A model generated the notes under the pieces. It searched no databases. It had not been told where the DNA came from and saw nothing but the letters and a program-made list of their open reading frames with translations. The position numbers were made by a program, and so were the translations under genes. Positions 1 through 32,000 of a DNA stretch of 32,000 nt are shown one piece after another. The DNA is from Candidatus Saccharimonadota bacterium (GTDB lineage Archaea > Micrarchaeota > Micrarchaeia > Micrarchaeales > Micrarchaeaceae), in NCBI RefSeq assembly GCF_002214165.1, contig NZ_CP019964.1:90001-122000 (forward strand). Reading direction: 5' to 3'. Each line of letters starts with the position of its first letter. The first letter of the stretch is position 1.

Positions 1-1278
1 AAGGTCTATAGTGCCTATAAGCCCTATTATTGAAAGTATTATGAACAGCTCCATGAAAGTGGTCAGCAATATTGGTCCGACTAAGAATATCCTCCTGTAC
101 CTTATTGCTATGAATGCGGACAACGATATTATAGCAAGCCCTAACGCAACAAAGCTTATCTCAAACGAATCGGCACCAAGCGTCTGCGGAACTGTTGTTG
201 GTGTGCCAACTATTATGCTGACGGGCAATGCACCTCCGCTCAATATGCTTGCTATTGTCTTTGACTCGTTTGTAGCGTAAGCGGTTTTTGCGGTAAGAGG
301 CAATGTAGTTGGAGCTTCTCCTGAAATCTCGTAATCCTCTGTAACATTCCCGTCTGTTATCTCAGGATTCAACAGTGGCGCGGAGAGAAGCCCTACCAAA
401 GGCCAGGTCTCAAGCACAGTCGTGCTTGCATTTATAATGCTGTAAGCGGGTGTCATGTTCTTCTTGCTTTCCAAGTTTACTGTGTAATTAAGGCTTCTTA
501 TATAGCTTATCAAGGACTTGTTCAAGTTGTAGCTTGCATATACAACCTTGTACCTGCCGATATTGCTCTTGTAGAAGCTTTCGGCTCCAGCTATGCTTGC
601 GTTTGAATTTGACACCGCGATGACAGGTATAGTGCTATTGCCAAGGGTCAAAGCGGTTTTCATAGCTGAGAGTGCGGTTGAACTGGATATCGCATCAGTG
701 GCGTTCCCAAGTATTGATGAATTTATGAGTATTGTCGCATTCAAAGGCCTGTCCAAAAACATGTATAATGGGTAATTCGCATCACCATATACTATTTTCG
801 CAAAACTTGTAGCAGAGGATTGTGTTGTAGAGAATGTGACTGCCCAAGTTACATTTTTCCCGGATATTGCGGGAGGGACCTGCCCTATTGTATCCCTTAT
901 TATATCAGAACCTGAAACAGCCAATCTTCCGTTTACTACTCCATCAAATCTTCCTTGGCTATCCAATATTGAGATAGTCTTGTTTATTGTGCTGTTGTCC
1001 GCTTTTGGCACTGTGACATATATCTCAGAATCCCCCACTCCCTCAACTGTGACTTCGCTAAGCCCAAAGGTTGAAGCCCTCTGGTCAAGCACCGATATGA
1101 GCTCAGACATTGTGGTGCTGTTGACAGGGTGGGCCAACTGCACTGGTATCTGCACTCCTCCCTCAAAGCTTATTCCGAAATGAAGCCCATAATGGATATC
1201 CAATGCGAGCAGGGCTATAGCTATAACTACAAGCACCAGTATACGCTTGTCTGTAAGGTAACCATTTATCTTTGCCAT
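1..1278 (-). CDS. secD: Protein-export membrane protein SecD (start present; 3' end runs off the left edge)
   Basis: Absent from the ORF track because it is open at the window edge. My reverse-strand translation from the ATG (cat at 1276-1278) is open for all 426 codons down to position 1. It reads MAKINGYLTDKRILVLVVIAIALLAL (TM1), then FGISFEGGVQIPV (equivalent of the bacterial SecD GLDLRGG motif), then a long sequon-rich external loop. A TM bundle begins at ...IRYRRIFLVGPILLTTFMELFIILSIIGLIGTIDL at the edge. It overlaps the secF stop by 13 nt. Confidence 0.75.
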   Translation of the reverse strand, partial: MAKINGYLTDKRILVLVVIAIALLALDIHYGLHFGISFEGGVQIPVQLAHPVNSTTMSELISVLDQRASTFGLSEVTVEGVGDSEIYVTVPKADNSTINKTISILDSQGRFDGVVNGRLAVSGSDIIRDTIGQVPPAISGKNVTWAVTFSTTQSSATSFAKIVYGDANYPLYMFLDRPLNATILINSSILGNATDAISSSTALSAMKTALTLGNSTIPVIAVSNSNASIAGAESFYKSNIGRYKVVYASYNLNKSLISYIRSLNYTVNLESKKNMTPAYSIINASTTVLETWPLVGLLSAPLLNPEITDGNVTEDYEISGEAPTTLPLTAKTAYATNESKTIASILSGGALPVSIIVGTPTTVPQTLGADSFEISFVALGLAIISLSAFIAIRYRRIFLVGPILLTTFMELFIILSIIGLIGTIDL

Positions 1279-2429
1279 CTTGAATCCCGTTTATTCTTGT
1301 ACCATAGAACCATTGCAGTGTTCCCAAGCCATGCAGTGAAAATATCTCCTATAAGACCGAACAGCACCACGCCGCTTATCTCTATATATGTAGGGACAAA
1401 AGCGATGTATGATACTATGAATAGTATGCCGAATGTTATTATTGCAGCACCTGTCATTGTGAGCCCGGTCTTCATTGACTGGAATGCCCTCTCCTCGTTG
1501 GTCCCGTCTGTCCTCTTAAGAACCCTTACCGATGATAATACCTCCGTATCTATAGCATACCCTATAAGCATCAAAAGCCCTCCTACGGATGCAACTCCGA
1601 GCTCTATGTGGAACAATCCCATTGCCCCTAAAGCTATTATCATGTCATTCGCTGCGCCGAACACTATTGCAAATGATGGTATGGGTGTCCTAAATATTAT
1701 AAATACAACGATTGCTACTATTATAAAAGCGGCTATTATAATATCTATAACTTTGCTTAAGAAGTATGCACCTAAAGTTGGGGTTACACTGTCGTAAGAA
1801 TAAGTCGAAAAAGGTATGACCGACCTTATTTTTGCTATCAATCCGGACTGATAAGCGGATGATGCATTGCTGTCGGCGTTCCTTCCAATGTCTATCATTG
1901 ATGTGGCATTGGTTGAGTTGAATATATAACTGCTAGGGGTTATGAAAGGCGAGAAGTAATGCAGTTCCAGATCAAGGGTGCTGTCCATGCTGGAAATGGT
2001 AGAAGACAATTTACCCGTATAATTCACAAGCTGGTTTTCATCTGTGACATTACCGGGACTTGCGGTAAGGTTTCCTCTTATTATTGCTATGTCCGCACTA
2101 TAGCTTGAGTAGTTCGAGTATAAGGATGTCAGGTTCAGCAATTCGGCTTGGCCTGAAGTTATGCTTTTATTAGGGAGGGCTATCAACGATATATGGTTTA
2201 ACCCACCGATTTTAGAGACTGTTACAGTTGTTCCTGGTATAAGAGCGTCTATTGAGCTGGTCAAAGATTTTACATTTATGGAGTTTGCAGTGGAAAATTG
2301 CACGGTGGTTCCTCCGGTTAAAGACGTATCTAATATTATCTTTGGTATAAAAAACAGGCTTATGAGGAGCAATATCAATGGAACTATAATGTAAAGTTTG
2401 TAATTTTTATACGTATATATGTTGAACAT
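1266..2429 (-). CDS. secF: Protein-export membrane protein SecF
   Basis: 387 aa with an N-terminal TM. LDTSLTGGTTVQF matches the SecF DFTGGT motif. A large external loop is followed by a C-terminal multi-TM bundle with the SecD/F-type segment LMLIGYAIDTEVLSSVRVLK. The archaeal secF-secD order and the 13-nt overlap with secD support the call. Confidence 0.75.
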   Translation of the reverse strand: MFNIYTYKNYKLYIIVPLILLLISLFFIPKIILDTSLTGGTTVQFSTANSINVKSLTSSIDALIPGTTVTVSKIGGLNHISLIALPNKSITSGQAELLNLTSLYSNYSSYSADIAIIRGNLTASPGNVTDENQLVNYTGKLSSTISSMDSTLDLELHYFSPFITPSSYIFNSTNATSMIDIGRNADSNASSAYQSGLIAKIRSVIPFSTYSYDSVTPTLGAYFLSKVIDIIIAAFIIVAIVVFIIFRTPIPSFAIVFGAANDMIIALGAMGLFHIELGVASVGGLLMLIGYAIDTEVLSSVRVLKRTDGTNEERAFQSMKTGLTMTGAAIITFGILFIVSYIAFVPTYIEISGVVLFGLIGDIFTAWLGNTAMVLWYKNKRDSRWQR

Positions 2430-2599
2430 GTGATCTTTCCTAAAAAATGCAAATTAATGCTTAATCGGTATTAATTAAATAAAACTCTGTCACTTCCCTT
2501 TAGAATATAATTAATAAGAAAATTGTAATAAAAAGGTATATATAACTATACCAATTCTGCCTGCCGCAAATCGTTAATCTTAATATTCAGTGCAAGTTT

Positions 2600-2878
2600 T
2601 CATCCATACGTTTTCATAAGCTTATGGTGAAGCGCCCCAGCCAATCCATATATCATTAGGAACACAGCAAACAGCATCATCATAAATCCGAAGTATACAT
2701 TGGTCTGTATTATCCCATTGGTATAAACAAGTATAGCTCCGGCAACAAATATGAAAACCCCCCAAAAGACCGATTTGAACGCTTCCCACCTTGAATGCTT
2801 TTCCAGATAATGCAGCCTCCTGCTATACTCCCTTGCAGGATCAATCTCCACAATTATACGTTTTTCCTTTTCCACCAT
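2600..2878 (-). CDS. Small membrane protein (2 predicted TM helices), function unknown
   Basis: 92-aa ORF with a charged N-terminus and two hydrophobic helices (FWGVFIFVAGAILVY, VYFGFMMMLFAVFLMIYGLAGAL). I recognise no family. Confidence 0.45.
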   Translation of the reverse strand: MVEKEKRIIVEIDPAREYSRRLHYLEKHSRWEAFKSVFWGVFIFVAGAILVYTNGIIQTNVYFGFMMMLFAVFLMIYGLAGALHHKLMKTYG

Positions 2879-2986
2879 TGTATCACAATGCTAATTTGAA
2901 ATTCAGCCAACCTTATACATATATCCAATTAAGCCCCTTAAGCTTAAGCAAACTCCTTTCAATCTCAAGATTAGTTATAAAGGTAT

Positions 2987-3784
2987 TTATAAATTTGTTT
3001 TATGCCGCCCATCATTCACATTTATACCTACCATATGCTCGTAAGCGCTTGTTATATAGCTTTTAATTTCAACACTATTTATTGTGCTATTGCTCCTTTT
3101 AAGCTTGCTTTCGAGCTCGACTAGAATTTGTCTCTTTGTTAGCTTTTTTGAGAACAAAAGTATCTGGTTCGCAGAGCTTTTCATGTAAATCATGTAGATA
3201 TTGTATCTCTTCGAGGATTCGAGCTTCAATATCTTTGAATTCTCCTCTATAGGTATGTAATTGATCGCCAATATTCCATTTTCGCTCATCTTGTCGTAGG
3301 CATCTGATAGAAACTGTTCAGTAAGGAATACAGCGGGCATATTGTAATTGTTATAAGCATCAAGTATTACTATGTCATAGGTATTTGTTGTGTTGTGCAG
3401 GAATTCAGCGCCATCCTCAAGCGTAACCTTCGCCTTTATCTGATTGTCAAGCATCCTGTTCTCTGCGGTTATCATGTCTTTGTCTATGTCCACCGCTTCT
3501 ATATCTGGATTTCGGAAAACCTTGTAATACTGGTATAAAACAGTGCCGCCCCCCAACCCTATCATCAGTGATTTTGGATTGTCGTAAAGGAGGGGAAGCA
3601 GTATGAAAAAGTCCCAATAACCGTCAACGAATACCGAATTCTCGCGTATCCTTGAGAACGGCACATCGTCTACCAGAAGGACGATATCGGTATACCTCCT
3701 CACAATCCTTATTCTCCGGCCGCCATTGTGGCTGTATATGACTTCTCCAAAAAGGCTGCTCCTTATATCGTCTAAAATTCCCAT
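2987..3784 (-). CDS. Spermidine synthase-like (PABS/class I SAM-MTase fold) protein
   Basis: MIGLGGGTVLYQYY...IEAVDIDKDMI...YDIVILDAYNNYNMPAVFLTEQF...ENGILAINYI matches the spermidine-synthase fold layout (G-rich loop, acidic beta2 end, D-A/D-x motif). I trimmed the start to the ATG at 3784 (MGILDD...). The track start at 3835 would overlap carS. Confidence 0.6.
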   Translation of the reverse strand: MGILDDIRSSLFGEVIYSHNGGRRIRIVRRYTDIVLLVDDVPFSRIRENSVFVDGYWDFFILLPLLYDNPKSLMIGLGGGTVLYQYYKVFRNPDIEAVDIDKDMITAENRMLDNQIKAKVTLEDGAEFLHNTTNTYDIVILDAYNNYNMPAVFLTEQFLSDAYDKMSENGILAINYIPIEENSKILKLESSKRYNIYMIYMKSSANQILLFSKKLTKRQILVELESKLKRSNSTINSVEIKSYITSAYEHMVGINVNDGRHKTNL

Positions 3785-3794
3785 AATCCTATCA

Positions 3795-4292
3795 TCACCA
3801 AGGAACTTCCTTGAGTTTAAGCAGATATGCGCCAAGGTTGGTCAAAGGGTGCATTACCCCTGTAAGTATTACCAAGAAGATAATTCCATATATATCCGGA
3901 AGATGGCCCAAGGGAAGTGCAACAAGTAATGCAAGCACAAAGAAACCATATTGGTCAAGGATCGGGGCGCTTTTGCCTGGCTTGAATGCAATCTGCCTCT
4001 TCAGGAAGCTGCCCAGAAGATCTCCTATATTCGCACCAACTGCAAGAAGTATGGCAATCCCAAGCATATAATGCAGGAACGGATACTCTAACAGCCCTAT
4101 TATTATTCCTGCAATAAGGCTTGACACCGTTCCTCTTATTGTCTTGTGGTTGCCAAATATACGTTTTCCATTTATTTTCCTGTCGAAATCCAGGGGCTTC
4201 CCGCCTCCGAATAATACTGGGGCCCCATTGGCCACATACGCAGGCAGTATATAAATTATAGGGTACAAAATAATATCTACAAGATAGTTCAT
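3795..4292 (-). CDS. carS: CDP-archaeol synthase (CarS, DUF46 family)
   Basis: YILPAYVANGAPVLFGGGKPLDFDRKINGKRIFGNHKTIRGT is the characteristic CarS N-terminal signature, and the protein is a multi-TM protein. I trimmed the start to the ATG at 4292, 4 nt after the alaS stop. The track start at 4313 is a TTG inside alaS. Confidence 0.8.
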   Translation of the reverse strand: MNYLVDIILYPIIYILPAYVANGAPVLFGGGKPLDFDRKINGKRIFGNHKTIRGTVSSLIAGIIIGLLEYPFLHYMLGIAILLAVGANIGDLLGSFLKRQIAFKPGKSAPILDQYGFFVLALLVALPLGHLPDIYGIIFLVILTGVMHPLTNLGAYLLKLKEVPW

Positions 4293-4296
4293 GAAA

Positions 4297-6975
4297 TCAT
4301 TTCTTGTGCGCAAACAGTTTGCCCTCCGCTATATGGGCTGATCCTCCTCCATGGAAATCAAAGGAATTGCTGCTAGCATAGCTCTTTAGGTATTCTAAGG
4401 CATCTGCTCCTGAATCCTCTCCTGCACAGGCTATGACTTCATATTCCTTGTTGTATAAAACAACCATTTTCTCTTTGGACCTATTGGTTACATCAAGAAC
4501 TATTGCCCTAAGCATCTCCTTCCTATAATCCGTGAATTCCTTTATCAAAACCAAATCCTTTTCCTTCGCAAGCTTCTCGGATTCAGCCAATATCAACTTG
4601 CCCTCAAGCTCTTTTGAATATTTTGCAACTGCCTCCAACTCAGCAATCTTTGACGATATCCCTGTTTCCAGCTTGTCAGAATCAATATTTGTCATCTTCG
4701 AAACATTCTTTATCTTGTTCTCAATAGACCTTACGTAATCAAGCGATGCGGGCCCTGCCGTGAACTCAATCCGGTCAACGCCATCATGTATGCGCGATGT
4801 CGATATAATCTTTATCAGACCTATTAGGGATTCCCTGTTTATCAAGTGCAGGCCCCCGCAAGCTTCGGCATCTATAAGGTTTCCATTTAGGTCGTCAACC
4901 TCTATTATTCTGAGCCTGCTTGAAGGCACTCCATGGCCCTGGTAGATAGAGAAACCGAATTTGGATTCAGCATCACCACGGTTCATATCATGAAGGCTGA
5001 CCTTAATTCCATGGAATATATATGAATTAGCTTTCATCTCTATCTCGCTTATCTCTTTGTCATCCAGCTTCTCGAAATGTGCGATGTCTATATGCGCCTT
5101 TTCCTCACCTTTGTGTGCCCCTTCCTGCCATGCATGCTTGCCCAGAACATCCCTTGCAGCCGCGCTTATCAGGTGTGTGGCAGTATGGTGTGCCATAAGC
5201 CTTATCCTCCTGTCCATGTCAACTACGCACCTCACAAAGTCGCCTTGCTTGAACGACGGAGGGCTCTCCAATCTATGGACTATTACGCCAAGATCAGATT
5301 GTACATCGACCACTCTTATTCCATTCATGGTTCCGTGGTCCGCCTCCTGCCCCCCGCCTTCGGCATAGAAAGGTGTCCTGTCGAGCACTACATAGTTGCC
5401 CGATACCCTAAGCACTTTCGAGTCGGACATGTTGTCGAAATCATAAAAAAGCTTAATGGTGTTTGGGAGCCCATCGGTATCGATTGACACCTTCTTCACC
5501 TTTTTCTCCTTTTCTACAAAATCCCCTTTTATTATGCTCTCGTAATAATTGTCGGGCACGCTTATAAAGTGGCCCATTCTTCTGCTGTATGACTCTATGA
5601 ACTCTGGAGTTATGCCTTCGCTTTCATATAAGACCTTTATCCTTCCCCTATCAAGCTCCTCGTTTTTGTCAATGATCCCTTTGATTATCCTTTCAGATTT
5701 AGATTTCATCTGGTCATATCTTTTCCTTTCAATATCCACTATCTTTGATATGACATCCAGGCTGTCCTCAAGCCCATTATACAGCCCTTCAAGGTCCTCG
5801 CAGTGCATCCTGAACAGGTCCATCAGATCGAACTTGAATCCGTACCTGTCCATGAAATCGAAGACCCTGCGCAGTATTATCCTGAGGTTGTATCCCCCGC
5901 TAACGTTGCTTGGGAGCGCTCCATCATGTATCGCAAACAGCAGTGTCCTGGTATGGTCGACGATAGCATACAGTGCCTGTGCAGGCTTTATCTCTTCCAA
6001 GTATTCCTTTTCATCTATCCCATTCCTTTTTATTATTTCAAGCTCTTTCTTCTGCCCCTCCTTGTCCTCTCCAATATCTATCAGTCCGGATATCCCTGCG
6101 ACCTTGGCATAGGTCTCCCTGTTTGGGTGGAATCCGGTTTTTTCGTACAAATACTCTAATTCCCTATGGAATACCGCATCGTAAAGTGTATAGTTACCAG
6201 ATGCGAACCATAGCAGCCTCTCAAATCCCCAGCCGACATCAACCACTTTGCCTTTTAGCTCGGATACCTTGCCTTCAGAATAGGAAAACTGGGTGAATAC
6301 ATTGTTCACAAGCTCAAGCCCATTTGCGAAAGCCTCAAGGTCTGGTCCGAATTCCGAGAAGTCACCCATTGCCCATACATCCTCTATATATGTCAGTTTC
6401 TTTTTGTCCACGCCAAGCACTTCAGTAAGGAACTTGTAATTAAGCTCAATGGTCCTGTCTATCCAATATCCTTCGGACGGATAATTGAATGCATGCTGCC
6501 CCGCCATCATAAATGAGGTGAGGTGCCTTCCGGTCACACCCACGTTTGGTATATCATTGAACCTAAGGCATATTTGAGGCACTATCAACGGATTTGAAGG
6601 ATACTCAAATCCCATCTTATTCCCTTCTATCCTTTGGAAATCCTGTATGCTCGCTATCGTGAAGTAAAGATCCGGCCTCCACCTGCTCACAACGGGGTAT
6701 TTTTCTATTTCCACATGCCCGTTCTCCTTGAAGAACTCCGCAAACTTATTCCAGAAGTCAACATATCCTATCTTTTTAGGAGAATCCTTGAAGAAAGAAT
6801 AAGGCTCGTGCTCCGAATCACCGCAAAGCTCCCGGGATTTGTCAAGAGTCCAGAAATATTTTCCACATTCCCTGCATTTCTTTCTTACAAATCCCTTTTC
6901 CTCGAATAATTTCGTTGAATAATATTTTTGGTAATCTTTGGAAAATTCCTCCCTTAAGCTATTCTTGTTCAGCAT
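4297..6975 (-). CDS. alaS: Alanine--tRNA ligase (archaeal type)
   Basis: Length is about 892 aa from the ATG at 6973-6975. It has the archaeal N-terminal Zn-ribbon KKCRECGKYFW...LCGD, a class II core, the editing-domain motifs HHTATHLI and EACGGLHL, and a C-terminal DHHA1-like GGGSAHIAEG. The track start at 7080 overlaps the upstream gene by about 100 nt and was rejected. Confidence 0.95.
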   Translation of the reverse strand: MLNKNSLREEFSKDYQKYYSTKLFEEKGFVRKKCRECGKYFWTLDKSRELCGDSEHEPYSFFKDSPKKIGYVDFWNKFAEFFKENGHVEIEKYPVVSRWRPDLYFTIASIQDFQRIEGNKMGFEYPSNPLIVPQICLRFNDIPNVGVTGRHLTSFMMAGQHAFNYPSEGYWIDRTIELNYKFLTEVLGVDKKKLTYIEDVWAMGDFSEFGPDLEAFANGLELVNNVFTQFSYSEGKVSELKGKVVDVGWGFERLLWFASGNYTLYDAVFHRELEYLYEKTGFHPNRETYAKVAGISGLIDIGEDKEGQKKELEIIKRNGIDEKEYLEEIKPAQALYAIVDHTRTLLFAIHDGALPSNVSGGYNLRIILRRVFDFMDRYGFKFDLMDLFRMHCEDLEGLYNGLEDSLDVISKIVDIERKRYDQMKSKSERIIKGIIDKNEELDRGRIKVLYESEGITPEFIESYSRRMGHFISVPDNYYESIIKGDFVEKEKKVKKVSIDTDGLPNTIKLFYDFDNMSDSKVLRVSGNYVVLDRTPFYAEGGGQEADHGTMNGIRVVDVQSDLGVIVHRLESPPSFKQGDFVRCVVDMDRRIRLMAHHTATHLISAAARDVLGKHAWQEGAHKGEEKAHIDIAHFEKLDDKEISEIEMKANSYIFHGIKVSLHDMNRGDAESKFGFSIYQGHGVPSSRLRIIEVDDLNGNLIDAEACGGLHLINRESLIGLIKIISTSRIHDGVDRIEFTAGPASLDYVRSIENKIKNVSKMTNIDSDKLETGISSKIAELEAVAKYSKELEGKLILAESEKLAKEKDLVLIKEFTDYRKEMLRAIVLDVTNRSKEKMVVLYNKEYEVIACAGEDSGADALEYLKSYASSNSFDFHGGGSAHIAEGKLFAHKK

Positions 6976-6976
6976 C

Positions 6977-7849
6977 TCATTCACCCAATTTTCTCTGCGG
7001 CCACCAGACTTTGCAGTCATTTCCGAAAAACATGCAGTGGTTGCACTTCCATTTCTCTTCATAAGGGACGGGAAGCGCATCTCTCTCTCCCTTCCAATAC
7101 CTCAAAGAGAATTCCAGCATCTTCGATATCTCACTGCTGCTGTACTGGAACTTCAATACCTTTATCTCTTCCTTTGTAAATTGGTTTATGTACCTTAGGT
7201 AAAGGCTGCTTCCTGTATTGACCTTTCTGTAAAGCTCAAATACCTTATTCGATACGTAATCGAAAGATTTCTGCTCATCATCCAAACCTATATCGGAAAG
7301 CTGCTTGACGAAATCATCGGTAAGCCTAAGCCTGCCTATTCCATAGGTATTTTTAAAATCATCAAAAGTATAGGATCCATTGGAGATGTCATCAAACATC
7401 TTTTTATATGTCATAACCTGGACCTTATGCGTGATCAATTCAGCTTCTCCAGGGACTCTGTCAGAAGACCTTGTCTTGTCCTCTATTATTACCGCTTGCC
7501 CTTTGAGAATCCTTATTTCGTCTATCTTGCCAACCAACCTAAACCCGTTCAAAGATCCATAGATCTGTATCTCCCTTGCCCTGTCAGTTTTACCAAGAGA
7601 TTCCAATGACTTATAAGTAGTATATAAGGTTTTGAACAGAGAATCTCCATAGCTTTTAGGGTTCAATTCTATAGGAACGTTTACTTCATTTTCCATCATT
7701 TCATGTATTGCCTTGCCCTTCTTGATCTCTGCTGTCGCCTTCTTGGCCCTGCTTAGCTTATAGAGTTCCATCTGCTTCTCGCACCAGTATTGGGATGCTA
7801 TGTCCGTTGCAGTTACGCTGCTCTTATGCAGTCTCTCTAAAGCATTCAA
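6977..7849 (-). CDS. Exo5/Cas4-family PD-(D/E)xK nuclease with 4-Cys (Fe-S) cluster, orphan
   Basis: SVTATDIASQYWCEKQ (Exo5-type N-terminal motif with the first Cys), GKIDEI...AVIIEDKTRS (D...ExK core), KVQVMTYKKM (QxxxY) and C-terminal CNHCMFFGNDC (three further Cys). The only in-frame start upstream of the first Cys is the TTG at 7847-7849. Confidence 0.7.
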   Translation of the reverse strand: MNALERLHKSSVTATDIASQYWCEKQMELYKLSRAKKATAEIKKGKAIHEMMENEVNVPIELNPKSYGDSLFKTLYTTYKSLESLGKTDRAREIQIYGSLNGFRLVGKIDEIRILKGQAVIIEDKTRSSDRVPGEAELITHKVQVMTYKKMFDDISNGSYTFDDFKNTYGIGRLRLTDDFVKQLSDIGLDDEQKSFDYVSNKVFELYRKVNTGSSLYLRYINQFTKEEIKVLKFQYSSSEISKMLEFSLRYWKGERDALPVPYEEKWKCNHCMFFGNDCKVWWPQRKLGE

Positions 7850-7918
7850 TTCAATCAGCCTGCCTACTTGTCTTCATAGCGAAATTCGCTCAGCGATCAT
7901 CTCACTCATCATTTAGGA
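7850..7918 (-). ncRNA. C/D-box sRNA (2'-O-methylation guide), candidate
   Basis: The minus strand reads ccuaa-AUGAUGA(C, 7912-7906)-gugagaugaucg(12 nt)-CUGA(D', 7893-7890)-gcgaauuucgcu(12 nt, self-complementary gcg/cgc)-AUGAAGA(C', 7877-7871)-caaguaggcagg(12 nt)-CUGA(D, 7858-7855)-uugaa. Box order is canonical and both guide spacers are exactly 12 nt, as is typical of archaeal sRNAs. Confidence 0.7.
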
Positions 7919-7966
7919 TAATATCAAAATCAATGCTTTTATACTTTATTATTCTATTTTACTTAT

Positions 7967-8596
7967 ATGGCTAATAAAAAGAACCAGCCAAAAGGCAATG
8001 ATGTACTTGACGATGTAGATGTTTCAGGAGTGGTGAATAGCCCGTATGAGGGGAATTCTGCAATAAAAAACAATGTTAAACCCCCAAATTACACGCCTCC
8101 ACCTTCACCTAGTTCATTGTCAAACGTATACGAACAGAAATCCTACGAAACAGATTTCACAGAAGAAGGAGAGATAAGCGGACCTCTGACATTGTGGATT
8201 GGGGCGATGGTAGTAGGTATTGTTCTTATAATAGCTTCAACATTAAGCATATTCGGGCCCGTACAGTCAATAATGTATAAAATAGGATACTATATAATTT
8301 ACCTTCCGGGCACCTTTATATTCCCACTAATAGTTGGTGCATGGCTTGGCAACAAGACAGCTAGGCCCAATATGCTGAAATCTATAAAGGCATCTTTGAT
8401 AAACTCAATATACGCTTCAATAATATACTCAATAGCTGTGCTCATAATATACCTTATACTGTACTATACCTCAAACCTTCTTTCTAAGATAACTGTGAGC
8501 AACTTTAGCACAATGATCATTGGAATTCCTATACTGATAGTTATAATCGTAGGTGCTGTAATCAACTTCCTAAGGTCCGCACGCCACCATATATGA
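7967..8596 (+). CDS. Membrane protein with Pro-rich disordered N-terminus, function unknown
   Basis: 209 aa. The N-terminal ~70 residues are low-complexity (PPNYTPPPSPSS), followed by about 4 hydrophobic helices. No family recognised. Confidence 0.5.
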   Translation: MANKKNQPKGNDVLDDVDVSGVVNSPYEGNSAIKNNVKPPNYTPPPSPSSLSNVYEQKSYETDFTEEGEISGPLTLWIGAMVVGIVLIIASTLSIFGPVQSIMYKIGYYIIYLPGTFIFPLIVGAWLGNKTARPNMLKSIKASLINSIYASIIYSIAVLIIYLILYYTSNLLSKITVSNFSTMIIGIPILIVIIVGAVINFLRSARHHI

Positions 8597-8599
8597 ATT

Positions 8600-9775
8600 T
8601 CAACGCTTCGCAGCGCTCACTATTTTTATTATGTCTCCGTCCTTCAGTACATAGTTCTTGGCTAACCTTACCTTCTTCACAGCATCAACCGCGTAAAGCA
8701 TATTGTTTCCTATGTCCGTGTGTATCTTCATTGCAAGGTCATAAGCCGTTGACCCCTCGGGCACCAATATTGCATCAGGAAGCACATTGCCGAAATGGTC
8801 TGCGAATTTATTCTCGTCTTCAACGGGATATACTACGATTTCCTTAAGCAGCTTGAACACGATATAATTGATTACATCCTGTACATGTGTGCCTTCTCCC
8901 TTTATGAAATTTGCCATAAAAGAAAGAGCCTTCTTCTGGTCTTCGCTTATTTCGCTATTTAGAATTTCAAATGATTTCATACCAGGTGAATACTTTATCA
9001 CGCCTTTTTCATTCGCCTTCCTAAGCGCATACTCTATAACTGCGGAGCACCATTCAACATCCTTGAAGTTTTCTTTTAATGATTCTACATTCGCCTTCGC
9101 GGTAGCCGTATCCAAATCATATTTATTTGCCACGACCAAAACGGGCTTTGAAATCTCTATCAGCTTCTCTGCAAACTTATAGATCTGTGCATCATCCCAA
9201 TTTATCCTTGACGAAGAAAGCTTTAGTTCATTAATCGTATCTTCAATCTCTGCTCTGGTTATTTTCATCCCTGTAAGGATTTCATAAAGGGCATCTATTC
9301 CATCCTCCCTTCTGGATATCGCCTTGATATGCTTCTTTATAATCCCTGCAAGCCACTTGTGCAGTTCATCATTTACCATATTCACATCATCAACAGGATT
9401 GCAGTTGCTGCACGGGTTTCCTGAAGAATCCGTCCTGCCGCTGGCATCTACCACAAGCATCAAAGCATCTGCTATAGAAAGGTCGTTTAAAAATTGGTTT
9501 CCCATGCCTTTGCCTTCGCTTGCCCCCTCGACAAGTCCTGCAACATCAACTATATTAACCGGGACATACCTTGTTCCTTCAACACAGAGAGAGTTCCTTG
9601 GATTGCACTTTGTGCCAAGCCTCTTTTCTGGGCATTCGACAGCAACATAAGTCAAGCCTTTATTGGGATCTATTGTTGTAAACGGATAATCTGCAACCTG
9701 TGCATCATGCATTGTCAATGCAGAGAACAATGTGCTTTTGCCTTTGTTTGGGGCTCCTATTATGCCTATTAACAT
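8600..9775 (-). CDS. Obg-family (YchF/DRG-like) GTP-binding protein with C-terminal TGS domain
   Basis: G1 GAPNKGKST, G2 YPFTTIDPN, G3 DVAGLV, G4 NKYD (an intact NKxD, so GTP-specific), and a C-terminal TGS-like LKDGDIIKIV. ATG at 9773-9775. Confidence 0.85.
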   Translation of the reverse strand: MLIGIIGAPNKGKSTLFSALTMHDAQVADYPFTTIDPNKGLTYVAVECPEKRLGTKCNPRNSLCVEGTRYVPVNIVDVAGLVEGASEGKGMGNQFLNDLSIADALMLVVDASGRTDSSGNPCSNCNPVDDVNMVNDELHKWLAGIIKKHIKAISRREDGIDALYEILTGMKITRAEIEDTINELKLSSSRINWDDAQIYKFAEKLIEISKPVLVVANKYDLDTATAKANVESLKENFKDVEWCSAVIEYALRKANEKGVIKYSPGMKSFEILNSEISEDQKKALSFMANFIKGEGTHVQDVINYIVFKLLKEIVVYPVEDENKFADHFGNVLPDAILVPEGSTAYDLAMKIHTDIGNNMLYAVDAVKKVRLAKNYVLKDGDIIKIVSAAKR

Positions 9776-9895
9776 TTTATCATCTTAAGAATAATCATTA
9801 ACAAGAAACCAAAAATATATAGCAAACAGATATTATTTATTTATATCCGCAAAATTGCTAGCATTCCCAATAACCAAACCTTACGAATATTGACC

Positions 9896-10265
9896 TTATC
9901 AAATGTGGCGTAAAATCCACACAGATGATTCTTGGGTAAATTTCATGCAATTGCCGCAATAAAAGGCTGAAAGTGCTGGTTGTGCGGCAATGAAAGTGAA
10001 TCCCAAATATACATCAATGGCATGCAGCAAATGTGCCAATGCGCAAAGTATATCCATATCCCAAATGGCATTCATCTGTGAAAAGTGGGGGATGTCAATG
10101 GACAGGGATGTGAATGCTGCGCAGAACATACTCAAAAGGGCTTTGAACTTAATTAGTTCAACTACCAAAGGGCATTCAGGAAGTCAAGCCCGCAGAGACG
10201 GCATAAGACCTTACGCAAGAGAGGCAGTTGCCAATGAAGCAAGAACTATAACGGTGGCATCATGA
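9896..10265 (+). pseudogene. IS200/IS605-family TnpB (OrfB) relic; only the C-terminal ~120 codons remain
   Basis: In one frame: ...MWRKIHTDDSWVNFMQLPQ*KAESAGCAAMKVNPKYTSMACSKCAN...FICEKWGMSMDRDVNAAQNILKRA. This aligns with the TnpB consensus S.sDagW..f...L.YKAe..G..v..V.P.yTSq.Cs.CG...f.C..CG...dRDvNAA.NI. The Tyr of YKAE is replaced by TAA, the second Zn-finger Cys pair is lost (CEKW), and everything upstream (RuvC-I/II) is missing. Confidence 0.75.
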
Positions 10266-10322
10266 CGACAAATCGTAACCAGCCTGGAAGCCCACACCGC
10301 TTGCATGTGGGAGGATGTCACA
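10150..10322 (+). ncRNA. Possible remnant of the TnpB-associated omega/right-end RNA scaffold
   Basis: Locally GC-richer than the surroundings and spans the tnpB 3' end, where omega-RNAs are normally encoded. It ends with the hairpin cccaca(10291-10296)-ccgcuugca-uguggg(10306-10311) followed by gaggaugucacac. The boundaries are guesses. Confidence 0.3.
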
Positions 10323-10370
10323 CAAAACTTATTAATATATAAACGCACGCTAAGTAAAGGAGGAATGGTT

Positions 10371-11297
10371 ATGGTATCAAAGGACAAAAAAGTTTACAAG
10401 AACAAAGTCACTGAGTTGGAGTATAAGGGGAATTCCCTAATTTATCCTAATGGATCTTCAATAATGGGGAATCAGTTTAAAAATGAATTCGATTACGTAA
10501 AATTTATAGCAGGGAAAGGCCCAAAGCTAGTTCTAGTAGGAGGCGGAGAAAGGAAGGTTGAAACTCCATTAAAACTGGCAGGGTACTTGAACCCATCAGA
10601 TGATATAGACATAGCTGCAAAAGAATCGGATGTTAATTATATACTTAATAACCACAAATCTGGAACATTCCGCATGATAGATAACACAAAGACAGTCTGC
10701 GAAGGGCTAAGTTCATATAAAGAGGTAATATATTATTCCTTATTTAGCGTAATAAAAGACACTGAGGTTCCGGACAGGGACAAGTACATAGACATATTCA
10801 CGAGAAATATAGGACCAATACCTGTATACGAGAATATGTTCAATGATGCCATTAATGCCAAAATATCCTATGAGTCTAGTTCAGGGAAAGAATCAATAAA
10901 GGTGAAGCTGCAGCCTCCCGAGTACAGCATTGCGACTTCATTGAATCCTCTTGTATATAAGGATAAAAGGGCAATCCCTGAAATTGTGTCCTTATATATG
11001 CTGTTTTCGAAGGACTTTATTGATTTTGATTCAGTACTTCAAGGCGCAATGAAACTGCTTAAGGCAAGCGAAAAGCTGGTTGCAGATAAAATAAGCGTTT
11101 ATAGCAACAATTACAACCCTCCTGAAGATATTGATATGGCAAGGTATACCAATTATTCCGACAACATAAATAAAATAAGCAGCAAATTGGGCAACAATCG
11201 CAACAAGGTGCGCAGGATACTCCGCAAAGGCGATGTAGAAATGGAAAAGTTTGATGAATTCTATGAAACCTTAAGCAACGCATTCAAGGATTATTAA
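10371..11297 (+). CDS. Hypothetical protein with weak nucleotidyltransferase-fold-like motif
   Basis: Long ORF with normal codon usage. The SD-like aaggagg (10357-10363) precedes ATGs at 10365 and 10371. LVLVGGGERKVETPLKLAGYLNPSDDIDIAA plus downstream KYIDIFT resemble the G[GS]-x(n)-DxD ... hDh pattern of the Pol-beta/AbiEii-type NTase fold. This is motif-level evidence only. The track start at 10305 lies inside the IS remnant. Confidence 0.55.
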   Translation: MVSKDKKVYKNKVTELEYKGNSLIYPNGSSIMGNQFKNEFDYVKFIAGKGPKLVLVGGGERKVETPLKLAGYLNPSDDIDIAAKESDVNYILNNHKSGTFRMIDNTKTVCEGLSSYKEVIYYSLFSVIKDTEVPDRDKYIDIFTRNIGPIPVYENMFNDAINAKISYESSSGKESIKVKLQPPEYSIATSLNPLVYKDKRAIPEIVSLYMLFSKDFIDFDSVLQGAMKLLKASEKLVADKISVYSNNYNPPEDIDMARYTNYSDNINKISSKLGNNRNKVRRILRKGDVEMEKFDEFYETLSNAFKDY

Positions 11298-11371
11298 GCA
11301 GTTTATCCCTGCCAAAAACATGTGCTAGGCATAAAAGGTTATAAAATACTTTTTCTTGAATAACTATTGTT

Positions 11372-13810
11372 ATGGTTTCTCAAAGTGATTCCTTGGACGA
11401 AAAACCCAATATACTGGAAAATATAAACTCTACTAACACGACCCAAGATAGTCAGAGCGCAGTAAAAATTCCAAAGCCATCGTTCAAAGAAGGTGTCTTA
11501 AGGAATCAAAACTTAATAATTGCAATCTTATTTCTGCTTATATTGATTTTAACAATATACTTGAGAACCGGAATGATGAAGTACGAAGGATTCTTTTCGC
11601 CAGATGGATTCTACAAGTATGCGGTTTTACAACAGGCAATTCTCCATAATTATACTATACCTGAAACCCTTATTTACTCCGGTTTCCCTACTCATAACTA
11701 TATATCAAACAGGCTTGGAGGCTATTATGTAAGCTTATACCCATACATAATCCTTAAAGGGCTTGGGGTAAGCTTATATACGATAATGCGTGATATACCT
11801 CTTGTTTTTGCCCTCCTAGATGCAATAGCAATATACTTCCTGATGCAATACCTTTCAAAAAGCAAAGTTCTTGGCTTGCTGGGTATGCTGATGGTAGCGG
11901 TATCCCCGGCAAATTTATCTGTAACATCAGCACTGGTTTATAGGGGAGACATATTCATATCAGTATTTGCAATAGTTGCATTTATTCTTTTAATAAAAGC
12001 CTATAGGTCAAGAACAGCAAAATCCGAATTTGAGTATGCCGTATTAACATCAATCGTGCTTGGATTTGGAACAATGATATGGGGAGGGGCACCATTCACG
12101 GTTGCGATATACTTCCTGGCCATAGCAATTATGGTGGCTGTTGGATATATAAGAGGTGACAAAAAGTCTTTGAAAATATCTTCTATCCTGGCGGCCACGA
12201 TAATAATAGAATATCTTATGGAGCACATTTTCGAAGCACTTGGAATAATAAGGGTACCAGAGTTTCTTTCAGGAGCTTCGTTTTTTGTATTTTACCTGCC
12301 TTTAGTTATAGGATCAATAATAGCACTATATATAATAGGTTACAGAGAAAAGGCAGCAGCCGCGGGGGAGAAAATAAATCCCCTTATAAGCAAAATATCA
12401 ATGTCACCAATATCAAGAGCAGGGTTCGTAGTGGCAATAGCAATAATAGTGGCAATAATTATTTTGGTCCCCTTTTCAAGTGTAATAAAGGTAATAGCTT
12501 CTGGAGGTGGCCTTGTTTCTGCCCAAACCGCATTGGAAAAAACGATACAAGAACTAGCGCCACCCACAACAACTTTCATATGGGACAGTTATAACCTAGA
12601 AATTATACTATTTGTCATAGGAGTAGCGGCATACCTGCTTTTTGCAAGCGATTTGGGAAGCAGAACACAGACAAGTTCATACAAAAACATATATAAGAGG
12701 ATAACAGGGAACTTTACCCCTGAGTTTGTGATAATGGTATCCTACTTGCTTGTGACAGGGTATCTGCAGTCTCAAGCAACAAGGTACGGCTCATTGTTCT
12801 CAGTACCAGTTGCTGTATTCTCTGCATACGCCCTTTATTCGATAGGGATTGTAATAAGCAGGAAATTCAATAGCATAAATGCAAGCAAATACCGGATAAC
12901 CAAGGAATTTGGCAGCTGGAACTACATATATTATGGATTGGCAACAGGACTGATAATAATAATGCTGATGTATGCGTTTACAACGACGGCAACCAATGCT
13001 CCATCCGACAACATAAATTCCCAGTTCCTTAGCGCTTTGTCGTGGATGAAGAACAATACCCCTTCAAACTCAACTGTTTTAGCGGTATGGCCAGATGGAT
13101 CGGAAGTAGAGGGCTGGGCAAACAGGCAATCTGTAATGGACAGTGTAGGGGGCCAGAACCCAAAATCTATAAAGGGATTCTCCTTATTCCTGTTCAATGA
13201 TTCACCTGATATCCAGTACCTTAATTCTGTGCATAATCCAGATTACATAGTTGCAAGGAATTATTGGTGGAGTGAGATAGGGGGAATAGAAGTTGAGGGA
13301 TTGCTTTCCAATTCAAGCAGCCCCGGTTATGCAGGAAATGAGAAAAACTTCTCAGTCGTAATGTTTCCTTCAAGCACAGAATCAAAATATAGCAACGGAT
13401 ATGTTTTCCTTATGAACATAACCAGCATAAATCTCTACACCGCGCTGATATATAATACGTCAGACATTAACAAAAGCTACGCAATAGAATATACTCCCGG
13501 AGGCAGAAGCTACAAATACATAAAGCATATACTGATATATGATATATCAAACTTTGACCATATACTTATAAACTCCTCCGAGCCAGGAGCTTTAAACTCA
13601 ACACTTTATGTCGAAACTTCCGCTGAAGGGACTCAGTTCATATACCTTTTAGGACCAAAATTCCTGAACAGCAATTTTGTCAAAATTGAGTCATTATGCA
13701 ATTCCACAGCGTGCAACTATGATGCAAACGGGTCAGTGAAGCTAAAGATGGTTTATGGCAACGATGACACGAAGATTTTCAAGGTAATCTATCCGAACGC
13801 TTCAACTTGA
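11372..13810 (+). CDS. aglB: Oligosaccharyltransferase AglB (STT3 family), divergent catalytic motif
   Basis: 812 aa with a membrane domain of about 13 TM helices followed by a soluble C-terminal domain. EL1 contains FFSPDGFYKY (compare STT3 FDPWFNYR). VLAVWPDGSEVEGWANRQSVMDSVGGQN aligns with eukaryotic STT3 [25 protein letters not shown]. Confidence 0.8.
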   Translation: MVSQSDSLDEKPNILENINSTNTTQDSQSAVKIPKPSFKEGVLRNQNLIIAILFLLILILTIYLRTGMMKYEGFFSPDGFYKYAVLQQAILHNYTIPETLIYSGFPTHNYISNRLGGYYVSLYPYIILKGLGVSLYTIMRDIPLVFALLDAIAIYFLMQYLSKSKVLGLLGMLMVAVSPANLSVTSALVYRGDIFISVFAIVAFILLIKAYRSRTAKSEFEYAVLTSIVLGFGTMIWGGAPFTVAIYFLAIAIMVAVGYIRGDKKSLKISSILAATIIIEYLMEHIFEALGIIRVPEFLSGASFFVFYLPLVIGSIIALYIIGYREKAAAAGEKINPLISKISMSPISRAGFVVAIAIIVAIIILVPFSSVIKVIASGGGLVSAQTALEKTIQELAPPTTTFIWDSYNLEIILFVIGVAAYLLFASDLGSRTQTSSYKNIYKRITGNFTPEFVIMVSYLLVTGYLQSQATRYGSLFSVPVAVFSAYALYSIGIVISRKFNSINASKYRITKEFGSWNYIYYGLATGLIIIMLMYAFTTTATNAPSDNINSQFLSALSWMKNNTPSNSTVLAVWPDGSEVEGWANRQSVMDSVGGQNPKSIKGFSLFLFNDSPDIQYLNSVHNPDYIVARNYWWSEIGGIEVEGLLSNSSSPGYAGNEKNFSVVMFPSSTESKYSNGYVFLMNITSINLYTALIYNTSDINKSYAIEYTPGGRSYKYIKHILIYDISNFDHILINSSEPGALNSTLYVETSAEGTQFIYLLGPKFLNSNFVKIESLCNSTACNYDANGSVKLKMVYGNDDTKIFKVIYPNAST

Positions 13811-14954
13811 CGATTGGGTAATCCAGGGCATCCGCCTTCAGAAGGCTTCTGTCAGATATGTCATCCATACCGACTGAATTTGACAGTTCATCTATGTAAC
13901 TTAGTCTTGTCGTAGTGACGGCATCTCTTGAATGCATGGAGCACACATCCTTGTACTTTATTATCGATTGATCGTATGTGCCTATTTCTTTGGCCTTTGA
14001 TATTATATCCTGCTTGTCTAACCCTATCAGGGGCCTCATTACCAGCAGGTCATTTACATCATGCGAAGTAGATATAAGGTTGGAAACAGTCTGGGATGAC
14101 ACCTGGCTCAAGCTTTCTCCTGTCACTATAACTTTGGCCCCCTCCTTTTTAGCTATTTTTTTAGCCATCTGGTAAAGCATGCGCTTGAATAATATAATCT
14201 CGAACGAATGCTTCACATCAAGTATGGAAAGTTGGAATATGTACGCGGGTACATAATAAACCCTAAACCTACTGTAGTACTTAGAAAGAGTTTCAAGGAT
14301 CAATCCCATCTTAGAGTTCTCCGCTTTGCCGTTGTCGTTGAATGCGTGTACATGAAGGTATATTGGGACAAGCCCTCTCTTCATCGCATAATAGGATGCA
14401 ACAGGGGAATCTATCCCCCCTGAAAGCAGTATGACAGCTTTTCCTGACATGCCAACCGGAAGCCCACCAAGGCCTTTGAAAACTTCTTTATTTAGATATT
14501 CAAAAGTGCCTATATTCGTAGGGTTTATGAAAAGAATTTTATCCGAATCCCTAGAAACTTCTATACTGTCCTGATTTATAAAAGCGGATACTATATCCTT
14601 AGAGGTGAACTCCAAGCTTTTGTCTGTCCTGTGGGCAGATATCTTAAAAGGCCCTATCTCATTGCTGCATAACTTTAAGGCAGCTTTTAGTACAGAATCA
14701 ATACTGTTATCGGTAATAACTCCTTTTATAAATCTAGATATCCCGAACACATATCCAAGCTTTTCCAGTATGCTACCTGTATCAGACGATCCATCAATGT
14801 ATATAAGGAACCTATCTCTAAGAGGCACAAATCTACTATATTTAAGCCCTGAAATGGAATCCAATACATTATCCTTAAGCATCTTTATGAAATTTGGCCT
14901 ATTTTTACCTTTAAGCCAAAGTTCCCCGAAATAAACTACTATAACCTCCTGCAT
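13779..14954 (-). CDS. thiI: tRNA 4-thiouridine sulfurtransferase ThiI (no rhodanese domain)
   Basis: N-terminal ferredoxin-like/THUMP region (YFGELWLKGKNRPNF) and the PP-loop AVILLSGGIDSPVA. At 391 aa it is the typical short archaeal form. Confidence 0.9.
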   Translation of the reverse strand: MQEVIVVYFGELWLKGKNRPNFIKMLKDNVLDSISGLKYSRFVPLRDRFLIYIDGSSDTGSILEKLGYVFGISRFIKGVITDNSIDSVLKAALKLCSNEIGPFKISAHRTDKSLEFTSKDIVSAFINQDSIEVSRDSDKILFINPTNIGTFEYLNKEVFKGLGGLPVGMSGKAVILLSGGIDSPVASYYAMKRGLVPIYLHVHAFNDNGKAENSKMGLILETLSKYYSRFRVYYVPAYIFQLSILDVKHSFEIILFKRMLYQMAKKIAKKEGAKVIVTGESLSQVSSQTVSNLISTSHDVNDLLVMRPLIGLDKQDIISKAKEIGTYDQSIIKYKDVCSMHSRDAVTTTRLSYIDELSNSVGMDDISDRSLLKADALDYPIVKLKRSDRLP

Positions 14955-15141
14955 TTAAATCAGCTTACAAATTTTAAATTAAGGATAACTATGCTCTATG
15001 CAGACGGAAACGTCAAATCAAAGAGCAATTCCAATGTTATTTTATTGAAAGGTAAAAATTATTATACCTGACCGATTTCCATTTATGAATAAATAAAAGC
15101 AAATATTATATATTTGAAAAAATACAAGATTAACGATTATC

Positions 15142-15693
15142 ATGGCAACTTACTTCGAAAAGAGGTCTGCAAAGAAGAGGAAGAGCGAGCTTGAGAAGGA
15201 ATACGTTAAAAAGGATAAGGAATTCGATTACATGACGCAGAACAAAGACGAATTGACTAAACGTGCCATTGGTGTAATAGAATCCGAAAATGACGATAAG
15301 CCGTTATCAGAAGAGAAAATCAAGGTAGTGTCAAAAGCCGTGCAAAGCACGATGGACTACATCACCAGCAACAGAGACCGTTATATTAATCACTTCAAGG
15401 ATATAATAAAATATTATGATGACGTAAAAGAGGATGACCCTGAAAGAATAGAGAAATTGAGAAACTTTACAGCACCTTTGAGGGATAGTGTAATCAGTAT
15501 AATAGAAGATTCTTTAACTGCCGAAGAAAATGCAATGCTTACTGATGACGACAAGAAGCTAATATACGTGGTAATACAGGTAGGTTTCATAAAACCATAC
15601 ACAAGGCATCGGCTTGCAGCCCAAAAATACGGGGACATGATGAGAGCAGAGGACCAGATAATCAACAGCAAAAAGAATGATGTAGACTACTAA
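15142..15693 (+). CDS. Hypothetical highly charged soluble protein
   Basis: 183-aa ORF, K/E/D-rich and probably helical, with no recognisable family. The stop codon is embedded in a 9-bp perfect hairpin (15691-15713). Confidence 0.5.
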   Translation: MATYFEKRSAKKRKSELEKEYVKKDKEFDYMTQNKDELTKRAIGVIESENDDKPLSEEKIKVVSKAVQSTMDYITSNRDRYINHFKDIIKYYDDVKEDDPERIEKLRNFTAPLRDSVISIIEDSLTAEENAMLTDDDKKLIYVVIQVGFIKPYTRHRLAAQKYGDMMRAEDQIINSKKNDVDY

Positions 15694-15876
15694 TAATACT
15701 AGGGGTATTATTAGGTCAATCCAGAGTCGGCTATCCTGTTATAAATCCTGTTAAATGTATTTTTCTAATTATTCAATAGTATAGCAGGAAAGTCAAATGC
15801 AAGGGCAATAATAGAAACTATTATAAAACAAACAATTTAAGTTATTAAACAAATACTAATGATTAGGTAGGTTCCA

Positions 15877-16074
15877 ATGAACGTATATGAAAAATTCAAA
15901 TCATTCTTATCAAATTCAAGGCATATTATAGATATAAGCTACAAGCCAGAGAGCAGGGAATATGACAGAAGCGCAAAGATAATAATACTAGGTATATTGC
16001 TATTGGGAGTAGTGGGATTCATAATTGCCGTGATAATATCCCTTCTGGTTACCGGAACATTGTCAATGGTGTGA
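15877..16074 (+). CDS. secE: Preprotein translocase subunit SecE (Sec61-gamma)
   Basis: 65 aa. An amphipathic N-terminus with YKPESREY is followed by a single C-terminal TM (IIILGILLLGVVGFIIAVIISLLV), which is the archaeal SecE architecture. Confidence 0.7.
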   Translation: MNVYEKFKSFLSNSRHIIDISYKPESREYDRSAKIIILGILLLGVVGFIIAVIISLLVTGTLSMV

Positions 16075-16114
16075 CCGCAGGCATGCTATAAGACAATAAG
16101 CGAAAGGTGCAAAG

Positions 16115-16888
16115 ATGGAGATAAAGCTTGATTTTACAAAATCCTCACAGGAAAATGGGAACCACTATTATGAGGAAGCAAAAAGGCTTGAAGGCAAGAT
16201 CGAAAGGGCCGAGGAGGCGACAAGTGCATTGAGAGCAAAGGCAGAAGAAGAGAAGTCAAGAGAATCAGAAGTCAAAACCAAAATTATAAAAGTGCAAGAG
16301 AAGAAATGGTACGAAAAGTTCCACTGGTTTTTTACTACAGGCAACCTGCTTGCCATAGGAGGAAGGGATGCACAGCAGAACGAGCTATTGAATTCAAAGT
16401 ACTTTGAGGACCACGACCTATTTTTCCACGCAAACATATTCGGCGCATCAGTAGTAATACTAAAGGATGGATTGAATGCATCCAAAGATGACAAGGAAGA
16501 ATGTGCTCAGTTCTCGGCATCATATTCAAGCGCATGGAATAAGATGCAGGGAGAGGTGGATGTATACTGCATGAGGCGCGACCAAGTAAGCAAATCCACG
16601 AACAAAGGTTCATTGGGGACTGGGAGTTTCCTATTAAAAGGAGAGAGGGAATGGTACAGGAATACCAATCTAAAGCTGGTAGCCATTGTAGAAAATGAGA
16701 AGCTTGAGGTTCTTCCTTACAAGCGATTCCTGCACATTGAAAACACCGAGCAAATAAAGAGAGTAATAATAGAAATTGGGAGGATACAGAAATCGGATGC
16801 TGCAAAGAAGATATCATCAATACTGAAATACGATGATATTAATACTATAATGCAACAGCTTCCAGCAGGAACATTCTCACTGGAGTAA
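16115..16888 (+). CDS. Short NFACT-family protein: coiled coil + NFACT-R (DUF814) domain
   Basis: KWYEKFHWFFTTGNLLAIGGRDAQQNELLNSKYFEDHDLFFHANIFGASVVILKDG is the DUF814/NFACT-R signature (W.ekfrwf.ssdG..i..GrdA.qNe.L..ky....D...Had..Ga). It is preceded by a charged coiled-coil segment. No NFACT-N domain is present. Confidence 0.75.
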   Translation: MEIKLDFTKSSQENGNHYYEEAKRLEGKIERAEEATSALRAKAEEEKSRESEVKTKIIKVQEKKWYEKFHWFFTTGNLLAIGGRDAQQNELLNSKYFEDHDLFFHANIFGASVVILKDGLNASKDDKEECAQFSASYSSAWNKMQGEVDVYCMRRDQVSKSTNKGSLGTGSFLLKGEREWYRNTNLKLVAIVENEKLEVLPYKRFLHIENTEQIKRVIIEIGRIQKSDAAKKISSILKYDDINTIMQQLPAGTFSLE

Positions 16889-16940
16889 TAATAATACCCG
16901 CAAAAGCAACAATATTAATCTACGCTAGAAAAAAGAACTC

Positions 16941-17258
16941 CTATCTACGGGCTCTATTCCTGACAAGTTTTATGAAATTCCATGAGGCCACAATAGTAAA
17001 CGCCGCCTCCAATATTATAAATACATTAAGCTGAAGCAGTATGGAATACACAAATAGCACAAAATCACCGACTATCTGAGTAGACCAACCTAATTTATGT
17101 TCATTCCTCCCGAGCAGGTAAATCGACGCCAACAGGATCAGCATCCCTGCATATCCTAAAATTGTAGCAAAATTCAATAAATCACCAAAATTTGAAAGTC
17201 TATTCTGCAAGCAAGCTATAAAAAACGATGCACAATAAGTGAAACATAAAATACGCAT
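16941..17258 (-). CDS. Small membrane protein (about 3 TM helices), function unknown
   Basis: 105-aa hydrophobic ORF with a basic C-terminal tail (VRNRARR). The ATG at 17256-17258 lies 3 nt downstream of the tRNA-Leu 3' end on the same strand. Coding status is plausible but unproven. Confidence 0.4.
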   Translation of the reverse strand: MRILCFTYCASFFIACLQNRLSNFGDLLNFATILGYAGMLILLASIYLLGRNEHKLGWSTQIVGDFVLFVYSILLQLNVFIILEAAFTIVASWNFIKLVRNRARR

Positions 17259-17261
17259 AAA

Positions 17262-17346
17262 TGCAGGGAGTGAGATTTGAACTCACGAACCCCTACGGGA
17301 CCAGGCCCTGAACCTGGCACATTTGGCCAGACTTTGTTATCCCTGC
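17262..17346 (-). tRNA. tRNA-Leu (anticodon CAG), class II, no intron, no encoded CCA
   Basis: Folded by hand on the minus strand. Acceptor GCAGGGA/TCCCTGC plus discriminator A, and a 3-bp D stem ACA/TGT with a long loop. Anticodon stem CCAGG/CCTGG with loop TTCAGGG. Long variable arm CCC-GTA-GGG, and T arm GTGAG-TTCAAAT-CTCAC. Confidence 0.9.
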
Positions 17347-17477
17347 AAAATTCTCAAGAAGTCTATAAGTAATCTATATTAAATATTAAAATACTTACTG
17401 GTACATGGAATAAAAATAAAATACAAATCCTGCAACAAAGAAAATCCTTGAGTTTACGTTGATGCAAGAAATTTGAT

Positions 17478-17508
17478 TTGACAATCCACGTACTTTAAAA
17501 ATTGTCAA
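17478..17508. repeat. 8-bp perfect inverted repeat TTGACAAT-N15-ATTGTCAA upstream of the surface-protein promoter
   Basis: Read directly from the sequence: 17478-17485 and 17501-17508 are exact reverse complements. Function unknown; it may be an operator. Confidence 0.5.
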
Positions 17509-17525
17509 ATAAAAGTTTATTTACG

Positions 17526-17546
17526 TATTTAAATAGATTTAAATAC
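17526..17546 (+). promoter_or_regulatory. Putative TATA region (duplicated ATTTAAATA) of the surface glycoprotein gene
   Basis: tATTTAAATAg ATTTAAATAc lies 42-62 nt upstream of the ATG at 17588. The SD-like ggtga at 17578-17582 fits a short leader. This is inferred from archaeal promoter geometry only. Confidence 0.4.
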
Positions 17547-17587
17547 TTTTGTTTCATTTACTTGATTAAATATATTTGGTGAATTGA

Positions 17588-20479
17588 ATGAAGCATATAA
17601 ATGCAAAGAGAGTAGCCGCTGTCGCAGTCGGAACAGCGTTGTTAGGAATGGGATTAGCGTTTGCAGTTCCAGTATCCTTCCAAAGTGTGCCTATAGTGAG
17701 TTCAGCAGGGCAGCCAGTTGTGCAGATAGCACTTGGTTACAACGGAACTTACCCAGCAAGCATAACTGATGGAGTAGCAGCAGCAGACATTGCAGCCGCA
17801 ATAGGAAACCTGGCGTACACAACAACCCCAGTGACAGTAAATATAAATGCCTCACAGGCAAGGAGCGTACTGAAGCCAGTCGTAACATCAAGTGCATACA
17901 AGCTTACAGACCAGCAGGTATGGCTTAATGAGTCAAGCTCTGCATACGTAAGCGGAAGTTATTCATTTGGTGCATTGATAGGATCAGTATTCAACAGAGG
18001 AATAAAGCTTAACACACTTTCAGCAACAAAGACAGTAGGAACAGTCGATGCATATCCAACTACATACAACCTTACAGCATCACCTACAGCAAGCCCTTAC
18101 ACAGCAACAGGATTCGTACCTGTATCAACTTCTGTATCAGCATCAACAAATGGAGGTGGAGTGTCATTCTCATCATTCCTTAATGGAACAGATGCGAACA
18201 TAATGAGAGTTACAAGCACAAACCTTCCTTCACTTTTGAGCAATTATGGAGCAAATGGAGAGAACGAGTACCTATGGCTTACAGGATTCCCTGTATATGA
18301 CCAGGCAAACAGCAGCTTTGCACTTGTAAATGCAGGAGGTGCATACCAGATAAACTTCAACAAGCCTATACCTGCGTACACATCAAGCAATTCAATAAAC
18401 CATGCATCAATTATGTTCTTGGGAAAGAACTGGACAATAGCAAACTACACACTCCCTTCAGGAACTGTATCCTCAAGCACATACACAACAGGAGGAAAGC
18501 TTGAACTGGCATCTGCAGTATCACCTATAACGACACTGTACCTTGACCACTTCTTGAATTCAACACCTTTTGGAGTAGAACTATCAGGATTTACAGAACC
18601 TAACAGCTCAGGAATATCACAGCCTATTTACCATGTATTCTACAATGGAACACTGGTAAACTCAACAACAATAAAGATAGGAACAACAAAGCTGTTCAAC
18701 GTAAGCGGCCACAAGATATATGTGTATGTAAAGAGTGCAGCAGCTGACGTTTTCGAAAGCGCAAGCTATGCAAAGACACAGCTTTACACAAACGTATACA
18801 ACATAACTGATGGTGCACAATTGAACAAGACAAGCGCTCCTGGATGGTACACAGACATATTGTGGACAAATTCATCAACTAGCGGAACTCCTAATGAGCT
18901 TGAAGGAATAGTTGCATACAATTCAACACCTACAACATTGTACCCAGGCCAGTCATTCTCATTCATATCCGACCCTGCAATATGGAAGCTGGATTTTGAA
19001 GGGTCCTCATTGGCATCTGGAGACTATGACCATGTAACATCAACATTGACATCTGTGTCAAACATAAAGTACAGCAACAAGGGGGCTGCTGCTCTGGAAA
19101 CAAACATAACAGAGCCTGGACAGGAATTGTCAGTATCGAGCTCAATATCAAACGCATTCAGCTTTGATGGCCAGATCAACAGCACAGTAAACTACCTGTT
19201 GACACCATATGAGTTGAACGACACGGCCCACACAGCACCTGCAAACACAGCAGCAGAGGTTTCAATTTCAAGCCCTGGAAACTACATCTCAGCAACAAAT
19301 CCATTGAGCGTAGTGCTTACAGGATACCTTAGCTCAAGTGCAGTATCTCCAACATCCGCTTCAGTAACTTTCAATTCAGTTAGCGGAAATGTGATAGCGC
19401 CATTGGACTTCTATAACCTTACAAGCATAGAGCCACAGAGAGCAATACCTGGAATGGAAATAACTGCGATGGCAGGAAGCAACACAATAGGTGTATTGGC
19501 TCCAATCCCAACAGCACAAATATTGCTGACACCAGTTTCCGGAAGCTCAGTATATGGACTTGGATCTGCAGGAAGTGTCACATACAGCCAGCAGAACGGC
19601 CAGCCAACAACAACCTTTGCATTGAGCGGATCGCAGGACAGCAACACAATGCATGGCACACAGACAGCATACTACACATACACAATGAACGAGTATGATG
19701 TCCCAAGCAGCACAAACTACAATGACAGCTTGTCATATGCAATACTGAACTCGTCTGCAGGCGCAGATGCAACACCTCTGTTCCAGCTGAATTATTCATC
19801 ATCTGCAACAGGGTACTCACACAACAACATGACCTATCTGTCTTCACAGAAAAACAGTGTAAAAGCACCTGCCGGATTTGTGACTGAAAGAGGGTCAAAG
19901 GTTGCATCAATCGCTCCAGAGAGTGCAGTGGTAGACATGGCAACATCTGTAGGAGAGCTTAACTTCTATGTAGCACCTACAAACGTAACAGCAGTGGTAA
20001 GCCATGCAAAGACCTATGGACCATACTCAATAGGGGAAGCAACAAACATACCTAACGTAACAATAGCAAACGTCAGCGCAAAGATATCCGTGAGCAATGC
20101 AAACTACACAATATCAGGAATAAGCAACCTGAGCTCTGCAGTAACAACAACACCATCAGTAGCAGATGTGCCTACAAACATAGAGAACATGACAATGCCT
20201 GGAAGCCCATCAGGATTGGTGATATTGGATACACAGGCTGCACCTACAAGCTCCTTGATACTGGTAGGAAGCGGATATGTAAACACATTGAGTGCACAGT
20301 TGCAGAAGGCTTACAACATAAGCGTAACTCCAACAAGCGCACCTATAGTGAAGGCATACCCAAGCTCTGCAACAGTGGGAGGACCTAGGATATTGGTAGC
20401 TGGATACAATGCAAGCCAGACAATGTCTGCAGCAAAGACCTTCATAGAAGATCTTTACGCAAATGCAGCAAAGTCCTGA
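17588..20479 (+). CDS. Major surface (S-layer-like) glycoprotein
   Basis: 963 aa with an N-terminal signal/anchor (VAAVAVGTALLGMGLAFAVP). Composition is S/T/N/A/G-rich and Cys-free, with few charged residues. I counted about 33 N-x-S/T sequons by hand. There is a strong AT-rich promoter region and a T-tract terminator. I recognise no catalytic motifs. Confidence 0.75.
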   Translation: MKHINAKRVAAVAVGTALLGMGLAFAVPVSFQSVPIVSSAGQPVVQIALGYNGTYPASITDGVAAADIAAAIGNLAYTTTPVTVNINASQARSVLKPVVTSSAYKLTDQQVWLNESSSAYVSGSYSFGALIGSVFNRGIKLNTLSATKTVGTVDAYPTTYNLTASPTASPYTATGFVPVSTSVSASTNGGGVSFSSFLNGTDANIMRVTSTNLPSLLSNYGANGENEYLWLTGFPVYDQANSSFALVNAGGAYQINFNKPIPAYTSSNSINHASIMFLGKNWTIANYTLPSGTVSSSTYTTGGKLELASAVSPITTLYLDHFLNSTPFGVELSGFTEPNSSGISQPIYHVFYNGTLVNSTTIKIGTTKLFNVSGHKIYVYVKSAAADVFESASYAKTQLYTNVYNITDGAQLNKTSAPGWYTDILWTNSSTSGTPNELEGIVAYNSTPTTLYPGQSFSFISDPAIWKLDFEGSSLASGDYDHVTSTLTSVSNIKYSNKGAAALETNITEPGQELSVSSSISNAFSFDGQINSTVNYLLTPYELNDTAHTAPANTAAEVSISSPGNYISATNPLSVVLTGYLSSSAVSPTSASVTFNSVSGNVIAPLDFYNLTSIEPQRAIPGMEITAMAGSNTIGVLAPIPTAQILLTPVSGSSVYGLGSAGSVTYSQQNGQPTTTFALSGSQDSNTMHGTQTAYYTYTMNEYDVPSSTNYNDSLSYAILNSSAGADATPLFQLNYSSSATGYSHNNMTYLSSQKNSVKAPAGFVTERGSKVASIAPESAVVDMATSVGELNFYVAPTNVTAVVSHAKTYGPYSIGEATNIPNVTIANVSAKISVSNANYTISGISNLSSAVTTTPSVADVPTNIENMTMPGSPSGLVILDTQAAPTSSLILVGSGYVNTLSAQLQKAYNISVTPTSAPIVKAYPSSATVGGPRILVAGYNASQTMSAAKTFIEDLYANAAKS

Positions 20480-20492
20480 TTTGTTTCAGGGC

Positions 20493-20509
20493 TTCTTTTT
20501 TTCTTTTTT
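20493..20509 (+). terminator. Oligo-T transcription terminator
   Basis: ttcTTTTTTTcTTTTTT lies 14 nt after the stop codon. Archaeal RNAP terminates at T-tracts. Confidence 0.5.
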
Positions 20510-20650
20510 AACTTTTCCTAATTTCTCTTTCTGGTTTTTATAAATTCTCAACTTATTGAAATGAAGCTAATTCTCGATGCTTCTTAACGTTATCCCTAAT
20601 TAAATCGTCAAATTAACGCTAATTATTTTAAACTATACTGTGTAATATTA

Positions 20651-21583
20651 ATGATGGAAGCAGTAGATGTAAAGGATATATACCAGAAGATAGAGACTGA
20701 GATAAAGAAGCGCATAGCAGGTAAGCTGGACGTCGTAAAGCTGATGTTTGTCGCTATGATAGCCAATGGCCACATAATGCTTGAAGGAGCTCCAGGAGTC
20801 GCTAAGACTACGATGACAAAGACTTTGGCCGAAACCGTTCAGGCGAGCTTCGGAAGGATACAGGGTACTCCAGACCTTTCTTTCAAGGACATAGTCGGAT
20901 ACACTTATATGGACGACAAGAACAACGTGCAGCTTAAGAAAGGCCCTATATTCAACAATATACTGCTTATAGATGAGCTTAACAGGGCGCCCCCAAGGAC
21001 AACTACCGCCCTTTTGGAATCGTTGGAAGAAAGGCAGGTAACTATGGGAGACTCGACAATGCCTTTGCCGAAACCATTCATCGCAATGGCAACGCAGAAC
21101 CCTTTGAACATAGAAGGAACTACCTCCCTTCCTAAAGTGCTTACGGACAGGTTCCTCATGAGAGTTGCGGTAGACTACCCAAGCATGGAGGAAGAGCAGC
21201 AGATGCTGAGGATAAAGGAGAGCGAAGAGCACACGACAGTAAACAAGGTTATATCCGTTGATGATATACTGAGCATGCAGCAGCTTGTCAAATCCGTGTC
21301 AATGCCCGAAAAGATAATAAAATACATAACAGAGATAGTCGATGCGACAAGGACCGATATGCATGTAGTTATGGGCGGAAGCCCAAGAGCTGAGATCAGC
21401 TTCATGCAGTGCGGCAAAGCGCTGGCATTGGTGGAAGGAAGGAATGAGATAACTATAGATGACATCAAATACTTGGCCAAGCCAGTCCTAAGCCACAGGA
21501 TTGCAGTAAGGGCGACAGGCGCTATAGGAGTCAACGGAATAATAGACGGTATAATAGCAAATATACCAACCGATGATCTTTGA
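20651..21583 (+). CDS. MoxR-family AAA+ ATPase
   Basis: Walker A GAPGVAKTT, Walker B LLIDELNRAPP, and the MoxR-typical TTALLESLEERQVT and ATQNPLNIEGTTSLPKVLTDRF. At 310 aa the length is typical. Confidence 0.9.
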   Translation: MMEAVDVKDIYQKIETEIKKRIAGKLDVVKLMFVAMIANGHIMLEGAPGVAKTTMTKTLAETVQASFGRIQGTPDLSFKDIVGYTYMDDKNNVQLKKGPIFNNILLIDELNRAPPRTTTALLESLEERQVTMGDSTMPLPKPFIAMATQNPLNIEGTTSLPKVLTDRFLMRVAVDYPSMEEEQQMLRIKESEEHTTVNKVISVDDILSMQQLVKSVSMPEKIIKYITEIVDATRTDMHVVMGGSPRAEISFMQCGKALALVEGRNEITIDDIKYLAKPVLSHRIAVRATGAIGVNGIIDGIIANIPTDDL

Positions 21584-21591
21584 GTGAGAAC

Positions 21592-22092
21592 ATGCACGAT
21601 AATAAAAAAGTTAAAGCGCAATCCGCAATGGAATACCTTATGACCTATGGATGGGCGATATTGGTGATTGCCCTTATACTTGGAGTGCTATATGCACTAG
21701 GGGTCTTCAGCCCGTCATCTCTTGCGCACAACGAGTGCATATTCCCCGCAGGATACAGCTGCCTTAGCACCAACCTCCACCAGAGTGGAAATTTCACGCT
21801 AAACCTTCAACAGGTGACAAGCTCACCTATTAATGTCACAGGGGTCGGATGTGCGACCAACGTTTCAACCGCTTACATAGTGAGGCTGCCACATCAAATA
21901 ACGATTGGGATTGGGGACAATTATACGTTCAGGTCCAATTCAAGCTTCCCTCTTCACTGCGTTGATAATGGAACTGTGTTTGCAAGGCCGATAGGAAGCA
22001 TATTCAATGGCTATGTGATAGTAAACTACACCAATTTGCAGACAGGATTCCCAGGAATAGTCACGGCAACGCTGGTCCAGAAGGTTGATTGA
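21592..22092 (+). CDS. Class III signal peptide (archaeal type IV pilin-like) protein
   Basis: MHDNKKVKA/QSAMEYLMTYGWAILVIALILGVLYALGVF has a basic leader, a prepilin-peptidase-type site with Gln at +1, Glu at about +5 and a hydrophobic helix. The mature part carries sequons and 5 Cys. The ATG at 21592 is preferred over the track's TTG at 21580. Confidence 0.75.
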   Translation: MHDNKKVKAQSAMEYLMTYGWAILVIALILGVLYALGVFSPSSLAHNECIFPAGYSCLSTNLHQSGNFTLNLQQVTSSPINVTGVGCATNVSTAYIVRLPHQITIGIGDNYTFRSNSSFPLHCVDNGTVFARPIGSIFNGYVIVNYTNLQTGFPGIVTATLVQKVD

Positions 22093-22147
22093 ATCCAGTC
22101 TATACAAATAGAATAAATAAATTTGCTAAAAAATATGTATGATCTTT

Positions 22148-23449
22148 ATGCTGACTACTAGATATGTAAGAGACCATCTCGATGAGATAAAAGAATCTCT
22201 GAAGAGGCGCAGGAGCGATTACCCCATCGAAGAGCTTGTGAAGCTCGATTCCGAGTGGAGGGAAAAGTCCACAAGCCTTCAGGAGCTCCAGGCGAAGAGG
22301 AACAAGGAAAGCCTCAAGATAGCGGAGCTGAAGAAGAAAGGGGAAGATGCATCCGAAATGATCAGCCAGATGTCCGGGCTGAAGGACGAGATAGCAAATT
22401 TGGAGAAAGAGCTTCCGGAGAAGGAAAGCAGGATAAAGTACCTTCTGTGGAATATGCCAAATGTCCTTGACAAGTCCGTCCCTTATGGAAAGGATGATAG
22501 CGAAAACGTGGAGATAAGGAAATGGGGAGAGATAAGAAGAAAAACCTCGAAAAGCCATGAGGATATACTTAACGGCTTAGGGCTTCTTGATATAGAGCGT
22601 GCGGCAAAGGTCTCGGGATCCAGATTCTATTACTTAAAAAATGAACTCGTCCTGCTTGAACAATCTCTTATAAGGTTTGCACTGGACGAGCTTGTGAAAA
22701 AAGGATTCACAATAATATCCCCTCCTTTCATGATTAAAAGGGATTACTACACGGGCGTGACGGCGCTCGGAGACTTTGAGGATGCACTGTACAAGATAGC
22801 CGACCCAAGGGAAGCAAGCGATGACAAGAGCCTTGAAAGGATTACCGAAGAAATGTTCTTGATATCCACGTCCGAACACCCAATAGCATCGATGCACGCT
22901 GGCGAGGTGTTCTCCTCCAAGGAGCTCCCCTTGAAATACGCAGGGATAAGCCCGTGCTTCAGAAGGGAGGCGGGATCGCATGGAAAGGACACAAAAGGTA
23001 TATTCAGGGTGCACCAGTTCTACAAGGTTGAGCAGTTCATATTCTCCAGGGAAGAGGATTCCTGGAAACATTATGATGAGCTGCTTGGCAATTCCGAGAG
23101 CCTATACCAGAAGCTGGGCATACCATACCATGTTGTAGACATATGCACAGGGGATATAGGGACGGTAGCAGCGAAGAAGAATGACATAGAGGCATATATG
23201 CCAAGCCAGGGAAAGTACAGGGAAGTCGTATCGTGCTCCAACTGCACAGATTGGCAGAGCTTAAGGCTTGATATCAAGTATGATGAAGGCGGAGAGAGGA
23301 AATATGTGCATACACTGAATTCTACCGCGATTGCAACGACAAGGACGCTTGTTGCAATAATAGAAAACTACTCCAATGACGATGGAAGCATAACAATACC
23401 CGATGTATTAGTCCCATATTTTGGAAAGGATAGGATAGCAAAGCATTAG
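22148..23449 (+). CDS. serS: Serine--tRNA ligase (type 1)
   Basis: N-terminal coiled-coil arm (RYVRDHLDEIKESLKRR...). Class II motifs include FRREAGSHGKDTKGIFRVHQF and NSTAIATTRTLVAIIENY. The start is either the ATG at 22148 (MLTTRY) or at 22139. Confidence 0.95.
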   Translation: MLTTRYVRDHLDEIKESLKRRRSDYPIEELVKLDSEWREKSTSLQELQAKRNKESLKIAELKKKGEDASEMISQMSGLKDEIANLEKELPEKESRIKYLLWNMPNVLDKSVPYGKDDSENVEIRKWGEIRRKTSKSHEDILNGLGLLDIERAAKVSGSRFYYLKNELVLLEQSLIRFALDELVKKGFTIISPPFMIKRDYYTGVTALGDFEDALYKIADPREASDDKSLERITEEMFLISTSEHPIASMHAGEVFSSKELPLKYAGISPCFRREAGSHGKDTKGIFRVHQFYKVEQFIFSREEDSWKHYDELLGNSESLYQKLGIPYHVVDICTGDIGTVAAKKNDIEAYMPSQGKYREVVSCSNCTDWQSLRLDIKYDEGGERKYVHTLNSTAIATTRTLVAIIENYSNDDGSITIPDVLVPYFGKDRIAKH

Positions 23450-23531
23450 CACATATTTAAATATCTAGTTTTAGAGAATAATACTGCTATTCTTTATTTT
23501 TATTTTAATTCCATTACAAAAAGTGATTTTT

Positions 23532-24731
23532 ATGAAAGATGCATATGATTTAAAAAAGGAGCTTAAAATACTAAAGTCAATAAGAGGATCGGGAACAGAA
23601 TTGATATCTATTTACGTTCCTCCTGGCTTCCCTATATCTGATGAGGTAGCAAGGCTGCGATCGGAATACGGTCAAGCATCAAACATAAAATCGAAGACAA
23701 CAAGGCTGAACGTGCAGAATGCGATTGAGAGGATAATACAGTACCTTAAAGTTTACAGAGAAGTGCCCCAAAATGGCCTTGCGGTGTTCTGTGGAAACGT
23801 GTCAAATGTGCAATCAAAGACTGATATCGAACTTTACTCTATGAATGTGCCGCAGCCTCTAAAGTCAAACATATACCGATGTGATTCGACATTCCTTCTT
23901 GAACCCATAGAGGCAATGGCAGAATCGACCGACAATTATGCACTTTTGGTAATGGATGGCAGGGAGGCCACATTGGCTATCCTAAAGGGAACCGAGATAG
24001 TAATAGACAAGAACATAAAGTCGTTTGCACATCAGAAAGTGCACAAGGGAGGGCAATCCGCGGCAAGGTATGATAGAGCCATAGGGGAAAGCATAGACGA
24101 TTACTATAAATCAATCGCAGATGCGGTTAATGACCTGTTCCTCAAATGGAACTTCAAGCTAAAAGGATTGGTGGTCGGAGGGCCAGGGCCATCAAAGGAG
24201 AATTTTGTCAAGGCAAAGAATCTCAATTACCAAATAAAAGTGCTCGGGGTGTTCGACACAGGATACACGGATGAAACCGTCGGGCTCAACGAGCTATTGG
24301 AGAAAGCAAAGAGCCTGCTCTCTCAGCAACAAGCGATAATCGAGAGGACCACAATGGAAAAATTCCTCAATGAAGTATCCCATAATGGCCTTGCAGTCTA
24401 TGGTTATCAAAAGGTAAAGGATGCCCTTTTCAGGTCAAATGTGTCCAAGCTTCTTATAAGTGAGGATGCAGAGCTGTATAATGTAAGCTACAAATGCAGC
24501 AACTGCGGGGTTGAATTCACCAAGCTTGAGAAAGGCAATCAGAGAGAAACACAGCACGAGTGTGGCGGCGCGTTGAGTGTGACCAACGAAAAGGATGCGA
24601 TAGAAGAACTGATAGATATAGCGGACAAGAATGGGATAGAGACATTGTTTATATCTTCAGACAGCCAATATGGAAAAGAGCTGCTGCTTGGTTTCGATGG
24701 CGTTGGTGCATTGCTGAAATACCGTAATTGA
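23532..24731 (+). CDS. prf1: Peptide chain release factor aRF1
   Basis: NIKS motif (ASNIKSKTTR), YxCxxxF (YRCDSTF) and GGQ (HKGGQSAARY). The ATG at 23532 is preferred over the track's GTG at 23523. Confidence 0.95.
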   Translation: MKDAYDLKKELKILKSIRGSGTELISIYVPPGFPISDEVARLRSEYGQASNIKSKTTRLNVQNAIERIIQYLKVYREVPQNGLAVFCGNVSNVQSKTDIELYSMNVPQPLKSNIYRCDSTFLLEPIEAMAESTDNYALLVMDGREATLAILKGTEIVIDKNIKSFAHQKVHKGGQSAARYDRAIGESIDDYYKSIADAVNDLFLKWNFKLKGLVVGGPGPSKENFVKAKNLNYQIKVLGVFDTGYTDETVGLNELLEKAKSLLSQQQAIIERTTMEKFLNEVSHNGLAVYGYQKVKDALFRSNVSKLLISEDAELYNVSYKCSNCGVEFTKLEKGNQRETQHECGGALSVTNEKDAIEELIDIADKNGIETLFISSDSQYGKELLLGFDGVGALLKYRN

Positions 24732-24748
24732 AAAACCGTAATTGAAAA
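24721..24748 (+). repeat. Perfect 14-bp tandem duplication (accgtaattgaaaa x2) spanning the prf1 stop codon
   Basis: 24721-24734 and 24735-24748 are identical. The prf1 TGA (24729-24731) lies in copy 1. Confidence 0.9.
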
Positions 24749-24785
24749 AATAGAAACCACAGTTAAACCCAATTGGTTAAAGGAT

Positions 24786-25331
24786 TCAATTCAAATCCGA
24801 TAACTCATAGGCTATCCCGCAGTTCTCAATAAAAGCAGGCGTCCCATAATAACTTATCCTCTTGCCTGAAACAATAGTCTTGTTTATCGGGCCCTCATTT
24901 ATCATTATCGTTGGAGAGGAATTGCTATATGACAGGCATTTAGATATGCTGGCATTCGAATAATTTTCCACATTCACAAGACCTTTGGAATAAATGCATG
25001 ACGTATTGTTCATTATGAATAGGTTGATATCGGAGGGTGACTTGTGTATTGTCTTATTCTCTATTATCACTTCTATAAGCGAATCAGCGCAGCCCAAAGT
25101 ATTAACAAAAGAGCTTGAATTAGTTGCGTTTACATAGATATTCAAATTTGGGGAGGACTTATAATATGATTCAAAGGCTGCCAAATTGTTTGACTGCGCG
25201 CCTGTATGTAGGGATATTATTGCGATGCTGATTATTATAGCAGCAACAACAATTATCACAGATCCTAAAATAGCTTTGTTTGAAGATGTAAAATTGTTGC
25301 CTCCTTTGTCTAGTTTATCATCAATAGCCAA
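24786..25331 (-). CDS. Type II membrane-anchored 4-Cys extracellular protein (paralog of the C-terminal domain of the upstream gene)
   Basis: 181 aa with a short cytoplasmic N-terminus, one TM (AILGSVIIVVAAIIISIAIISL), and an external domain of about 140 aa with sequons and 4 Cys. It lies 26 nt downstream of the 687-aa gene on the same strand. Confidence 0.55.
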   Translation of the reverse strand: MAIDDKLDKGGNNFTSSNKAILGSVIIVVAAIIISIAIISLHTGAQSNNLAAFESYYKSSPNLNIYVNATNSSSFVNTLGCADSLIEVIIENKTIHKSPSDINLFIMNNTSCIYSKGLVNVENYSNASISKCLSYSNSSPTIMINEGPINKTIVSGKRISYYGTPAFIENCGIAYELSDLN

Positions 25332-25357
25332 AATATATCACCATGTCAAATAAAATT

Positions 25358-27421
25358 TCAGTTTAATGCGCTTCCTGCATAACACTTGTTACCTTGAGCA
25401 GAAGCTCCATTAACATAAAGTATGTTACCGTATAATCCTTTATAAACTATGGAGTTACCCGTGGAATTTAGGACTATTACTGGGCTACCTGTCCCTGCAA
25501 GATAACTCAAGCAATGCGTATAGCTTACCCCATCAATTGAGCAGGCTCCTTTGTTCAATCCAACAAGAGTAAAAGTCTTATTTACAAAATCCGATTTTAT
25601 CGAATTTGCACATTCTGATTCTAGTAATGCTGATTTATTTAATGCAATATATGCAGTATGTGTATTGTTCAGCATTGAACTAAACGAATAAAATGGAAGG
25701 AAGCTATTTGCACTCGCCGCGACCGCATAAGTTGCATAAGAGTAAATTAGAACTATTACGAATAGCACTATGAATATGGCTGCCCATGTGTTCCTTACTA
25801 CCTTGTTAACTTTTATCTTCTTGCTCCTGCTTAGCTTGAAGTAAGTAAAGTAATATATTATGAACAGCACTATTATGCCAATTATAAATGACAGTAACAT
25901 TGCGTAATACGGAGCAGAGCTCTCCTTTGAGGAAAGAGATGTGCTATATCCGCTTTCAAAAGGCACAATGAAAAATGAATCTAAGGATTTCACAAAGCTT
26001 GGACCGTTGAAGTAAGATCCATAAACCCTAGTTTGGTTGTAGACACTTTGCATACTGGCGTTTAATGCAATAAGTTGGCTTTCATTTAATCTATTGCTGA
26101 ATTGCTGGTCAAGCATCTCCTGCTGCAATGCCAAATTCACAAGCTTTGGTGGAGGGTCTAAGTAATTAAGCTCTTTTGATACTACGAGGCCTGTAGTATT
26201 TATGGATTTGTTGTAAACAGGGTTATAGGTGCTTATGACTTTACTGTATACTAAAGTATTGTTGTTAAGGCTTGCATTTATTTCATTTCCTGCTGCAGTC
26301 AAATTCTGGTTTATTCCATGGCCCAATACATAGGAGTAAACAGTTTTTAATGTTGACAAGGAGCTGCTAAGGGAAGAGTTACTGAATTTTGAAAGCAACA
26401 ATTCAGATTCATTTACACTTTTATTATAAGCCCCACTTGTAGAATTAATCAGGCTGTTAAATCTTCCTGTTTCCTCCTTAATTACGACAGGTTCAACATA
26501 GGAACTTGCAAGTTCCGTCATATTCGAGACATAAGAGTTCAAATTGGAACCTGATACTGGAAGCATGCTCAAGGACTGCAATGTGGAATTTATATTATTA
26601 AGGTAACTGAAGTTAAATTGAGGTGTCGAAGTGCAAAGGCCCATAGAAAGGCAGTAATAAGGTGCCGTAGCTGAAAGTGTACATAGATTAAGTTCTGAAT
26701 TTGGAATGTCTGATGGAAGAGGGAAAAGTGCACTCTGGGGAAGTTTTGCGGATAGCTCAGATATTTGTGAAATGTTCGATCTTACCATATCTATATTGGT
26801 ATTGAAATTTGTGTGGTTAAGGCTGTCTAATAATTGGACAACATTAGTATAACTATTATTCAAAGCAGTAGTCTGATCTGAAAATGTGAATATGGCAGTA
26901 CTCAATATCCCTCCCATACCTCCGGTAGCTACGTAGTCTGCTGCGCATCTAGGGACGGTCTCACAGGAATACCCCCCATTTGCAACTGTAAATGTATATT
27001 CATTTAAACCAGTAGAGACCTTGCAGCTGTTTATTGCAGGTGCTGAATAAGATTCATATTCCGAAATATCATTTTTCATTGAATTTATGACTGAACTGTT
27101 TGGATAATAAAGGTCTATAAGAATAGGCGTAATTATTGCCTTGGCTGTTGTATTATTCAGTATAAAAGAGTAATGAGAGTCTGTGACATTCAGCAGAATA
27201 TGTTCAGAAGGTGTGACATTCATGATTATATATCTGCCATTATCGAATTCGAAAGAAACAAATGTGGAACTCTTTATTGTGGAATTTGGTATATAAGTTG
27301 ACAAATAACTGCTCAATGACGCATTAATTGAAACAGGTGTTACAGAAGCGGCATAAGAAGAGCTCATCCCGATTAAAGACAATGAGATAACAGCCAATAA
27401 TAGTATCCTTAAATAAGACAT
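25358..27421 (-). CDS. Large secreted/membrane glycoprotein: signal peptide, Cys-containing ectodomain, TM hairpin, second 4-Cys ectodomain
   Basis: 687 aa. Signal peptide MSYLRILLLAVISLSLIGMSSSYAAS, followed by an N/S/T-rich ectodomain of about 490 aa with many sequons and 8 Cys. Two TM helices (YYAMLLSFIIGIIVLFIIYYFTYF and TWAAIFIVLFVIVLIYSYATYAV) are separated by the basic loop KLSRSKKIKVNKVVRN. The C-terminal domain is about 125 aa. No family recognised. Confidence 0.65.
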   Translation of the reverse strand: MSYLRILLLAVISLSLIGMSSSYAASVTPVSINASLSSYLSTYIPNSTIKSSTFVSFEFDNGRYIIMNVTPSEHILLNVTDSHYSFILNNTTAKAIITPILIDLYYPNSSVINSMKNDISEYESYSAPAINSCKVSTGLNEYTFTVANGGYSCETVPRCAADYVATGGMGGILSTAIFTFSDQTTALNNSYTNVVQLLDSLNHTNFNTNIDMVRSNISQISELSAKLPQSALFPLPSDIPNSELNLCTLSATAPYYCLSMGLCTSTPQFNFSYLNNINSTLQSLSMLPVSGSNLNSYVSNMTELASSYVEPVVIKEETGRFNSLINSTSGAYNKSVNESELLLSKFSNSSLSSSLSTLKTVYSYVLGHGINQNLTAAGNEINASLNNNTLVYSKVISTYNPVYNKSINTTGLVVSKELNYLDPPPKLVNLALQQEMLDQQFSNRLNESQLIALNASMQSVYNQTRVYGSYFNGPSFVKSLDSFFIVPFESGYSTSLSSKESSAPYYAMLLSFIIGIIVLFIIYYFTYFKLSRSKKIKVNKVVRNTWAAIFIVLFVIVLIYSYATYAVAASANSFLPFYSFSSMLNNTHTAYIALNKSALLESECANSIKSDFVNKTFTLVGLNKGACSIDGVSYTHCLSYLAGTGSPVIVLNSTGNSIVYKGLYGNILYVNGASAQGNKCYAGSALN

Positions 27422-27567
27422 AGTTACACACTAATTAATTATAGAGCAAAACTTAAAAATATAACACAGAAATTATTATTCTAATAAATATTAAATATAA
27501 AAAATAGAAACATATATATTATTAATTACCTAAATTTTATGTTAGATATTTAAGTCAAGTTGGTAAG

Positions 27568-27894
27568 ATGATTGGAGAAGATTTTAAGGAAGAAGGTTCA
27601 CTTTCGCTGAATGAGGTATACGATATATTATCAAAGCGAAAAGAAGAATCAGAGCTTTCATACGAACAAAAGATGACATTCGAATATGCAGAGAAATTTC
27701 AGATTCCCTCAGCAAAATTCAAAAAGATAAAAAGCGATTTGGAGGCTATGGAACTTAATAACAACCTTATAAACAAACTATTGGAGTTGAATCCAAAAAG
27801 CCCAGAAGTGATAAAATATGCGGCAGCGAGTAACCGTGTCACTTTAGACGAAGAACAAATTAATAAAATACTCTCCGAATTCAAGAGCGTGTAA
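27568..27894 (+). CDS. rpoF: DNA-directed RNA polymerase subunit F (Rpo4)
   Basis: 108 aa. LSLNEVYDILSKRKEE...LSYEQKMTFEYAEKF...LNPKSPEVIKY fits the Rpo4/RpoF pattern. It is followed by DUF655, the conserved archaeal neighbourhood. Confidence 0.8.
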   Translation: MIGEDFKEEGSLSLNEVYDILSKRKEESELSYEQKMTFEYAEKFQIPSAKFKKIKSDLEAMELNNNLINKLLELNPKSPEVIKYAAASNRVTLDEEQINKILSEFKSV

Positions 27895-27934
27895 TAATGC
27901 GTGTAAATACGGATATAAAAAGTGGGGTTAAATT

Positions 27935-28516
27935 ATGGAAATTCAAGAAAAACGTGAGGATTATGCAGTTGTCATTGACTACATGCCCACTGGGAAGTCT
28001 TTTTCTACAAGAGCTGATCCAACATTGCAGTTAGTTGGTACTGAAAGATTTACATTATTAGAAGCAAAGCCTAAGCCAAACACATCATTTTCTATAGGTG
28101 AAAAGGTTTACATAGGAAAGAACGAGAGAGATAAAATAGAAATTATAAAATCTAGAATCTCCTATGATGAATTAACGCAGACCGCAAAAGGAAATCTCGT
28201 TGAGGCATTAGATAAGCTCGTAAAAGAGAATGAACAAAGATATGTTGACTTCTTTAACAATGCAAAACCACTTAATATAAGGCAGCATTCTTTGGAACTG
28301 CTTCCAGGAATAGGCAAAAAGCACCTTCAAGCGATACTTAAAGAAAGGACCGTAAAGAAGTTTGAAAGTTTTGAAGATATAAGCAATAGAATAGAGCTTC
28401 TGCAGGATCCATCCAAACTGATAGTTGAAAGGATACTTGAGGAATTGAAAGGAAACGAAAGGTTCTACCTATTTACAAAGCCTTTTGTAAAAAGGACGGA
28501 ACAATTCGGAAGATAA
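27935..28516 (+). CDS. DUF655 (COG1491) putative RNA-binding protein, OB-like + HhH
   Basis: The N-terminal EDYAVVIDYMPTGKS signature and the C-terminal helix-hairpin-helix LELLPGIGKKHLQAILKER are typical of DUF655 downstream of rpoF. Confidence 0.8.
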   Translation: MEIQEKREDYAVVIDYMPTGKSFSTRADPTLQLVGTERFTLLEAKPKPNTSFSIGEKVYIGKNERDKIEIIKSRISYDELTQTAKGNLVEALDKLVKENEQRYVDFFNNAKPLNIRQHSLELLPGIGKKHLQAILKERTVKKFESFEDISNRIELLQDPSKLIVERILEELKGNERFYLFTKPFVKRTEQFGR

Positions 28517-28526
28517 ATTATCTTCT

Positions 28527-28811
28527 TCATATTTTTTCTAAATGCACTACAGGAACTACCAGCTTCCTTGTTGCATTCATTATCCTAACTCTTACAACAT
28601 ATGCAGAGCCTCTTTTCTCTATAACTTCACCTATCCTGCCTTTATAACGGGGGTGTGGTGAGTCTCTATAATTGCTTTTAGGAACTATAGCTACCTTGTC
28701 TCCTATTTCAAAGGTCTTTATCTTATCAGCAATCGACAGTGTAGATAATTTGTGATGCCTTACCAGATTTCTTGTTTTTCCATGAAACTGTCCTCCAGAT
28801 CTTTTTGTCAT
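28527..28811 (-). CDS. rpl21e: 50S ribosomal protein L21e
   Basis: MTKRSGGQFHGKTRNL...FEIGDKVAIVPKSNYRDSPHPRYKGRIGEVIEKRGSAYVVRV...VVPVVHLEKI matches the L21e SH3-like consensus. Confidence 0.9.
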   Translation of the reverse strand: MTKRSGGQFHGKTRNLVRHHKLSTLSIADKIKTFEIGDKVAIVPKSNYRDSPHPRYKGRIGEVIEKRGSAYVVRVRIMNATRKLVVPVVHLEKI

Positions 28812-28882
28812 ATCATTACCTTTAAAAGTTTATTATTTAATCTAATCAAATAGCATAATATTGTTGTAGTAAGTATATTTAT

Positions 28883-28909
28883 AATTTGTGTTTCCTGATA
28901 CCACAAATT
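28883..28909. repeat. 8-bp perfect inverted repeat AATTTGTG-N11-CACAAATT in the rpl21e / half-TBP divergent intergenic region
   Basis: Read directly: 28883-28890 and 28902-28909 are exact reverse complements. Confidence 0.5.
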
Positions 28910-29016
28910 CATGGATTTCCCTTTTAAAACGCTTAGGGTATTGCACTCATTAGAAAAGCCTAATTTACCAAAATGTATTTATGCCTTTAAACCGTAATAT
29001 TTAAATAGGTGGAGAT

Positions 29017-29367
29017 ATGCCGAAGAAAATTGAATCAACTGATTTAATATTACCTGATTTACCTCATAAAAAGAATGTGGAGCTAAAGCCTACTTACAAA
29101 GTGGTTAATATAGTAGCAAGTGCCGATTTAAATACCGACCTTGATTTATATGGATTGGCAAAGCTTTCATATGATATAGATTACGAGCCAGAGCAGTTCC
29201 CAGGTGCAATATTAAAGATACGCGATCCAAAGTCAGCACTTCTTCTATTCAAAAACGGAAAAGTTATCTGCACAGGAGCAAGGACGGAAGATGAAGTCCG
29301 CAGGTCCATAATGCAAGCAGTTGACCTTGTCAAGAAATACCTCAAGCAGTATGGAGGAAAAGAATGA
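29017..29367 (+). CDS. Single-repeat TATA-binding-protein (TBP) domain protein
   Basis: 116 aa. Residues about 27-110 (YKVVNIVASADLNTDLDLYGLAKLSYDIDYEPEQFPGAILKIRDPKSALLLFKNGKVICTGARTEDEVRRSIMQAVDLVKKY) align with one TBP repeat (NIVAS.DL...LDL, EYEPEQFPG, LLFsSGKivCTGAks.e). The SD-like ggtgga lies just upstream. No second repeat is present. Confidence 0.8.
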   Translation: MPKKIESTDLILPDLPHKKNVELKPTYKVVNIVASADLNTDLDLYGLAKLSYDIDYEPEQFPGAILKIRDPKSALLLFKNGKVICTGARTEDEVRRSIMQAVDLVKKYLKQYGGKE

Positions 29368-29480
29368 AGCCTCCAATTAGCTGTACATAGGAACTTGATT
29401 TAGAATTTTTAACTTTCTGTATTTTAAAGCCCACTAACAATAATTAAATAGTTTTCCAATAAAATTTATCATAATATTGT

Positions 29481-29553
29481 GCGATTGTAGTCTAGCCTGG
29501 TAGGACATCGCCTTGCCAAGGCGGTAACTCGGGTTCAAATCCCGGCAGTCGCA
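29481..29553 (+). tRNA. tRNA-Gly (anticodon GCC), no intron, no encoded CCA
   Basis: Folded by hand. Acceptor GCGATTG/CAGTCGC (one G-U pair) plus discriminator A, and D arm GTCT-AGCCTGGTA-GGAC. Anticodon stem TCGCC/GGCGG with loop TTGCCAA. T arm TCGGG-TTCAAAT-CCCGG. Confidence 0.9.
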
Positions 29554-29622
29554 TTGCACTACTCCTACAATATTAAACGAATAAATACTATTTTTAATTT
29601 ATCTTATTCAATATTTGATCAG

Positions 29623-29949
29623 GTGGGCTTGTTGCAAAATAAAATTGTGTTGGCTACTATAGACGAAGACGGAAATTTGACAGGAGTGGGGAGAGCTCAA
29701 AGAGTGGCAATCATTCATATTAAGGACGGCAAAGTTGAAAACAGCGAGGAGATAGATGTAAAGTGGGGTGAAGCACACGAGATGGAGCAGGAGGGAGTGC
29801 ACCATGCAAGCATTGCCAAGTTTATTATAGCCTATAAAGTAAATGAAGTAATGGCAGGAGGTGCAGGTCCTGGCATGCAGATGATGTTAGAAAAGTTAGG
29901 ACTGACCGTAAAAATAGAAAGCGGCAATTATAAAAGCTTTATAAGATAA
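29623..29949 (+). CDS. NifB/NifX-family (dinitrogenase FeMo-cofactor biosynthesis-like, PF02579-type) small protein
   Basis: IVLATIDEDGNLTGVGRAQRVAIIHIKDGKV...VHHASIAKFIIAYKVNEVMAGGAGPGMQMMLEKLGLTV matches the family layout (beta1, G-R-A, ... GG.GpGa...L...Gi.v). The track start at 29554 abuts the tRNA and was rejected. The true start is the GTG at 29623 or the TTG at 29629/29632 after aggtgg. Confidence 0.7.
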   Translation: MGLLQNKIVLATIDEDGNLTGVGRAQRVAIIHIKDGKVENSEEIDVKWGEAHEMEQEGVHHASIAKFIIAYKVNEVMAGGAGPGMQMMLEKLGLTVKIESGNYKSFIR

Positions 29950-30110
29950 GGCAAAAGCAACCTTATGATTTCATGCAAATATTCAAATACCGTTTGATAA
30001 GAATAAACGTAAAAAGAATTAAATATAATAAACATTAAAGAGAATAATCAGTAATAACATAAATAGAAAATATTGATATAATGTACATTACTAAATCTTA
30101 TATAATCAAT

Positions 30111-32000
30111 ATGGCAGCACTAAGCCAGTCCAGACTATTGAAAACCATCATTGCAGTGGTGTTGTTTTCTTCAATTATTTATATAACATATTCAATTCAA
30201 ATTGGTCATACTGCATCTGTGGCAATAACCTCAAATAACTTTAATCTATCTAATCTGTCCAGCAGCTACAATATCAAAGATAATCTGGTCCTTCAGAATG
30301 AAAGTATAAATACCGTTGTCAATCCAAGAAATGGTACAAATACATCCAAATTAATAGCAGATCCAACTTTCTCTCCTCCTGGTTGCTTCAAATCCTATGG
30401 TGGTATCAGCTACTGGTACTGTTATGTGGAGATGAATGTATCAAGCAATTATGACGGGACAGCAACTTCATCTCCAGGAGGATCAACTAGCACCAGCGAT
30501 ACATATGAATTGTATGCAGGCAACTTCTATTATGTTAGTCCAAGCTATTCTGTAGATATATCAGAATCTCCTTCAACCGGCTATGAATTTGTAGACTGGA
30601 CTTGCAGTGGCAGTGGGTGCTACAGCGGGACTGCAACATCAAAGAGCTTAAGCGGATTAGGAAGTTCCATAGAAGAAACAGCCCACTTCAAATTGATACC
30701 AGAAACATTGACTATGAATGTCAACCCGTCAAATGATGGAAGTACATCACCAGGTGTAGGATCACATACATATGGTTACGGAACTACTGTTTCATTATCC
30801 GAAACACCTGCCACAGGCTATGAATTTGTAGACTGGACTTGCAATGGCAATGGTTGTTACTCAGGAACATCAACCAATCCAACAGTAACTCTTAAAAATA
30901 GCATAACAGAGACTGCCAACTTCAAGCTTATACCAGAAACATTGACTATGAATATGAACCCATCTTCAGGAGGTAGTATATCACCTTCAGTTGGAAACTA
31001 CATTTATAACTACGGAACTGTTATCACAATAACAGAATCTCCTTCAACCGGATATGAATTTACGGGCTGGACAGGTAGTGGAAGCGGCAGTTATACAGGA
31101 AACAAGTCTGTATCAAGCGTAACAATGGACAGTGCAATAACAGAGACTGCCAACTTCAAGCTTATTCCAGAAACGTTGACTATGAATGTCAATCCATCTT
31201 CAGGAGGTACAACTTCGCCTTCTGTTGGAACTTACACATATAACTATGGAACTTCCATTACAATATCTGAGACTCCAAATCCCGGCTACACATTTTATGA
31301 TTGGACTTGCGGTGGGTACGACTGCTACAGCGGCACATCACAATCTGCCACAATAAAATCCAATAATTCAATATCTGAAACAGCAAATTATGAAGTCAAT
31401 CTAACAATGGAGGTTTCTCCAACTGGAACTGGGAGCACCACCCCATCAATAGGTATCCATCCATATGCTTATGGAACATCAGTACTGATATCCGAAACAC
31501 CTGCAAAATATTATGAATTTGTAAAATGGATAGGATCGACAAATAGCAGTTATTCAGGGAATGCAACCTCCACTTATATTACTTTAAACTATCCAACGAC
31601 AGAGGAGGCGGTGTTCAAGGTAATACCTTTGGTGCTCTATACACCTTCAGTAAGTGCAAGTTCTATAGAAGATGGCCAATCTGAGACGATAACAGAAAAA
31701 TTATCTGGTGGGCTTCCAAACTATACCTATATAGCAAATATCTACTGGTACAATACGTCGGATAATGCTTATGTTAAGGTAAATTCTACTAAAATTATAA
31801 CTTCTAACAGTAGCTCTTCTGTAACATTCTATTCAGAGTACTATCCTTTAGGCAAATATAAGGTCAATTATACAGTAACCGATTCGGAATCTCCCCCAGT
31901 TACTGAAATTTCCGGCTCAAATTATTTTGAAGTAACCTTGCCAATGAGTGTAGAAATTAAACCAGAATATGCTTCCTATGACGCAGGTGAAAGTATTACG
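30111..32000 (+). CDS. Large secreted repeat protein (N-terminal anchor, 5 InlB-B-repeat-like modules, then PKD-like Ig domains); runs off the right edge
   Basis: Absent from the ORF track because it is open at the edge. I translated 630 codons with no stop from the ATG at 30111; an in-frame ATG at 30081 is also possible. It has an N-terminal hydrophobic segment (LLKTIIAVVLFSSIIYITY). Five modules of about 78 aa follow the pattern NPS.GG..SP.vG.Y.Y.YGT.i.i.E.P..GYEF..WT(C/G).G.(C/S)Y.G......v....itEtAnFk. After these come D.GQSETIT...GGLPNYTY...Y.VNYTVTDSE (PKD-like). Confidence 0.8.
   Translation, partial: MAALSQSRLLKTIIAVVLFSSIIYITYSIQIGHTASVAITSNNFNLSNLSSSYNIKDNLVLQNESINTVVNPRNGTNTSKLIADPTFSPPGCFKSYGGISYWYCYVEMNVSSNYDGTATSSPGGSTSTSDTYELYAGNFYYVSPSYSVDISESPSTGYEFVDWTCSGSGCYSGTATSKSLSGLGSSIEETAHFKLIPETLTMNVNPSNDGSTSPGVGSHTYGYGTTVSLSETPATGYEFVDWTCNGNGCYSGTSTNPTVTLKNSITETANFKLIPETLTMNMNPSSGGSISPSVGNYIYNYGTVITITESPSTGYEFTGWTGSGSGSYTGNKSVSSVTMDSAITETANFKLIPETLTMNVNPSSGGTTSPSVGTYTYNYGTSITISETPNPGYTFYDWTCGGYDCYSGTSQSATIKSNNSISETANYEVNLTMEVSPTGTGSTTPSIGIHPYAYGTSVLISETPAKYYEFVKWIGSTNSSYSGNATSTYITLNYPTTEEAVFKVIPLVLYTPSVSASSIEDGQSETITEKLSGGLPNYTYIANIYWYNTSDNAYVKVNSTKIITSNSSSSVTFYSEYYPLGKYKVNYTVTDSESPPVTEISGSNYFEVTLPMSVEIKPEYASYDAGESIT
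30460..31630 (+). repeat. Tandem array of about five 234-bp (78-codon) coding repeats
   Basis: The anchor ccagaaac(a/g)ttgactatgaat recurs at 30699, 30933 and 31167, an exact 234-bp period. 30909-30953 versus 31143-31187 differ at 2 of 45 nt. The outer units are more diverged. Confidence 0.85.

Follow-up and report, generated by a model that had tools for sequence, protein, structure and literature searches.

To our knowledge, the TATA-binding protein (TBP) composed of two pseudo-symmetric repeats is treated as universal in Archaea and Eukarya. In canonical TBP these repeats are covalently linked, with the two halves joined through strands S1 and S1' and the H2 helices. An origin of TBP from a homodimer of single-domain chains is a textbook hypothesis, for which we know of no living example. 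Split genes, in which the parts of one polypeptide are supplied by separate genes, are familiar from Nanoarchaeum equitans and the DPANN archaea. Single-domain TBP proteins of two kinds have been described, the halobacterial TbpA and a divergent group in Thermococcales, both of which occur alongside canonical TBPs, in a survey whose coverage did not extend to Micrarchaeota (Brindefalk 2013, PMC3597702). Halobacterium TbpA consists of one TBP domain with no other domain fused to it, and this domain clusters with genuine TBP repeats; the protein closely resembles the full-length TBPs of its own species, is reportedly non-essential and is found together with canonical TBPs (PMC3597702). The Thermococcales monopartite proteins (~91-97 aa; P. 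furiosus NP_578195) stand alone, are ~100 aa long and are predicted to adopt the TBP-domain fold; their sequences have diverged strongly from TBP and cluster separately, and they are always found with a canonical TBP (PMC3597702, Table 3). Comparative papers on DPANN genomes score TBP simply as present, a large study of TBP evolution makes no mention of single-repeat archaeal TBPs, and in the literature searched we found no description of a half-size, split, monopartite or homodimeric TBP in Micrarchaeota or other DPANN.

We analysed a gene, H1, encoding a single-repeat TBP in a 32,000-nt stretch of archaeal DNA (the window). The H1 open reading frame begins with ATG and its 116-aa product is identical to ASI13487.1 / WP_088819654.1 of Ca. 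Mancarchaeum acidiphilum Mia14, whose genome is closed (952,257 bp). Within the DPANN archaea Mia14 belongs to the phylum Micrarchaeota, and it grows on a host from the Thermoplasmata (PMC5498576). The exact protein match thus places the DNA in Micrarchaeota and not in Thermoplasmata, the lineage named in the initial annotation. The features of the locus are listed in the table.

Features of the H1 locus, with positions numbered from the first nucleotide of the window
Feature	Position	Strand	Evidence
Rpo4/RpoF gene	27568-27894	+	Pfam; companion of L21e, synteny conserved
DUF655 gene	27935-28516	+	Pfam; companion of L21e, synteny conserved
Ribosomal protein L21e gene, divergent from H1	28527..28811	-	Pfam PF01157
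A/T box ATGTATTTAT, candidate TATA element of the H1 gene	28973..28982	+	Conserved columns; putative function
GGTG, Shine-Dalgarno-like	29008..29011	+	Invariant in 6/6 aligned upstream regions
H1 CDS, 116-aa single-repeat TBP (stop codon included)	29017..29367	+	ORF list; Pfam; exact protein match
N-terminal extension of H1, aa 1-26, predicted disordered	29017..29094	+	pLDDT; alignment
TBP repeat of H1, aa 27-108	29095..29340	+	Pfam coordinates; invariant residues; model superposition
tRNA-Gly(GCC), downstream neighbour of H1	29480..29554	+	ARAGORN

The protein contains exactly one complete TBP repeat. PF00352 matched a single stretch, from position 2 to position 85 of its 85-position profile, with an E value of 2.7e-25 and a score of 88.5 bits (cut-off 22.9 bits), which confirmed a domain assignment that had been made from the sequence by eye; the motifs quoted in support of that assignment are present in the ORF. 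All ten NCBIfam TBP models (PRK00394 type) aligned to H1 through just one half of the model, scoring 61-81 bits where the full-length TBP cut-offs are 181-347 bits, so that H1 falls outside the canonical two-repeat class as defined by length (~180-200 aa), tandem repeats and full-length cut-offs. It is because H1 scores below every one of these NCBIfam cut-offs that WP_088819654.1 bears the RefSeq name 'hypothetical protein'. H1 resembles the monopartite proteins of Brindefalk in having a single TBP domain with none adjacent in the protein or in the flanking DNA.

Comparison with solved structures supported this assignment. In phmmer searches of the PDB, one and the same H1 segment aligned to both repeats of the archaeal TBPs 2z8u, 1mp9 and 1ais, with E values from 1e-34 to 5e-38 (5e-38 for 2z8u). 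These canonical proteins (~180-195 aa; M. jannaschii 2Z8U, S. acidocaldarius 1MP9 and P. woesei 1AIS) share with H1 the repeat fold, 38-45% identity to either repeat, the Phe, Asn and Thr contacts and the EPEQ stirrup. They differ from it in having two repeats per chain, where H1 has one and a saddle would need two chains. In an AlphaFold model built with 18 family members, the H1 core (residues 34-113) had a pLDDT of ~83 and the element order S1-H1-S2-S3-S4-S5-H2, in which H1 and H2 denote helices, and it superposed on one TBP repeat with ~1 A rmsd over 76 residues in Foldseek. The same Foldseek search returned TBPs at E ~1e-6 and OGG1 and RNase HIII at E ~0.5, so that H1 is nearer to TBP than to the TBP-like domains of RNase HIII or DNA glycosylases.

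H1 carries the canonical DNA-contact residues, namely the intercalating Phe pair, the central Asn and the Thr. Residues N31, F61, F78 and T86, together with the stirrup Y56-EPEQFPG-63, were invariant in an alignment of 18 H1 proteins, and the four single residues line up with the corresponding positions of solved TBPs. From the solved TBP-DNA and TBP-TFB complexes, we take these four to be the residues that kink and read the TATA element and the stirrup to be the TFB contact. When H1 was scored with hidden Markov models specific for N- and C-terminal repeats, which separate the two classes by about +/-12 bits, the window protein scored +0.6, in agreement with the earlier impression that it mixes features of both repeats. 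The extension of 26 residues that had been noted at the N-terminus falls within a region (residues 1-31) with pLDDT <50 and predicted disorder. Among H1 orthologues this tail varies in length and sequence, with a median of 14 aa and a net charge of ~+2.8, and comparison of tail charge between single-repeat proteins (H1 and the H2 family described below) and two-repeat TBPs revealed nothing distinctive.

We then asked where a second repeat could reside. The tRNA-Gly gene bounds the H1 gene and leaves no room for one: the spacer from the H1 stop codon is 112 nt, one less than the 113 nt first given, and is indeed too short for a second repeat. The upstream spacer of 205 nt, which ends at the L21e gene on the minus strand, likewise lacked TBP-like coding by tblastn and by a TBP-repeat HMM run on six frames, as had been claimed. 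Across the whole window, neither tblastn (E<=10) nor the TBP-repeat HMM applied to six-frame translations detected a second TBP-like segment in any frame.

The single-repeat architecture is not peculiar to Mia14. A genome scan with peptide words such as PEQFPGAI, to which TBPs lacking such words are invisible, recovered H1 orthologues in at least 80 species-representative Micrarchaeota genomes; the best 80 loci came from 80 different assemblies and included the complete chromosome of Ca. Micrarchaeum sp. A_DKE. Each locus gave one tblastn HSP and an extracted ORF of 94-135 aa, closed at both ends in 77/80, whose product was 57-97% identical to the window protein. At the protein level, a search identified the close orthologues P0001, P0002, P0033 and P0068 (115-121 aa, 83-98% identity), and the remaining top matches among those listed were all two-repeat Micrarchaeota TBPs. 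P0033 is indexed in 62 collection blocks from independent samples and is always 115 aa long. The TBP-repeat HMM detected no second repeat beside H1 in six-frame translations of the fetched loci (~1 Mb of flanking DNA); as a control, it recovered both repeats in two-repeat TBP loci. Between the window and the nearest species (locus L001), dN was 0.020 and dS 1.04, giving an omega of 0.02, and the median omega was 0.23 over 400 H1 pairs with dS<1.5; in some species pairs the differences were synonymous only. By these substitution rates, H1 is under strong purifying selection. The initial annotation had proposed a search for orthologues of conserved length together with a test of selection, and had argued that the gene was not simply frameshifted; the retention of approximately the same length in at least 80 species and the omega of 0.02 bear this out and speak equally against a decaying gene.

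The genomic position of H1 indicates which gene it represents. In the window and in close relatives the gene order is S-layer protein, MoxR, SerRS, aRF1, two unknown genes, Rpo4, DUF655, L21e on the minus strand and H1 on the plus strand. Of the 76 loci whose upstream sequence was long enough, 67 have the divergent L21e gene within 600 nt of H1, the median spacer being 93 nt. In two-repeat TBP loci of Micrarchaeota (P0010, P0005, P0028 from Anstonellales, P0012 and P0088), a divergent L21e gene is directly adjacent to TBP in 5/5, with DUF655 beside L21e in 5/5 and Rpo4 in 4/5. Since the two groups share this context of L21e (-) followed by TBP (+), H1 and the canonical TBP gene are positional orthologues: H1 occupies the place that two-repeat TBPs hold in other Micrarchaeota but is shortened to one repeat, and it is not an extra copy located elsewhere. 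Because it lies at the ancestral TBP locus, the single-repeat TBP appears to have taken the place of the canonical gene and not to stand beside one. Consistent with this, no two-repeat TBP from any H1-bearing assembly surfaced in our peptide-word scan and homologue searches. In these respects H1 differs from TbpA, since it lies at the canonical TBP locus and is conserved through much of a phylum. It also differs from the Thermococcales proteins in being 55-69% identical to the TBP repeats of Micrarchaeota.

An exhaustive search of cluster representatives identified several short TBP clusters with a single matching stretch. One of these, P0283, is 123 aa long, is 52% identical to H1 and has a different gene context, consisting of Nuo L/M/N, a GGR-like FAD oxidoreductase (-), P0283 (+), a GT4 glycosyltransferase (-) and SRP54. 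Searching with P0283 retrieved ~70 clusters of single-repeat proteins of 93-148 aa with a distinct and well-conserved core, which we term family H2. Its members (e.g. P0283, P0366 and P0300) contain one PF00352 repeat and are ~51% identical to H1; at the matching positions the F, T and stirrup residues show no variation within the family and the Asn almost none, and family-specific residues lie in helix H1, strand S4 and helix H2 of the fold. The acidic stirrup (E-P-E-Q/L) that contacts TFB/TFIIB is thus present in both families, for which a TFB contact is predicted. Synteny is conserved among H2 loci, which are unlinked to H1. Both families co-occurred in two assemblies. On contig JAJZAB010000001.1 (483,663 bp, FK5.bin71) H2 lies at ~320 kb and H1 (L026) at ~477 kb, and in assembly JAMCZM01 H2 is on contig 35 and H1 (L028) on contig 33; L028 is a near neighbour of the Mancarchaeum H1 in a neighbour-joining tree.

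This finding bears on the TBP count of Mia14 itself, whose complete genome has been reported to encode two proteins in arCOG01764 (TBP) and one TFB (Golyshina 2017, PMC5498576, Suppl. Data 4). The second arCOG01764 protein is not in the window, was not named among the best 120 matches of three homologue searches, of which the profile search was dominated by two-repeat TBPs, and was not among the members of the 26 clusters inspected; in the Mia14 and A_DKE papers and their supplements it appears only as a count of 2. The most economical reading, and one in which we have good confidence, is that the two Mia14 proteins are H1 and H2. The second protein may instead be a two-repeat TBP acquired or retained elsewhere, in which case H1 would be an accessory factor and may pair with or antagonise that TBP, as the initial annotation suggested.

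Two unlinked genes for TBP halves in a reduced-genome DPANN lineage recall the split genes of Nanoarchaeum equitans. However, unlike the halves of a split gene, H1 and H2 match neither the N nor the C half of an older asymmetric TBP. HMMs for N and C repeats, trained on clearly asymmetric TBPs, give true N repeats +11.5 bits and true C repeats -13.0 bits; by the same models the N-minus-C scores were +1.2 bits for the H1 family and -1.4 bits for the H2 family. Scores this close to zero mean that neither family is the old N or C repeat, and we therefore rejected the idea that an asymmetric TBP was divided into separate N and C genes. In the neighbour-joining tree built from repeats, H2 formed its own clade with 100% bootstrap and grouped with H1 and not with one repeat class. 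Judged by these scores and groupings, H1 and H2 look like duplicates of one half rather than products of gene fission.

The tree also placed H1 and H2 with both repeats of P0003-P0006 in one clade, at a bootstrap of only 37%, and nested the H1/H2 group among the two-repeat TBPs of Micrarchaeota. This nesting would make the single-repeat state derived and not a relic, a conclusion as weakly supported as the neighbour-joining tree on which it rests. The two-repeat TBPs nearest to H1 are unusually symmetric, with N-to-C identities of 51-92% (first set, n=116), compared with ~20-50% in asymmetric TBPs (wider set, n=276). Within this group, P0003-P0006, two-repeat TBPs at the TBP locus, have repeats that share 83-90% identity with each other and as much as 90% with a single-repeat H1 protein (L091). 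The simplest history would be the loss of one repeat at the TBP locus, followed by duplication of the half-gene to give H1 and H2, and, on one or more branches, by a renewed tandem duplication that produced a new two-repeat TBP. Alternatively, gene conversion between repeats could account for the high symmetry.

How, then, would a single repeat serve as a TBP? We consider it probable that the TBP of this lineage is H1 acting as a two-chain protein, as H1:H1, H1:H2 or both. One H1 chain would provide half a saddle, contributing a single intercalating Phe pair, a single central Asn and Thr, and a single EPEQ stirrup; the ten-stranded saddle would be restored when two chains join at their S1 strands and H2 helices. 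The partner could be a second H1 chain, giving a fully symmetric homodimer, or the H2 paralogue, giving a heterodimer. Such a dimer would bind A/T-rich promoter boxes and recruit the single TFB, whose contact with the BRE would set the direction of transcription and make a symmetric TBP tolerable. The orientation of the archaeal pre-initiation complex depends on TFB-BRE (PMC7289017), and because this contact sets direction, a symmetric TBP is compatible with archaeal initiation.

Dimerisation, choice of partner, DNA binding and TFB binding are properties that we infer for H1, as we do the absence of a two-repeat TBP from Mia14. In the monomer model, strand S1 is short and poorly modelled (E34-37), in contrast to the long S1 strands (E10-21 and E108-119) in a model of the naturally fused P0005, which was built from one sequence only and had a mean pLDDT of 74 and canonical two-repeat topology. 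A truncated S1 in the modelled monomer fits an edge in need of a partner. It is this edge, together with the half saddle provided by each repeat, that leads us to propose that H1 works as a dimer. The fused proteins with two H1-like repeats (P0003-P0006) argue that an H1:H1 saddle would be functional. Identity of ~51% is also typical of the two repeats within an ordinary archaeal TBP. As H2 has long been kept in the same genomes at this degree of identity to H1, an H1:H2 heterodimer is, where H2 occurs, at least as likely as the symmetric homodimer. The dimeric saddle put forward in the initial annotation thus remains the most plausible mode of action, but the fully symmetric homodimer is no longer its only form. 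Extending this to relatives, we incline, with only modest confidence, to the view that a large Micrarchaeota clade including the cultured Mia14 and A_DKE has no two-repeat TBP and carries out all of its transcription with non-covalently associated single-repeat chains, having returned to the homodimeric state proposed for the TBP ancestor before duplication into H1 and H2 and, in one or more sublineages, re-fusion to a new two-repeat TBP of nearly perfect symmetry.

Alternatively, H1 could be a half-TBP with an accessory or regulatory role, working alongside a canonical two-repeat TBP whose gene lies elsewhere, comparable to Halobacterium TbpA and the Thermococcales proteins; it could then cap TBP or TFB, compete for the TATA box or serve a subset of promoters. 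Precedent lies on this side, as every single-domain TBP described earlier coexists with a canonical TBP (Brindefalk 2013, PMC3597702), and so does the listing of a second TBP-family protein (arCOG01764) for Mia14. However, H1 is at the ancestral locus in 67/76 cases, in the same place as 5/5 canonical Micrarchaeota TBPs, and retains all DNA-contact residues, with about the conservation expected of a general factor. Moreover, a two-repeat TBP surfaced from no H1-bearing assembly, and the extra TBP-family gene detected in two such assemblies was another half, H2. We regard an accessory role as rather improbable on this evidence.

Another possibility is that H1 is a monomeric nucleic-acid-binding module with a role other than that of TBP, like the single TBP-like domains with which RNase HIII and DNA glycosylases bind duplexes. 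Single domains of the TBP fold do work alone in other protein families (PMC3597702), and the monomer core is predicted to fold by itself (AlphaFold pLDDT ~83). Yet H1 matches genuine TBP repeats in sequence and structure, with RNase HIII and OGG reaching only E ~0.5, its TBP-specific residues are invariant and its gene occupies the TBP locus, so that a lineage using it in this way would be left without a general TBP; the short S1 of the monomer, compared with the long S1 of fused P0005, also fits an edge that needs a partner. We judge a monomeric role very unlikely. The concern that H1 is a pseudogene fragment, or an artefact of assembly or annotation of a full-length tbp, is a legitimate one, given that most apparent single-domain TBPs in databases are misannotated full-length genes (Brindefalk 2013, PMC3597702). 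Against it stand a stop codon and length that recur in independent assemblies from many samples (P0033, in 62 blocks), an architecture common to at least 80 species, the omega of 0.02, flanks without any TBP-like remnant and the closed Mia14 genome. We therefore rejected this explanation, to which we attach a negligible probability. A single-repeat TBP that acts as two chains remains our preferred reading of the locus.

The H1 protein is already present in databases, and its architecture, family-wide conservation and positional orthology, like the existence of H2, were not described in the literature that we searched. A clade with a single-repeat TBP gene would supply a living example of the proposed ancestral form. 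The lineage is also a useful one, offering organisms in co-culture, a natural pair of paralogues in H1 and H2, and natural re-fused versions. If the two-chain reading is correct, it would make testable whether a symmetric saddle can sustain directional transcription, how asymmetry arises after duplication, and how readily TBP switches between one-chain and two-chain states. There is a consequence for annotation as well, since essential-looking H1 proteins are called 'hypothetical protein' after failing full-length TBP cut-offs.

Finally, we compared the DNA on either side of H1 among relatives. Among them, the Mancarchaeum-like loci L001 and L004 alone share the tRNA-Gly gene beside H1, and L004 carries it in inverted orientation. 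Upstream, an alignment of six orthologous regions from several genera revealed two conserved elements. The A/T box ATGTATTTAT, a candidate TATA element located 35-44 nt 5' of the H1 ATG, has seven invariant columns (A162, T163, T165, T167, T169, A170 and T171). The GGTG lies 6-9 nt 5' of the ATG, and its invariance in 6/6 regions supports the Shine-Dalgarno-like site that had been noted upstream of H1. Both elements are kept from Mancarchaeum to Micrarchaeum.

The single-repeat TBP family to which the window protein belongs (H1) is named 'hypothetical protein' in RefSeq, both for the window member (29017-29367; WP_088819654.1) and for WP_203134431.1 of Ca. Micrarchaeum sp. A_DKE, since the cut-offs of full-length TBP models are out of reach for one repeat on its own. 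Automated surveys could therefore miss this TBP and score genomes that carry H1 as TBP-less. Micrarchaeota-type H1 was also found on contigs deposited as Candidatus Acidoferrum sp. or Candidatus Marsarchaeota (L042, DATJLP010000011.1; L017, L028, L032, L048, L060, L064 and L071), names which probably reflect mis-binning or mislabelling. At nine H1-like single-repeat loci (L020, L049, L054, L057, L059, L060, L064, L066 and L079) we could detect no L21e gene directly upstream, and three of these (L057, L064 and L066) form a separate 100-aa subgroup. The nine may be copies that have moved to a new site, or they may represent another paralogue.

H2 is a second family of single-repeat TBPs (93-148 aa; for example P0283, P0366, P0300 and P0319), observed at loci L097-L120. 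Gene order at the H2 locus is conserved: Nuo L/M/N, a GGR-like FAD oxidoreductase (-), H2 (+), a GT4 glycosyltransferase (-), and then SRP54 or DXR. Two assemblies encode both H1 and H2. The 127-aa protein P0235, from a 2,054-bp ENA contig, is chimeric in appearance: its S1-H1 portion resembles the H2 family (IKIQNIVVSADLHAVIDLYALSKEVKAV), while the portion after the stirrup is near-identical to group-B H1 proteins. It may be a true recombinant, or a metagenome assembly chimera joined across the common YEPEQFPGAI region.

In some two-repeat Micrarchaeota TBPs (P0017, P0100 and P0003-P0006) the N- and C-terminal repeats are 83-92% identical, compared with ~20-50% in asymmetric TBPs (wider set, n=276). 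Such similarity suggests that a half-gene was recently duplicated again in tandem, or that gene conversion took place between the repeats. The cluster representatives also included TBP-family proteins with three repeats (P0148, 272 aa) or four (P0149, 376 aa, a eukaryote-type TBP core twice over; P0160, 702 aa; P0223, 329 aa), which may be duplications from assembly or gene calling, or genuine multi-repeat proteins.

The tRNA-Gly(GCC) gene 3' of H1 is confined to Mancarchaeum-like genomes, and its orientation is flipped in the 83%-identity species (L004). The TTG start of the 131-aa ORF that follows in the window shares the last base of this tRNA, and its L001 orthologue is called at 108 aa, so the true start probably lies further downstream. 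In relatives, H1 is followed by a giant protein of ~2,600-2,700 aa with a weak Flg_new_2 match. Together with two further window proteins, of 963 and 687 aa, it makes the region rich in probable surface proteins.

Coordinates of features at the H1 locus, its relatives and a symmetric TBP locus
Feature	Source	Position	Strand	Remark
S-layer protein, 963 aa	window	17588-20479
Ser/Asn-rich protein, 687 aa	window	25358-27421		no Pfam match
tRNA-Gly(GCC)	window	29480-29554
tRNA-Gly(GCC)	L001	10496-10570	+
tRNA-Gly(GCC)	L004	10423-10497	-
131-aa ORF	window	29554-29949		weak Nitro_FeMo-Co match
Giant-protein gene	window	30000-32000		region of the gene, which apparently continues past window end
Giant-protein gene (example)	L001	11275-19176		weak Flg_new_2 match
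Symmetric two-repeat TBP gene (example)	L093	8001-8591
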